A stretch of DNA of 64,000 bases from an uncultured Acidobacteriota bacterium (GTDB lineage: Bacteria > Acidobacteriota > Thermoanaerobaculia > Multivoradales > UBA5704). This document shows, piece by piece, positions 1-64,000 of the stretch; position 1 is the first letter of the stretch, and each line of letters begins with the position of its first letter. Location of the stretch: NCBI GenBank assembly GCA_963700145.1, contig OY969474.1:4000001-4064000 (forward strand), given 5' to 3'. Both the position numbers and the translations under genes were made by a program. Under the pieces are notes generated by a model that searched no databases, had not been told where the DNA came from, and worked only from the letters and a program-made list of their open reading frames with translations.

Positions 1-46
1 GCAGGACGAGCGCGGCGAGCCCGGCGAGACCTCTCGCGCCGCCCAT
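1..46 (-). CDS. Possible 5' end of a secreted protein running off the window
   Basis: ATG at 46 reads MGGARGLAGLAALVL..., which looks like a signal peptide. Only 15 codons are visible. Confidence 0.35.
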   Translation of the reverse strand, partial: MGGARGLAGLAALVL

Positions 47-89
47 CCTAGCCCTGGCCGGCGCCGGAGCGCCTGATAGGATTCGCTCG

Positions 90-2039
90 ATGTCGCAGCC
101 CGCTGTCCGCGCGTTCGCTTCTCCTCCTCGCCGTCCTTGCCGCCGCGCCGGCCGCCGTCCACGCGCAGCTCGCGCCCGTCGGTCCCCAGCTCACCCTCGT
201 CCCGCTCGGCGAGACGAACTTCGACGACCGCCCGGCGGTGGCGGCCGGCCCCGAGGGGTTCGTCCTGGCCTGGACGAGCCCCCAGCCCGACCCGGCGCCC
301 GGCGGCTTCGCCACCAGCATCTCCGCCCGGCGCTTCGACCTCCAGGGGCGCGCCGCCGGGGCGGTGGTGCGCGCCGACCTGCCGCCGGAGCCGTTCGCGG
401 ACGGGTTGCGCCTCGAGCCGACGGTGGCCGTCGGCCGCGACGGCGGCTTCGTCGTCGCCTGGCACGAGCGTCGACGACCGCGACGTCCACGCCCGCAGCT
501 TCGGCCCCCGCGACCGCGCGCGGGGCCGCCGACTTCGTCGTCAACACCACCCGCGACTTCTGGCAGGTCCTGCCCAAGGTCGCCGCCGATCCGCGCGGCG
601 GCTACACCGTCGTCTGGGTCAACAGCGACGTCGGCGACCAGGGCCCCTGGCCCGAGGGCGCCTTCGGCCAGCGGCTCGACCTCGCCGGCCGCAAGGTCGG
701 CGACGAGTTCCCCCTAGACCAGACCGAGGCCGCGGACCGGCAGGTGGACGTGGCGATCGCGACGAACGGCGAGCGGCTGGTGGGCTGGTGGTCCTGGCTG
801 CCCGAGCTCATGGTCCGCCGCCTGGCGCGCTCCGGCGCTCCCCTGACCCCCGAGCTCAGCGCCAGCGGCCACTCGGAGTGGCACGGCACCACCTCGATCT
901 GCGCCCTGCCGGGCGGCCGCTTCCTGGCGGCGTGGGAGGCGCCGTTCCCGGAGGAGGGCCTCTTCGCCCGCGGCATCGGGGCCGACGACACCCTCGGGCC
1001 GATCCACCGGATCGACCCTCCGGGCGATCCGCTCCGCGGCCGGCCCCACCTCGCCTGCGACCGCTTCGGCGGCGTCCTGGCCGTCTACGCGGCGTTCGAC
1101 GGGACGGTCCGCGCCCGCCAGCTCGACCTCTCGGGGGCGCCGGCGGGGGAGGAGGTCGTCGCCGGCGACTGGCCCCACGAGCTACTGCCCCCGGCGCCCG
1201 TCGCGGCGCTGGGACCGGGCGGCCGCGCCCTGGTCGCCTGGCGCTCGGACGGCGCGGCCGGAACTGGCGTCGCCGGCCGGGTCCTGCAGCTCGGCCCCGC
1301 GGCCTGCGTGACGTCCGACACCGACCTCTGCCTCCACGGCGGCCGCTTCCGGGTCCGCGCCCACTGGCGCATCCCGAACAGCCGCGACGCCGGCCTCGCC
1401 CGCGCCCGGCCGCTCCTCAACGACACCGGCACGTTCTGGTTCTTCGCGCCCGACAACCTCGAGCTGGCGGTCAAGGTGCTCGACGGGCGGGCGGTCAACG
1501 GCCGATTCTGGGTCTTCGCGGGGTCGCTGACGACCGTCGAGTACTGGCTCGAAGTCTTCGACACCGCGACCGCGGCGGCCCGCACCTACTACAACCCGCC
1601 CGGCAGCCAGGCCGGGATCGCCGACACGGGCGCCTTCGTCGCGCCGGCGGCCGCGGCCGCGGTCTCGCCGCCGGCCCGAGGGCCGGCCGCGGCGTTCCCG
1701 GCGGGTCCTTGCGCCGGCCCGCCCGCGACCCTCTGCCTCGGCGGCGGCCGCTTCGCCGTGGAGGTCACCTGGGACATCGGCTCGGCGACCGGCGCCGGCA
1801 CCGCCGTCCCCCTGACCGCCGACACCGGCGGCTCCTGGTTCTTCGGCGACCAGAACGTCGAGCTCCTCGTCAAGCTCCTCGACGGCCGCCCGGTGAACGG
1901 CCACTTCTGGGTCCTCTGGGGGGGCCTGACGACGGTGGACTACACCTTCAGGGTCACCGACCTCGCGACCGGCGAGCGGAAGGAGTACCACCACCCCGCC
2001 GGCTCCCTGCTCGGCGGCAGCGACAGCGTGGCGTTTTGA
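90..2039 (+). CDS. Secreted protein with two C-terminal repeated domains; frameshifted near the 5' end
   Basis: Sensible sequence is split over three frames: LLLAVLAAAPAAVHAQ...GGFVVAWHE, then VDDRDVHARSF, then DFVVNTTRDFWQ. Two copies of LCLxGGRFxV...WFFxxxNxELxVKxLDGRxVNGxFWV...TTVxY...DxxAF end the protein. Confidence 0.7.
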   Translation: MSQPAVRAFASPPRRPCRRAGRRPRAARARRSPAHPRPARRDELRRPPGGGGRPRGVRPGLDEPPARPGARRLRHQHLRPALRPPGARRRGGGARRPAAGAVRGRVAPRADGGRRPRRRLRRRLARASTTATSTPAASAPATARGAADFVVNTTRDFWQVLPKVAADPRGGYTVVWVNSDVGDQGPWPEGAFGQRLDLAGRKVGDEFPLDQTEAADRQVDVAIATNGERLVGWWSWLPELMVRRLARSGAPLTPELSASGHSEWHGTTSICALPGGRFLAAWEAPFPEEGLFARGIGADDTLGPIHRIDPPGDPLRGRPHLACDRFGGVLAVYAAFDGTVRARQLDLSGAPAGEEVVAGDWPHELLPPAPVAALGPGGRALVAWRSDGAAGTGVAGRVLQLGPAACVTSDTDLCLHGGRFRVRAHWRIPNSRDAGLARARPLLNDTGTFWFFAPDNLELAVKVLDGRAVNGRFWVFAGSLTTVEYWLEVFDTATAAARTYYNPPGSQAGIADTGAFVAPAAAAAVSPPARGPAAAFPAGPCAGPPATLCLGGGRFAVEVTWDIGSATGAGTAVPLTADTGGSWFFGDQNVELLVKLLDGRPVNGHFWVLWGGLTTVDYTFRVTDLATGERKEYHHPAGSLLGGSDSVAF

Positions 2040-2053
2040 GACTCATCTTCAGG
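2013..2053. repeat. 41-bp sequence repeated at 4118-4158 (copy 1)
   Basis: GGCGGCAGCGACAGCGTGGCGTTTTGAGACTCATCTTCAGG; 39/41 identical to copy 2. Confidence 0.9.
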
Positions 2054-2102
2054 GGCCTTCAGCGGCCGGCGTCAACCGTCCGCTGCAAGGCCCGTGTTAT
2101 GC
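2054..2102 (-). mobile_element. Truncated attC site (R' core missing)
   Basis: Minus strand: GCATAAC (contains the gene stop) ACGGG CCTTGCAGCGGACGG TTGACG CCGGCCGCTGAAGG. The arms pair with an extrahelical base, but no closing GTTRRRY follows. Confidence 0.75.
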
Positions 2103-2918
2103 GTCATCTTTGTCCTCTCGGGTCTCCGGTGTATACACGAACTTCTCAAGCGCCTCCTTGTCCAATTTGCCCATCATCAAGAGGAATGCATTCAAGGTCT
2201 GTTGCACGAACGTGGCGCGCTCTTTGTATGGGGCTATCATACAAGCGAGAAGGCACAGCCTTACGACCCGCTTTCTTTGCTCCTTGAGAGTCTCGGTGGT
2301 TCCCCCGACAACTCCAGGTCGTCCCGACTCGTCAGCATAGAGGAGAAGATTCCTCGTGTTGGCGCGCTCTTCTATGTACTTCATTACATCCCCTTGCGCC
2401 GGACCCTGTGCGAATTCCTCAAGCTGGCGCTCGAAATGGTAAGGCTGACCTGGCTGCTCCTCCGAGACAAGAAAATTGAATGGGGTATCAGGACTGCCCC
2501 ACCGCCCATCAGGGGCTAGAAACTCCCATATAAGGTGAGGCTTCGCCTCTTCCTCGACTAACCTGAGACGGACTGGTGGGAACTGTGAACTAACCGACGC
2601 CAGAAACTTGTATATCTGCATGACAAAGGGATAGAGAGCTGCCTTGTACGGGTGACTCCATAACTGGATCTTCTCTGAGTTCGCATAACGCCGCTGGCGG
2701 AGGCTAAAGAATACAGCGGTGGCGGCCTCCTCCTCAGCTGTTATCGCTCTGAACATTGCCATCTCGGGATCGATATCTACAATCTGGCCTGCTCGCTCAA
2801 GGTGATGAAAGGCATGGCGCGCACATTGAAGCACACGCCCGCTGGTGGCCTTGAGACCTTCCACAACCAGATTCTCTAGTCTCTGGTCATCAAGCTTAGG
2901 TGTCTCTTCATCACTCAT
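2097..2918 (-). CDS. Cassette-borne hypothetical protein, AbiV/HEPN-like
   Basis: Lower GC; stop inside an attC R'' box. Motifs AMFRAITAEEEAA, HPYK and RNLLLYAD resemble AbiV-family motifs. Confidence 0.55.
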   Translation of the reverse strand: MSDEETPKLDDQRLENLVVEGLKATSGRVLQCARHAFHHLERAGQIVDIDPEMAMFRAITAEEEAATAVFFSLRQRRYANSEKIQLWSHPYKAALYPFVMQIYKFLASVSSQFPPVRLRLVEEEAKPHLIWEFLAPDGRWGSPDTPFNFLVSEEQPGQPYHFERQLEEFAQGPAQGDVMKYIEERANTRNLLLYADESGRPGVVGGTTETLKEQRKRVVRLCLLACMIAPYKERATFVQQTLNAFLLMMGKLDKEALEKFVYTPETREDKDDA

Positions 2919-2962
2919 AACGTTCTACCGCATAACGTTCACCACATCCACCCTTTAGCTAC

Positions 2963-3021
2963 GGCCAACTTCGTAGCCCCTCGCCGGCGGCGAAGCCGTC
3001 CGGTGCAGGGGCCGGTTAGCC
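2963..3021 (-). mobile_element. Complete 59-bp attC site
   Basis: Minus strand: GGCTAAC CGGCC CCTGCACCGGACGGC TTCG CCGCCGGCGAGGGG CTACGAA GTTGGCC. The stop of the upstream gene lies in R''. Confidence 0.85.
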
Positions 3022-3636
3022 GCTTCCCACGTCAGCACGATCACGCGCGGTATCCTTGCGTGCAGGAGCTGGCGCCTGAAAGCGATCAAGGAGGCTCGTT
3101 GCGCCATCCCAACCGTAGTGACTCATATATTCGCGGATTCTGCGAAGCTTCGGATCGGGGGAATCGGGCCGCAGGTGCACACCCCAATAGTCAAGGTAAG
3201 GTTCAACATCGCTCTCCGTGATGAGACCGGCGCGAATATAGCTCTCGAAGCGTTCGAGGCCGTCGCATAGCGTATCAAAAGCATCTCGAACCGCGGTCTC
3301 CTTCTCCGTGAAAGTGCAGCCATTGCCGTGAGGTCGCAGAGCATCGACGATCTCCTGAGCTGAGATGAATTCGAGCCGGTCGGGATTCTCTCTATGCGGG
3401 AAGAGCTGAATCGGCCGCCAGCCCCAATCCACCATCTTGAAGGCCGCGTCAACTTGTGGATTTGTAAGGAATTCCTTCATCTCCTGCGACACCCATTCGG
3501 CTCGCTTCCAGCGCTGAGCCTTCTTGTACTGGAGCAAGCCCACGACAAAGGCTACGCCTGCACCGAGGAGAGCGAACGCCGTGAGTGTCTGCTCCGCATT
3601 CCAGTTTGACAGCATTAATGGCTCCAAGTCGGCCAA
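3016..3636 (-). CDS. Cassette-borne hypothetical protein with N-terminal membrane helix
   Basis: Starts at a GTTGGCC core (3631-3637) and ends in the attC. Hydrophobic segment FALLGAGVAFVVGLL; lower GC. Confidence 0.75.
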   Translation of the reverse strand: MADLEPLMLSNWNAEQTLTAFALLGAGVAFVVGLLQYKKAQRWKRAEWVSQEMKEFLTNPQVDAAFKMVDWGWRPIQLFPHRENPDRLEFISAQEIVDALRPHGNGCTFTEKETAVRDAFDTLCDGLERFESYIRAGLITESDVEPYLDYWGVHLRPDSPDPKLRRIREYMSHYGWDGATSLLDRFQAPAPARKDTARDRADVGSG

Positions 3637-3728
3637 CTCTTGTCTGGTAGCGCTCTGCCACCCGCCTCGTATTGGATGACCGGGGACACTTTGCGGGACG
3701 GCGGCGAGTGCATCGTAGGATAGTTCTC

Positions 3729-4196
3729 ATGAACGACGTGCTGCCGTGCCTCGACCTGCTCGAAGCCACTCCCGCTATCCTGCGCGGGCTGATGTCCGAG
3801 ATCTCCGCAGAGGACGCGCACTGGAAGCCGGCAGCCGACCGTTTCTCGATCGCCGAGGTGCTCTCGCACCTCTCGCATTCCGAGGCGCACTGCTACCGGT
3901 CCAGGCTCGACCGGTTCCTCGCCGAGGAGCGCCCGGAGTTCGAGCCGGACGATGCGCAGATGCATCTCGACGTGTACCGGAATGCCGACCCCGAGGAGGA
4001 CTTCGCGCACTTTGCGGACCAGCGTGAAACCAACATCGAGCTGCTGCGGGGCTTGCCCGCCGAAACCGGTGTCCGCAAGGCACTGCATCGGTTCGCCGGT
4101 GAGATCACGTTGTCCCAGGCGGCAGCGCCAGCGCGGCGTTTTGAGACTCATCTTCAGGCGCCGGTTATGCGGCGATTACTTGGTTCCACCGCTTGA
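3729..4196 (+). pseudogene. 3'-truncated inverted copy of the DinB-family gene at 5168-5680
   Basis: The first 130 aa differ from the intact copy at 8 positions. Similarity stops at 4118, before the HDxxH motif. Confidence 0.85.
4118..4158. repeat. 41-bp repeat (copy 2), followed by an attC stub
   Basis: GGCGGCAGCGCCAGCGCGGCGTTTTGAGACTCATCTTCAGG, then CGCCG GTTATGC (minus strand GCATAAC CGGCG). Confidence 0.9.
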
Positions 4197-4767
4197 ACGT
4201 ACACGAACCCCTTATATCCCGCGAGTCTTGGATCGGGCTCATAAGAGACGTGAGGTTGATACTCCTCGTCCGCGTTGGTAGTGAGGAACGACCGTTCGTG
4301 TTGGTACAATCCGTGCCGGTCATTAGACCCCCACCAGATGAAATCGCCCAATCGCCCACTGACGTCCACAACCGGACGATTTTGGGAATCGAGCAGCTCG
4401 AACCGAAGGCTTCCGTTGAACTTTTCCGTATCGCGCCACAAAGCATCGTTGTGATCGCGGATGACGAGGTACACGCCACACGGCCGCCCGATGTCGGCGA
4501 GATCGGCCAAGTGGTACTCCAACTGCTGGGGGCTGGCCAGATCGAGCTCAGGCATGGTGATGCTGTAGCCCGGGGTCGGCAAAGGCCGGCAAACCACGAG
4601 ATGTCTTCAAAGCTGCCGTCGCCGCGATGGCTCGGGACGGGAGGAAGGAGCAAGCGGCGGGCGATGAAGAAGCCGCCGAGCAGCAAGACGGCCACCACCG
4701 CAATCTTGACTGCCCGACGCTTCCGCATTTCCTCAGCCTCGCGGAAGCTCTCGACAAGATCGTTCAT
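4165..4767 (-). CDS. Membrane-anchored hypothetical protein, frameshifted, probable cassette gene
   Basis: The N-terminal TM helix is in one frame and the globular part (PGYSITMPELDL...YKGFVYVQ) is in another. A GCATAAC box follows. Confidence 0.55.
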   Translation of the reverse strand: MNDLVESFREAEEMRKRRAVKIAVVAVLLLGGFFIARRLLLPPVPSHRGDGSFEDISWFAGLCRPRATASPCLSSIWPAPSSWSTTWPISPTSGGRVACTSSSAITTMLCGAIRKSSTEAFGSSCSIPKIVRLWTSVGDWAISSGGGLMTGTDCTNTNGRSSLPTRTRSINLTSLMSPIQDSRDIRGSCTFKRWNQVIAA

Positions 4768-5147
4768 CCCTCAATCATCTCGGTCCGGCTGAAGGAGCAC
4801 TGCTCCATCACGAGCCGCCATTCGCCGGCCTGTTTCTCCCAGACCATGACGCACCGATGGTCATCCGTGAAGGGAGTGCCCTCGAACGAGCCGGCACCCT
4901 GGTAGCGGTGCCGCACCACGACCGCGTCAGGGCCCACGACGCGGACGACGACTTCGGTGCGCGTGCCGTGATCCAGCCGATAGCTCGGTGAGCGGATGAT
5001 CGCCAGGATGGCTTGGCGATCGAGGCTCGAGCCGTCCGGGGCAACGTAGATGTAGTCATCGGCCGCCAGCCGTTCCACGGTCGCGGCATCCTTCTCCAGC
5101 CACGCCTGAAACCAGCGCTCACTCAGGTCATGCAACTCCGACGACAT
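4764..5147 (-). CDS. NTF2-like / DUF4440 family protein
   Basis: From MSSELHDL: W..A...KDAATVERLAADDYIYVAPDG...VWEKQAGEWRLV. Confidence 0.85.
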   Translation of the reverse strand: MSSELHDLSERWFQAWLEKDAATVERLAADDYIYVAPDGSSLDRQAILAIIRSPSYRLDHGTRTEVVVRVVGPDAVVVRHRYQGAGSFEGTPFTDDHRCVMVWEKQAGEWRLVMEQCSFSRTEMIEG

Positions 5148-5167
5148 CCGCCGGTCCTCCCGGATCG

Positions 5168-5680
5168 TCATGGCTTCAACCGATACTCTTCGCCCAATGG
5201 GCCGGCCCCCGCGAGATACTTCCGGGCGCGCACCAGTTCCGCGATCTGCCGGATGTGCCCGATATCGTGAAGCGCCCACTCGTGCAGCATCTGGGAGAGC
5301 GTGATCTCGCCGGCCGACCGATGCAACGCCTTGCGGCCGCCGGTTTCCGCGGGCAAGCCCCGCAGCAGCTCGATGTTGGTTTCACGCTGGTCCTCGAAGT
5401 GCCCGAAGGCCTCCTCGGGGTCGGCGTTCCGGTACACGTCGAGATGCATCTGCGCGTCGTCCGGCTCGAACTCCGGACGCTCTTCGGCGAGGAACCGGTC
5501 GAGCCTGGCGCGGTAGCAGTGCGCCTCGGAATGCGAGAGATGCGAGAGCACCTCGGCAATCGAGAAACGGTCGGCGGCCGGCTTCCATCGCGCATCCTCT
5601 GCGGAGATCTCGGACATCAGGCCGCGGAGGATGGCGGGAGTCGTTTCGAGCAGGTCGAGGCACGGCAGCACGTCGTTCAT
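5168..5680 (-). CDS. DinB/YfiT family protein
   Basis: FSIAEVLSHL and HDIGH metal-binding motifs. Confidence 0.85.
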   Translation of the reverse strand: MNDVLPCLDLLETTPAILRGLMSEISAEDARWKPAADRFSIAEVLSHLSHSEAHCYRARLDRFLAEERPEFEPDDAQMHLDVYRNADPEEAFGHFEDQRETNIELLRGLPAETGGRKALHRSAGEITLSQMLHEWALHDIGHIRQIAELVRARKYLAGAGPLGEEYRLKP

Positions 5681-5686
5681 GAGAAA

Positions 5687-6367
5687 TTATCCTACGGAAG
5701 GGTAGGCGGCCGGCGGCAAGCGGCACGACGCCAACCAGTAGTGTGTGAGCTCAACGGTTTGGGAGTCGACTGCGCCGAGAGCATCGAGTCGCGACAGTAC
5801 ATCGGACATCGACGGGTAGTTCTTGAGGACCATGTGTTGGCTGCCGTCAGAGAGCGTCCTCTGCTGGTAGGTGTTGCCCTCGGCGTCACTGGCGACGATC
5901 GGGGAGCTACTGCCTAGAAGGAAGCGATTGTCGAAGAGAATCAAGAGGCTCGGAGACGCGCTCGGCCGCAGGGCGCGTAGCGCGTTAGCCAACCGGCCGA
6001 GCGGAATGTGGGACCACCAAAAGCCCGCGACGACGACGTCAAAGGGACACCGAAGAGGCTGCTGCAGGAGTGCGTCAGCGGCGACGAAGCGCGTGGAGCA
6101 AGCGTAGTGCTTCTGGCTTGCGACGCGAAGCACAGACATAGAGATGTCGCTACCGATGATGGACTCAGCCACTCGGGCGAGGCGCTGCGTCCAGTAGCCG
6201 GTGCCACAAGCCACTTCAAGGACACGGCCTTCGCGACACAGGAGGGCCAGCCTGGCTTCGAGGGCCGCGAGATCTGCCTGTCTCTCGGGCAGGCCGTAGA
6301 TGGCCTCGTACTCAGGGGCCCGACGGGAGTAGTAGTCCAACAGGCTGCGGCCGACTTGGGCTAACAA
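5687..6367 (-). CDS. Class I SAM-dependent methyltransferase
   Basis: VLEVACGTGYWT motif and GFWWSHIP; atypical codon usage. Confidence 0.85.
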   Translation of the reverse strand: MLAQVGRSLLDYYSRRAPEYEAIYGLPERQADLAALEARLALLCREGRVLEVACGTGYWTQRLARVAESIIGSDISMSVLRVASQKHYACSTRFVAADALLQQPLRCPFDVVVAGFWWSHIPLGRLANALRALRPSASPSLLILFDNRFLLGSSSPIVASDAEGNTYQQRTLSDGSQHMVLKNYPSMSDVLSRLDALGAVDSQTVELTHYWLASCRLPPAAYPSVG

Positions 6368-6375
6368 GCCCGATG

Positions 6376-6937
<562 letters not shown>

Positions 6938-7066
6938 TACGTAAGAGTACCTGGTTCGGCGTGATACCCGCTGCCCCGGGCGCAACGGTGACGGCGTTGT
7001 GCGCACTTGCCCACTTGCCGCCCCAGGCCGGATGGAATATTCTAGCTCTTCCTTAAGGAGGACATC

Positions 7067-7786
7067 ATGGGAAAGTACGTCTCGTGGCTCTTCGCGGCGC
7101 TGGTGGCAGCTGTCTTCCTCGGTTGTACCAGTACTTACGGTTCATCCCCTCCGCCCGGCGGGGGTCCCGCGTATCCCCCGCCTGCCGCGCCGATTCTTCC
7201 CCTCGACCCACTGCGGCCCGAGGAAGTCGAGGCGGCGCAGCGGATTGCGCAGTCGGATCCGCGCGTGCGCGAGCTCCTCGCTGAGAACCCGCGTGTCATT
7301 TACGTCCAGTCGATCGCACCGAAGATCGGTCCGAACGCCGACGAGCCGCGCGGACGGCACGCGGACGTGTTCTACCTCAGCGGCGATGAGGAGACGGGCG
7401 TCCGTGTCCTCGTCGATCTCGCGGGAAGTCGTGTCGTCGAGCATGTTCGACTTCCGCAGAACAAGGTCCCCCTTGGCGTCGCCGACGTTCAGGAAGCGCT
7501 TCGGCTCGCCCTCGAGAACGGCGCCGTGCGGCAGCTGCTCGGTGCGCGGGCCAGCGGCTTCCGCGTTCTGAGCGGACCCATCACACCGGAAAACGCGAAT
7601 TCCGACCGCGTCTCCGGTCTGCGTCATGTCGCCGGCAACCGCGAAGATCCGTGCTACCGGGGTCGCTGTCTCTACCTGCTCTTCAGCAGCGGCGGACGCC
7701 TGATCCTCACGGACGAGGAAATCCTGGTGAATCTCACCACGCGAGACGTGCGGGTCATGTCCACGCGGGAAGGAGCGAACCGATGA
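7067..7786 (+). CDS. Lipoprotein resembling copper amine oxidase N2/N3 domains
   Basis: RBS AAGGAGG; lipobox FLGC; PLDPLRPEEVEAA and PLGVADVQEAL repeats. ATGA overlap with the next gene. Confidence 0.7.
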   Translation: MGKYVSWLFAALVAAVFLGCTSTYGSSPPPGGGPAYPPPAAPILPLDPLRPEEVEAAQRIAQSDPRVRELLAENPRVIYVQSIAPKIGPNADEPRGRHADVFYLSGDEETGVRVLVDLAGSRVVEHVRLPQNKVPLGVADVQEALRLALENGAVRQLLGARASGFRVLSGPITPENANSDRVSGLRHVAGNREDPCYRGRCLYLLFSSGGRLILTDEEILVNLTTRDVRVMSTREGANR

Positions 7787-8901
7787 ACCGCAAGGCGATC
7801 CTCATGCTCTTCGCGATCGCGGTCCCGCCCGGGATCGCCGCAAATGCCCAGTCGCCTCAGTTCTGCAATGCGCCGTACTTCGTCGAACAGTCGTTTCCGG
7901 TCGGCGGCCCGGAAGTCTCGCGATGGAAGTTGTGCTGGCAGGTCGTCAACGGCCCCAACCTCGTCATCACCGGCGCGTGGTTCCGGCCTGCTCCCGCGGC
8001 GCCGTGGATCAAGATCCTCTACGACGGCCGTCTGTCGCAGCTCTTCGTGCCGTATCACGGCGGCGCCCCTCGCTTCTACGACGTCGATTACGGCTTCAGC
8101 TACGTCGCGTTGTCGAAAGACGACTGCCTGCCGCCGCATCAGATCATCGGTGCGTCCGAGGTCTGCAAGGAAGTGCGGGATCGCGGCCTGATGTGGAAAC
8201 ACGACCTCAAGGAGCGCCGCGGCGAGGAGCTCGCACTCTGGAGCGTGCTGGCGGCCGCGAACTACAACTACATCGTCGAATGGACATTCCGCGACGACGG
8301 AGTCTTCGGCATGCGTCTCGGCCTGACCGGCATCATCTGGCCGAACAAGCAGAGCCACATGCACGGAACGATCTGGCGGCTGGACATGGATTTGAACGGT
8401 GCGTGCTGCGACACGGCCGCGATCATGTCGCACGCGGAGGTCGGGCTGACCGGCGTCGACTCGATGACCGACGTCAACAATGCGAAGGGCTTCCCGTGGA
8501 ATGCGCTCGCCTTCGACATGCTCTCGATTCGCGATGCGACGCTGAAGAACTCGAACGGCAAGTCGACGGAGTGGCATCTCATGCCGTACCGCATGGGAAC
8601 GCCGATGCACAACGGTGTCGACGAGGGGTTCACGAAGAACACCTACTGGGTCACGCCGTACGTGTGGTGGCAGACGAAGGCGGAGGACCTGCCGGATTAC
8701 GTGATGGGAAGTCCGAACACGAAGAACACCGACGTCGTGCTCTGGTACTACACCGGCGCGCACCACGTCATCCGCGACGAAGATCTGACGCCGGGCGGCG
8801 GCCCGGGGATGACGTTGATGATGTACGACTACTTCCTGCTCAAGCCGTTCAACCTCTGGTCGTCCACGCCATTCTGCGATCCGCCGAGCAGTTGCCTGTG
8901 A
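7783..8901 (+). CDS. Secreted copper amine oxidase catalytic-domain protein
   Basis: Signal peptide MNRKAILMLFAIAV; LFVPY; RFYD (catalytic base position); ANYNY (TPQ site); HMH and HHVIRDED Cu ligands; LKPFNL end. Confidence 0.8.
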   Translation: MNRKAILMLFAIAVPPGIAANAQSPQFCNAPYFVEQSFPVGGPEVSRWKLCWQVVNGPNLVITGAWFRPAPAAPWIKILYDGRLSQLFVPYHGGAPRFYDVDYGFSYVALSKDDCLPPHQIIGASEVCKEVRDRGLMWKHDLKERRGEELALWSVLAAANYNYIVEWTFRDDGVFGMRLGLTGIIWPNKQSHMHGTIWRLDMDLNGACCDTAAIMSHAEVGLTGVDSMTDVNNAKGFPWNALAFDMLSIRDATLKNSNGKSTEWHLMPYRMGTPMHNGVDEGFTKNTYWVTPYVWWQTKAEDLPDYVMGSPNTKNTDVVLWYYTGAHHVIRDEDLTPGGGPGMTLMMYDYFLLKPFNLWSSTPFCDPPSSCL

Positions 8902-9000
8902 GAGCGATGTAGGACAGACAAGAGTGTCTGCTCTTGCGGATGGCGGCCGGCTCCTCCCGTCGCGGCGATCGACATCGGCCGCGCCAGGAGCCCTGGCCCG

Positions 9001-9372
9001 CTAGCCGGGCGGCGGCTCCGCCGCCTTGTCCGCCTTTTTGGCCCGCGGCCGCTTGTTCGGGCCGCGGACGCCGTGGGGCTCGAGGCCGAAGCCTTGGAGG
9101 TGGTTGCTGCGCTTGCCGTAGCGGCCCCGGAGGAGGAGGGCGATGCGGCCGTGCAGCTCGGCGGTCTGCGTCTCCAGCTCCAGGCGCCGCCGGTTCGCCT
9201 CGCGCAACCCCGCCTCGTGCTTGTCGGCCTGGTACATCTGCTCTTGGATCTCTTCGAGGCACCGCCCCAGCTCGGCGTGCTCCTTCGCGAGCTCCGCCGC
9301 ATCCTCCGGATGCGCCGTGAGCCCGTCGAAGAGCTTCCGCCACGTCACCAGCCGTTCGCCAATCGTTTTCAT
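9001..9372 (-). CDS. Small helical/coiled-coil hypothetical protein with basic tail
   Basis: Strong RBS GGAGAGGAGGA before MKTIGERL; RGRYGKRSNHLQGFGLEP motif. Confidence 0.75.
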   Translation of the reverse strand: MKTIGERLVTWRKLFDGLTAHPEDAAELAKEHAELGRCLEEIQEQMYQADKHEAGLREANRRRLELETQTAELHGRIALLLRGRYGKRSNHLQGFGLEPHGVRGPNKRPRAKKADKAAEPPPG

Positions 9373-9389
9373 GCGGGTCCTCCTCTCCC

Positions 9390-9660
9390 CGGAGGGGTCC
9401 GGATAGCTCGCCGGACGCCCGGGATAGTTATCCGGAGCGTCGGGAAAGCTTTCCGGAGCGTCGGGAAAGCTTTCCGGAACGCCGGGAAAACTATCCGGAC
9501 CGTCGGGAAGACTATCCGGGCCGCCGGGAAAGTCAACCGGAGTCTCGGGAAAGCTTTCCGGAACGTCAGGACAACTATCCCGAGTCCCGGGAAAGCTTTC
9601 CCGAGCGTCGGGAAAGCTTTCCGGAGCATCGGGAAGACTATCCGGACCGTCGGGACGTTC
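9390..9660. repeat. Degenerate 21-bp tandem array A (~13 units)
   Basis: Units start at 9411, 9432, 9453 ... 9642, e.g. CCGGAGCGTCGGGAAAGCTTT. Cores are GGAAAGCTTTCC (palindrome) or GGAAGACTATCC. Confidence 0.95.
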
Positions 9661-9667
9661 TTGGCGG

Positions 9668-10162
9668 CTAACGGCGGCCGGTCGGCTGCTTGCGGCGGGG
9701 CGCCGAGGGGCGCTCGGGTCGGGTCTTGGCGCGCTCTTCGAGCAGGGCGCGGCGGACGTCCATCCTGCCGAGGCTCGACTCGAAATCGCGCAGCGCCTCG
9801 ACGGCCTTAGCCTGAGCGGCCGTGACCTCCGGGTCGTCCCAGCCGCCGAGCGCCGGATCGCGCGGGGAGACGGCTTCGCGCAGCTCGAAGGGGAGCCTGG
9901 CCTGTTCGGCCACCGGGTACTTCGCGAGCTCCTCCTCGGCCGCTTCGAAGAGGACCAGCAGCTTGAAGTATTGTTCCGGGCCGACCCCGAGGACCGGCAG
10001 CAGCGACTCCAGGGTCGCGAGGTCCAGCTTGCCCTTGCCCTTCTCGAGGCGGTTGACCTTCGATTTGCCCACGCCCCACTCCGCGGCGAGCTGCTTCTGG
10101 CTCCATTGACGCTTCTCGCGCACCAGGGCGATCGCGCGGCCACCGCTCACGGGCATGCTCAC
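9668..10162 (-). CDS. XRE-family HTH regulator
   Basis: REKRQWSQKQLAAEWGVGKSKVNRLEKG; likely GTG start at 10162 or ATG at 10156. Confidence 0.85.
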   Translation of the reverse strand: MSMPVSGGRAIALVREKRQWSQKQLAAEWGVGKSKVNRLEKGKGKLDLATLESLLPVLGVGPEQYFKLLVLFEAAEEELAKYPVAEQARLPFELREAVSPRDPALGGWDDPEVTAAQAKAVEALRDFESSLGRMDVRRALLEERAKTRPERPSAPRRKQPTGRR

Positions 10163-10169
10163 GGGAGGA

Positions 10170-10227
10170 ATCTTAGTGACGGCAGCGGCCACGATGCAAG
10201 CCCAAAGTACTGAGCGTGAACAACTTA
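10170..10227 (-). promoter_or_regulatory. XRE promoter with upstream TAAGT-N14-ACTTT site
   Basis: TAAGT-N14-ACTTT, TTGCAT, 18 bp, TAAGAT, 7 nt, GTG. Same layout as at 36926 and 37541. Confidence 0.6.
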
Positions 10228-10247
10228 GATCGCACACGGAGTTGCCG

Positions 10248-10871
10248 ATGATGAGGCCGAAGAGCCCGGAAACGTTCCATTCGAGAGCATTCGGTTGCTC
10301 GTTTGCCTATCTATTGGCGATTTTTTGTACGTTTTGGCTGGTCGTGCCGCGCTCGCTCGCGGCCCTCGACACGATCTACCTGGTGCGCCACGCGGAGAAG
10401 GCGGAGGGGTGGCCGGAGGCGGACAAGGCGCTCGATCCCTTCTGGCCGCTTTCGCCGGCGGGGATCGCGCGGGCGCGGGGGCTGCCGGCGCGCTTCGCCG
10501 GCGCCGGCCTCGCCGCGGTCTACGCCAGCCGCACCGTGCGCGCCTTCGCGACCGGGCTGCCGGTGGCCGAGGCGGCCGGCGCGCCGCTGGTGGTGGACCC
10601 CGCCTCCACCGTCAAGCCGGAGATGGACGCCTTCCTCGCCCGGCTGCGCCAGCGCCACCCCGCCGACCGCGCGGTGCTCGTCGTCGGCCACTCGAACACC
10701 ATCCCAGAGCTCCTCCGGCGCCTCGGGGCCACTCAGGACTGCTTCGCCGGCCTGGGGATCAAGGCGAGCGACGGAGGCGGCCTCGAGATCGTGGGCTACG
10801 ACGGCCTCTGGAAGGTGGAGCTGGCCAAGCCCGGCTGCGCGGGGATGACGCGCGAGCCGCCTGTTCCCTAG
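10248..10871 (+). CDS. Exported histidine phosphatase (phosphoglycerate mutase-like) family protein
   Basis: IYLVRHAEK and VLVVGHSNT motifs; hydrophobic N-terminus. Confidence 0.85.
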   Translation: MMRPKSPETFHSRAFGCSFAYLLAIFCTFWLVVPRSLAALDTIYLVRHAEKAEGWPEADKALDPFWPLSPAGIARARGLPARFAGAGLAAVYASRTVRAFATGLPVAEAAGAPLVVDPASTVKPEMDAFLARLRQRHPADRAVLVVGHSNTIPELLRRLGATQDCFAGLGIKASDGGGLEIVGYDGLWKVELAKPGCAGMTREPPVP

Positions 10872-10909
10872 GCCGCACTCGCCGGTACGACCTCGCGGTC
10901 GTTACTGCC

Positions 10910-11776
10910 TCATGCTTCAAGGAACTCCAAAGCCTTTTTCACGAACGCCTCGTGGTACTGGAAGATGCCCCCATGCCCGGCATCCTCATAGAGGACGAGT
11001 TCGGCGTTCGGAAGGCGGCGCGCCAGGTCAACCGAGTTGCTGCTGGGTACCATCTTGTCGTGATTACCATTCACCACCAGAACCGGGTGATGAATGCGCG
11101 ACAGATCGGCAGGGTGCTGACGCCCCCATGCGTGTATGGCCTTCAATTGGGCGATGAACGCCGCGATCGAAACCGGCTTGTCGCGGTTTTCGGTGCGCTC
11201 TTTCAGCCGTGACAGGAATTCGCGGGCCGCATTGCGGCCGTTGCGGGTCTCGGTGAAGAAGAGATAGTACTCCGGGTGCCTGAAGGTCATCGCGCCCTTC
11301 ACCATGTCGCGTATGGTCACCGACGTCACCTTGTCGATGCCTGTGCCCCCGGCTGGCCCGGTGCCGGCGAGGATGATCTTCCGGACTAGTTGCGGTTCTT
11401 CTTGGGCGATCACCTGCGAGATGAAACCGCCAAGGGAGAAGCCAAGCAGGTCGACTTGAGCAGAACCGAGGGCCTGGAAGAAGGCCACAGCGTCCCGCGC
11501 CATCGCCTCCACTGACGCGGGGGTCTTACCTTCCGACGCGCCAATCCCCCGGTTGTCGAAGACGATGACGCGGCGTCTCGTGGCGATGCCGTCGACGACC
11601 CTGGGATCCCACCTGTCGAGTTCCGCAGCCAGATGGTTGAGGAAGATAACCGGCACGCCTGTGTCGGGCCCAAGCTGCCGGTAAGCCAGCTTCGTCCCGC
11701 CGACATCGACGCCTTTCGTCGTCGCATTCCTCCACGCGATGCTCGATTCAGGATGCGACTGTTGGTGCATGCTCAT
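10910..11776 (-). CDS. Alpha/beta hydrolase
   Basis: GFSLGG nucleophile elbow, NGNHDKMVP, DAGHG; start MSMHQQ. Confidence 0.85.
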   Translation of the reverse strand: MSMHQQSHPESSIAWRNATTKGVDVGGTKLAYRQLGPDTGVPVIFLNHLAAELDRWDPRVVDGIATRRRVIVFDNRGIGASEGKTPASVEAMARDAVAFFQALGSAQVDLLGFSLGGFISQVIAQEEPQLVRKIILAGTGPAGGTGIDKVTSVTIRDMVKGAMTFRHPEYYLFFTETRNGRNAAREFLSRLKERTENRDKPVSIAAFIAQLKAIHAWGRQHPADLSRIHHPVLVVNGNHDKMVPSSNSVDLARRLPNAELVLYEDAGHGGIFQYHEAFVKKALEFLEA

Positions 11777-11808
11777 TTTGAAGGCGAGCGCTTCCAGCGC
11801 GGCGCAAG

Positions 11809-12807
11809 CTAGTCCGCTACGCGAATAACCACCTTTCCGACGGCGCGGCCGGATTCCACGTAGGAGATGGCCTCGGCCGCGGCTTCCAGCGGAAAGATCT
11901 TGTCCAGGACCGGCTTGATGACACCCTGGTCTACCAGCGCTCCTATCCTCTCCAGTTGCTCGCCGCTCGCGCGCATGAACAGGTACTCGAAACGCACCCG
12001 CCTTCTCCCGCGCTAGGCGATCGACGTTGCGATTCAGGAACCCCAGGATCCAGACGAACGGCAGGCTTAGGCCCCAGGCCCGCGCGAACTTGCCGTCGGG
12101 CCGGCCGCCGATCGTCACCACAACGCCGCCCGGCTTGACGGCCTCGAACGAGCGGAGCAGCGTGTCGCCCGCTTGCGTGTCGAGGACCACGTCCTGATCC
12201 TTGGCCACCTCTTCGAAGCGGGTCGTCTTGTAGTCGATGGCCACATCTGCGCCGAGCGACTTCACCAGCGCGTGGTTCTTGGCGCTGGCAGTGGTAGCGA
12301 CATGCGCGCCGAGGTGTTTGGCCAGCTGGATGGCGAAGGTGCCGACGCCGCCCGAGCCGGCATGGATCAGGACCTTTTGTCCCGCCCGCAACCGTGCGAG
12401 TTCGATCAGCGTCTGCCAGGCGGTAAGCCCCACCAGCGGAAGCGACGCTGCCTGCGTGTAGTCGAGGCGCGCAGGCTTTCTCGCCGCAGCGCTTTCACGC
12501 ACCAGGGCATACTCGGCGAAGGCGCCGATGCGGTCGTTGTCGAGGCGCGAATAGACCGCGTCGCCGAGCTTGAATTTGGTGACGCTTGGGCCGATCGCTT
12601 CCACGTCGCCGGCGAGATCGGTGCCGAGGATCAGGGGAAAGAAAAGGGGAGCAGCACCTTCACGACGCCGTCGCGGATCTTGTAGTCGAGCGGGTTGACG
12701 CCGGCGGCTCGCACGCGCACCAGAAGCTCGCCCGGACCCGGTTCGGGCCGAGGCAGCTCCATCATTTCCATTGGTGCCTTGTAACGACGAATGGCCAGCG
12801 CTTTCAT
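11809..12807 (-). CDS. NADP-dependent oxidoreductase (MDR family) with two frameshifts
   Basis: MKALAI...AAGVNPLD, HAGSGGVG and GRAVGKVV are split over frames at ~12640 and ~12000. Confidence 0.8.
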
Positions 12808-12828
12808 AGCTCGAGCCAAAGCTGCCTG

Positions 12829-13719
12829 CTAGGCGGCCATCTCCCCCACGACGACCCGCAGCGCCCGCGGCAGCACCTCGAAGCGGGTGGGCTGGTCGGG
12901 CAGCAGCTCGCCGTCGACGTTGAAGGTCATCGGCGGCTCGGAGCGCAGCTCGATCGCGGCGGCGCGGCGGAAGATCGCGAGATCGCTGCCGGTGTGCCGG
13001 CCGAGGAGGACGAGCGGCACCAGCACCGCGAGCTGCGGCACCGAAGACTCGGGGACGATCATCAGGTCGAGGAGGCCGTCGTCGAGACGCGCCTCGGGAG
13101 CCACCGGGATGCCGGCGGCGACGTAGCGGGCGTTGGCCACCACCACGCTGTAGGCGGAGACGTCGAGCGTCTCGCCGCCGTCGAGCCGCAGCGTCGTGCG
13201 GTAGGACGCGAGCTCGGGAGCGGCCTCGACCGCGGAGCGCAGGTAGGAGAGCGGGCCCCAGGAGCGCTTGACCTCGGCGTCCATCTTCTCGTTGATCACG
13301 CCGCTGAAGCCGCCGGCCGAGACGTTGACGAAGTGGCGCGGCGCCTCAGCCACGGCGCGCCCGACGTCGAGCGCCGCCGTGCGGCCCGCCGCCAGCACCG
13401 CGAGCGCCCCGTCGAGGTCGGCGGGCACGCCGATCGAGCGCGCGAAGTCGTTGCCGGTGCCGAGCGGCAGCAGGCCCAGGCGGGCGGCGGCGAAGTCGAC
13501 GGCGAGGCCGTTGACCACTTCGTTGAGGGTGCCGTCGCCGCCGGCGGCGATCACCAGCTCGTACCCCGCCTCCACCGCCTCCCGCGCCAGGCGCTCGGCG
13601 TCCCCCGGCCCTTCGGTCGTGCAGACCTCCGCGTCCCGCAGGGCCGCGACTCCGGCGCGCAACGCCGCGCAGTCGTCGGCGCTGCCGGCGTTCGGGTTGA
13701 GGACGACGCGCGTCCTCAC
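12829..13719 (-). CDS. Diacylglycerol/lipid kinase family (YegS/BmrU-like)
   Basis: LNPNAG, GGDGT, PLGTGNDFA and NVDGE motifs; GTGA overlap with the upstream gene. Confidence 0.9.
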   Translation of the reverse strand: MRTRVVLNPNAGSADDCAALRAGVAALRDAEVCTTEGPGDAERLAREAVEAGYELVIAAGGDGTLNEVVNGLAVDFAAARLGLLPLGTGNDFARSIGVPADLDGALAVLAAGRTAALDVGRAVAEAPRHFVNVSAGGFSGVINEKMDAEVKRSWGPLSYLRSAVEAAPELASYRTTLRLDGGETLDVSAYSVVVANARYVAAGIPVAPEARLDDGLLDLMIVPESSVPQLAVLVPLVLLGRHTGSDLAIFRRAAAIELRSEPPMTFNVDGELLPDQPTRFEVLPRALRVVVGEMAA

Positions 13720-14084
13720 CGGTCGTCGCTCAGGTTGAGCCAGCGCGCCGCGAACCAGGCGATGGTGAGGGTGGGGATCGGCCCGGTGAAGGGGACGAGG
13801 GCCTCGAAGGTGGCGACGTTGCGCAGGGCGCCGAGCCGGAGGCGGCGCAGCAGGAACCAGACGATCGGGGCGGAGAAGACGTCGAGCCCGAGGTCCAGGA
13901 GGTCGAGCCCGACGACGAGGGCGAGCGGCACGGCGCGCAGGGTGGTGAAGAAGTCGGCGTTCTCGGGGAGGTCCAAACGCTGCAGGCGCCGGTAGACGTA
14001 GACGAGGAGGAGCGTGGCGATGCAGAGGGCGAGGACGGCGACCCCCGCCAGCCACGCCACCACCGTACTGAGGTCCGTTTCCAT
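13716..14084 (-). CDS. Small membrane protein
   Basis: METDLSTVVAWLAGVAVLALCIATLLL...; coupled to the lipid kinase gene. Confidence 0.75.
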   Translation of the reverse strand: METDLSTVVAWLAGVAVLALCIATLLLVYVYRRLQRLDLPENADFFTTLRAVPLALVVGLDLLDLGLDVFSAPIVWFLLRRLRLGALRNVATFEALVPFTGPIPTLTIAWFAARWLNLSDDR

Positions 14085-14181
14085 GTCCCTCCCCTGGGCG
14101 AGCGCTCCCCGGCTATGCAATCCCGCCGCCGCCGTCCGCGGCGCGGCCGGCGGCCCCGATCCTGCATCAAGGGGCCAGGCC

Positions 14182-15968
14182 ATGAGCTTTTCGCCACACC
14201 CCGCGGGGCGGTGGACGGTGCGGTGTGCCGCGCTGGCCTGCCTCCTGCTCGCCGCGGCGCCGCCGGCGCGGCCGGCCCCGCGCGCCTGGCCGCCCCCGGC
14301 CGGGCGCGGCCTCCAGTACCTGGAGACGGGGCTGGGGCAGCTCCAGCGGCTCGAGCGCGGATCAAGCGGCTGGGCGAGGACCGCCAGGGGGCCGGCGCGC
14401 TGGCCGCCGCGGCGCTGGCCGCCGCCGGCCGCCCGACCGGGGCGGACGCCGTCCGCTGGACGACGGAGCTCCTCGACGCCTGCGCCGGCCGCTGGCAGCG
14501 CCTCCAGTGCCAGCACGCCGAGATCGCGCTGCAGCGGATCGCCCTCCAGTACCCGCAGGTCTTGCCGCCGCCGCTGCTCGGCCGGGTGCGCGCGGAGGCC
14601 GTCGCGGCCGCGCCGCCGCCGGGGCCCGAGGCGGTCGCCGACCCCTGGCGCTTCAAGGACACCGAGAACCAGCGCATGCTGCAGATCGCGCGCAGCCTCG
14701 GCGCGCAGACGCTCGCCGGCACGCCCGACTCGCCGGCGGCGCGGGCCTGGGGGGCGTACGCCGAGGCCTTCCTCGCCGCCCACGACCGGCAGGGCTGGTA
14801 CGAGGCCGAGAGCCCGGGCTACCTCGCCTCCTCGATCACCTCGCTCCTGCACCTCGCCGACCACGCGCCGCAGCCGGCGGTGCGCGAGCTGGCGGCGCGC
14901 CAGCTCAACCTGCTCTTCGCGCGCTGGGCGCAGGAGCAGGTCGGCGGCTTCCCGGCCGGCGCCAAGAGCCGCACCTACGTGCACTGGGCGCTCGGCCACC
15001 GCAACACCGCCTGGCGCGCCTGGGCCTGGCTCGCCGGCGCGCTCCCCTCCGCCGAAGGGCTCAGCTTCATGGACTGGCCGGAGCTGCCGGCGAGCGGCTA
15101 CGCGCTGCCGGCCCCGGTCGCCGAGCTCCTCGCCGAGCGGCGCCGGCAGCCGCCGTACGAGGTCAAGGCGCGGCGGCGCATCGACCTCGGCGAGCGCATG
15201 GACCTCGACGTCGCCCTCTACAGCTACGCCACGCCGGACTACGTCCTGGGGACGGCGCAGGCGGTGGGCGGCCTGCGCTTGAACGTCTCCGGCGGCCAGG
15301 AGATCCTCGCCACCCTCTTCCCGGAGTGCGGCTTCGCGCCGCTCTACCTGTGGAGCCGCAGCGACAACCCGCGCAAGGACCGCTGGCGGAACTGGGGGCG
15401 CGAGGACCTGGCGGTGGGGCACGAGAACACGGCGCTCGCCCGGCTCGGCGGCCCCGGCGCGATCGGGCACGCCTACTTCGCGCCCGGCTGGTCGCCGCCG
15501 GAGCCGCGCGCGGGCGACGGCGCGGTCGTCTTCTCGCGCTGCGGCGACGCCTACGTGGCGCTGACGACCGAGGGCGGCTGGGAGGTGGCGCCGGCGCCGC
15601 AGCGCCTCCCCGGCTACTACGGCGGCGACAAGGCCTACCGCGACGCCTGGGTGGCGGTGCCGCGCGTGCAGCCGGCGCGGGTGGCGCTGGAGGCCGGGCG
15701 CCTGGCGGAGGACGGCCCCTTCGAGCGCTTCCGCGCCAAGCTCGCCGGCGCCCGGCTCGCGGAGGTGGACGGCGAGCTGCGCTACCGCACCGCAGCCGGC
15801 CTGGCGCTCGCCTTCCGGCCCGGCGAGCGGGCGACGGCCGGCGGCCGCGCGATCGACGCCGCCGCCTACGCGCCGCTCGAAGGCCCGTTCCTCTCCCGCC
15901 CCCGCGAGGGCGGCTGGCGCTTCGTCTGGAAGGCGGTGCGCATGAGCCTGCCGGAGCTGGCGCCTTAA
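14182..15968 (+). CDS. Secreted hypothetical protein, frameshift near 14360
   Basis: The signal peptide is in one frame and the long GC3-biased body is in another; TENQRML and EAESPGY motifs. Confidence 0.65.
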
Positions 15969-16004
15969 GAAAGAAAAGAAAAGGGGGCGCCGCGAGGCGC
16001 CCCC
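15968..16004 (-). terminator. Rho-independent terminator
   Basis: GGGGGCGCC-GCGA-GGCGCCCCC hairpin followed on the minus strand by TTTTCTTTTCTTTC. Confidence 0.85.
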
Positions 16005-16032
16005 TCGATGAACGCGGACTGCCGGCGAGCGC

Positions 16033-18945
16033 CTAGAAGCGCACCCGCAGGCCGAGCTGCGCGAGCCGCTGCTCGCCCTGGAGCGGGTCGCCGGCGAAGA
16101 CCGACGGATTGCCCAAGCGGTCCGGCCGCGCCGGGTTCTTGTCGTTGAACAGGTTGAAGATCTCGCCGATCAGCTCGAGGCTGAAGTCGTCGGTGAAGCT
16201 GAACTCCTTGGACAGGCGGACGTCGAACTGGCTGAAGTCGTCGCCGCGGCCGGTGTTGACGCCGCTGACGCCCGGGGGCAGGTCGATGAGCGAGCCGTCG
16301 CCGTTGAGGTCGGCGTTGGCGTGCTCGAGGTAGGGCGTCGCCGAGCGGTAGCGGAGCATGCCGGAGGCGTTGAGCCCCCACGGCCCGTGCCAGATGCCGC
16401 CGAGAGTGACGCGGTGCCGCGCGTCGGTGTAGAGCGGCCCGAAGCAGCGGCTGCACTGCGGGTCGAGCGGATTGATCGACTGGTCGCGCCGGCCGCGGAT
16501 GACGCCGACGTCGGCCTGGGCGCCGGCGTCGGTCAGCCGGAACTCGTCGGCCCCGGCGAGCACGTTCCCCTCGGCCTCGGACCAGGTGTAGAAGCCCTGC
16601 ATCTCGAACTTGTCGCGCCGGATGCGGCCGCCGATGTTGACGCCGTCGTAGGTGGCCCGCCCGCCGCCGTACCAGATGCGGAAGTTGGCGAACTGCGGGA
16701 ACCGCGGCGCGCCGGTGGCCGGGTCGATGACGTTGGCGCGGAAGCGGTAGGGGATGTCGTGGTAGTCGATGGAGATGAGCTCGAGGTTGAGCCCCAGCCA
16801 GCTGTTGACCTGCCAGGAGTAGCCGAGCGAGATCTGGTCGGAGTAGGGGGTGGCGAGGGTCGGCGAGGCGATCTCGTCGGCGCCGGCCCCGAGCTCCGAG
16901 CTGGGAAGGTCGTTCGACAGGCAGTTGGTGGTCACCGAGCCGAGGCACAGCGGCTGGCCCGGCTGGAAGAACGTGCCGTTCGGGTTGAGGATGCCGGTGT
17001 CGGGACCGGCGTGGCGGAAGATCGTGCCGTAGAGCGACTGCACCTGGATCGCCGGGAAGAGGATCGTGGCGTTGGTGTAGGGGAAGTCGAAGTAGGTGCC
17101 GTAGCCGCCGCGCAGCAGGTGGCGGCCGTCGCCCTTGACGTCGTAGGTGAAGCCGAGGCGCGGCGCGAGGTTGTCGTCGTCCTCGTCGAGCACGCCGTCG
17201 AAGTCGCGGAAGTCCTGCAGGTAGTACTCGTTGTACCGGGTCTGGCTGTGCAGCGCCTGGTAGAGGGCGTTCGAGCGCTGGTCGAGGTCGAAGCCGGTGA
17301 AGTAGTCGTAGCGCAGGCCGATGTTGAGGGTCAGCCGGTCGTTGAAGGCCCAGTCGTCCTGCAGGTAGGCGCTCTTCTGATCGATCGGGGTCTCGTTGCC
17401 GGCGAAGCCGCCGAAGACCTCGACCGTCGAGATCGGCGAGCCGATGCGGTCCTCGATGGCGGTGAAGGCGCCGGCGATGCCGGTCGTAAAGTCGCCGCCC
17501 AGCGAGTACTCGTCGATGTAGTTGACCCCGACCTTCCAGTCGTGGCGGTCGCCGGCGATGGTGCTGGTGAAGCTGAAGTCGTCCTTCCACTGCCGCTTCC
17601 GCTGGTGGGTGGACTGCGGCGTGTTGATGTTCTGGCCGGTGAAGAAGCCCGACGGATAGGAGATCAGCGGGTCGTTCGAATCGGCGGAGATCGAGTTGTC
17701 GAACGAGGTGTACTGGAACACGAACTCGTTGAGCATCTCGCTGCCGATCTGCGCGTTGTAGCCGGCGAGGAGGGACTCGTACTCGTTGGTCAGGGTGCCG
17801 AGCCCGCTCGGCGCGGCCAGCGGGCTGGCGCCGTACTTGTCGGCGTTCTCCTGCATGCCGTAGCGCACCTGCAGGAAGTTCTTGGGATTGAGGTCCCAGG
17901 TGGCCTTGGCGGTGAGCAGCTCGTCCTCGAAGGGCAGCGCGACGACGGTGCCGTCGAAGGTCGGGAAGGCGCCCTCGGTGAAGACCGTGTAGTTGGTCGT
18001 GCGGTCGGTCTTCTCGTAGGTGGTGAAGAAGTGCGCCCGGTCGCGCACGATCGGGCCGCCGATCGAGCCGCCCCACTGCTCGCGCTCGAGCTTGCCCTTG
18101 TCGATGCCGGCTTGCTTCTCGGTCTCGGTCTTCTCGGCCAGGCCGTCGTCGCGGAAGAAGCCGTAGACGCTGCCGTCGAAGTCGTTGGTGCCGGTCTTGG
18201 TGACGACGGTCAGCACGCCGCCCGAGGAGCGGCCGTACTCGGCCTTGTACTGCTGGGTCTGGATCTTGAACTCCTGAACCGCTTCCAGGTTGAAGTTCTG
18301 CAGCGCGCCGCCGATCGTGTCGTCGGTGTTGTCGCCGCCGTCCATGGTGAAGTTGATGTTGCGGCCGATGCCGCCGCCCAGGGCGACCGTCAACTGCCCC
18401 GGCTTGGTGGGGTCGGAGTTGTAGGCCAGCGTCGTGCCCGGGGCGAGCGCCGCGAGATTCGCGAACTGGCGGCCGTTGAGCGGCAGGTTCTCGAGCTCCT
18501 CCTGGCTCACCACGGTGCCGATCGACGGCTCGGTGGCGACCAGCGGCGCCTCGTCGACGACGGTGATCGTCTCCTCGATGGCGGAGCTCTGCAGCGTGAC
18601 GTCGAGCGCGCGATCGCTGGCGACGTTGACCTGCACGCCCTCCACCACCACCGGCGCGAAGCCGGACAGCTCGATCCGCACGTTGTAGCGGCCGGCCGGC
18701 AGCGCCGCGAGGCGGAAGGTCCCGTCCTCGACCGTCACGCCGACGCGATCGAGGCCGGTGTCGACGTTGGTGGCGGTCACCGTGGCGCCCGGCAGCGGGC
18801 CGCCGGAGCCGTCGTTGACGTTGCCGGAAATCGAGCCGCCGGCGGACTGCGCCACGGCGGCGCCCGGCAGCAGGGCGGTCAGACAGGCGAGCGCGAGCAG
18901 CGCCGCGCCGGCCTTCCACAGCAGGGATGGGTTGGTTCGTTGCAT
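16033..18945 (-). CDS. TonB-dependent receptor with carboxypeptidase-regulatory-like N-domain
   Basis: Signal peptide; GPLPGATVT; LPLNGRQF; AEYGRSSGG...TKTGTN; C-terminal QLGLRVRF. Confidence 0.92.
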   Translation of the reverse strand: MQRTNPSLLWKAGAALLALACLTALLPGAAVAQSAGGSISGNVNDGSGGPLPGATVTATNVDTGLDRVGVTVEDGTFRLAALPAGRYNVRIELSGFAPVVVEGVQVNVASDRALDVTLQSSAIEETITVVDEAPLVATEPSIGTVVSQEELENLPLNGRQFANLAALAPGTTLAYNSDPTKPGQLTVALGGGIGRNINFTMDGGDNTDDTIGGALQNFNLEAVQEFKIQTQQYKAEYGRSSGGVLTVVTKTGTNDFDGSVYGFFRDDGLAEKTETEKQAGIDKGKLEREQWGGSIGGPIVRDRAHFFTTYEKTDRTTNYTVFTEGAFPTFDGTVVALPFEDELLTAKATWDLNPKNFLQVRYGMQENADKYGASPLAAPSGLGTLTNEYESLLAGYNAQIGSEMLNEFVFQYTSFDNSISADSNDPLISYPSGFFTGQNINTPQSTHQRKRQWKDDFSFTSTIAGDRHDWKVGVNYIDEYSLGGDFTTGIAGAFTAIEDRIGSPISTVEVFGGFAGNETPIDQKSAYLQDDWAFNDRLTLNIGLRYDYFTGFDLDQRSNALYQALHSQTRYNEYYLQDFRDFDGVLDEDDDNLAPRLGFTYDVKGDGRHLLRGGYGTYFDFPYTNATILFPAIQVQSLYGTIFRHAGPDTGILNPNGTFFQPGQPLCLGSVTTNCLSNDLPSSELGAGADEIASPTLATPYSDQISLGYSWQVNSWLGLNLELISIDYHDIPYRFRANVIDPATGAPRFPQFANFRIWYGGGRATYDGVNIGGRIRRDKFEMQGFYTWSEAEGNVLAGADEFRLTDAGAQADVGVIRGRRDQSINPLDPQCSRCFGPLYTDARHRVTLGGIWHGPWGLNASGMLRYRSATPYLEHANADLNGDGSLIDLPPGVSGVNTGRGDDFSQFDVRLSKEFSFTDDFSLELIGEIFNLFNDKNPARPDRLGNPSVFAGDPLQGEQRLAQLGLRVRF

Positions 18946-19028
18946 CGTTCGTCTCCTTTTGTCCTCTAATCGTAACGGCAATGACAGGGTGCCAAGCGAC
19001 GCGGGTGCGGCGGCTCGGTGGGCGGCGG

Positions 19029-21218
19029 TCACCTCCCTCCCGGCGCCGCCCCCGCCGCGGGCCCGGCAAGACGGGCCAGGAGGCGGCGGGCGGCCGAGCG
19101 CTGCTCGGCGAGCTCGGGGGTGTCCGCGGCCGCGGCCAGGAAGTCGCGGTAAGCGGCGATGGCGGCGGCGCGCCGGCCCAGGAGGTCGAGCGCGATGCCG
19201 CGGTTGAGACGGATCTCGTGCTGGGCGGGAGCGAGCGTCAGGGCGCGCTCGAAGAGCGGCAGGGCGTCGGCCGGCCGGTCGCGCGCCACGGCCAGGGTGC
19301 CGAGGCCGTTGAGCGCCTCCCCGTAGCCCGGCGCGGCGGCCAGCGCCCGGCGGTAGGCGTCCTCCGCCTCGTCGAGCCGGCCTTCGGCGCGCAGCGCGTT
19401 GCCCAGGTTGTTGAGCGCCGGGGCGTTGCGCGGGTCGAGCTCGGCGGCGCGCGCGAAGGCGCGCCGCGCGGCGGCCGCGTCCCCCTCGGCGAGGAGGGCC
19501 ACGCCGAGGGCGTTGTGCGCCTCCGGCGCCTCGGCATCGAGGCGCACGGCCTCGCGGCTCGCCAGCGCAGCCTCCTCGCCTTCGCCCGCCTCCTGGAGCG
19601 TCGCCGCGAGGTTGTACCAGCCGTTCGGGTCGCCGGGAGCGACGTCCACCGCTCGACGGTAGAGCGGGATGGCGCGATGGAGCTCGCCGGCCTCGCGGTA
19701 GGCCTTGGCCAGCTCGCCGATGAAGACCGGGTTTGCCGAGTCCGCGGCTAAGAGCTGGGTGAGGGAGTCGGTTGCCTCTGCCACGCGGCCGGCGCGCAGA
19801 CCGTTGTGCGCTTGCTCGTACCGCCGGAAGAGCGCGATGCGGTCCTTGGGATCCGCACCGCGCACCGTAGCGCCCGGGCCACGTCCCGGGCGTTTTGCCG
19901 CGGTCGCGTACCCGAGGCTCGCGAGCTTCGCCGCACTCTCGGCGTCGCGCGCCGGGACCGCCGGCTCGACCGCTTGACGCTCGATCTCGGCGATCCGCTC
20001 GGCGAATCCCTGCCGCGCCTCCTGACCTGAAAGATTTGTCTTTTCTCCCGGATCGCGCCGCAGGTCGTAGAGCTCGGGGCGCGGCGCTTGGATGTACTTG
20101 ACCTCGCGCCGCCGCAGCGCCGCGAGCCGGCTCCAGCCGAAGACCTCCGGATAGTGCGTCTCGGCGTAGAGGTCGGCGGCGGCCGGCTCCTCGCCGGCGA
20201 GGAGCGCGGCGGAGAGGTCGCGTCCCGCCAGTCCTGCCGGCGCGTCGACGGCCAGCCCGCCCTCCACCAGGCCCGAGAGGGTCGGCCCGAGATCGGCGAG
20301 TCCCACGGGAGTCTCTACGACGGTGCCGCCCCGGAAGTTCCCGGGCGCGCGCAGCAGCAGCGGCACGCGCAGCGTCGGCTCGTAGAGGAAAAAGCCGTGC
20401 GTCAGCTCGCCGTGCTCGCCGAGCGCCTCGCCGTGGTCGGCCGCCACCGCCACCACCGTGTCGCCGGCCAAGCCGAGCCGGTCGAGCGCCGCGAGGAGCC
20501 GCCCCACCTGCGCGTCGGCGAAGGCCACCTCGCCGTCGTAGGGGCGCCCGGCGTGGCGCTCGCGGAAGGGCGCCGGTGGCGCGTACGGCGCGTGCGCGTC
20601 GTAGAGGTGCACCCAGAGGAAGAACGGCCGCTCGGCGTCCTCGCCCGGCCGCTCCAGCCAGGCGAGCGCGCGGTCCACCACCTGGTCGCCGCGCCGCTCG
20701 GCTTCGAGGCTCGGCGCCGTGTCGGGGCCGCGCTCGATCTCGTCGTCGTAGGTCGCGAAGCCGCGGTCGAGGCCGAAGCGGCGGTCGAGGACGAAGGCGC
20801 CGAGGAAGGCGGCGGTGCGGTAGCCGCGCGCGGCGAGCGCCGTCGCCAGCGTCGGGCGGTCGGCGGGGAAGGCGCCGGCGCCGTTGTTGCGCAGCCCGTG
20901 CGCCGGCGGCAGGAGGCCCGAGAGGAGGCTGGCGTGGGCCGGCAGGGTGAGCGGCGCCGGCGAGGAGGCCTGGGCGAAGCGCACCCCCTCGCGCGCCAGG
21001 CGGTCGAGCGCCGGCGTCGCGACGGACCCGCCGTAGCAGCCGACGCGGTCGGCGCGCACGGTGTCGAGCGTGACGAGGAGGACGTTGGCGCCCGGGCGCG
21101 CGGCGCCGTCGCGCGCACAGCCGCCGGCCACGAGCGCGAGCGCGGCCGCGACGACGATGCGGAGCGTCAGGCGCGCACCGGCATGAGGCATGAGCGGGAA
21201 CCGGCGGTGGTCCAGCAT
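19029..21218 (-). CDS. Sulfatase-like hydrolase fused to TPR repeats
   Basis: NVLLVTLDTVRAD, HLYDAHAPY and ADHGE motifs; C-terminal TPRs (ALNNLGNAL). Start uncertain. Confidence 0.88.
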   Translation of the reverse strand: MLDHRRFPLMPHAGARLTLRIVVAAALALVAGGCARDGAARPGANVLLVTLDTVRADRVGCYGGSVATPALDRLAREGVRFAQASSPAPLTLPAHASLLSGLLPPAHGLRNNGAGAFPADRPTLATALAARGYRTAAFLGAFVLDRRFGLDRGFATYDDEIERGPDTAPSLEAERRGDQVVDRALAWLERPGEDAERPFFLWVHLYDAHAPYAPPAPFRERHAGRPYDGEVAFADAQVGRLLAALDRLGLAGDTVVAVAADHGEALGEHGELTHGFFLYEPTLRVPLLLRAPGNFRGGTVVETPVGLADLGPTLSGLVEGGLAVDAPAGLAGRDLSAALLAGEEPAAADLYAETHYPEVFGWSRLAALRRREVKYIQAPRPELYDLRRDPGEKTNLSGQEARQGFAERIAEIERQAVEPAVPARDAESAAKLASLGYATAAKRPGRGPGATVRGADPKDRIALFRRYEQAHNGLRAGRVAEATDSLTQLLAADSANPVFIGELAKAYREAGELHRAIPLYRRAVDVAPGDPNGWYNLAATLQEAGEGEEAALASREAVRLDAEAPEAHNALGVALLAEGDAAAARRAFARAAELDPRNAPALNNLGNALRAEGRLDEAEDAYRRALAAAPGYGEALNGLGTLAVARDRPADALPLFERALTLAPAQHEIRLNRGIALDLLGRRAAAIAAYRDFLAAAADTPELAEQRSAARRLLARLAGPAAGAAPGGR

Positions 21219-21377
21219 TTCATCGAAGGGGCCTCGGCGCCGAGAATAGCGAAAAGGCTCTGGGTCGGGAAGGGTGCGAGTGTGTCCAAAGCGTTGAGTC
21301 CAAAACTCTGAATGCCACGGCGCGCGGGCGCGCTTTGATACCATCCCGTGCCTCATGAACGCTGCGAGGACCCGACC

Positions 21378-21875
21378 ATGACCGACGGCTACGACGCGGC
21401 GCGCGGGCGCCGCAACGCGCTCGAGCGGCTGGGGGAGAAGATCCCCGGCTTCCGCGGCTTCCAGGACCGCGAGCTGCGGCGCGACGTGGACCGCCTGCAG
21501 CGCGAGCACCTGGCCACGGAGCTCACCCATATCAAAGGTGCCTTGCGCCAGCGCGCCCGCGCCGCCGCCGACCGCGGCGGGCTCGACGGGCTCGGCCCCT
21601 TCGAGCGGCTGGACCGCCAGCTCGACGGCCTGGCGCAGTCGGTGCGCTTCAGCGACTACGGCGCCGCCGGCCTCTTCGACGCGGTCAAGATCGGCGAGGC
21701 GGAGCTCGAGAAGCTCTACGAGTTCGACCTCGCGCTGCTCGACGAGGTGGCGGCGCTCGGAGGCGAGGCCGCGGAGGCCGACCCCGAGCGGTTGGAGGAG
21801 AAGGTGCGGGCGCTCGCCGACCGCTGGCGCCGCCGCGAGACGGTGATCTCCGACGTGGTGAAGACGGCGGGGTAG
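21378..21875 (+). CDS. Helical hypothetical protein, first gene of the SPFH operon
   Basis: RBS GAGGA; KIPGFRGFQDRELRRDVD; typical codon usage. Confidence 0.8.
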   Translation: MTDGYDAARGRRNALERLGEKIPGFRGFQDRELRRDVDRLQREHLATELTHIKGALRQRARAAADRGGLDGLGPFERLDRQLDGLAQSVRFSDYGAAGLFDAVKIGEAELEKLYEFDLALLDEVAALGGEAAEADPERLEEKVRALADRWRRRETVISDVVKTAG

Positions 21876-21886
21876 GAGGGCTTCTC

Positions 21887-22936
21887 ATGGACGTCATCCA
21901 GCATCAAGACCCGACCGGCCAGACCATGGTGGCGCGCTGGCCGCGCGAAGGGACGGCGGCCATCCGCCTCGGCAGCCAGCTCGTCGTCGAGGAGAGCCAG
22001 CGCGCCGTCTTCTTCCGCGACGGCAAGGCGCTCGACACCTTCGGCCCCGGCCGCCACACCCTGGCGACCCAGAACCTGCCCATCCTGGCCAGCCTCTTCG
22101 GCATCCCCTTCGGCGGCACTTCGCCGTTCCAGGCGGCGGTCGTCTTCGTCTCGAGCAAGACCTTCACCGATCTCAAGTGGGGGACCAAGGAGCCGGTGGT
22201 CTACCGCGACCGCGAGCTGGCGATGGTGCGCCTGCGCGCCTTCGGCAAGTTCGCGGTGCGGGTGGCCGACCCGCAGCTCTTCGTCAACGGGCTGGTCGGC
22301 ACGATGGGCCTCTACACGACCGACGGCGTCGAGGCCTACTTCAAGGACGCCATCGTCGCCCGCCTGACCGACCTGCTGGGCGAGAACCTGACCTCGATCT
22401 TCGACCTGCCGCGGGTCTACGACGAGCTGGGGATGGGCTTGAAGGCGCGCGTCGCCGACGACTTCGGCAAGTACGGCATCGAGCTGGTCGATCTCTTCCT
22501 GGGCGCCATCACGCCGCCCGAGGAAGTGCAGAAGCTGATCGACGAGCGCACCGGCATGGGCGCGGTGGGCGACCTCGACGCCTACATGAAGTTCAAGGCG
22601 GCGCGGGCGGTGGGCGACGCGGCGCAGGCGAGCGGCGAGAGCGGCGCGGTGGGGGCCGGCCTCGGGCTGGGGATGGGTGCCGGGCTCGGCGCCATGCTTC
22701 CCGGCATGATGCGCGAGGCGATGCAGAGCGGCGCGGCGGGCCCCGGCGGCGGCGCTGCGCGCGCCGCCGACGGCGCCGGATCAACCGGCGGCAACCCCGC
22801 GCCCGCGGCCGGCGGCGCGGCGGCGAGCGAGACGCCCGGCGCCGGCGGCCCGCCGGCCTTCTGCGCGCAGTGCGGCAACCGCCTGCCGGCGAACGCCCGC
22901 TTCTGCCCCGCCTGCGGCGCCTCGGTCCCCGCGTAG
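21887..22936 (+). CDS. SPFH domain protein with C-terminal Zn ribbon (YdjI-like)
   Basis: GSQLVVEESQRAVFFRDG, KWGT, LRAFGKF; FCAQCG...FCPACG. Confidence 0.9.
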   Translation: MDVIQHQDPTGQTMVARWPREGTAAIRLGSQLVVEESQRAVFFRDGKALDTFGPGRHTLATQNLPILASLFGIPFGGTSPFQAAVVFVSSKTFTDLKWGTKEPVVYRDRELAMVRLRAFGKFAVRVADPQLFVNGLVGTMGLYTTDGVEAYFKDAIVARLTDLLGENLTSIFDLPRVYDELGMGLKARVADDFGKYGIELVDLFLGAITPPEEVQKLIDERTGMGAVGDLDAYMKFKAARAVGDAAQASGESGAVGAGLGLGMGAGLGAMLPGMMREAMQSGAAGPGGGAARAADGAGSTGGNPAPAAGGAAASETPGAGGPPAFCAQCGNRLPANARFCPACGASVPA

Positions 22937-22949
22937 AGCGAGCGGGCCG

Positions 22950-23735
22950 ATGCAGCCGGCCGTCGCGCCCGCCGTGCCCGCCGTCACCAACCGCCTCGCC
23001 TGCCCGCAGTGCGGCGGCGAGAACGCATTGGTGAGCGGCGAGCGCCTCCTCGCCTGCGCCTTCTGCGGCGCCGCCCTCTACGTCGACCGCTCCGGCCTCG
23101 TCTCCCACTACCGGCTGCCGCGCCTCCTCGACCGCGAGCGCGCCGCCGAAGCGCTGCGCCGCTGGATGGCGGGCAACGAAACGGTCAAGGACCTCGACCG
23201 GAAGGCTGTCGTCGAGGAGCTGGCGCCGGTCTCCTTCCCGATGTGGTTCTTCCGCATCCGGCTGGAGAGCGGAGAGGACGTGGCGGTCGAGCCCGCCGCC
23301 CCGACGCCGGTGCCGCAGCTCGCCGATCTCGACGTGCCGGCGGGGAAGCTCGAGCCGTACGCGCCGGAAGGGGGCGACGTCGAGGAGGTCGCCGCCGGCG
23401 TGCCGCTGGCGACGGCGCGCGGCTGGGTGCCGCGCCTGCGGGGTGAGATCGAGCCGAGCGAGACCGCCCTCGTCCACGTCCCGCTCTGGCGCTGCCGCTA
23501 CCGCTTCCGCGAGCAGCCCTACCTCGCCTACGTCGACGGCTCGACCGGCGCCGTCCTGGCCTCCGTCTTCCCGGCCAAGTCGGAGAGCCCGTACTACCTG
23601 GTGGCCGCGCTCGGGCTCCTCCTCTTCCTCGCCGAGGGGTTCCTGCTCCCGAACCTCCTGCTCAAGGCGGCGGCCTATCTCGTGACGGCTCTGCCGCTGG
23701 TGCTGCTGGCGTGGCTGGTGTCGAAGAAGGTATGA
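22950..23735 (+). CDS. Zn-ribbon membrane protein
   Basis: CPQCGG...CAFCG; two C-terminal TM helices. Confidence 0.8.
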   Translation: MQPAVAPAVPAVTNRLACPQCGGENALVSGERLLACAFCGAALYVDRSGLVSHYRLPRLLDRERAAEALRRWMAGNETVKDLDRKAVVEELAPVSFPMWFFRIRLESGEDVAVEPAAPTPVPQLADLDVPAGKLEPYAPEGGDVEEVAAGVPLATARGWVPRLRGEIEPSETALVHVPLWRCRYRFREQPYLAYVDGSTGAVLASVFPAKSESPYYLVAALGLLLFLAEGFLLPNLLLKAAAYLVTALPLVLLAWLVSKKV

Positions 23736-23743
23736 GCCCTGTC

Positions 23744-23776
23744 TGTCATCCCGAGCGAGAGCGAGGGACCTGGGGG
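23744..23776 (+). repeat. REP-like half element
   Basis: TGTCATCCCGAGCGAGAGCGAGGGACCTGGGGG matches the left arm of the full elements at 53032 and 56528. Confidence 0.85.
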
Positions 23777-23796
23777 AAGGGCGGCGCGGAGTCGTT

Positions 23797-24870
23797 GTGC
23801 CGAGGGGAGCTCCCCTGTTAGCAAGCCCGGCGTCGCCCGCCGCCGCGGTGCACGGCCTCTCCTGCCCGGCCTGCGGCGGCGCCCTGGAGGTCGCGCCCGG
23901 GCTGCGCGTCCTCGCCTGCCCCTTCTGCGGCACCCACCTCCTCGCCACCGGCGAGGCCGGCGTGCGCCGCTTCAGCGTCGAGGCGAAGCTCGACGCCGCC
24001 GCGGCGCGCGCCGCGGCGGTCGCCTGGCTGGCGGCGGGGTGGAACAAGGACCCGCGCTTGCGGCGCGAGGCCGAGCCGGCCGAGTCCTTCCTCTGCTTCC
24101 TCCCTTTCTTCCGCGTCCAGGCCGACGCCGTCGGGCTCGCCCTCGGCACCGAGGAGCGCCGGCGCACCGTGGGGTCCGGCAAGAACCGGCGCACCGAGAC
24201 CTACGAGGTGGACGTCGAGCGCACCGTCGAGCGCGTCTTCGACGAGACCTGCGCCGCCGTGCAGGTGGCGGAGTGGGGCGTGCAGCGGGTGAACCTGGCG
24301 GGCGACCGCCTGCTGCCGCACGACGCCGAGGCGCTGGCGAGCGCCGGCATGGTCTTCCCGCCCACCCGCTCGGAAGTCGAGGCGCGCGCCGCGGCCCTCG
24401 CCCGCTGCCGCGAGGAGGCCGATCCCGGCAAGGGGATGAAGCGCGTCCGCTTCCGCTTCCTCGAGACCCTGCGCGAGCGGTTGAGCGTCATCTGGTACCC
24501 GCTCTGGGTGGTGCGCTACCGCTTCCGCGGCCGCTCCTACCAGGTGCTGGTGGACGCCGAGGACGGCTCGCTCGCCTACGGCAAGGCGCCGGGCAACGAC
24601 CTCTACCGGGCGCTGATGATGGTGGGCGCCGAGGCGGCGGCCTGCTTCCTCTTCACCTCGACGCTGCAGCACCTCGTCGACTCCGACGACGGCTGCGGGG
24701 TCGTCGTCGGCGCCGGCGCCATCGCCCTCGCCATCCTCGCCTGGGGCTGGCGCCGCTTCCGCTGGGGCGGCGAGGTGGTCGAGGGGAGCGGCGTCGTCGC
24801 GGAGCCCGCGGCAGGCGGGGCGCTGGCGGCGGTCAAGGCGATGCTGCCGCGCGGGAGCTTCGGGAAATGA
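23797..24870 (+). CDS. Zn-ribbon membrane protein (paralogue)
   Basis: CPACGG...CPFCG; YPLWVVRYRFRG; C-terminal TM helices. Start uncertain. Confidence 0.8.
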   Translation: MPRGAPLLASPASPAAAVHGLSCPACGGALEVAPGLRVLACPFCGTHLLATGEAGVRRFSVEAKLDAAAARAAAVAWLAAGWNKDPRLRREAEPAESFLCFLPFFRVQADAVGLALGTEERRRTVGSGKNRRTETYEVDVERTVERVFDETCAAVQVAEWGVQRVNLAGDRLLPHDAEALASAGMVFPPTRSEVEARAAALARCREEADPGKGMKRVRFRFLETLRERLSVIWYPLWVVRYRFRGRSYQVLVDAEDGSLAYGKAPGNDLYRALMMVGAEAAACFLFTSTLQHLVDSDDGCGVVVGAGAIALAILAWGWRRFRWGGEVVEGSGVVAEPAAGGALAAVKAMLPRGSFGK

Positions 24871-24947
24871 AGGCGTCCTGGGACAGCGTCTCGCCCGGGC
24901 TACGTCCCGGGCGTTTTCCGAGCGCAGCGAGCCATCTCCCCACCGCC

Positions 24948-24982
24948 GTCATCCTGAGCGCAGCGAAGGATCTGGGCGGGGG
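24948..24982 (+). repeat. REP-like half element
   Basis: GTCATCCTGAGCGCAGCGAAGGATCTGGGCGGGGG. Confidence 0.85.
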
Positions 24983-24994
24983 AGGCTTTGCCCA

Positions 24995-25636
24995 GTGACC
25001 ACCGGCTTCCGTCTAGTACGCCTGCAGTGCCCGCAGTGCGGCTCCGGCATCGTCGCCGAGGGGGAGGACGTCGTCTACTACTGCGTCTCCTGCCGCTCGG
25101 GCTTTCGCTTCGACGCCGGCGCGCTGGCGCCGGTCGAGGTGGCGTTCCTGTCCGCGCCGGCGATCGCCGCCGGCCGCTGGCTGCCGTTCTGGGTCCTGCC
25201 GGCGCAGGTGACCCTGCACGAGCGCGACAGCACGCGCGGCGCCTTCAGCGGCCTCCTCGGCTTCCTCGGCGCCGGAGACGAGAAGCCCGGCGCGCCGGCG
25301 GCGGGCACCTTCGCCGTCCCCGCCTTCGCCGCCCTGCTCGGCGAGGTCACCGCGCTCGCCACCCGCTACACCCAGGAGCTGCCGCAGCTCCTCGCCCGCG
25401 GCGGCGAGCGCCTGGGCGAGCGCCTGACCGGCGGCCGCCTCGACGCCGCCGACGCCGAGAAGCTCGCCCACTTCACTCTCATCTCCTCCGAGGCCGCCAA
25501 GCCCGACACCCTCCGCACCCTCCGCTACACCCTCGACTTCGGCCCCGCCCGCCTCCTCGGCGTTCCCTTCGTCCAGAACGAAGGGCGCTGGACCGACGCC
25601 CACTTCAACCTCCCGGCGACACTGCCGGAGAGTTAG
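24995..25636 (+). CDS. Zn-ribbon protein (soluble paralogue)
   Basis: CPQCGS...CVSC; WLPFW motif like its neighbours. Confidence 0.8.
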   Translation: MTTGFRLVRLQCPQCGSGIVAEGEDVVYYCVSCRSGFRFDAGALAPVEVAFLSAPAIAAGRWLPFWVLPAQVTLHERDSTRGAFSGLLGFLGAGDEKPGAPAAGTFAVPAFAALLGEVTALATRYTQELPQLLARGGERLGERLTGGRLDAADAEKLAHFTLISSEAAKPDTLRTLRYTLDFGPARLLGVPFVQNEGRWTDAHFNLPATLPES

Positions 25637-25643
25637 TCCTCCG

Positions 25644-25986
25644 AAGGGGACAGGTACGGGCCGCGTTCCACGGCTCGTCCGGCCGATGGGACAGGTTCGG
25701 CGCCGGGAACCGTCCATTTTCCGCCGCATGGGGCAGGTACGCGGACGAATGGGCCAGGTATGCGCCGTACCTGTCCCATTCGCGCGTGTACCCAGCCCAT
25801 TCGCCGGTGTACCTGCCCCATTCTCCGCCGTATGGCCCAGGTACACGCCGTACCTGTCCCATTCGCGCGTGTACCCAGCCCATTCGCCGGCATACCTGTC
25901 CCATTCTCGGCCGTACCTGTCCCATTCGCCGGCCTACCTTCCCATTCGCCGCTCGATCTCCGCCATGCGTGGCCGTACTTGCCGGG
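25644..25986. repeat. Degenerate 21-bp tandem array B (~17 units)
   Basis: Core GTACCTGTCCCATTC or its reverse complement ATGGGACAGGTAC at 25686, 25707, 25728, 25749, 25767, 25788, 25809 ... 25913, 25934. Confidence 0.92.
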
Positions 25987-26005
25987 TTGCTGCAAAAATC
26001 TGCTC

Positions 26006-26516
26006 ATGACGAGACTCCGGATCGCCGCTCGGCTGCCGTTCCTTCCCTTTCTGCTCCTGACCGCCGTGCCGGCGCTCGCCGCCGCCCCAAACTGGCTGCC
26101 GGCCCACGGATTCGCCGATGTCAACGGCGCGCGGCTCTATTACGAGGTGGGCGGCAAAGCGGACGGTGTGCCGGTCGTCTTCCTCCACGGCGGCGAGATG
26201 GACAGCCGTATCTGGGACGGGCAGTGGGAGCGCTTCGGGAAGGACCGGCGCGTCGTGCGCTACGACGCGCGCGGCTACGGCGGCTCGAACCTGCCCGACG
26301 CCCCCTACTCCGACGCCGAGGATCTGGCGGCGCTCCCTCGACTACCTGGGGATCGAGCGCGCCCACCTCGTCGGGCTCTCGCTCGGCGGGCGGATCGCCA
26401 TCGACTTCGCGCTCGTCCAGCCGCGCCGGGTGGCCTCCCTCACCCTCGCCGGCCCGGGGCTCGCCGGCTTCGAGTTCTCCTACCCGGAGGCCGGCAAGCA
26501 CTTCTGGGACCAGTGA
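26006..26516 (+). pseudogene. Alpha/beta hydrolase, frameshifted and 3'-truncated
   Basis: Signal peptide, VVFLHGG, YDARGYG, frameshift ~26335, GLSLGG. It ends against the convergent island gene with no Asp/His half. Confidence 0.8.
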
Positions 26517-26517
26517 T

Positions 26518-29500
26518 TTACTTGACCACGAACCGCCGCGTTTCACTTTCGGTCAATCCGCCCTTGCCATCCTCCACGATCACTTTCCAGAAATACGATC
26601 TCCCCGATTTCAGGGCGGCTCCGGATGGAGTGCTCCTGGCCGTTCTCTCCAGCATTCCGGGCTTGGATTTCTTCAGTATTCCGAGCTTGGATCTCTTCAG
26701 CCATCCGAGCTTGGACCGTTCAACCGTGATCGGTTTGGGGTCGCAGTCGTTCAGCGTGAACTGCCTTTCGATGGGCCAGATGCACTGTCTGTACGTCACG
26801 CCTTTGCTTTCCCGATCGGCCGCTTCGCTGAAGGTGAAGGGCACGGGCTGTGGGAGCTCCGCGCGGTCTGCGGGGAAGTCGAGCTTCGGCGGGTCGGGAA
26901 ATCGATTGCGCTCGCTCTGCTCGGTCTCGGCGTACGCCTTCGCGAACCCGGTCTCGCCAGTCACCATGACGTCCTGGATGCAGTTGTTCCTGCGGTTCTT
27001 GTCGGCGATGTTGCCGCAGAATTGTTCTGCGGTCCTCTCATCCAGCGGCTTCTGCGGCGCCGGTCCCGGCGGGATTCCCGCAGTCGGAGGCACGTCGCAG
27101 AGCGTGGGATTCTCTTCCGGCCATTTTTCGATCGTGAACGTCGCTGTGGACGTGCCGGGCGCGTAATCGAAGAGAGATGTCGCGGACGTCACGCGCCATG
27201 CCTTCTCGAACTTCTCGTACAAGTCGACATACCGCTGGTGCAGGCTCGCCGGCCGCGGGCCGAGCTGCGTTCCGTCCGGCAGCGCGGGCAGCCAGTTGTT
27301 CGGAGCGATCGCGCCCATGACTCCTTCCGTTGCGCGCGACTGCCGTACGTTGATGTTCATGTACCAGAGCTGACGATGGTCCCACCAGTTCGACGTGATG
27401 TTGATGACCGTCCCGCCGGGCGTATCGATCTGCAGGTTCGCGCCGGGCGACGCGCGGAAAACGCGGCCTCCTGAGGGAAGCCGGATCTCGCCGCCACCGA
27501 GGGTAGTGAGCTCGCCGTCGATGCGCAGTTCGGGACCGCGCTCGTTGGACTGTCCTTCGCGCGGGGGCTGGTACGTGATCCGATGTGGATCCACGCGCAC
27601 GGCTGCGGCGGGCTGGTACGTGATCCGATGCGGACCCACGCGCACGGCCGCGGCGGTGTTGATGCTGACGCAGGAGCTGAGGCCGGTATGCGCGTTGGGA
27701 GGAAGAGGCTCGCCCGTCGGGACCGCGGTCTGGCGCGTCTGGATCTCCACACCGAGATCGCGCAACAAGACGAATTCGCCCGCGCTCTGGAAGTCATAAT
27801 GAACGCCGTCAATCGTCTGAATGTGCGGATCCCCCTCGGTGTAGTTGGCGCCGCCGACGATCCATCGCTTGATCGTTTCAATGTCCGCCTTGCTGAGCGC
27901 AGGGCCGCCACACGGCATCATCCCCGTGCCGCTCGGCGGGCACGTTTCATCCGTGCGCGTAATGAATCGGTAAATGGGGCCCATCAGCGACGTCGACCTC
28001 GGCTGCGCGATGTCGTACGGCCGTCTCATCGGCGATGTTCCCGCCGGAGGGATTTCTTGTTCGGCCAGGTTCAACGTCGTGTCAACATTCTCATACGGCG
28101 GATAGCGCAGGTCGCCGTGACACTCGATGCAGCTCTTATTGAAGATCCTCTGCACGTCGGTGTAAGTGGGCGGATCGGCGGCGCCGGGCAATGATCCAAG
28201 CGAGGTGTTGACTAGAGGAATCACCACTGCGCAGGTCGTGGAAGTCCCGAGGCCGAGGCTCGTTCGCATTTCCGAGATCAGACGGTTGCGGTACGAGCCG
28301 AAGACGTCCGCGAAGGTGTAGGTGCGCGAACGGCCGCGGACTCCCATCGACCATTTATCGACAGATACGCCCAAAGGCTCCAGGAAGTAGCGAAACAGAG
28401 CCATCTTGTTCGTATTGGAGGTGTAGTCCTCACGATCGATGTAGAGACCGTTCATCACCATTGTGGTATCGCCGGGGAAGACCTCGAGCGGCCGCTGAAA
28501 GACCTCCCGTCGAACGCGGGGTGTATCCACGGTTGCCGTCGGGTCATATTGCTGGAGCAGTCCATTCTCCGAGGGAGGATCCATCAGATAAGGGTCGATC
28601 CTTCGGTCGAGAGCCATCTTCTGAATGTCCGCTTTCCTGCGGGGAAGGCTCACGGCGCTCTCTCTCGTATCGTTCACCAGGTCATTGATCCCGGTGATTC
28701 CGTTACGGGAATTGAAGAAGCCGAAGTCGACACTGAGCGCCGGCGTGCTCGTGATCGAGCCGCTGCCAGCCGGATTGATAGTCAGACAACTCATGGCGAT
28801 CGCCAGCGTGATCGGGCGGACGTCGATGCCGACGCTTCCCGTCGCAAAGCGGTGATCGATGAGCTCATCGGCGATTCGTTGGGGATTGAGATCGCCGTCC
28901 AGTCCGCCAAGGAGGTCGAAGAACTGGACCCCGCGACCCTCATCGAGATCCGGCCTCGAATAGTCGTCATTCAGGACGGCATCGGCCGGTGGGGGCTCAG
29001 GACTCTCGTGGCGCAGCGTGGCGTATCTGCCACCCTGCGTGACCGTCGACGGGGCAGTACTTGGCCCGCCGAAGTTGTAGCCACTCGTCGCCGTCGAGGT
29101 AGTGATCGCCGGCATTGAGTCGAATCCGAAGACGATGTGCCCGGTGTCTGTCGTGCTCGTGAGATTGCGCGTGATGCGGTGTGGACTCGTGGAGGAAACC
29201 CACGATGCCTGGAGCTGCAACTGCTCGAGGATCTGGCGGATGCTGTCGTTCTCCGCGCTGTTGCGCCAGTTCCAGAGATTGAAGATGCGACGGAATGCGA
29301 CCGCCTCCACCGAGCCCTGATAAATGCGGTCACGATTGAACGGCGTCATCCCACCCCAACTGTCGTAGGCATCCCAGTTCGGCTTGTTCTTGAACTTGAC
29401 GCCTCCCGGCGGGCCGCTGGTGCCGTTGGAGGTGGTGCGATTGAGCACGTTTCTCGTCGAATGGCATTTCGAACATTTGTCGTCGTCGATTGACACGCCG

Positions 29501-30213
29501 CGGCTTCTCGCCGGGATCGTGCTGGGAGCCGGCATCGCCAGGATGTCGGCGACGATGATTTCGTGGAAGCGGAAGTTCTTCTGAGTGGCGTCCCACTGCA
29601 TGTACTCGATGGCATTGGGATGCGCGCCGGGATAGGAGCTGTGCGGCGTCATTCCGATGGTGAACGTGAAGCGCGCGTCGTCGCTCGGCATGAGGATGCG
29701 AGGCGTGCGCGCGGTGCCGGTCTGCAGGCTTTCCGAGCGCGACATCAGGATCCAGTTCTGCCGGAAGTCGGCCCGCAGTGCGGCGATGAAGCGCGCCGGC
29801 GTGTTGATCTCCGGATGCGCCGTCAGGTAGGCCTGCAGCCCCGTCGCGCCATCGGGAGCGAAGTCCGTGATCGTCGTGATTGCCGTGTTCCATTGGAAAT
29901 TGGCGGTTACGGCGCGGGCCACGGTCATCGACACTGTACAGGTTCCGGTTCCTGAACAATCTCCGCTCCATCCGGTGAAGGTCGAGTCGGCGGCTGCGGT
30001 TGCGGTGAGTATCACCGTGTCTGTGGTCAGGAAGTTTCCGTCGCAGACGGTGCCGCAGTTGATCCCGGTGCCGGTGACGGTTCCGGACCCGAGGCCGGTC
30101 TTCAACACCAGCAGCGGGGGATCATCGGGCTGTGCGACGATCGCGAATGCAATCAACAAAAGGCCGAGGGTGAACGCGTAGGCGACGCGCGGCGGAGTTG
30201 CTGCGATCTTCAT
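26518..30213 (-). CDS. Large secreted diheme c protein: InlB-B-repeat-like domain, heme domain, cytochrome c domain, VWD domain
   Basis: Signal peptide; GSGTV...FTGWSGDCSG...VTANF; CSKCH; CIECH...MMPCGG...IKRWIVGGA; GDPHIQTIDGVHYDFQSAGEFVL. Confidence 0.8.
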   Translation of the reverse strand: MKIAATPPRVAYAFTLGLLLIAFAIVAQPDDPPLLVLKTGLGSGTVTGTGINCGTVCDGNFLTTDTVILTATAAADSTFTGWSGDCSGTGTCTVSMTVARAVTANFQWNTAITTITDFAPDGATGLQAYLTAHPEINTPARFIAALRADFRQNWILMSRSESLQTGTARTPRILMPSDDARFTFTIGMTPHSSYPGAHPNAIEYMQWDATQKNFRFHEIIVADILAMPAPSTIPARSRGVSIDDDKCSKCHSTRNVLNRTTSNGTSGPPGGVKFKNKPNWDAYDSWGGMTPFNRDRIYQGSVEAVAFRRIFNLWNWRNSAENDSIRQILEQLQLQASWVSSTSPHRITRNLTSTTDTGHIVFGFDSMPAITTSTATSGYNFGGPSTAPSTVTQGGRYATLRHESPEPPPADAVLNDDYSRPDLDEGRGVQFFDLLGGLDGDLNPQRIADELIDHRFATGSVGIDVRPITLAIAMSCLTINPAGSGSITSTPALSVDFGFFNSRNGITGINDLVNDTRESAVSLPRRKADIQKMALDRRIDPYLMDPPSENGLLQQYDPTATVDTPRVRREVFQRPLEVFPGDTTMVMNGLYIDREDYTSNTNKMALFRYFLEPLGVSVDKWSMGVRGRSRTYTFADVFGSYRNRLISEMRTSLGLGTSTTCAVVIPLVNTSLGSLPGAADPPTYTDVQRIFNKSCIECHGDLRYPPYENVDTTLNLAEQEIPPAGTSPMRRPYDIAQPRSTSLMGPIYRFITRTDETCPPSGTGMMPCGGPALSKADIETIKRWIVGGANYTEGDPHIQTIDGVHYDFQSAGEFVLLRDLGVEIQTRQTAVPTGEPLPPNAHTGLSSCVSINTAAAVRVGPHRITYQPAAAVRVDPHRITYQPPREGQSNERGPELRIDGELTTLGGGEIRLPSGGRVFRASPGANLQIDTPGGTVINITSNWWDHRQLWYMNINVRQSRATEGVMGAIAPNNWLPALPDGTQLGPRPASLHQRYVDLYEKFEKAWRVTSATSLFDYAPGTSTATFTIEKWPEENPTLCDVPPTAGIPPGPAPQKPLDERTAEQFCGNIADKNRRNNCIQDVMVTGETGFAKAYAETEQSERNRFPDPPKLDFPADRAELPQPVPFTFSEAADRESKGVTYRQCIWPIERQFTLNDCDPKPITVERSKLGWLKRSKLGILKKSKPGMLERTARSTPSGAALKSGRSYFWKVIVEDGKGGLTESETRRFVVK
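26650..26721. repeat. In-frame 24-bp tandem repeat, 3 copies
   Basis: Encodes ERSKLGWL KRSKLGIL KKSKPGML. Confidence 0.85.
27566..27655. repeat. In-frame 45-bp tandem duplication
   Basis: Encodes AAAVRVGPHRITYQP AAAVRVDPHRITYQP. Confidence 0.9.
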
Positions 30214-30220
30214 GACGCAC

Positions 30221-30580
30221 CTATTGCTTTCCGGACTCGAGGCCGAGGATCCAGTTCACGAGGCGGGAGATCTCTTCATCGGTGAGGCGTGGGGAGTGCG
30301 GAGGCATGGGGACGCCTCTGGAGATGCGCGTCCAGTTGCCCTTGCCGCCTTTCTTGACGGTCTCGATCAGCCGTTCGGGCGCCTTCGGGTCGCTTTTGTA
30401 TCGCGCGGCGACGTCCGCATAGGCCGGGCCGACGACTTTGTTGTCGACGCTGTGGCACTCGAAGCAGCCGGCCTGTTTCGCCAGCTCGGCGGGAGGCAGC
30501 GTAGCGCTCTCCTGAGCAATGAGTCCTGGAGCAGCACTAATGAGAACACCAAGGGAGATACCGATCCAGCGCGTGTTCAT
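30221..30580 (-). CDS. Class I cytochrome c (c551/c552-like)
   Basis: Signal peptide; GCFECHSVDNKVVGPAY; GVPMPP Met ligand; RBS GGAGGA. Confidence 0.92.
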   Translation of the reverse strand: MNTRWIGISLGVLISAAPGLIAQESATLPPAELAKQAGCFECHSVDNKVVGPAYADVAARYKSDPKAPERLIETVKKGGKGNWTRISRGVPMPPHSPRLTDEEISRLVNWILGLESGKQ

Positions 30581-30808
30581 GCGATCCTCCGTTAAGGACG
30601 CCACGTCGGCGCAGGCGAGCGCCAGCGAAGTGGTTGATCTGTCGGTCCGATCCGGCCATCATCTCAGCTCGATGATCCCCTCTACCCGCCTTAGCAGTCG
30701 TCGCCGTTCAGGGTTTGCCGATGTCGTCGGGCTAAGTGAAGTGATGTCCGTAAAGCAAGCGGGGTCGGCAACTCCTGTGCTAAACGACCGTTTTGCTTCG
30801 CGATCACA

Positions 30809-31237
30809 TCAGCCTAAGCAGTAACCGTTGGCGCTGTTATTTCCCTCATCAGATTCATCTACCACGTTAGTGGAGTCAATGGCGATCGTGAAGTGACAAT
30901 CAGGCTGGTGGCAATTCGCTGGGAAAGCTCCTAAAGCAATCGGTCCGAGATTAAGCGACTCGCCTCTTGTCAGAACAGGCGTGGGCAAGTCGACCACTTG
31001 GTTACCGGTCGGTACGGAAGTGAATGTGACTCTTGTGATTGAGGCTGGCGCATCAGCAAGCCCTTGATTCTTGACTATGACTATCAGCCTGCCGTTATCA
31101 TCCAAGCTGCAGTATGCAACTGGGTCCGTACCCAAATCAGGTAGCTTAACTGCCAGCAGGTCCGGCTTTGAGTCGCAACCGCCGAGAGCAGCGATTGTCG
31201 AAATCCCAAAGAGCAGTAGTAGCGTTTTACCACGCAT
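30809..31237 (-). CDS. Lipoprotein with CARDB-like domain
   Basis: RBS AAGGAGGG; lipobox LGGC; KPDL...VKNQG...DSTNVVDESDEGNN. Confidence 0.8.
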   Translation of the reverse strand: MRGKTLLLLFGISTIAALGGCDSKPDLLAVKLPDLGTDPVAYCSLDDNGRLIVIVKNQGLADAPASITRVTFTSVPTGNQVVDLPTPVLTRGESLNLGPIALGAFPANCHQPDCHFTIAIDSTNVVDESDEGNNSANGYCLG

Positions 31238-31451
31238 CGCATACCCTCCTTTTGGAATTCAGGTTTCGCGCACAATAACGCACTGCGAGTCATGCCTCTG
31301 TGTCGGAGAGGATAACGCTGGTCGTTGACCATGATGGAGGCTGCCCTCCTTGCCATGCCAATGTCCTGGACAAGTTCCATGCTCTCTACGCGGGGGGTTG
31401 TGGCTCTTCGGGAGCCATTGCATTCGGCAGTCACCATGAAAGCGACAAGGC

Positions 31452-31677
31452 GCCGAACCTCTGCTTCTACGGATTGGCCGGCTTTCGAACGAGGGGTGGC
31501 ACAGCCGTTCGGCTGTCCGCATATGCTCCTGCTCCGAGAGCGGGCCCATGGCTGCCAGATGCTTGCGCCTCTATAAGTTGCGCGATTATAGCAGGAAAGA
31601 AGCGTCGGCGCGAATGCGGCTCGGAAGGGCCAGCTGCGGAATCCTCCAAGTCTGCGGCTAAGGCTTAGGCCGGCAGG
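31452..31677 (-). mobile_element. Putative integron attI/Pc region (copy A)
   Basis: Lies downstream of intI. Extended -10 TGCTATAAT at 31593-31585. Ends ...GCAGAG GTTCGGC. Similarity to 42911-43126 stops at this GTT. Confidence 0.7.
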
Positions 31678-31925
31678 CGCTTAGGCGGACGCCGGAGCCG
31701 GCTCCCGCCGGGGCGGGGGCTCCCACGACCTCTGGTGATTGGCGGGCGCGCGGTGCCACGGCGTCGTCTAACCGGCCCTGGCGGATCGAAGCTGGAGCGT
31801 AGGCGGCGGATCGGCGCCGCCTACGCGCCGCTAAAGCCGTGCGCCTGCCCCGTGCGCCGACCACCTGCGAGGAGCTTATGCGGCATGGCTCTGTCGGCTA
31901 AGCACGGACAGGGGTAAGAGCCGCG

Positions 31926-32288
31926 CTACAGAAAGTCCGCCGGGCTGCGCACGCCTCGGCCGCCCTTGTTGAGGACGTGGGTGTAGATCATGGTGGTCTT
32001 CAGGTGCCGGTGGCCGAGCAGCTCCTGGACGGTGCGGATGTCGTAGCCGTTCGCCAGCATGTGGGTGGCGAAGCTGTGGCGGAGACAGTGGAGCGTCACC
32101 GGCTTGGCCACACCGGCCTGGCGCGCCGCCTGCTTGAAGGCCCGCTGCACGGTCCGCTCATGGAGGTGGTGCCGCCCCTCCCGGCCGGTGGCGGGGTTCG
32201 CGCCACCGGCTGGAAGCCGGGAAGGCGTACTGCCAGCCCCACTCCCGGGACGCCCCCGGGTACGAAGCCGTCGGCCAGGTCGCGCTGG
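31926..32288 (-). pseudogene. intI: Integron integrase, 5'-truncated with internal deletion and frameshift
   Basis: QRDLADGF / [16 protein letters not shown] / RHHLHE (IntI-specific patch); [10 protein letters not shown]; [13 protein letters not shown]; [19 protein letters not shown]. Confidence 0.92.
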
Positions 32289-32360
32289 CTTAGGAAGAAA
32301 AGACTAATTCGGGATGCCAGGGAGCTTGCAGGTGAGGCCGCAGGGAGAGTTCCCCTGGCC

Positions 32361-32389
32361 TTGACAGGGTGCCTCGCCCCTCCTACACT
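32361..32389 (+). promoter_or_regulatory. Sigma70-type groESL promoter
   Basis: TTGACA-17 bp-TACACT. Confidence 0.85.
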
Positions 32390-32390
32390 G

Positions 32391-32417
32391 TTAGCAGTCT
32401 CAACCGCTGAGTGCTAA
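32391..32417 (+). promoter_or_regulatory. CIRCE (HrcA operator)
   Basis: TTAGCAGTC-N9-GAGTGCTAA, one mismatch to the consensus TTAGCACTC-N9-GAGTGCTAA. Confidence 0.92.
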
Positions 32418-32481
32418 GCACGCGGCGGGACGGTTCACGTAAACCACTGAAATCAGGCAGTCATCCGTCAAGGAGGCCAGA

Positions 32482-34456
<1,975 letters not shown>

Positions 34457-34487
34457 GCCGCACCACCACCTTCACGCGGCACCACGA

Positions 34488-34524
34488 GCGGCCGGCCTGG
34501 GCAACCTGGGCCGGCCGTTTGTTT
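34488..34524 (+). terminator. Rho-independent terminator after groEL
   Basis: GCGGCCGGCCTGG GCAA CCTGGGCCGGCCGT TTGTTT. Confidence 0.75.
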
Positions 34525-34572
34525 GCACCCGGTTCGCTGGACATCTGATGCATGATGCTTGATGATCACGGC

Positions 34573-34800
34573 ATGCGGACCACCCTAGAGATCGACGACG
34601 ACATCCTCCAAGCGGCCAAGGAGATCGCCGCCAGCCGGGGCACAAGCGCGGGGCGCGTGCTGTCGGACCTGGCGCGAAAGGCGATGGAGCCGAAGCGATC
34701 GCCGCGGGTGCGCAACGGTGTGCCGCTGCTACCGCGACGACCGAAGGGGAGCCCACGGCCGACGATGGAGCTCGTCAATCGGCTCCGCGACGAGCCATGA
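34573..34800 (+). CDS. VapB-like antitoxin (RHH)
   Basis: MRTTLEIDDDILQAAKE...RNGVPLL; ATGA-coupled to a PIN gene. Confidence 0.88.
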   Translation: MRTTLEIDDDILQAAKEIAASRGTSAGRVLSDLARKAMEPKRSPRVRNGVPLLPRRPKGSPRPTMELVNRLRDEP

Positions 34801-35240
34801 CGCGAGTCGCGCTGCTCGACGTCAACGTCCTGCTGGCGCTCTTCGACCCCGATCACGTCCACCACGACGCCGCGCACGAGTGGTTCGCCGATCATCGCGA
34901 GGAGGGGTGGGCGACCTGCCCTCTGACCGAGAATGGCTTGGTGCGGGTGCTCTCGAATCCCGCCTATGCGGCGGTCCATGAAGCGCCGGCCGTCGTCGTA
35001 GGGCGTCTCGCGTCTTTCTGTGCGAGCGGCAACCACGTCTTCTGGGCGGACGAGGTCTCGCTGCGCGACCCGCGAGTTCTAGCACCCGCAGCGGGACTCA
35101 CTCACCGGCACGTCACGGATGTCTACCTCTTGAGTCTTGCGAAGCACCGCGGCGGCAGGCTCGCCACCTTCGACCGCCGCATCCCGCTCGCCGCCGTCGT
35201 CGGGGCCGAGCACGAGCACCTCGAGGTCATTCCTGCCTAG
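34797..35240 (+). CDS. vapC: VapC PIN-domain toxin
   Basis: LLDVNVLLAL, TENG, TDVYLL, LATFD. Confidence 0.9.
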   Translation: MTRVALLDVNVLLALFDPDHVHHDAAHEWFADHREEGWATCPLTENGLVRVLSNPAYAAVHEAPAVVVGRLASFCASGNHVFWADEVSLRDPRVLAPAAGLTHRHVTDVYLLSLAKHRGGRLATFDRRIPLAAVVGAEHEHLEVIPA

Positions 35241-36801
35241 CAGCTAGTCGTTGTCCGTCGGTTTCACCTACTAGCTCGCCGGCGGCGCGGGCGCGGGCCC
35301 AGCGGGTCTCTTCGTCGCGCGCGAGGTGGCGGGCGGCGGCGAGGAGGCAGGCGAGGGCGGCGGCGTTGGCGAGGAGGGCCCAGAGGAGGGCGGGGCGCAG
35401 GTCGCCGAAGGCGACGGAGAGGCGGCCGATCGTGTAGGGGCCGAGCGCCAGGCCGATGAAGGTCACGACCAGGAGGAACGTCGCCGCGGCGACGGCGCGC
35501 ATGCGCGGCAGGACGAGGTCTTGCACCGTCGAGGCGCCGGGGCCGAGCCAGAGCGCGGTCGTGACGTAGAACGGGAAGCTGGCGGCGTAGGCCCAGGGGA
35601 GGCTCGGCGCGGCGAGGAGCGCCAGGGCGCACGGGATCGGCAGGACGGCGTTCGCCATCGCCACCTGGAGGCGGCCGGTCGGCGACCGCCGCCGCAGCCG
35701 GTCGGCGAGGAGGCCGCCCAGGGTCACTCCCAGCCAGCCGCCGGCCGCCGCGATGCCGCCGAGGACGAGGCCCACCTCCGCCAGGTCTGCGCCGTGGACA
35801 CGGATCAGCAGCGGCGCGATCCAGAAGCCGTAGCCATAGCCGGTGAAGGACAGCAGGCCGCAGGCGAGGGCGACGCCCCCGAGCGACCGGCTGCGGAAGA
35901 TGAGCGCGGAGGCGGCCCGATCGCGCAGCGCCAACGACTGCGCCCAGGAGAAGACCGCGTAGGCGCCGAGCGCCAGCGAGAGCCACTGCGCGGGGTTGCC
36001 CAGGAGGCGGGTGAGGAGCGCGGCGAGCGCCAGCGCGCCGGCGGCGGCGAGGAGGTTCGCCGCGAGCACCCGCCGCCGCGCCCGCAGCCGCAGCAGGTTC
36101 AAAAAGGTGAGCGGCGGCAGGACCGCCGCGAGCTCGTGCCCGAAGGCGCGCCAGGGGTGGGGCTCCGGCGGCGTCACGGTGCCTTCCGTCTCCCCGCGGC
36201 GCGGCTCGCGCAGCGTCGCCACCCAGAGCGCCAGCAGGATCCCCGGCAGCCCCGCGGCGAGGAACGCCACCTGCCAGCCGCGCAGCCCGAAGGGCGGCGC
36301 GGCACCCGCCCAGGCGGCGTCCCAACGGTCGACGACGAGGCCGCCGATCCCCAGCCCGAGCCCGGCGCCGAGATAGATGCCGCTCGAGTAGATTGCCAGC
36401 GCCGTGGCGCGGCGGGCGCGCGGGAAGTAGTCGGAGAGCAGCGAGTAGGCCGCCGGGCTGGCGCTCGCCTCGCCGACGCCGACGCCGATCCTGGCCAGCG
36501 CGAGCTGCGGGAAGCTCCGCGCCAGCCCCGAGAGCGCGGTCATGGCGCTCCAGGCGGCGAGGCCCAGGGCGATCAGCCGCCGGCGGTCCCAGACGTCGGC
36601 GAGCCGCCCGAGCGGGATGCCGAAGACGGCGTAGAAGACGGCGAAGGCGGTGCCGTAGAGGTAGCCCATCTGCGCGTCGGTGACGCCGAGGTCGGCCTTG
36701 ATGCGCTCGGCGAGGATCGAGAGGATCTGCCGGTCCAGGAAGTTGAAGACGTAGACGACGACCAGGACGCCGAGGACGTAGCGCGGGTAGCGGCCGGTCA
36801 T
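35227..36801 (-). CDS. MFS transporter (spinster-like)
   Basis: NFLDRQIL, GRLADVWDRR, RIGVGVGEA; many TM helices. Confidence 0.9.
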   Translation of the reverse strand: MTGRYPRYVLGVLVVVYVFNFLDRQILSILAERIKADLGVTDAQMGYLYGTAFAVFYAVFGIPLGRLADVWDRRRLIALGLAAWSAMTALSGLARSFPQLALARIGVGVGEASASPAAYSLLSDYFPRARRATALAIYSSGIYLGAGLGLGIGGLVVDRWDAAWAGAAPPFGLRGWQVAFLAAGLPGILLALWVATLREPRRGETEGTVTPPEPHPWRAFGHELAAVLPPLTFLNLLRLRARRRVLAANLLAAAGALALAALLTRLLGNPAQWLSLALGAYAVFSWAQSLALRDRAASALIFRSRSLGGVALACGLLSFTGYGYGFWIAPLLIRVHGADLAEVGLVLGGIAAAGGWLGVTLGGLLADRLRRRSPTGRLQVAMANAVLPIPCALALLAAPSLPWAYAASFPFYVTTALWLGPGASTVQDLVLPRMRAVAAATFLLVVTFIGLALGPYTIGRLSVAFGDLRPALLWALLANAAALACLLAAARHLARDEETRWARARAAGELVGETDGQRLAARQE

Positions 36802-36925
36802 GGCGCCGGATCATCACACCGTTGCCCCGCGGCCGAGCGGTCGGGCGTAACTTCTTCTGCTCAGCGGCACAAAGATTGACGGAATGCGGAGAAAATTCCT
36901 TGTAGCAGTAACCAGGTTCTTCGCG

Positions 36926-36983
36926 TAAGTCACTCATCCAAAAGCACTTAGACTTGCAATAGCAGGGTGCCGCGCGGTAGATT
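36926..36983 (+). promoter_or_regulatory. XRE promoter with TAAGT-N15-ACTTA site
   Basis: TAAGT-N15-ACTTA, 3 bp, TTGCAA, 18 bp, TAGATT, 10 nt, GTG. Confidence 0.7.
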
Positions 36984-36993
36984 GCGCGCCGTC

Positions 36994-37464
36994 GTGTTCG
37001 AGCTCATCGGCGAGACCCTGCGGCGGCTCCGCAAGGAGAGCGGGAAGACCCTTGCCCAGCTCGGGTCGGAGGCCCAGGTCGGCAAGGGGCAGCTCTCGCG
37101 CATCGAGAACGGCAAGCAGGAGGCCACCTTCGGCACCCTTGAGCGGGTGCTCAAGGCGCACGGCGTCTCGCGCCAGGACTTCTTCCGCCGCTACGACCTG
37201 GTCGAGGCCGAGGCGTCGGCGCTGCGCCGCGGCCGGCGGCTGACGCGCGAGGGGACGCACGACGCCTACCCGGTAGCGACGACCTCGCGCTGGCCCGGCG
37301 AGCTGCGCGACGCGCTCGCCCAGATCGAGTCGTTCGTCGAGACCAGCCTGCGCGAGGCGCAGCCGCTGGCGCAGGGGATGGTCGAGATCGGCGAAGTGGT
37401 GGTGGTCTTCCGTGTCCTGCCCAAGGGCTCGGATCAATTGCCGAAACCGGCCCGAAAGAGCTGA
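36994..37464 (+). CDS. XRE-family HTH regulator
   Basis: IGETLRRLRKESGKTLAQLGSEAQVGKGQLSRIENG. Confidence 0.9.
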   Translation: MFELIGETLRRLRKESGKTLAQLGSEAQVGKGQLSRIENGKQEATFGTLERVLKAHGVSRQDFFRRYDLVEAEASALRRGRRLTREGTHDAYPVATTSRWPGELRDALAQIESFVETSLREAQPLAQGMVEIGEVVVVFRVLPKGSDQLPKPARKS

Positions 37465-37540
37465 TCTCTACAACCAAGAGCTAGGTCTGTGCGGTTAAAC
37501 ACGCGCTTCGATGCGTGGAACGGCACCAACGCTCTTCCGC

Positions 37541-37598
37541 TAAGTCATTTCTGATGAGACACTTAGGCTTGTAAGCCGGGTTCGACTTCGGCTACATT
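37541..37598 (+). promoter_or_regulatory. XRE promoter with TAAGT-N15-ACTTA site
   Basis: TAAGT-N15-ACTTA, 3 bp, TTGTAA, 18 bp, TACATT, 6 nt, ATG. Confidence 0.7.
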
Positions 37599-37604
37599 CC
37601 GCGC

Positions 37605-38066
37605 ATGTTCGGCAACCTGGGGCGCACCCTCCGGCTACTGCGGGAGCTGCGCGACCTCAGCCAGGGGCAGGTGGCACGCGAGGCCGGCATCGGCAAGAGC
37701 CAGCTCTCGAAGTACGAGAACGGCCGGGAGCTACCGAAGCTGGAGTCGTTGGCGAAGGTGCTCAAAGTCCTCGGCATCGGGCCCTACGAGTTCTTCTACA
37801 CGATGCACCTGCTCGACCGGCGCGCCGCCGACCTCGCCGCCGCCGCGGCGCGCGGCGACGCGTATCCCACCGCCGAAGGGCCGCCGGGCGAGATCCGCGA
37901 CCAGGAGCTCCTGCTGCGCTCGCTCCACCCCGGCAACCCGCTCCTCCCCGGCGCCATGGACCAGGCCTTCTCCCGCGTCTGGGAGGACCTCCTCGGCGTC
38001 TACCGCCTGGTCTGCGAGCAGCGCCTGACGGCCGGCCTCGCCAAGAGCGGCGAAGAGCCGAGCTAG
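37605..38066 (+). CDS. XRE-family HTH regulator
   Basis: LGRTLRLLRELRDLSQGQVAREAGIGKSQLSKYENG. Confidence 0.9.
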   Translation: MFGNLGRTLRLLRELRDLSQGQVAREAGIGKSQLSKYENGRELPKLESLAKVLKVLGIGPYEFFYTMHLLDRRAADLAAAAARGDAYPTAEGPPGEIRDQELLLRSLHPGNPLLPGAMDQAFSRVWEDLLGVYRLVCEQRLTAGLAKSGEEPS

Positions 38067-38779
38067 CCCTCCTCCCCCGGCTCCGCCACCTTCAGCATCC
38101 AGCGCTCCCAGCGCGCGGCGGCGAGCTCGCCACCGAGATCGGCGTCGCCGCTGTAGACGCGGCGCGGGACGCGCCGGCAGGGGATCGCGAAGGTGGTGGT
38201 GCCGGCGAGCGGGAAGGGGTCGAGGACGAGCCGCCCGGGCGCCGGCCGCCCGGCGACGCCGTGGCGGCGGAACGGCTCCCGCCAGCGGCCGCAGGCGGCG
38301 AGCGAGGCGAGGTCGGCGAGGTCGAGGAAGCGGTAGTCGGCGGCCAGGTCCTCCTCGCCGGCGCCCGTCGTGGCGAAGAGCTCGGCCGCCAGCTCGTCGA
38401 GGAGCGCGAAGAGCCCTTCCCAGACCGGCTCGCCGCGCCGCTCGCCGAAGAGCTGCAGCGCGTGGCGGACGATGAGGAGCGCCGCGTAGGGGCGGCTCCC
38501 GGCATAGCGCGCGACGCCCCGCTCCCAGACCTCCACCCGGTCGGCGGCCGGGAGGCTCGTGAAGTCGTGCGGCCGGCCGCGCGCGGCGTCCCAGCGCGGC
38601 GCGGCGTCGGCCTCGCGCCAGCCGTTGTCGTGCTCGCGGGCGGCGAAGAGGAGGTCGTCGCGGCGCGGGTGGGCGGGGAGACCGTCGGCGCGCCAGAGCG
38701 AGAGGAGCTCGCCGGAGAAGCGGGCGTGGTCGGGTTGGGTGACGAGGAAGAAGGCGTCGCCTTCGTCGACCACGATCAT
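38063..38779 (-). CDS. DUF3891-like protein
   Basis: MIV...LVTQPDHA...HDNGW...PYAALL motifs. Confidence 0.75.
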   Translation of the reverse strand: MIVVDEGDAFFLVTQPDHARFSGELLSLWRADGLPAHPRRDDLLFAAREHDNGWREADAAPRWDAARGRPHDFTSLPAADRVEVWERGVARYAGSRPYAALLIVRHALQLFGERRGEPVWEGLFALLDELAAELFATTGAGEEDLAADYRFLDLADLASLAACGRWREPFRRHGVAGRPAPGRLVLDPFPLAGTTTFAIPCRRVPRRVYSGDADLGGELAAARWERWMLKVAEPGEEG

Positions 38780-38795
38780 CGACTAGCATCCTCGC

Positions 38796-39557
38796 ATGCC
38801 CGTGCTGCGGATGGCGGAGCTGCCGTGGACGGAGGTCGCGGCGCTCGACCGCGCGCGCTGCGTGGCGCTGCTGCCGGTCGGCGCCGTCGAGGCGCACGGG
38901 CCGCACCTGCCGCTGGGCACGGACGTCGTGATCGCCGAGGCGATGGCGGCGGCGGCGGCCGAGCGGCTGGACCGCCGCGGCCTCGCCGTGCTCGTCCTGC
39001 CGGCGCTCGCCTACACCGCGGCGCCGTTCGCGGCGGCGTTCGCGGGGACGGTCTCTCTCCGCCCCGAGACAGTGACCGAAACGGTCGTGGACATCGGCCG
39101 CTCGCTGGCCACCGCCGGCATCCCGCTCCTGGCGATCGCCAACGCGCATTTCGACCCCACGCACGTGCAGGCGCTGCGCGCCGCCGCGGAAGAGCTGGGC
39201 AAGGAGGGGAAGATCGCCGTCGCCTTCCCGGACCTGACGCGCCGCGCGCTCGCGGCGCGCCTGACCGACGAGTTCCGCAGCGGCGCCTGCCACGCCGGGC
39301 GCTACGAGGGGTCGCTCGTCCTCGCCTCCCGCCCGGACCTCGTGCGCGAGGACGTGCGGCGAGAGCTGCCGCCCCACCCGATCTCCTTGACGGCGGCGAT
39401 GCGCGAGGGGAAGACGACCTTCGCCGAAGCCGGCGGCCCCGACGCCTACTTCGGCGACCCCGCCGCCGCCTCGCGCGAGGAGGGCGAGGCCACGCTCGGC
39501 GTTCTCGCCGCGATCCTCGAAGAGGCCGTGCTCGCGGCCCTCGGCAATCCTTGCTAA
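38796..39557 (+). CDS. Creatininase-family amidohydrolase
   Basis: LPVGAVEAHGPHLPLGTD, NAH, CHAGRYE. Confidence 0.9.
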   Translation: MPVLRMAELPWTEVAALDRARCVALLPVGAVEAHGPHLPLGTDVVIAEAMAAAAAERLDRRGLAVLVLPALAYTAAPFAAAFAGTVSLRPETVTETVVDIGRSLATAGIPLLAIANAHFDPTHVQALRAAAEELGKEGKIAVAFPDLTRRALAARLTDEFRSGACHAGRYEGSLVLASRPDLVREDVRRELPPHPISLTAAMREGKTTFAEAGGPDAYFGDPAAASREEGEATLGVLAAILEEAVLAALGNPC

Positions 39558-39567
39558 CGTCGCCGCC

Positions 39568-40344
39568 GTGATCCTGGCGGGCCGCAAGGCGGTGGTGACG
39601 GGGGGCGGGCGCGGCATCGGCGCCGCGATCGGGCGGGCGCTGGCGGCCGAGGGGGCGGCGGTGCTCCTCGCCGCGCGCACCGCGGCGGACGTCGAAGGCT
39701 TGGCGGCGGAGCTGCGCGGCGGCGGCGCCGAGGCCTGGGGGATCGCCTGCGACGTCGCCGACCCCGAGCAGGTGCGCGCCCTCGCCGCGGCGGCGCGCGA
39801 GCGCTTCGGCCACGCCGACGTCCTGGTCAACAACGCCGGCATCGCCACCTCGGCGCCGCTGCGCTCGATCACCCTCGAGACCTGGAACCGCGTCTTCGCG
39901 GTCAACTCGACCGGCACCTTCCTCTGCACCCAGGCGCTGCTCCCCGGCATGCTGGAGCGCGGCTGGGGGCGCGTCGTCAACGTCGCCTCCGTCGCCGGCC
40001 GCACCGCGGCGGCCTACATCGCCGCCTACGCCGCCTCGAAGCACGCGGTCGTCGGCTTCACCCGCGCGGTGGCCGCCGAGGTGGCGGCCTCCGGCGTCAC
40101 CGTCAACGCCGTCTGCCCCGGCTACGTCGACACCGGCATGACCGAGGAGTCGGTCGAGCGGATCGCTCAAAAGACCGGGCGCTCGCGCGAGGAGGCGCTG
40201 GAGGGGCTGCGCCGCCAGTCGCCGCAGCGCCGCCTGATGCAGCCGGAGGAGGTGGCCTACCTGGTCGTCGCCCTCTGCGACGAGCGGGCCCGCGGCGTCA
40301 ACGGCCAGGCCATCGTGCTCGACGGCGGAGCGCTGCTGGCGTGA
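39568..40344 (+). CDS. Short-chain dehydrogenase/reductase
   Basis: TGGGRGIG, NNAG, YAASK. Confidence 0.93.
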   Translation: MILAGRKAVVTGGGRGIGAAIGRALAAEGAAVLLAARTAADVEGLAAELRGGGAEAWGIACDVADPEQVRALAAAARERFGHADVLVNNAGIATSAPLRSITLETWNRVFAVNSTGTFLCTQALLPGMLERGWGRVVNVASVAGRTAAAYIAAYAASKHAVVGFTRAVAAEVAASGVTVNAVCPGYVDTGMTEESVERIAQKTGRSREEALEGLRRQSPQRRLMQPEEVAYLVVALCDERARGVNGQAIVLDGGALLA

Positions 40345-40754
40345 GCGACGGCTTCCTGCGCGCCGTCGAGCCCGACGGCTTCCCGCCGCCGCGCGGCTAC
40401 TCGCACGGCATCCTCGCCCCGGCCGGCGGCCGGCTCCTCTTCGTCGCCGGGCAGATCGGCTGGGACGCGGAGGGCAGGCTCGTGGGCGATGCCTTCGCCG
40501 CCCAGTTCGGCCGCGCGCTTGCCAACGTCGCCGCCGTGGTGCGCGCCGCCGGCGGCGCCCCCGAGCATCTGGCGCGCCTCACCGTCTACGTCACCGACCG
40601 CCGCGAGTACCTGGCCGACCTCGCCGCCGTCGGCGAGGCCTATCGCGCGGTCATGGGCCGGCACTACCCGGCGATGGCGCTCGTCGAGGTGAGCGGCCTC
40701 CTCGAGCCGGGGGCGAAAGTGGAGATCGAGGGGACGGCGGTGCTCCCCGCCTGA
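40341..40754 (+). CDS. RidA/YjgF family protein
   Basis: GYSHG, FVAGQIG, YPAM, VEIEGTA. Confidence 0.9.
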   Translation: MSDGFLRAVEPDGFPPPRGYSHGILAPAGGRLLFVAGQIGWDAEGRLVGDAFAAQFGRALANVAAVVRAAGGAPEHLARLTVYVTDRREYLADLAAVGEAYRAVMGRHYPAMALVEVSGLLEPGAKVEIEGTAVLPA

Positions 40755-40757
40755 GCC

Positions 40758-41564
40758 ATGGCGATCGCGCCCGAGAGCTTCCGCTACGCGCTCGACGAGG
40801 CGACCGGCGTCGCCACGGTCACGCTCGACCGCCCGGAGCGCCTCAACGCGCTGACGTTCGAGGTGTACGATGAGCTCACCGCCGTCTTCCAGGCGCTCGA
40901 CGTCGAGCCCGGCGTGCGCGCCGTCGTCCTGACCGGCAGCGGCCGCGCTTTCTGCTCGGGCGGCGACGTCGAGGCGATCATCGGCGCCCTCTTCGAGCGC
41001 GACTACCAGGGCCTCCTCGACTTCACCCGCACGACCGGCGCGCTGGTGCTCGCCATCCTGCGCTGCCGGCGACCGGTGGTGGCGGCGCTCAACGGCCTGG
41101 TGGCCGGCGCCGGCGCGGTCATCGCCTCCGCCTGCGACCTGCGGGTGGCGGGGGAGAGCGCCAAGATCGCCTTCCTCTTCACCAAGGTCGGGCTCTCGGG
41201 GGCCGACATGGGGGCCTCGTGGCTCTTGCCGCGCCTCGTCGGCCGCGGGCGGGCGGCGGAGATCCTCATGCTCGGCGACTTCGTGCCGGCCCGCGAGGCG
41301 GAGCGGATCGGCCTCTACAACCGGGTGGTGGCCGACGACCGCGTGCTCGCCGAGGCCACGGCGCTCGCCGAGCGCCTCGCCCGCGGCCCCGCCTTCGGCC
41401 TCGAGGTGACGAAGAACCTCCTGCTGCGCGAGGCGGCGATGGACGTCGAGTCGGCGCTCGCCGCCGAAGTCGAGATCCAGGCCGCCTGCATGCTCCACCC
41501 CGACTTCCGCGAGGCCTACGAAGCGTTCCAGGCGAAGCGCGAGCCCAAGTTTCGGAGCCCGTGA
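40758..41564 (+). CDS. Enoyl-CoA hydratase/isomerase family
   Basis: RPERLNAL, AFCSGGD, DFREA...KREPKF. Confidence 0.92.
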   Translation: MAIAPESFRYALDEATGVATVTLDRPERLNALTFEVYDELTAVFQALDVEPGVRAVVLTGSGRAFCSGGDVEAIIGALFERDYQGLLDFTRTTGALVLAILRCRRPVVAALNGLVAGAGAVIASACDLRVAGESAKIAFLFTKVGLSGADMGASWLLPRLVGRGRAAEILMLGDFVPAREAERIGLYNRVVADDRVLAEATALAERLARGPAFGLEVTKNLLLREAAMDVESALAAEVEIQAACMLHPDFREAYEAFQAKREPKFRSP

Positions 41565-41635
41565 TGGGCTCCGAGACTCGCAGGGACGCCCGCCGGAGCG
41601 GGCGCTGATCGGAGCGCGAGTTCAAATGACGCGTT

Positions 41636-41672
41636 TGTCATCCCGAGCGAGAGCGAGGGATCTGGGCGGGGG
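41636..41672 (+). repeat. REP-like half element
   Basis: TGTCATCCCGAGCGAGAGCGAGGGATCTGGGCGGGGG. Confidence 0.85.
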
Positions 41673-41698
41673 GCGGCGCGAAGACCGCTCGGAACGCC

Positions 41699-42865
41699 GT
41701 GCCTGATCTAGCTCTCCTGCAGCCCTTCCTCGACGACCGCCACCGCGCGCTCGCCAGGAGTCTTGCCGTCTTCGCCGCTCGCGCCGTTGCCCCTTTGCCG
41801 GCTCCGGCCGACGACGCTGCCGGCCGCACACAGGCCCGCGAGCTGCTCGCGCTGCTTGGCGAGAACGGCTGGTTGCAGCACGCCGTCCCCGCCGCGGACG
41901 GCGGCTCCCCCTACCCCGACCTCCGCGCCTGCTGCCTCATCCGCGAGACCCTCGCCGCCGCCTCGCCGCTCGCCGACGCCGTCTTCGCGCTCCAGTGCCT
42001 GGGGTCGCTCCCGATCGCCCTCGCCGGCCGCGAAGCGCTCCGCCGCCGCTGGCTCCCCGAGGTCGCCGCCGGCCGCGCCATGGCCGCCTTCGCCATGACC
42101 GAGCCGGAGGCCGGCTCCGACGTCGCCGCCCTCGCCACGACCGCGCGGTGGGACGGCGACGCCTACGTCCTCGACGGTCGCAAGGTCCTGATCTCGAACG
42201 CCGGCATCGCCGACTTCTACTGCGTCTTCGCCGCCACCGACCGCGCGGCCGGCGCGCGCGGGCTCTCCTGCTTCCTGATCGAGGCCGGCGCCCCCGGGCT
42301 CCGCTTCGCCGGCGCGCAGGTGCTTTCGGCGCCGCACCCTCTGGGCGAGCTCGTCTTCGAGGGCTGCCGCGTGCCGGCCGAGCAGCGGCTCGGCGAGGAG
42401 GGGGAGGGGTTCAAGCTCGGCATGCGCACCCTCGACCGCCTCCGCCCGACGGTGGCGGCGGCGGCCTGCGGCATGGCCGAGCGCGCCCTCGCCGAGGCGA
42501 TCGCGCACGCCCGCCGGCGGCGGCAGTTCGGCCGGCCGCTCGCCGAGTTCCAGCTCGTGCAGGAGAAGCTGGCGCGCTCGGCCGTGGACCTGGCGGCGGC
42601 GCGCCTCCTCGTCTACCGCGCCGCGGCCGAAGGCGACGCCGGCGCCGAGCGCCTCACCCTGCCGGCGGCGATGGCCAAAGCCTTCGCCACCGAGGCGGCG
42701 CAGCGCATCGTCGACGACGCCCTCCAAGTCCTCGGCGGCCAGGGCGCCCTCGCCGACCACCCCGTCGAGCGCCTCTACCGCGCCGTCCGCGCCCTCCGCA
42801 TCTACGAGGGCACGACCGAGATCCAGCACCTCGTCATCGCCCGGGAGCTGCTGAGAACCGACTAG
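41699..42865 (+). CDS. Acyl-CoA dehydrogenase
   Basis: FAMTEPEAGSD, RRQFG, RIYEGTTEIQ. Confidence 0.93.
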   Translation: MPDLALLQPFLDDRHRALARSLAVFAARAVAPLPAPADDAAGRTQARELLALLGENGWLQHAVPAADGGSPYPDLRACCLIRETLAAASPLADAVFALQCLGSLPIALAGREALRRRWLPEVAAGRAMAAFAMTEPEAGSDVAALATTARWDGDAYVLDGRKVLISNAGIADFYCVFAATDRAAGARGLSCFLIEAGAPGLRFAGAQVLSAPHPLGELVFEGCRVPAEQRLGEEGEGFKLGMRTLDRLRPTVAAAACGMAERALAEAIAHARRRRQFGRPLAEFQLVQEKLARSAVDLAAARLLVYRAAAEGDAGAERLTLPAAMAKAFATEAAQRIVDDALQVLGGQGALADHPVERLYRAVRALRIYEGTTEIQHLVIARELLRTD

Positions 42866-42910
42866 CTACTTGGTTGACGCGGTTGCGGCCCTGACACGCT
42901 TCTCTGTCTC

Positions 42911-43126
42911 CCTGCCGCATAACCCTTAGGTGTTGACTTCGACGATTCCGCAGACCGGCCCTCCCACCGCATTTTGCGCTCCGGCGCCTCTTTCCTGCTA
43001 TAGTGACATAACTTATAGAGGCAGAAGCATCTGACGGCTATGGCCCGCTCTCGGAGCAGGGGCCTCCACACGAACGGCTGCCCCCCCGTTCAAGAAGCGG
43101 CCAGGGCCTGGTTGCAAAGGTTAGAT
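42911..43126 (+). mobile_element. Integrase-less attI/Pc-like region (copy B)
   Basis: Collinear blocks shared with the reverse complement of 31452-31677. Extended -10 TGCTATAGT at 42996-43004. Ends GCAAAG GTTAGAT, 23 nt before a low-GC ORF. Confidence 0.7.
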
Positions 43127-43149
43127 CTGACACGCAAGAGCCCGCGTAT

Positions 43150-44454
43150 ATGGCAGACTCTTCAACGCTCTACGACCTCAAACGAATCCTCACATCGAGG
43201 GGAGCTCTCCTGTATCTTCTGGGTGTAGCCATAACTGCGGCTGTGGGGATTCAACTCTGCTCGCGGAATGTAGGTCTCTCGATTCACCACGCGCTCATCA
43301 CTCTTGAGATATTTGCCTATAGCTTGTTCATCGCTTGGTTACTGCTCACGCTGATTGAGTTGATTGAATCAAGAGACAGGGTTTTTGACATACTCTTTTT
43401 GACTATTCCTATTCTGTCAATCGGTGGCATGTTCCTTCAGATCCTAGCCAAATATCACAACGCTGCATTTTGGCTGACTCTCGTAATCTGGACGCTTCTT
43501 GGAACATTCGTGGCTGTCGAAGAGGTGCAAATGGTGGGTAAGTCAGATATTTTCCTCGTTGCCATAGGGGCAACGTGGTCTATTTCTGGGGCCATCATTT
43601 CAGCGGGAACAACTTCTCTTCTGCCTTACTCTCGTTCCGCAATAGGCGGGCTGCGGTCTGTCCACTTATTCCTCGACCTCCGGTATCTGCTCGGGTCAAT
43701 TTTTTTGGTTGCGCTTATCGCCATTGCCGGCGCAAGGGCCTTAAGGGAACGTCCTCCCGCAATTAATGATATCGAAGCATTGCAGGTCGGCGAGTTGGCC
43801 GAGGACAATGTCCTTGCATGGCTCGTTCGACCATTCACGACGTTGATCAATGTGCTACTCCTCTTGGTGTCAGTGGCTCTGGATTATCTTCTGAAGGCTG
43901 CTCGGATAACCGTATTCTATTTCGCGGCTATAGGTCGCCACATAGCCGAGATTGTGGTTTCTCTTGTAAAATCACGAGAAGCTTGGATCAAGATTGGAGA
44001 GTGCGTTGTTATCTTTTTATCAATTGTGCTCGCCACTGTCTTCCTTAGAAACTTCTGTCCCTTCCTCCTCGCGTATCTCCGCTCAAGCGCCTGGGGCGCT
44101 CAGACATTAAACCTGGCACTCATTGCTGGATTTGTAGCCCTGATTCTTCTCTGTGTGGGTCTTGCGCTGTTGATCTTTTCTGAATACGACGATGTTTTCA
44201 TTGAGCCTTTGGTGGCCTCTTTCGCTACGGTCGTATCCATCGTGTTTGCGGCAGGTCTACTTATCTACGCGCTCGCCTGGCTAGATGTTCTTGTCATCCA
44301 CGGGTTTCGTGTGCCGGGACCGTTTTCTATTCTAGTGATCGTTTTAATTTTGAGTGGCATCGCGAAAGTGATAGCTCAGTCCACCGGCGGGGTAACATCC
44401 AACACGGACGCTGGTCCGAATGCCAAGCGCGCCTTACGCGGCCGCCGCCAGTGA
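43150..44454 (+). CDS. Low-GC multi-pass membrane protein, probable cassette cargo
   Basis: About ten hydrophobic segments; much more AT-rich than its flanks; starts just after a GTTAGAT core. Confidence 0.75.
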   Translation: MADSSTLYDLKRILTSRGALLYLLGVAITAAVGIQLCSRNVGLSIHHALITLEIFAYSLFIAWLLLTLIELIESRDRVFDILFLTIPILSIGGMFLQILAKYHNAAFWLTLVIWTLLGTFVAVEEVQMVGKSDIFLVAIGATWSISGAIISAGTTSLLPYSRSAIGGLRSVHLFLDLRYLLGSIFLVALIAIAGARALRERPPAINDIEALQVGELAEDNVLAWLVRPFTTLINVLLLLVSVALDYLLKAARITVFYFAAIGRHIAEIVVSLVKSREAWIKIGECVVIFLSIVLATVFLRNFCPFLLAYLRSSAWGAQTLNLALIAGFVALILLCVGLALLIFSEYDDVFIEPLVASFATVVSIVFAAGLLIYALAWLDVLVIHGFRVPGPFSILVIVLILSGIAKVIAQSTGGVTSNTDAGPNAKRALRGRRQ

Positions 44455-44457
44455 GGT

Positions 44458-44607
44458 TCAAACCGCTGGCTGCTGTTCCCCGCTCGGTCGCGCAACGAGA
44501 GGCAGGAAGCGAGCTGGATGGCGTCGCCGGAGCCGGCGCACGGCGTCTCTTCCGCGCTCGGCGACGTAGTTCTTGGCCAGCGCGCTGGCGTCGAGAAAGC
44601 CGATCAG
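44458..44607 (-). pseudogene. Truncated VapC PIN toxin
   Basis: (L)IGFLDASALAKNYVAERGRDAVRRL is a PIN N-terminus overlapping the antitoxin stop; the resemblance ends after ~26 aa. Confidence 0.7.
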
Positions 44608-44903
44608 AAGCGGTCCTCCCGGTCCTCGATGATCGTCTCTGCGATCGATGGGCCGCTCTTCAGCTTGATGCGCTTGAACGGCCGCAGCGGCTTGCCGGTG
44701 CCACGGGTGATCAGCCCCTCCGCCGCGAGCTGGTCCAGCTTCTCGTCGAGGGTCTTCGGCGGCGGCGCCACGACGAGCCCCCGCAGCTCCGCCACCGGCC
44801 GGCCGCGCTCGGTGACCTCGATCGTGGCCCCTCGCTGCACCAGCCGCAGGTAGGTCCCCAGCCGCTTCCTCAGCTCCTTCGCTCCCACCCGCTTCGTCTT
44901 CAT
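44604..44903 (-). CDS. Phd/YefM-family antitoxin
   Basis: VGAKELRKRLGTYLRLVQRGATIEVTERGRPVAEL...IIEDREDRF. Confidence 0.88.
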   Translation of the reverse strand: MKTKRVGAKELRKRLGTYLRLVQRGATIEVTERGRPVAELRGLVVAPPPKTLDEKLDQLAAEGLITRGTGKPLRPFKRIKLKSGPSIAETIIEDREDRF

Positions 44904-45014
44904 GCCGGCCAGTGTCGCCACCCGTCGTTCTCCTGTCAACCTGCGCGCTTCGCGCCCCACAGATGAATAGACGGAATTCGTCCGCCCAGCTTTGCACCGG
45001 CTAGACTGGCGCTC

Positions 45015-46477
<1,463 letters not shown>

Positions 46478-46481
<4 letters not shown>

Positions 46482-47620
46482 GGATCGTCGTCGCCGGCGG
46501 CGGCCCGGCCGGGCTCTACTTCGCCCTCCTGATGAAGCGGCGCGACCCGCGCCACGAAGTCACGGTCCTCGAGCGCAACGCGCGCGACACGACGTTCGGC
46601 TGGGGGGTCGTCTTCTCCGAGCAGACGCTCTCCTACTTGGCCGAGCCCGACCCGCAGACCTTCCGCGAGCTGGACGGCCGGCTCGCCCGCTGGGAGAACG
46701 TCGACATCGTCCACCGCGGCGAGAAGGTGACGATCCGCGGCAACCGCTTCTCGGGGATCGCGCGGCTGGAGCTCCTCGGCGTCCTCCAGCGCCGCTGCGA
46801 AGAGCTGGGCGTGGACCTCCGCTTCGAGCGGCCGCTCGCCCCCGGCGAGGAGCCGCCGCCCGCCGACCTCCTGGTTGGCGCCGACGGCGTGCGCAGCGTC
46901 GTCCGCGAGCGCGCCGGCGACGCCTTCGGCCCGCGCTTCGACGAGCGCCGCAACCGCTACATCTGGCTCGGCACGCCGCGCCTCTTCCACGGCCTCACCC
47001 TGACCTTCCGCGCCAACGACGACGGCCTCTTCATCGCCCACTCCTACAAGTACGGCCCCGACCGCAGCACCTTCATCGTCGAGTGCGACCCCGAGAGCTT
47101 CGCGCGATCGGAGCTCGGCGAGCGCAGCGAGGAGGAGGGCCTGCGCTACCTCGAGCGGGTCTTCGCCGACGACCTCGCCGGCGCGCCGCTCCTCTCGAAC
47201 GCCTCGCGCTGGCTCCAGTTCGCCACCCTGCGCTGCCGGCGCTGGAGCCACGGCAACACCGTGCTCCTGGGCGACGCGCTCCACACCGCGCACTTCTCGA
47301 TCGGCTCGGGGACGAAGCTCGCCCTGGAGGACGCGATCGCCCTGGCGCGGGCGCTCGACGAGCACGCCGACCTGCCCGACGCCCTCGCCGCCTTCGAGGC
47401 CGCCCGCCGGCCCATCGTCGAGCGCTACCAGGAGGCCGCCGAAGCCAGCGCCGCCTGGTTCGAAGCCGCGGCGGCCGACCTCCACCTCGCCCCCCTCCCC
47501 TTCGCCTACCGCGCCATGGTGCGCAGCGAGCGGGTAGGGCACGAGAACCTGCGCCGGCGCGACCCGGAGTTCGTGGCGGCCTACGAGGCGACGGCGGCGG
47601 CCGGTAAGGCCGCCTCCTGA
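46478..47620 (+). CDS. FAD-dependent monooxygenase resembling the anthraniloyl-CoA monooxygenase N-domain
   Basis: TTGA-coupled start; GGGPAGLYF, TFGWGVVFS, GDALHTAHFSIGSGTKLALED, ENLRRRD. Confidence 0.88.
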
Positions 47621-47667
47621 TCCGCCGGCAAGGCCGGTTCCTGATCGGCCGCCGCCGCCACGCGGCG

Positions 47668-48117
47668 CTAGTCGTGGTCCCGCCCGTGGCGCTTGCCGCG
47701 GAACGACTCCCGCTTCTCCTTGAGCGCCTCGTACTTGGCGAGCTGCTCGGGGGTCAGCAGGGCCGCGAAGTCCTTCTCGAGCTCCTCGCGGGCGGCGCGC
47801 ATGGCTTGCCGCTTCTGGTGGGCGGTGATGACCAGGTTGCCGACCGTGGCGGCGTCGGCGCCCTGCTCGAGGGCGGTCTCGACCTGCTCGTGCAGCGCGC
47901 GCTGCTCCTCGTGGAGCGGCTTCATGGTCGCGCGGAGCTGCTCGTGGAGCTGCTTCGCCGCGGCTTGCTGGGACTCGCTCAGCCCGAGCTCCTGGGTCAG
48001 GCGCTCGGCGCGGTGCCCGCGGCGCTCGTCGCGGTCGTGTCGGAAGGGACCCGGCTGCGCCCCGGCTGCGGCGGCCAGCAGCAGGGCGGCGGCGATCAAG
48101 GGGAAGGTGCGCTTCAT
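47668..48117 (-). CDS. Spy/CpxP-family periplasmic protein
   Basis: Signal peptide; LGLSESQ and LLTPEQ motifs. Confidence 0.85.
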   Translation of the reverse strand: MKRTFPLIAAALLLAAAAGAQPGPFRHDRDERRGHRAERLTQELGLSESQQAAAKQLHEQLRATMKPLHEEQRALHEQVETALEQGADAATVGNLVITAHQKRQAMRAAREELEKDFAALLTPEQLAKYEALKEKRESFRGKRHGRDHD

Positions 48118-48188
48118 GGTGGTGTCTCCTTTGGCCGCCCAATCTAGCCGCGGCTCAGGCGGCGGTCTTCAAGCCGGGGCAAGGCCTC

Positions 48189-48203
48189 TGTAAAGGATGT
48201 AAA
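48189..48203. promoter_or_regulatory. CpxR-like direct repeat
   Basis: TGTAAA-GGA-TGTAAA upstream of the spy/cpxP-like gene. Confidence 0.55.
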
Positions 48204-48216
48204 CCCCGACCCGCGC

Positions 48217-48927
48217 TCAACCTGCGAACTTGTAGCCGAGGCGGTGGACCGTGACGATGTGCTGCGGCCGCGAGGGGTTGGGCTCGACTTTCTGCCGCAG
48301 CGAGGCGACGTGGACGTCCACGGTGCGGGTCTGCGCCGCGGCGTCGTAGCCCCAGACGCGGTCGAGCAGCTCCTCGCGCGAGAGCACCTCGCCGCGGTTC
48401 TCGACGAAGTAGCGCAGCAGCTTGTACTCGAGCGCCGAGAGCGCGAGGGCCTGGCCGCCGCGACTCACCTCGGCGCGGCGGAAGTCCACCTGCACGTCGC
48501 CGAAGGCGTAGGCGCCCACCGAGGGGGCGATCGGCGTGCGCGCCCGGCGCAGCAGCGCCTCGACGCGGGCCAGCAGCTCCAGCATCTCGAACGGCTTCGT
48601 CAGGTAGTCGTCGGCGCCGAGCTTGAGGCCCACGACCCGATCGACGACCTGCGCCCGCGCCGTGAGCATGAGGACCGGCACCTGCAGGCCGCGCTGCCGC
48701 AGGTCGCGGCAGACGTCGAAGCCGTTGCGGCCGGGGAGCATGACGTCGAGGATGACGAGGTCGAAGGCGCCGGCGGCGGCGCGCGCCAGCGCCTCCTCGC
48801 CGTCGCCGGAGGTCTCCACCCGGTAGCCCTCGGCCTCCAGCCGGTCGGTCAGGGTGACGACCAGGCTCGGCTCGTCCTCGACCAGGAGGATGCGCGGCGC
48901 CGGCGCGCCGTTCGGCGCCTCGCTCAT
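48217..48927 (-). CDS. OmpR-family response regulator
   Basis: ILLVEDE, LDVMLPG, GADDYLTKPF, TRTVDVH. Confidence 0.95.
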   Translation of the reverse strand: MSEAPNGAPAPRILLVEDEPSLVVTLTDRLEAEGYRVETSGDGEEALARAAAGAFDLVILDVMLPGRNGFDVCRDLRQRGLQVPVLMLTARAQVVDRVVGLKLGADDYLTKPFEMLELLARVEALLRRARTPIAPSVGAYAFGDVQVDFRRAEVSRGGQALALSALEYKLLRYFVENRGEVLSREELLDRVWGYDAAAQTRTVDVHVASLRQKVEPNPSRPQHIVTVHRLGYKFAG

Positions 48928-50612
48928 GCGTGGACCGGTAGGCGGAGGGCGAAGGCGCTCCCCCGTCCCGCCGCCCCCGGCGCGACGCTCACCCGCCCGC
49001 CCTGCGCCTCGACGACCTGGCGGACGAGGCTCAGCCCGAGCCCGCTGCCGGGCACCGGCCCGGCGGCGGCGGGGCCGCGGAAGAAGGGCTCGAAGAGGTG
49101 CGGCCGGTCCTCCGGCCGGATGCCGGGGCCGCGGTCCTCGACGGTCAGCGTCACCCAGGGGCCGGCGGCGCGCGCCCGCAGGCCGAGCCAGCGGCCGGCG
49201 GCGGCGTGCTTGACCGCGTTGTCCACCAGGTTCTGCACCGCCATCTGCAGGGCGCCGCGGTCGGCCCGCACCGGCGGCAGGTCGGCCGGCACGTCCTCCT
49301 CGACCGCAAAGCCCCCCTCCTGGAGCGCCCAGCGGCTGGCGTCGAGAGCCTCGCCGACCACCTCGGCGAGCGCCACCGGCTCGGGGCGGTAGACCCGGCT
49401 CCCCGACTGGATGCCGGCCAGCTCCAGCGCTTTGGCGACGAGCGCCGAGAGGCGGCTCCCCTCGCGCTCGATGAGCGTGCCGTAGCGCCGCACCTGCTCG
49501 GGGGCGGCGACGACGCCGTCGGCCAGGTTCTGCGCCGCCGAGCGGATGGCCGCGAGCGGCGTGTTGAGGTCGTGGGTGACGCCGGCCACCAGCTCCATCT
49601 GCTGCCGCGCCAGGCGCCGCGCCCGCTGCGCCGCGAAGGCCATCACCGCGAGGCTCCCGGCGAGGAGGAGGAGCACCGCCCCGCTCAGCGCCAGGTTGCG
49701 GCGCCGCGCGCGGGCGACCGCCGCCTCCAGCGACCCGGCGCGGTGGGTGACCACCACCCGCCAGGGGCTGTCGCCGCGGCCCTCGCCACGTACGGGCGGC
49801 GCGGCGAAGCGCCCCGGCGGCGGCCGGTGGTGCGGCCAGCGCGCGGCGAGCAGCGGCGCCGACACCTCGCCCGGCAGGTAGCGGGAGGCGGGGAGAGAGG
49901 GGTCGGAGAGGTAGAGCGGCCGGCCGCCCTCCGTCACCGCCACGAGGACGTCCTTGCCGGCCGGTCCGCCGAACCAGGCCGCGACCAGCTCGGGGAGGAG
50001 CGTGCGGGTCAAGTGCTCGCGGTCGAGGCGCACGATGACCACGCCGCGTTCGTCGTCGTCCCGCCGGCCGCGCTCCGGCCAGGCGAGGGGGAGGAGGACC
50101 GCCGGCGCCTCCGCCTCGATCCCCCAGGCGCGCGGCGAGCGTCGTCGCCGCGCCGCCGGGCGCTCTTCGAGCAACCGTTCGCGGACCCGCCGCAGCTCCG
50201 CCGGCCAGGGTGCCGACGCGAGCCGCCCTGCGGCCTCGTCGAGCCGTTCCAGCGCCGGGCCTCCGTCCTCCCGCGGCCGGACGACGAAGAGGTCGCGGAC
50301 CAGCTCGGGGTGCGGCGCTGTCGCCCGCCAGCTCCGGAGCTGGCGGAGGAGGCGCTCCCCGGGATCGCCCGCCGCCTCGCCGCTCCCGCGCGGCGCCGGC
50401 TCGAAGGTGTGGACGACGCGGCCGACCTCGCGGTCCACCTCGGCCGCCAGCCGCTCGGCCGCGGCCTGCAGGCCGGCGCGCATCCGTTGCCGCTCCGCCT
50501 GGCTGACCTCGGCGATCCAGCGGTACTGGAGGACGGCGAGGACGACGAGCAGGACGGCGAGGAGGACCGCCGCGGCCGGCGCCAGGCGTTGCGGATCGAG
50601 CCAGCGGCGCAT
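48924..50612 (-). CDS. Sensor histidine kinase
   Basis: Two TM helices; THDLNTPL H-box; NLVDNAVKH, DRGPGI, GSGLGL. Confidence 0.93.
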   Translation of the reverse strand: MRRWLDPQRLAPAAAVLLAVLLVVLAVLQYRWIAEVSQAERQRMRAGLQAAAERLAAEVDREVGRVVHTFEPAPRGSGEAAGDPGERLLRQLRSWRATAPHPELVRDLFVVRPREDGGPALERLDEAAGRLASAPWPAELRRVRERLLEERPAARRRRSPRAWGIEAEAPAVLLPLAWPERGRRDDDERGVVIVRLDREHLTRTLLPELVAAWFGGPAGKDVLVAVTEGGRPLYLSDPSLPASRYLPGEVSAPLLAARWPHHRPPPGRFAAPPVRGEGRGDSPWRVVVTHRAGSLEAAVARARRRNLALSGAVLLLLAGSLAVMAFAAQRARRLARQQMELVAGVTHDLNTPLAAIRSAAQNLADGVVAAPEQVRRYGTLIEREGSRLSALVAKALELAGIQSGSRVYRPEPVALAEVVGEALDASRWALQEGGFAVEEDVPADLPPVRADRGALQMAVQNLVDNAVKHAAAGRWLGLRARAAGPWVTLTVEDRGPGIRPEDRPHLFEPFFRGPAAAGPVPGSGLGLSLVRQVVEAQGGRVSVAPGAAGRGSAFALRLPVHA

Positions 50613-50664
50613 GCGCGGAGCATAGATGCTGCGCGCGGCGGTGCCGGGGCCGCGGGCTCAGTTC

Positions 50665-50678
50665 TTACATCCCTTACA
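50665..50678. promoter_or_regulatory. CpxR-like direct repeat
   Basis: TTACATCCCTTACA upstream of the kinase gene; near-identical to the site at 48189 but in the opposite orientation. Confidence 0.5.
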
Positions 50679-51099
50679 AAGTGGCGTCGAGCACGAGCGC
50701 GAAGCGCTTGCCTTTTGTCGAGCGGTAGACCTTGAAGCCGCGGCGGTCGAGCGTCAGCACGTCGAAGACCTCGAGACGCTCAGCCAAGAGGACCAGCGTG
50801 GCGTCGGGATAGTCCATCGGCAGGTCTGCGTACTTCTCCATGCGCCGAGCGGCATCGGCTAGGTCCTCCGCGCCGCTGAAGTCCACGACCTGCAGCTCGC
50901 TGCCGGCGACGAACTCGGCCAGCAGGCCGGGTCCGCGGCGGACCTGAGCGAGAAAGTACATCGACTCGGTGATGACGGCGCTGGTAGTGATCAGCCGTCC
51001 GGTGTACGCGTCGAGCTTGTCCGCAACCCGCTCGTGATCGGGGTCGCGTGGATTGAGGTAGGCGACGAGAGGCCCGGTGTCGAGCAGCCAGACTCTCAA
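50674..51099 (-). CDS. vapC: VapC PIN-domain toxin
   Basis: LLDTGPLVA, VITE, MDYPDA, TLDRRGF. Confidence 0.9.
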   Translation of the reverse strand: MRVWLLDTGPLVAYLNPRDPDHERVADKLDAYTGRLITTSAVITESMYFLAQVRRGPGLLAEFVAGSELQVVDFSGAEDLADAARRMEKYADLPMDYPDATLVLLAERLEVFDVLTLDRRGFKVYRSTKGKRFALVLDATL

Positions 51100-51329
51100 G
51101 GCCGCCAGTTGCGCTTGCGGATCTGCTTTCGCCAGGGGTCGGAGGTGTCGGGGGGGAGCTCGAGCTGTCCGCGCAGGTGCCCGATGCGCGTACCCAAGGG
51201 CCGCTCGGACACCGCGGCCCGCAGGATGTCGCGCGCCACCTCGGAGACGCTCTTGCCCTGCATGGCTGCTCGCTCCTCGAGCGCCTCACGGAGCTCCTCG
51301 TCGGTGCGGATGGTCAGCGTCGTACGCAT
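51096..51329 (-). CDS. RHH antitoxin
   Basis: MRTTLTIRTDEEL...GKSVSEVARDIL; overlaps the toxin start. Confidence 0.85.
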   Translation of the reverse strand: MRTTLTIRTDEELREALEERAAMQGKSVSEVARDILRAAVSERPLGTRIGHLRGQLELPPDTSDPWRKQIRKRNWRP

Positions 51330-51348
51330 GACGACAGTGTACGACAGG

Positions 51349-53037
51349 TCAAGGCACGGCGGTCGGCGAGCGGCGCCGCAGCACCCGCCCGGGGAGCGCC
51401 GCGGTCATCGCCCCGTCGCGCAGGACCGGCGCGCCGTTGACGACGACGTGGCGGACCCCTTCCGAGAAGTGGTGCGGGTCCTCGAAGGTCGCGACGTCGC
51501 GGATGCCCGCCGGGTCGAAGACCACGAGGTCGGCCTTCATCCCCGGCCGCACCACGCCGCGGTCCCAGAGCTTCAAGCGCGAGGCGGCCTGCGAGGTGAC
51601 CCGCCGCACCGCCTCCTCCAGCGTCATCAGCCCCTCGTCGCGGGCGTAGCGGCCGAGGAGGCGCGGGAAGGTGCCGTAGGCGCGCGGGTGGGCGGGCTCC
51701 TGGCGCGCCGCGCCGACGACGGCGCTGGAGTCGGCGCCGAGCGACACCCAGGGCCGGCGCAGCGCGGTGCGCAGGTCGTCCTCGTGCATCGAGAAGTAGA
51801 TCGCTCCCGGCGAGTGCGGGCTCGCCTCGTAGAGCCGGAGGAGCGCCTCGACCGGCTCGACGCCCATCGCCGCCGCCACCTCCGGCAGCCGCCGCCCGCG
51901 GTGCGCCGCCAGCTCCGGCGCCGGGACGCTGGTCACCAGCACCCCCTCGGCACCGCCGACCCGGAGGTAGAAGTTGGAGGTCGGGATCTCGGCCGCGATC
52001 CGCGCGCGCTGCGCCGGGTCGGCCAGCCGCTCGCGGAAGACCTTGTAGCCGCCCTCGAGCGCCCACACCGGCACCAGCGCCGAGAGGCTGGTCGCCGAGG
52101 CGGTGTAGGGGTAGACGTTGGCGGCGACGTCGAGCCCCGCGCGCCGCGCCGCCTCGATCTTCTCGACCACCTCCGGCATCCGCCCCCAGTTCTGCTTGCC
52201 GCTCACCTTGAGGTGCCAGACGTTGACCGGGATCGCCGCCTCGCGGCCGATGCGGAACGCCTCGTCCAGCGCCTCGCCGATCCTGTCCGCCTCGTCGCGC
52301 AGGTGGGTGAAGTAGACGCCGCCGTGCCGCGCCGCGACCCGCGCCAGGCGGACGATCTCCTCGGTCTCGGCGAAGACCGCCGGCACGTAGATGAGCGAGG
52401 TCGAAAGGCCCACCGCGCCGTCGTCCATCGCCTGCTCGACGATCGCCTCCATCGCCGCCATCTCCTCGGGCGTCGGGTCGCGGTCGTCCAGCCCGAGCAC
52501 CATCGAGCGCGGGTTCGAGGCGCCGACGAAGAAGGCGAAGTTGAGGGCCGTGCCGCGCCGCTCGAGGAGCCGCATGAAGTCGCCGAGGGTGCGCCAGGTG
52601 AGGCCGTCGGGGCGGGTGGCGGCCTGCTCGGCGGCCTGGGCCTCCGTGATCGGGCCGGGGGAGAAGCCCTCGCCGGTCGCCTCGGTCGTCACCCCCTGCC
52701 GGACCTTGCCTTCGAGGTGGGGATCGACGAGCGCCGCCTGGTGCGACCAGCCGAGGAGGTCGATGAAGCCGGGGGCGACGGCCTGCCCGGCGGCGTCGAG
52801 GGTGACTGCGGCGGGCACACCGGCGAGGTCGCCGACCGCGACGATCGTGTCGCCGCGCACGCCGACGTCGGCGCGGAACCAGGGGGCGCCGGTGCCGTCG
52901 ACCACCCGGCCGCCCGCGATCTTGAGGTCGAGCTTGACCTCGAGTGGCGGCGCCCCCCGCCGCGGCGCCGTGGCGCACGCGGCGAGGAGCGCGAGGCAGA
53001 AAATGAGGAGGCGCCGCACCTCCAGTAGAACTGTCAT
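51349..53037 (-). CDS. N-acyl-D-amino-acid deacylase family amidohydrolase, likely exported
   Basis: VVDGTG, APGFID, THLRDE, HPRAYGTFPR; lipobox-like LAAC. Confidence 0.88.
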   Translation of the reverse strand: MTVLLEVRRLLIFCLALLAACATAPRRGAPPLEVKLDLKIAGGRVVDGTGAPWFRADVGVRGDTIVAVGDLAGVPAAVTLDAAGQAVAPGFIDLLGWSHQAALVDPHLEGKVRQGVTTEATGEGFSPGPITEAQAAEQAATRPDGLTWRTLGDFMRLLERRGTALNFAFFVGASNPRSMVLGLDDRDPTPEEMAAMEAIVEQAMDDGAVGLSTSLIYVPAVFAETEEIVRLARVAARHGGVYFTHLRDEADRIGEALDEAFRIGREAAIPVNVWHLKVSGKQNWGRMPEVVEKIEAARRAGLDVAANVYPYTASATSLSALVPVWALEGGYKVFRERLADPAQRARIAAEIPTSNFYLRVGGAEGVLVTSVPAPELAAHRGRRLPEVAAAMGVEPVEALLRLYEASPHSPGAIYFSMHEDDLRTALRRPWVSLGADSSAVVGAARQEPAHPRAYGTFPRLLGRYARDEGLMTLEEAVRRVTSQAASRLKLWDRGVVRPGMKADLVVFDPAGIRDVATFEDPHHFSEGVRHVVVNGAPVLRDGAMTAALPGRVLRRRSPTAVP

Positions 53038-53114
53038 CCCGAGCGCAGCGAGGGATCTGGGCGGGGGCGTGCCGGCCCCAACCCCCAGATTCCTCGCTCA
53101 CGCTCGGAATGACA
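53032..53114. repeat. Full REP-like palindromic element
   Basis: TGTCATCCCGAGCGCAGCGAGGGATCTGGG...CCCAGATTCCTCGCTCACGCTCGGAATGACA. Confidence 0.9.
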
Positions 53115-53137
53115 AAACATCTTTTACCCGCCTTCTC

Positions 53138-55855
53138 CTAATACCGCGCGATGGCGGAGAGCACGATCGCCCGCGCCTGCGAGAGGTCGGTCGGCCGGCC
53201 GAAGTTGGCGTTGTTCGGCGCCGCCGCCCGGCCGACGATCAGCCGGTCGTCCACCTGCAGCGCCACCTGCTCGTCGAAGACGTTCTGCACCGCCCCTTCG
53301 AGCTCCAGCTCGAGCGGCCCGAGGTCGAAGGCGTACGAGGTCAGCAGGTTGACGTTGAGCCAGTCCTCCATGCGCCGCGAGCCGGCTGGCTCGAGGTAGC
53401 GGAAGTGCGAGCTCGACGAGACGTTCGCGTCGGGGAGCCCCCGCGCCTCCCAGGCGCCGCCGCTCTGGTAGCGCAGGTAGCTGCCGACCTTCCAGCCCGG
53501 CAGCGCCGGCATCGGCCGGATCGTGGCGAAGACCTTCGCCACGTGCGTGCGGTCGCCGCGCAGGATGCCGTCGCGGTTGTCGCTGATCAGGACACCCGGG
53601 CCGTCGTGGATGAAGGAGGAGTTGAGGAACGGCGAGTCGTTGGGGCTGAAGTCGATGTCCCAGTTGCCCTTCAGCTCGCTCCAGGTGTAGCTCGTATTGA
53701 GCGCCAGGCCCATCCAGCGCTCGCGCGGCGCGTGGTTGACCTGCAGGGTCAGCTCCGAGTACTCGCGGTAGGCGTCGTCGAGCTGCGCGACGCGGAAGGG
53801 GCCGTTGCCCAGGCCGTCGCGCGAGATGTCCTCCATGATGTCGCCGACCTCGCGGTACATCCCCCACGCCTCGAACGACCAGGCGTCGCCGAAGGGGGTG
53901 GCGTAGCCGAGGACGATCTCGTCGGTGTACTGCGGGTCGAGCCCGGCGTCGACGGTCTTGGTCTGCGTGTTGGCGGCGGGGACCTCGGAGACCAGGCCGC
54001 CGGCGGCGTTGAACGTGGCGCGGGTGGTGAAGATGCGGGTCGGCGAGGCGGCGCGCTCCAGCGACTTGTTGTCGGTGTTGTAGTAGCGGCCGAGATTGAA
54101 GAAGACCTTGTCCCCCACCTCCATCCGCGGCACGTAGGAGAAGCCCAGCCGCGGCTGGATCTGCTGGTCCCAGTCGAACTCGAGGATCTTGACCTTCCGC
54201 TTGGTGCCGGGGGTCGAGCCCAGCCCCTCGCCGAAGTACTCGTCGCGGCTGACCAGGAGACCGGCGGTCACGGTGGTGCGGTCGCCGATCGTCACCTGGT
54301 CCTGGAGGAAGATGCCGTAGCCCTTGCCCTCCCCGGTGTGCGGCGGCTGAGTCGAGACGTAGGTGGCGGTGAAGAGCCGGGTCGTCGGGTTCCAGGTGAT
54401 CGTCCCCCAGCCGTTGCCCTGGCGCTCGAGGCGCTCTTCGTCCTCGCTGTAGGTCAAGCCGAAGCGGACGTCGTGCGACTGGCCGAACCACTCCTGGAAG
54501 GTCTGGTACGTGGCCCGGACCTCGTCGCGCTTGAAGTCCTGGTTGTTGATCGCGAGGTCGGCGCCGCCGACGATCTGGCCGACGGCGGTGGCGCCGCCGA
54601 TGATGCGGTCGGCGGTGGTGGTGAAGCGCCCCACCAGGTCGGGGCGGGCGGCGTCGAAGGCCGGCCGGTAGCCCTTGTCGGTGATCGGCTGGGTCGAGTT
54701 CTCCTCCTTGTTGTGGTTGAGCTTGACCTCGAGGAAGCTGTTCGGGGTGGTCAGCCAGGTCCAGGCGCCGGTCGCCAGCACGTAGTCGGTGGAGTCGTTG
54801 CTCCCCGCCGACGGATGGACGAGCGAGGTGATGCCGGCGTTCTCGATCGTCCGCTCGCGCGTGCGGTAGGAGGCGACGAGGACGTGGCTCTGGAGCGGGT
54901 TCGCGCTCAGCTTGCCGAACAGCTCGTCGACCTCGTCGTTGCGGTCCGGCACGCTGCCGAGGTTGTTGACGCGGTCGGTCTCGGTCAGCGTCGGCTGGAT
55001 GAAGGAGCCGTACCACCAGAGGCGGTCGCGCAGGAAGGGCCCGCCCAGGGCGAGCCCGAGGGCCTCGCGGTCCCTCGTGTTCTGCAGCGTCGCGAGTTCG
55101 CTGTCCGCCGTCCAGTCGGCCGGCTGGAACTCGGCGCGCGCCTCCCCCTTGATCTGGTTGGTGCCCGACTTGGTCACGGCGCTGATCACCATGCCGCCGG
55201 TGCGCCCGAACTCGGCGGTGACGCCGCCGCGCTTGATGCTCACCTCGTCGATGTCGAGCTCGGAGACGTCGGGCACGATGTCGCCGTAGTGCGGGTTGGT
55301 GATGTTGATGCCGTCGAGGAGGAACGTGTTGTCCATGCGCGAGCCGCCGGCGTTGGGCGTGGTGTTGCGGTTGTTCTCGGCGACGCCCGGCGCGAGCTGG
55401 AAGAGCCCCTTGTAGGTGCGCGGGATCGGCAGGTCCTCGATCTGCTCGTGGCGGTAGTTGGTCTGGATCTCGGTCGACTTCACGTCGACGACCGGCGCGG
55501 CGGCGGTGACGGTGATGTCCTCGGCCACCGCCGGCGAGAGCGTCAGCTCGACCTGCGTGTCCTTCTCGAGGGCGACGACGACGTCGCGGGTGACGCTGCC
55601 CAGCCCGGACAGCTCCGCCGTCACCTGGTAGAGGCCCGGCAGCAGGCGTTGGAAGCCGAACTTCCCCTCCTCGTCGGTCGCCGTGATGCGGCCGGCGGGG
55701 AGGAGCTCGCCGCGCACCCCGACGGTGACACCGGGGAGGACCGAGCCGTCCGCCGACCGCACGGCGCCGGAGATCGACCCGGTCTCCTGGGCGAACGCCG
55801 GGAGCGCGATGACGCAGAGAGCGAGAAGGACGGGGACGAAGAGCCTGGGACGCAT
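53138..55855 (-). CDS. TonB-dependent receptor with carboxypeptidase-regulatory-like N-domain
   Basis: Signal peptide; LPGVTV; AEFGRTGG...TKSGTN; aromatic C-terminal residue. Confidence 0.9.
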   Translation of the reverse strand: MRPRLFVPVLLALCVIALPAFAQETGSISGAVRSADGSVLPGVTVGVRGELLPAGRITATDEEGKFGFQRLLPGLYQVTAELSGLGSVTRDVVVALEKDTQVELTLSPAVAEDITVTAAAPVVDVKSTEIQTNYRHEQIEDLPIPRTYKGLFQLAPGVAENNRNTTPNAGGSRMDNTFLLDGINITNPHYGDIVPDVSELDIDEVSIKRGGVTAEFGRTGGMVISAVTKSGTNQIKGEARAEFQPADWTADSELATLQNTRDREALGLALGGPFLRDRLWWYGSFIQPTLTETDRVNNLGSVPDRNDEVDELFGKLSANPLQSHVLVASYRTRERTIENAGITSLVHPSAGSNDSTDYVLATGAWTWLTTPNSFLEVKLNHNKEENSTQPITDKGYRPAFDAARPDLVGRFTTTADRIIGGATAVGQIVGGADLAINNQDFKRDEVRATYQTFQEWFGQSHDVRFGLTYSEDEERLERQGNGWGTITWNPTTRLFTATYVSTQPPHTGEGKGYGIFLQDQVTIGDRTTVTAGLLVSRDEYFGEGLGSTPGTKRKVKILEFDWDQQIQPRLGFSYVPRMEVGDKVFFNLGRYYNTDNKSLERAASPTRIFTTRATFNAAGGLVSEVPAANTQTKTVDAGLDPQYTDEIVLGYATPFGDAWSFEAWGMYREVGDIMEDISRDGLGNGPFRVAQLDDAYREYSELTLQVNHAPRERWMGLALNTSYTWSELKGNWDIDFSPNDSPFLNSSFIHDGPGVLISDNRDGILRGDRTHVAKVFATIRPMPALPGWKVGSYLRYQSGGAWEARGLPDANVSSSSHFRYLEPAGSRRMEDWLNVNLLTSYAFDLGPLELELEGAVQNVFDEQVALQVDDRLIVGRAAAPNNANFGRPTDLSQARAIVLSAIARY

Positions 55856-55958
55856 GGCGAGCCTCCTCTCGATTTCGCCCCGGGGAGGCTCCCTCGCGCT
55901 CCCCGGGTTCTTCTAGGGGTGACGGGAGTGTTGCCGCGGCGAGGATAGCATGCGGTCG

Positions 55959-56483
55959 ATGAGCCAGATCCGCGACGAAGTCCTCGCCGCCAACGCCGCC
56001 TACGCCGAGTCCTTCGGCGATCGCGCCGGCCTGCCCGTGCCGCCGGCCCGGCGCTTCGCCATCTTGACCTGCATGGACGCCCGCCTCGACCCGGCCAAGT
56101 TCGCCGGCCTGGCCGAGGGCGACGCGCACGTCGTCCGCAACGCCGGCGGCCGCGCCAGCGACGACGCCATCCGCTCGCTGGTCATCTCCTGCAAGCTCCT
56201 GGGAACCCGCGAGTGGTTCGTCGTCCACCACACCGAGTGCGGCATGGAGACCTTCACCGACGAGGTCGTAGGGCAGCTCCTGGCCGGCGCGTCCGAGGGC
56301 GAGCCCGTCGACTGGCTGGCCATCCGCGACCGCAAGGCGAGCCTGGTCGCCGACGTCCGCCGCCTCCGCGACCACCCCCTGGTTCCCCCCACCATCCAGA
56401 TCTACGGCTTCATCTACGACGTCAAGACCGGCAAGCTCGAAGAGCTCCCCGAAGCCACGGCGGCAGGCCGGGCGGGAGGTTAG
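55959..56483 (+). CDS. Beta-class carbonic anhydrase
   Basis: CMDAR, RNAGG, HTEC zinc ligands. Confidence 0.92.
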
Positions 56484-56527
56484 CGGCGCTTAGCGAGCGC
56501 GACCGCGCCGGATATCGCAGTCTGGCC

Positions 56528-56641
56528 TGTCATCCCGAGCGAGAGCGAGGGATCTGGGTGGGGGGCGGTGCGATGAACCTCCAAGTAGAAGGGCTTCGCG
56601 CCACCCTGCCCCCAGATCCCTCGCTCACGCTCGGGATGACA
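56528..56641. repeat. Full REP-like palindromic element
   Basis: TGTCATCCCGAGCGAGAGCGAGGGATCTGGG...CCCAGATCCCTCGCTCACGCTCGGGATGACA between convergent genes. Confidence 0.9.
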
Positions 56642-56673
56642 TCTCATGTTGGTCGAACGAGCGGGGCCAGAAG

Positions 56674-58221
<1,548 letters not shown>

Positions 58222-58272
58222 GGCGGAGGACGCTATCTCGCCGCCCGCGCTCGCGCCAGGCGGCGGAGGCCC

Positions 58273-58602
58273 GGGGAACCTCCCGGCGCGGCCGGAGATC
58301 CTCCGGCGACACCGGAAATGCACCACCGGGCGCCTCGGTGGTGCATCCGAGCCGCTCGGAATGTCTTCCCGCCAGGAGAAATGCACCATCGAAGCGAAAA
58401 GAGGTGCATCCCGGCGCCAGGGAATGTCTTCCGAACGCTCCGGAATGGATTCCCGACGCCTCGGAATGGATTCCCGGGCGTCCGCTGGTGCATTTCTGCT
58501 CTTCGCTGGTGCATTTCTCTGCCTCGGGATCTACCCCGAGCGCTCCGGTGGTGCATTTTCCCCGGAAAGTGGTGCATTTCTCCAGGCGCGGGTCTATCTC
58601 CG
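58273..58602. repeat. Degenerate 21-bp tandem array C (~16 units)
   Basis: Cores GAAATGCACC, GGTGCATTTC, GGAATGGATTCC and GGAATGTCTTCC recur every 20-23 bp (mean ~21). Confidence 0.9.
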
Positions 58603-58685
58603 GCGCCTCCCCGGCTCTCTCCGACCGGCGGGGACTCTTCCCCGACCCTGGATGAAAGCTCCTCCGGTTCCTGTTTCCTCCCTCC

Positions 58686-59855
58686 ATGACCCGCCTGCCC
58701 GCCCTCGCCGCGCTCCTGCTGCCGCTCCTCGCCGCCGCCCCGGCGGCCGCGGCGCGGACCTCGATCCTCCAGGACCCGCTCTTCCGCGACGAGGCGCGCC
58801 AGGGGCTCAACCACATGTACGACATGGAGCTGGGCATCGCCGACGAGGTCTTCGGGCGAATCACCGCGCGCTACCCCGACCACCCGGTCGGGCCGTACCT
58901 GGAAGCCCTCCTCCCCTGGTGGGGCATCCAGCTCGAGCCGGACGACCCGTCGCAGGACCCGCTGGTCCTCGACGCCATGGAGCGGGTGATCGCGCTCTGC
59001 GACCGGCGCCTCGCGGCCGACCCGGAGGACCTCGACGCCCTCTTCTTCAAGTCCGGCGCGCACGCCCTGCGCGGGCGGGTCCACTCCGACCGCGGGCGCT
59101 ACCTGCGGGCGGCGCGCGACGGCCGGCTGGCCCTCCACGCCCTGCACGAGGTCGTGCGGCGCGACCCCGGCAACGACGACCTCTACTTCGGCCTCGGCCT
59201 CTTCCACTACCTGGTCGAGGTGGTGCCGAAGGAGTACAAGGTCCTGCGCCCCTTCGCGCGGCTCTTCCCCAAGGGCGACCGGCAGCAGGGGATCGGCGAG
59301 CTGGAGCGCGCCATGAACGGCGGGCAGTTCGTCTCGGCGGAGGCGGCCTTCTCGCTGCTCCAGATCCACTACCTCTTCGAGAAGGACTACGCGGCGAGCC
59401 TGCGCTACGCGCTCTGGCTGCGCGCCCGCTACCCGGACAACTCGATCTTCCACCTCTACGAGGGGCGGGTTTACGAGCGGCTGGGGCAGCTCGCGCAGGC
59501 GCGGCGGGCGCTCGGCGAGGTGCTCGACCGCCACGCCAAGGGGCAGAGCGGCTACACCGACGCGATGGCCGAGCGCGCGCTCTACCTCCTCGCCCGCGTC
59601 GAGATGCGCCAGAAGCGCAACGTCGAGGCCCTCGCCTACCTTGAGCGGCTGGAAAGCCTCACGGCGTCGCGCCCGATCGTCACCGAGTACAAGGCCCTCG
59701 GCCGCCTGCGCAAAGGCATGGCCCTCGACGCCCTCGGCCGCCGCCAGGACGCCGTCCGCTGCTACCGCGACGTCCTCTCCCTCCGCGGCGACGCCGCCGA
59801 CGGCGACGTCCGCAGCCGGGCGAAGGGGTATCTGAAGAAGCCGTATCTGAGCTAG
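58686..59855 (+). CDS. Secreted TPR-containing protein
   Basis: Signal peptide; helical repeats (DLYFGLGLFHY, ALYLLAR). Confidence 0.8.
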   Translation: MTRLPALAALLLPLLAAAPAAAARTSILQDPLFRDEARQGLNHMYDMELGIADEVFGRITARYPDHPVGPYLEALLPWWGIQLEPDDPSQDPLVLDAMERVIALCDRRLAADPEDLDALFFKSGAHALRGRVHSDRGRYLRAARDGRLALHALHEVVRRDPGNDDLYFGLGLFHYLVEVVPKEYKVLRPFARLFPKGDRQQGIGELERAMNGGQFVSAEAAFSLLQIHYLFEKDYAASLRYALWLRARYPDNSIFHLYEGRVYERLGQLAQARRALGEVLDRHAKGQSGYTDAMAERALYLLARVEMRQKRNVEALAYLERLESLTASRPIVTEYKALGRLRKGMALDALGRRQDAVRCYRDVLSLRGDAADGDVRSRAKGYLKKPYLS

Positions 59856-59868
59856 GGCGCGGGCAGCT

Positions 59869-62800
59869 TCACTCTTCTACTTCAAGCGGCTCCGCAAGTG
59901 CGGGCCACTTCAGGCTCCACAACGGAATACCCCAGACATACCTCTTGCGCTCCGCTAGATTCACTTCATTCTTGGCAAAGATCGCTAGGCGACTACGATC
60001 GGGCGTAACGGCGACGACTTGCACGGCGGACGTGCTCGAAAACCCCCAACTCCATTCGTGGCCGGCGCGGCCTAGATACACGTTTCTGGTGTCTGCACTA
60101 TAAACGTAATCGCCATCCCCCGAGAACCGAACTTCGGCTCCCTCGTAGAGGTGCGCCACCGCCGGGCCAATATCAACGCTTGGTCCAAGTGACCACACGT
60201 GGAGGGCCCCCTTCGGTGCGACGGCAGCAGCCCTGGTTCCCTGTGAGTTGAAGACAAAAGATGGGGAGACTTCGTCAGAGTATTCGTCTGGAAAAAGTGG
60301 TCTATTCAATCCGGGAGGCTTCCATGGCTGCCAAAGATGCAATTTCCCGTCGTTTGCAACTCCGGCCACCCACTCACCATTTGGGCTAAACCAAATTGGG
60401 AAGATCTCAAAACCGTTCCCGGCGACCGCTCCGGCCGCTAACACGCCGACGGACGTAACGCGTGCGCCGATGTCCCAGGTGATGAATGGCTCCGACCACC
60501 TCCGCCCAACGAGCCACCTCGCTCCTGGTGAGAACTGGACAAAGTAGCTGGTGGGTCGCCGCTGAGACTCGGAGGATTGAGCATCCTCCACCAGGGCCGG
60601 CGGTGGGTTGATCGTGAAGCGTTCGGACGTGCCGATCCTCCACACCGATAAGGAGTCAAGAATGGCGACCCCGGCTTCCGGCCTGCGAGAATCGCGTCGC
60701 TTAGCGTCAGTCCACACCATCCATTGATCATCATCGCTAAAGACGGGCCCCGATCTCGGGGACGTCACAGCAACAGGAGTTGCCCGTTGCTGCACATCCG
60801 TGCCCGGCCGAAGTACAAACAGGTTGTAGTCGCCGTCCTTGACAGCTAACCATTTGCCGCGAGGCGAAAAGGTCATACGGGATGGATAGGTCTCGACGAC
60901 CAGTCCCTGTCGTCGCCAATCCACAGGAGCCACACGAATGAGGGGGCGATGTCCCATCGCCGCGCGCTGGGCGGGATTCCACACATAAATTTCACCATTT
61001 GGCATTGCCGCAGACACCCATCGGCCGTCGGGACTGAACTGCAGCAGCAGCTCAGACGTTTCCACCCACCGCGGCAACCCCGACAGCACAGGCGTGGAAT
61101 CTAGAGTCATTGGATCCGCCGTTGGCCACACGTACAGGTTGCCGTCAGCTGTTATGCCCGCCAGATAATCAGCCGTTGGGCTGACCTCAAATCTTTCGCA
61201 CTGCACCCCACTGCGCTTACGCTGCGACCATGGCTCTCCAAGTCTCCAAACGACCATGCCTTGTTCAGGAACAGCGGACACGGCGGTTGCCATTTTAACG
61301 ACCCAATCGGCCCGCGACATCGGATGGATTTCCAAATGGACTCGCAGCTCCGGCGGCAGGAGCACCGAAAGAACCATTAGCACGACGCCCGACACAGCTG
61401 CGGCGGCCCAACGTCGGCGCTTCGAGTGGAGGTGCCAACGATATCTCTCGCTCGCGTCCCACCAGGACTGCCGCGCGGTGTCGAAGAGAAGCGTGTCTCG
61501 GTTGCTCTCAATCAGGCCACGTTGGTGGCGCGTCAAGGCAAGGGCGGATTTGTCCGTCGCATCGCTCTGATAGAGAGCTAGTTTCTGTCCAACCGCCCGC
61601 TGCAGATCGATCAAACTTTGGTCGAGCAGGAGGTTGCCACGGACTGCCTCGTTTCTCACAACATCCGTGACGACTTCGGCCAGTCGGTCGTGTGACAGCG
61701 TGCATAGTCCACTTGTTGTGATGACGAGACGAGTCTCAGGCGACGACAGCCGCGTCAGCAGCGCTTCGCCGTCCGGTCCAAGCATGCTGACCAGCTCGTC
61801 CCGGGGTAGCCCTTCGCTCCGGCGTCCTTCGGCATCAGCGAGCTCGCGCAGCGCCAGCAAGGCGCGGGTTCTGGCCAAGCGGCTGGCGGCCGGATCTCGG
61901 CCCTCAGGGAAGGCACTGCTGAGGGCACGCTCGAGATGATTAGCAAGGGCGTGCTTGATCTCTGCATCGAGATACTCGGCGGGCGGCACCTCAACTGTCA
62001 CCGGTCCGCCGTGGTCGCCTGAGGAGACGCCACCGCCAGCGCGCTGCAACAGATAATTGAGGACCACCTGTAGCTCGGGCACGAGCGGAGCATCAGGTTG
62101 CGCCTGCCTCGCCTGAGCGAACACCGTGGCCAAGCGCTCCGCCCCCTCCTTCGGCATTACGTAGTGGTAGCGCGAACTGCTGCCCTCGACCAGCGACAGC
62201 GGCTGCATGATGGCTTGCAGAAACGCGCGCTTCGAGTGCTCCTCTCCCTGGTCGCCTGGAGCCGGCTTCCCCATGACCGGCAACACCCAATCGTGAGACT
62301 TCTGTGCATCCGACAGGTCGTGCGGCAGCAAAGCAAGCCCCTCGCGACCGAGCGTACGGGCCTGGGCCAGGACATCCTCGAGCCATCCGCGCACTTCGCC
62401 GTGAAACTCGTGGCGGTAGCACAGGACCCACTTAGCAGCGAAACCCTGAATGATCGGCAGCCGCTGGGCTGTCGCCGCGAGCAGTGGACCGATCCGGGCC
62501 AGCACTTGATCGCGGTTCTCCGCGCTCCGCAGCACGTCATCAAACTGGTCAAGCACCAGGACGGCGGGCTTCCCCGAGAGCGCGTGTACGTGGGCAATCC
62601 ATCGAGCAAACTCCGCCGGCAGGTCGGCGTCCCCGTCGTCGATCGCGACGGACTCGGGCAGCTCGAGAAGGTCTCTGAGCAGACGCTGCGCAAGGCCGGC
62701 ATCTCCGGGCGCTCGCTCGACGCTGACGGCGAACCCGTCGGCCCGCAGGCGCGGAGCTAGGCCCGCTAGCAGCAGAGAGCTCTTGCCGGCGCCCGACGGC

Positions 62801-63480
62801 GCGTGGACGCACAGGACCAGCGGCGGCAAGCGGACGAGTGTTGCTAGCCTGGCTATGTCTGCATCACGTCCGGCAAAGGTGCGGGGGTGCTCGTATGGTC
62901 CAAGCAGAGGGTACGGCTCCGGGGGTAGCGGGGACTCGGCCGGCACGGTGCGCAGAGCAACGCTCGCGGTGGTCGCTGTAACGCTGGCATGAGGCACGAC
63001 ACCGCGCATCCGGTAGTTTGCGAGCTCCTGACTGAGGAGCGCCCGGAACAAAGGAAGCTTGGGGTCCTCCTCCCATCTGAAGAACTTTGCGTTCCGGTTC
63101 AACCCATTCCGAAAGTTCTTTGCCCAAGCACGAGCAATGGGATCGTCATCCCAGAGCCGTCCGGGCCAGTTCTCGTCGGCGAGAAACGAAAGCACCGGTA
63201 CTCGCAGTTCGTCGGCCGCGGCGATCTCGATCGCCGTAATCGACGCCTGGCCATCACCACCCTTCTCCGGCTCTGGCACCCAGCCACGGCGGAAGGCCTG
63301 CAGCAGGATCACGAGGTTGCACTTGCCGATTTCGTCGCGACAGAGCTGGACGATGGGACGGGAGTCGGCCGGAAAGTGTTCCATGCCAACCGGAACCCAC
63401 TGAGCGTCCCGAATAACGTCAGCCGCAGCCAGCCGGTATGGCTTCAGATCCTCAGACGTCGAGGAGATGAAAACTTTCAC
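59869..63480 (-). CDS. DUF4062 - STAND-type NTPase - TM - beta-propeller protein
   Basis: MKVFISSTSEDL..R...GMEHF; PYPLL...FAGRD; APSGAGKSS; VLDQFDD; SHDRL; TM WAAAAVSGVVLMVLSVLL; repeated FSPxGxW...VW blades; lower GC. Confidence 0.85.
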   Translation of the reverse strand: MKVFISSTSEDLKPYRLAAADVIRDAQWVPVGMEHFPADSRPIVQLCRDEIGKCNLVILLQAFRRGWVPEPEKGGDGQASITAIEIAAADELRVPVLSFLADENWPGRLWDDDPIARAWAKNFRNGLNRNAKFFRWEEDPKLPLFRALLSQELANYRMRGVVPHASVTATTASVALRTVPAESPLPPEPYPLLGPYEHPRTFAGRDADIARLATLVRLPPLVLCVHAPSGAGKSSLLLAGLAPRLRADGFAVSVERAPGDAGLAQRLLRDLLELPESVAIDDGDADLPAEFARWIAHVHALSGKPAVLVLDQFDDVLRSAENRDQVLARIGPLLAATAQRLPIIQGFAAKWVLCYRHEFHGEVRGWLEDVLAQARTLGREGLALLPHDLSDAQKSHDWVLPVMGKPAPGDQGEEHSKRAFLQAIMQPLSLVEGSSSRYHYVMPKEGAERLATVFAQARQAQPDAPLVPELQVVLNYLLQRAGGGVSSGDHGGPVTVEVPPAEYLDAEIKHALANHLERALSSAFPEGRDPAASRLARTRALLALRELADAEGRRSEGLPRDELVSMLGPDGEALLTRLSSPETRLVITTSGLCTLSHDRLAEVVTDVVRNEAVRGNLLLDQSLIDLQRAVGQKLALYQSDATDKSALALTRHQRGLIESNRDTLLFDTARQSWWDASERYRWHLHSKRRRWAAAAVSGVVLMVLSVLLPPELRVHLEIHPMSRADWVVKMATAVSAVPEQGMVVWRLGEPWSQRKRSGVQCERFEVSPTADYLAGITADGNLYVWPTADPMTLDSTPVLSGLPRWVETSELLLQFSPDGRWVSAAMPNGEIYVWNPAQRAAMGHRPLIRVAPVDWRRQGLVVETYPSRMTFSPRGKWLAVKDGDYNLFVLRPGTDVQQRATPVAVTSPRSGPVFSDDDQWMVWTDAKRRDSRRPEAGVAILDSLSVWRIGTSERFTINPPPALVEDAQSSESQRRPTSYFVQFSPGARWLVGRRWSEPFITWDIGARVTSVGVLAAGAVAGNGFEIFPIWFSPNGEWVAGVANDGKLHLWQPWKPPGLNRPLFPDEYSDEVSPSFVFNSQGTRAAAVAPKGALHVWSLGPSVDIGPAVAHLYEGAEVRFSGDGDYVYSADTRNVYLGRAGHEWSWGFSSTSAVQVVAVTPDRSRLAIFAKNEVNLAERKRYVWGIPLWSLKWPALAEPLEVEE

Positions 63481-63535
63481 GATGCCCAGCCTATTACTGT
63501 GCGTCGCCGGCGACCAGCCGTGATCGGCTCACATT

Positions 63536-63802
63536 TCAAGCCGTAGCGAGCGGAGCGAGATCCTCGGCGCCGATCGGCGGATAGCCGAGGCGCTGCAACA
63601 CGTTGTTGATGTCCGCTACAGTGACGACGGTGGGCGCGGTGATTTCGAGACCGATCGGCGTGCCATCTGCTCGGTAGTCGACGAGGATGCCATGGGCTGC
63701 GGGTTCCGTGCGGTGGCTCGTGCCTGCGGGGAGACGCGCCAGGTAGTAATAGGCGGCCAACGGCCTGCCGTGGCGGAACGTCACCTCGAGGTAGGCGGTC
63801 AC
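63536..63802 (-). CDS. DUF2283-like protein
   Basis: YLEVTFRHGRPLAAYYYL...ILVDYRADGTPIGLEI. Confidence 0.75.
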   Translation of the reverse strand: MTAYLEVTFRHGRPLAAYYYLARLPAGTSHRTEPAAHGILVDYRADGTPIGLEITAPTVVTVADINNVLQRLGYPPIGAEDLAPLATA

Positions 63803-63981
63803 CACTCGGATTGACCGGGACGACGCACGGTGGCGTTCTTCCAGAACGCCTCGACCGCAGCGGGATCGTTCGGGTCGTAGGGGCATTCCGGATCGTCGAT
63901 CCGCTCCGGCGCCTTCGCGATCGCCGCCTCGACTTCCTCAGGAGTCGCCGGAAAGGACTTGGAAGTCGTAGCGGGCTTCAT
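63799..63981 (-). pseudogene. BrnA-like antitoxin N-terminal half
   Basis: PYDPND..AVEAFW..A.VRRPGQ, then an early stop with no RHH C-domain. The overlapping frame TKHEARY resembles a BrnT C-terminus. Confidence 0.5.
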
Positions 63982-64000
63982 GCTTCGTTGGCTCCCCGGA

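Follow-up and report, generated by a model that had tools for sequence, protein, structure and literature searches.

Background

Chromosomal integrons of Xanthomonas are sedentary arrays in which intI has been inactivated, with one locus per genome. In the group with inverted integron-integrases, for example in Treponema, intI is described as running in the same direction as the attC array (Cury et al., 2016; PMC4889954). The same article reports intI pseudogenes near 15 of 279 CALINs, and genomic GWT sites are described as a known route of cassette insertion (bioRxiv 10.1101/2022.09.11.507474). In attI1, ORF-11 is described as having its own ribosome-binding site (RBS) and crossing the crossover, with a TAG at core positions 3–5 that comes from the first cassette (PMC8876359). 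Few integron classes are stated to have an attI of known sequence, and surveys therefore count integrases and attC sites and would miss attI/promoter units, called heads here (PMC4889954).

We analyzed a 64,000-nt stretch of the genome of a soil bacterium of the Acidobacteriota (the window), which carries two copies, A and B, of such a candidate head. In our preferred reading, to which we give a probability of about 0.7, the repeat is the head (Pc-attI) of chromosomal integrons of the “inverted” type in a genus of Thermoanaerobaculia, and B is a degenerate member of the family that lacks an integrase. Like the class 1 platform, the head would provide a promoter for promoterless cassettes, and it has a site ending in GTTRRRY and a short ORF over the crossover. 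Unlike class 1, in which the platform is upstream of intI and divergent, the head lies downstream of intI; its leader of ∼150 nt has a 22-codon ORF, compared with 11 codons in attI1; and each genome has many copies of the site, most of them without intI. This likeness is drawn from the architecture, not from sequence similarity to attI1. With the inverted group the family shares the co-direction of intI and the attC array, seen in all three intact sister-genus integrons examined, but in all searched genomes of the genus itself intI consists only of C-terminal remnants. CALIN and SALIN elements, attC clusters or single attC sites, are likewise integron parts with no neighboring integrase, but they are defined by attC, whereas here the recognizable part that is repeated is the attI/promoter head. 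The Xanthomonas arrays resemble the family in being sedentary and chromosomal with a decayed integrase; the family differs in that a genome has several heads, drawn from at least three lineages. Literature searches on orphan attI sites and on multiple or second attI sites lacking an integrase found no description of such heads, and neither did a search on integrons, attI and Acidobacteria that covered titles and the beginnings of abstracts.

A family of repeats that break at GTT

The initial annotation of the window had proposed that B is a diverged, inverted copy of A, and this proved correct: 42905–43122 on the plus strand aligns with 31452–31683 on the minus strand (79.0% identity over 157 nt, E 1e-30, blastn), and a pairwise alignment recovered all of the shared blocks that had been listed, in the order claimed. 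A profile built from 13 copies matched B with an E-value of 2.3e-36 and A with 1.5e-63 (nhmmer). The likeness ends at GTT, as had been noted, the sequence being GTTAGAT in B and GTTCGGC in A (31458–31452, minus strand). The genes 3′ of each copy are indeed lower in GC (0.47–0.57 after B and 0.52–0.60 after A) than the genome, at 0.715. No tRNA or tmRNA gene was found in the window.

A search for further copies, which had been proposed as a check, established that the repeat is a multicopy family. The genome that contains the window (G000; 5.46 Mb, a single contig) has five near-full and four partial copies by profile search, and more were found in its congeners (G001–G004) and on nine metagenome contigs. 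When 18 heads were anchored on GTT, they lost identity there, as predicted: the mean pairwise identity, 0.86 in the final 10 nt of the heads, fell to 0.57 in the 4 nt that follow and to 0.25–0.32 farther out. This profile was based on 18 of 20 heads, heads D and p3 being omitted because they did not fit the GTT anchor pattern. Overall, the heads are only 47–70% identical, and the 22-nt attI core is far more conserved. Their 5′ ends vary from copy to copy, their 3′ end is exact and terminal repeats are absent, for which reasons we dropped a transposon or MITE reading.

The coordinates of the features at the two loci are given in Table 1.

Table 1. Features of loci A and B, in window coordinates
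Feature	Position	Strand	Basis
Cargo behind head A	26474..31455	-	
Cargo of A: 1231-aa protein	26518-30213	-	
Cargo of A: cytochrome c	30221-30604	-	
Cargo of A: CARDB protein	30809-31237	-	
Head A	31452..31853	-	Profile part 31452-31683 plus 170 nt upstream common to copy C
22-codon leader ORF of head A (MRTAERLCHPSFESRPIRRSRG)	31457..31522	-	AGGAG before it; runs to the crossover
TGCTATAAT in head A	31593-31585	-	
intI pseudogene remnant, N-terminal part missing, frameshifts and in-frame stops	31926..32394	-	
Head B, diverged promoter/attI platform to the GTT crossover	42905..43122	+	nhmmer 42912-43125; alignments
TGCTATAGT, extended -10-like box, putative Pc	42996..43004	+	By-eye reading
Core site GTTAGAT	43120..43126	+	Fits GTTRRRY; identity drop after GTT
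Probable single cassette, about 1336 nt, GC about 0.47-0.53	43121..44456	+	Composition
Orphan gene, 434-aa hydrophobic (membrane-like) protein	43150..44454	+	ORF list
Possible degenerate attC, ATCCAAC...GTTCAAA, 66 nt, overlaps ORF stop codon	44397..44462	+	
Native toxin-antitoxin pair beside the cargo	44470..44891	-	Alignment with intact pair in G001 and G002
Internally deleted vapC-like remnant	about 44470-44606	-	vapC/PIN name read from translation
phd-family antitoxin gene	44607-44891	-	phd_fam, E 3.6e-6

Architecture of the head

From 5′ to 3′, the head would comprise TAAGC-type boxes, an extended −10 promoter (TGCTATAAT), and a leader of ∼150 nt bearing an RBS and a 22-codon ORF, and it would terminate in an attI core, ...CCAATCCGTAGAAGCAGAGG|TTRGGC, at which cassettes would be joined. 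The heads terminate in AGGTT|RRRY, and a TGCTAnnAT box is conserved across them. This box would be the promoter that fires into the cassettes; a simple −35/−10 scan returned zero promoters in head B and none in head A. Of 19 heads, 11 have an intact 22-codon ORF and 13 retain its length of 66 nt despite a variable middle; in four heads the stop of the ORF is a TAG or TAA at core positions 3–5. At the level of sequence, the family thus has an ORF of the ORF-11 type, with an RBS and ATG in the platform and a reading frame that spans the crossover, and translation of this leader ORF may couple into the first cassette. The left arm, fixed up to G|TTRRRY, and the variable cassettes to its right likewise mark the heads as putative attI sites.

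Integrase remnants and attC sites

The start of head A is ∼250 nt from an intI remnant, which lies upstream of it on the same strand. This C-terminal piece is the sole intI in G000; it matches Pfam Phage_integrase (E 1.4e-21) and was matched by tblastn with five intact IntI proteins. It is of the IntI type, scoring 139 bits against TIGR02249 (model positions 226–313, below the 265-bit cut-off) and 88 bits against XerC, and a segment ending in RHHLHE aligns with the IntI-specific segment of the five intact proteins. An intI C-terminal remnant lies just upstream of 8 of the 19 heads. At locus A, intI has been lost stepwise: the remnant extends back over ∼165 codons in G000 (108 aa, 61% identity), and only two pieces of ∼22 and 31 aa are left in G004. 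No intact intI was found in G000 or in the four congeners searched, none of the five genomes of the genus exceeding the TIGR02249 cut-off, and no full-length intI was seen on the nine metagenome contigs, which are short.

In sister genera, a genome often contains several copies or fragments of intI. All three intact integrons examined there (3/3) have their attC arrays on the downstream side of intI, running in the same direction. Six of the seven intI loci inspected have, after the intI stop, TAAGC-like boxes, a TTGAC(N17)TAnnnT promoter, ∼130–150 nt, and AGGTT; the seventh, L064, runs into another gene. Past GTT, a GTTRRRY-like core is present in five of those six loci, where the sequence extends that far, and clear −35/−10 pairs occur at the same position in the sister genera. 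Outside the genus, the head profile had no match in the flanking 1.5 kb of intact intI genes, and the likeness to those integrons is one of architecture only, not of sequence.

Correctly oriented attC sites follow five of the seven profile matches in G003 and heads on four of the nine metagenome contigs. In G004, a full attC site follows one of three head matches, and two fragments lie 5.8 kb past the orthologue of head A. G000 holds 15 attC sites according to a covariance model; strong sites stand behind only one of its nine heads (p3). Within 7 kb downstream, heads A, D and F of G000 have no recognizable attC, and head C has only a partial match of 6.8 bits. No repeat shared by the cargo ends was found by blastn in the 7-kb stretches downstream of eight heads. 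A strict genome scan for R′′/R′ palindromes, which gave 22 sites, mostly intragenic, was not useful. At least five heads in G000 precede foreign genes, including SIR2-, TIR- and Mrr-type genes, and among the several heads per genome, which come from at least three lineages, one is located within an array, immediately following an attC.

The cargo of A resembles an operon of large genes, unlike classical cassettes, and at its far end a native hydrolase gene is cut short. In G004, the orthologous head, which is 90% identical and has the same flanks, is followed by 7.7 kb of unrelated cargo, compared with 5.0 kb at A. The intI remnants of the two genomes share the same in-frame TAG, yet the cargo differs, from which we infer that the cargo changed after the intI of this locus had died.

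Copy B and its cargo

B is the most diverged head and the longest branch in the head tree, in which it groups with A and C (support 0.98). Eight of its 22 final bases deviate from the consensus, and it has no leader ORF, the start codon being absent and the span being 56 nt instead of 66. Because of this divergence and loss, B looks like a relic, which is likelier than an active platform; it is presumably inactive now, with any expression of its cargo relying on the remaining −10 box. Transcription would start near 43011, and the crossover would fall between G43120 and T43121. The heptamer GTTAGAT is also the R′ box of an attC in the array of a congener.

No intI was found within reach of B, which therefore has no adjacent integrase to mark it as an integron platform. 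B lies between a native acyl-CoA dehydrogenase gene (acd) and a decayed vapBC pair, and begins ∼35 nt past the conserved sequence that trails the intact acd stop codon. At the acd locus, head and cargo are absent from all four congeners, and neither the head profile nor the attC profile found a match there.

The putative cassette behind B is flanked by two GG|TT junctions and is a compact unit of foreign composition, 1305 of its 1336 nt being one ORF. The encoded protein belongs to no Pfam, NCBIfam or PADLOC family, its best Atlas score was 0.76, and a word-indexed search found one relative with 54% identity. ATCCAAC is present at 44397–44403, where the initial annotation had placed it. Around it, the attC profile gave a weak full-length match in the correct orientation (44391–44474; 8.8 bits, E 0.05 in the 64-kb window); the covariance model did not confirm this site, its hit being on the opposite strand (7.7 bits, E 3.7). 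IntI may once have joined the cargo of B at GTT.

Weighing the explanations

B belongs to the family, the family breaks sharply at GTT, and its heads are linked to intI remnants and attC arrays. In the preferred reading, the cassette array of these inverted integrons would lie downstream of intI and run in the same direction, and B would then hold one foreign unit, the orphan membrane-protein gene with a weak attC-like 3′ end. Against this reading, the far ends of the cargo cut native genes at both A (hydrolase) and B (vapC), which clean attI × attC insertion does not predict. The unconfirmed attC of B, the lack of a recognizable attC behind heads A, D and F, the operon-like cargo of A and the empty promoter scan of both heads also weigh against it, and it does not account for the route by which integrase-less heads reached new loci.

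B might instead be the leftover of a complete second integron that decayed in place, its intI having been deleted and the head and first cassette kept. The stepwise loss of intI at other heads, as in G000 and G004, and the multiple intI copies or fragments of the sister genera speak for it; the short distance from the acd trailer to B, with no intI fragment detectable nearby, and the lack of any head or attC at this locus in the four congeners speak against it. It also needs the arrival of a whole integron and then a very tidy deletion of intI. We regard it as unlikely. It differs from the preferred reading only in the origin of B, not in its nature.

The initial annotation had inferred a dispersed integron, in which stand-alone Pc-attI units, B included, capture cassettes with IntI acting in trans. 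That the repeat behaves as a promoter/attI head, and that B lacks an integrase and carries foreign cargo, agrees with our results; the trans-acting IntI is unsupported, since no intact intI was found in G000 or the four congeners. Such a system could still be live if the integrase were supplied by something that the assembly lacks, such as a plasmid or a mobile element present only transiently. The conservation of the 22-nt core beyond the rest of the head suggests lasting constraint, and the change of cargo at A after the death of intI and the head placed right after an attC within an array point the same way. The genome is a single contig with no intact intI, however, none of the five genomes of the genus has a match over the cut-off, no full-length intI was seen on the short metagenome contigs, and B itself has lost its leader ORF and deviates from the consensus in 8 of its 22 final bases. 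Furthermore, the turnover at A could have arisen by homologous or one-sided homologous recombination with DNA of a related strain, and the truncation of the hydrolase gene would be in keeping with this. We consider a live system of this kind doubtful. Equally doubtful is the idea that the head is a multicopy relocatable module whose cargo exchange continued after the death of intI with an integrase from elsewhere. In that picture the heads, placed at non-integron loci and even within arrays and each with its own translation-coupling leader ORF, would together make up a distributed integron.

Another alternative takes the repeat for a conserved RNA, as a 5′ leader or a regulator, or for a promoter module, in each case shared among unrelated genes and unconnected with recombination. 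We consider it very improbable. In its favor, varied genes are preceded by a promoter-like box and a conserved transcribed stretch of 150 nt, and in 4 of the 13 sequences a single 4-bp stem has A-U changed to G-C. On the other side, the window had no Rfam match at the gathering score, matches around B (42850–43250, E-value mode) were at chance level (E ≥ 0.77, eukaryotic families), folding 13 heads together gave a weak consensus structure (−6.4 kcal/mol, covariation term −0.16), and this alternative would leave unexplained why intI remnants and co-oriented attC arrays accompany the heads, why the heads end in GTTRRRY and why an orthologous head has different cargo. Of this alternative, which the initial annotation had also raised, the conservation of the leader held up; the structured RNA was dropped because of the weak fold, and the leader is most likely conserved for its RBS and short ORF.

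Because the head is long and recognizable, orphan attI/promoter units become visible in one lineage, and the family offers a natural test bed for the origin and continued activity of integrase-less arrays. Judged from its sequence, this family, although environmental and distant, appears to possess an equivalent of the translation-coupling leader ORF described for clinical class 1 integrons. Copy B is in itself a modest result: it most likely represents a relic in decay, with a single orphan gene behind it. Short candidate matches to the head (28–66 nt, E 1e-5 to 8e-4) were also seen in seven genomes outside the genus.

The head as a probable integron promoter and attI site

We read the head, a repeat present twice in the window (heads A and B), as a probable integron promoter (Pc) plus attI site, on the basis of integron-integrase (intI) remnants, the architecture of integrons in the same bacterial family, the sequence break at GTT, arrays of attC sites and a swap of cargo. 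The initial annotation had gone further and proposed a dispersed integron served by IntI in trans; its platform is supported as anatomy, whereas the active, trans-served system is unsupported by what could be tested.

The underlying repeat is real. In the single-contig genome (5.46 Mb, 71.5% GC), head B and head A, read in opposite orientations, are 79.0% identical over 157 nt (blastn, E 1e-30), and all the shared blocks reported initially were found when the two were aligned, in the order claimed. As also claimed, the identity stops at GTT (GTTAGAT at 43120–43126 in head B, GTTCGGC in head A) and lower-GC DNA follows each copy directly (0.47–0.57 after B, 0.52–0.60 after A). A search for further copies, with a profile built from 13 copies and matches taken at E ≤ 1, gave nine places in the genome: five near-full-length heads (A, B, C, D and F; E 1.5e-63 to 2.3e-36) and four partial heads (p1 to p4; E 7.9e-13 to 0.015). 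Copy C matched head A over 408 nt at 75% (blastn). Lower-GC DNA lay behind the head in seven of the nine places, the exceptions being D, where it was brief, and p4, where it was absent. Among 61 related genomes, long matches were confined to the same genus (six in G003, four in G004 and two in G002), and seven other genomes had short matches only; the congener G001, whose assembly is only 81% complete, had no long match. A 22-letter core motif recovered three named contigs, titled Thermoanaerobaculia bacterium, and nine metagenome contigs, all nine of which carried the head. When 18 heads were anchored on GTT, the predicted break before variable cargo was seen: mean pairwise identity was 0.86 over the final 10 nt to GTT, 0.57 over the 4 nt that follow (mostly R-R-S-C) and 0.25–0.32 further on.

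About 250 nt upstream of the start of head A, on the same strand, lies a tyrosine-recombinase fragment that scored 139 bits on the integron-integrase model versus 88 bits on XerC; its N-terminal part is missing, and it contains frameshifts and in-frame stops. C-terminal intI remnants were found directly upstream of 8 of the 19 heads compared (head A, its orthologue in G004, G003_C334a, G004_C52 and four metagenome contigs) and, beyond these eight, of a variant head in G002. Intact integrons exist in the bacterial family, with 8 of 41 genomes above the IntI cut-off. In each of the three studied in detail, intI is followed downstream by attC arrays of the same direction. Seven intI loci were inspected: at six, TAAGC-type boxes come after the stop codon, then a clear TTGAC(N17)TAnnnT promoter, about 130–150 nt and AGGTT; the seventh (L064) runs into another gene. 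For five of the six, the sequence extends beyond GTT, and in all five a GTTRRRY-like core follows; in one intact integron this core agrees with the R' ends of the integron's attC sites. This layout matches that of the heads in the genome, but only in architecture: the head profile did not align the heads with these loci.

The attC profile was iterated from a sister-genus array, and an attC covariance model was built from 27 sites. Correctly oriented attC sites lay behind five of seven head profile matches in G003, where one head, lacking its 5' part, sits within an array, 59 nt past an attC. A full site lay behind one of three head matches in G004, and sites followed heads on four of the nine metagenome contigs, several others ending too early to tell. 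The covariance model found 15 sites in the whole of the genome under study, in which p3 is the sole head with correctly oriented sites behind it.

A leader frame across the proposed crossover

A conserved leader RNA had been offered as an alternative; as a well-folded RNA it was rejected, the consensus fold being weak (−6.4 kcal/mol, covariation term −0.16), with no match in Rfam. In the heads, a 22-codon frame (MRTVER.....FESRPIRRSRG) begins at an ATG behind an AGGAG box, and its last codon, GGT, overlaps GTT. Thirteen of 19 heads keep its length of 66 nt, the middle five codons being variable, and in 11 of the 19 the frame is intact, with an ATG or GTG start and free of internal stops. In four heads the frame stops at a TAG or TAA from core positions 3–5; in the remaining heads it reads on into the cassette. 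The arrangement is that of ORF-11 and ORF-18 of attI1, which, according to a review (PMC8876359), couple translation into the first cassette. The leader ORF of the heads may be translated; a fixed DNA spacing needed for integrase binding would preserve the 66-nt length as well.

Cargo turnover at locus A

The G004 locus orthologous to A has flanks 94–96% identical and a head 90% identical to those at A, and its 7.7-kb cargo is unrelated to the 5.0 kb found here. One ORF of about 1900 codons makes up most of that cargo, and two attC fragments, about 5.8 kb beyond the head, are confined to its far end. The intI remnants of both genomes share a TAG, in the stretch that aligns with IntI's conserved ITVRDGKG motif, so intI at A was already dead in the common ancestor, although the cargos differ. 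We found no source of IntI in trans: the remnant at A is the only IntI-like sequence in the genome, which has no intact intI, and the four other matching loci are lower-scoring, ordinary recombinases (79 bits or less with the IntI model); none of the five genomes of the genus reached the cut-off of this model, and the short metagenome contigs held remnants only. One candidate explanation for the change of cargo is that DNA of related strains was exchanged by homologous, or one-sided homologous, recombination; this would fit the native genes truncated at the far ends of cargos A and B. The other candidate is an integrase acting from elsewhere, possibly from an unassembled plasmid. With the head taken as promoter and attI, the family as a whole stands out in four ways: a genome holds several lineages of heads; heads occur apart from intI, and even within arrays; the leader ORF is ORF-11-like; and all sampled members of the genus have lost intI.

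Copy B and its cargo

In the tree of heads, the longest branch is that of head B, which clusters with A and C (support 0.98). Its leader ORF has no start codon, the stretch is 56 nt versus 66, and 8 of the last 22 bases are off consensus by our own count from the alignment of heads. Upstream lies a native acyl-CoA dehydrogenase gene with conserved sequence after its stop codon, and head B begins about 35 nt beyond this sequence. At the same locus, no head and no attC could be detected in the four congeners: the flanking genes are 36 bp apart in G003, G004 has an unrelated 597-bp stretch, and G001 and G002 have an intact vapBC-like pair, with about 1.2 kb of other sequence in G002. Here, the vapC-like gene has an internal deletion and abuts cargo B, essentially a single low-GC ORF of 434 aa. 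The protein matched no Pfam, NCBIfam or PADLOC family and has one relative, 54% identical, in the indexed protein collection. The cargo unit has GG|TT at both ends, and over its last 66 nt (ATCCAAC...GTTCAAA) the attC profile matches at full length and correctly oriented (8.8 bits, E 0.05 across the window). Because this match is weak and unconfirmed by the covariance model, cargo B is only likely, and not proven, to be an integron cassette. Copy B is most likely a decaying relic. Heads at new loci may stem from a second integron that decayed in place, from a composite cassette that carried them or from a fragment inserted illegitimately, with no preference among the three.

Other features of the window and of related loci

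Coordinates of heads, attC matches, cargo and neighbouring features (positions in the window unless a locus is named)
Feature	Position	Strand	Remark
attC	2030–2115	−	covariance model, 44 bits
attC	2952–3034	−	covariance model, 61 bits
Weak attC	4091–4183	−	same small cluster
21-nt unit array	25660–25960	both	about 9–10 copies
Hydrolase-like gene	26061–26516	+	native
Head A	31452–31683	−	
attC-model match	31753–31816	+	10.4 bits, E 0.92
Head B	42905–43125	+	
Cargo B ORF	43150–44454		
Main cargo ORF of A-orthologue, G004	L080 2157–7862	−	
20–21-nt unit array	L077 13368–15588		sister genus
20–21-nt unit arrays	L078 7875–8178 and 17084–17547		sister genus
SymE-toxin-like ORF	L101 5408–5842		upstream of head D
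SymE-toxin-like ORF	L103 5137–5487		upstream of head p1
Tyrosine recombinase	L094 1848–2624	−	metagenome contig

The attC cluster at the start of the window, two strong sites and one weak, has neither integrase nor head. The weak attC-model match between the intI stop and head A lies in sequence common to the head A locus and copy C, and may be due to chance. The native gene that we take to encode a hydrolase is cut short at about 26473, where cargo A begins, and is full-length in G004. Beyond the far end of cargo A, the repeated unit has a consensus of about GCGCGCGTACCTGTCCCATTC; similar arrays also occur near intact integrons in two sister genera. The first genes behind heads C, p1, p2 and p3 (L100, L103, L104 and L105) include Mrr-type nuclease, Tectonin, SIR2_2 (623 aa), HAD hydrolase and TIR_2 domain proteins; a number of these are reminiscent of anti-phage defence. 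The SymE-toxin-like ORFs directly adjoin their heads, and an IS3-family transposase pair lies directly upstream of head C, at the position expected for an intI remnant. On L094, where the head lies at the contig end, the first cargo gene behind it codes for a tyrosine recombinase that shares about 33% identity with IntI across 301 aa.
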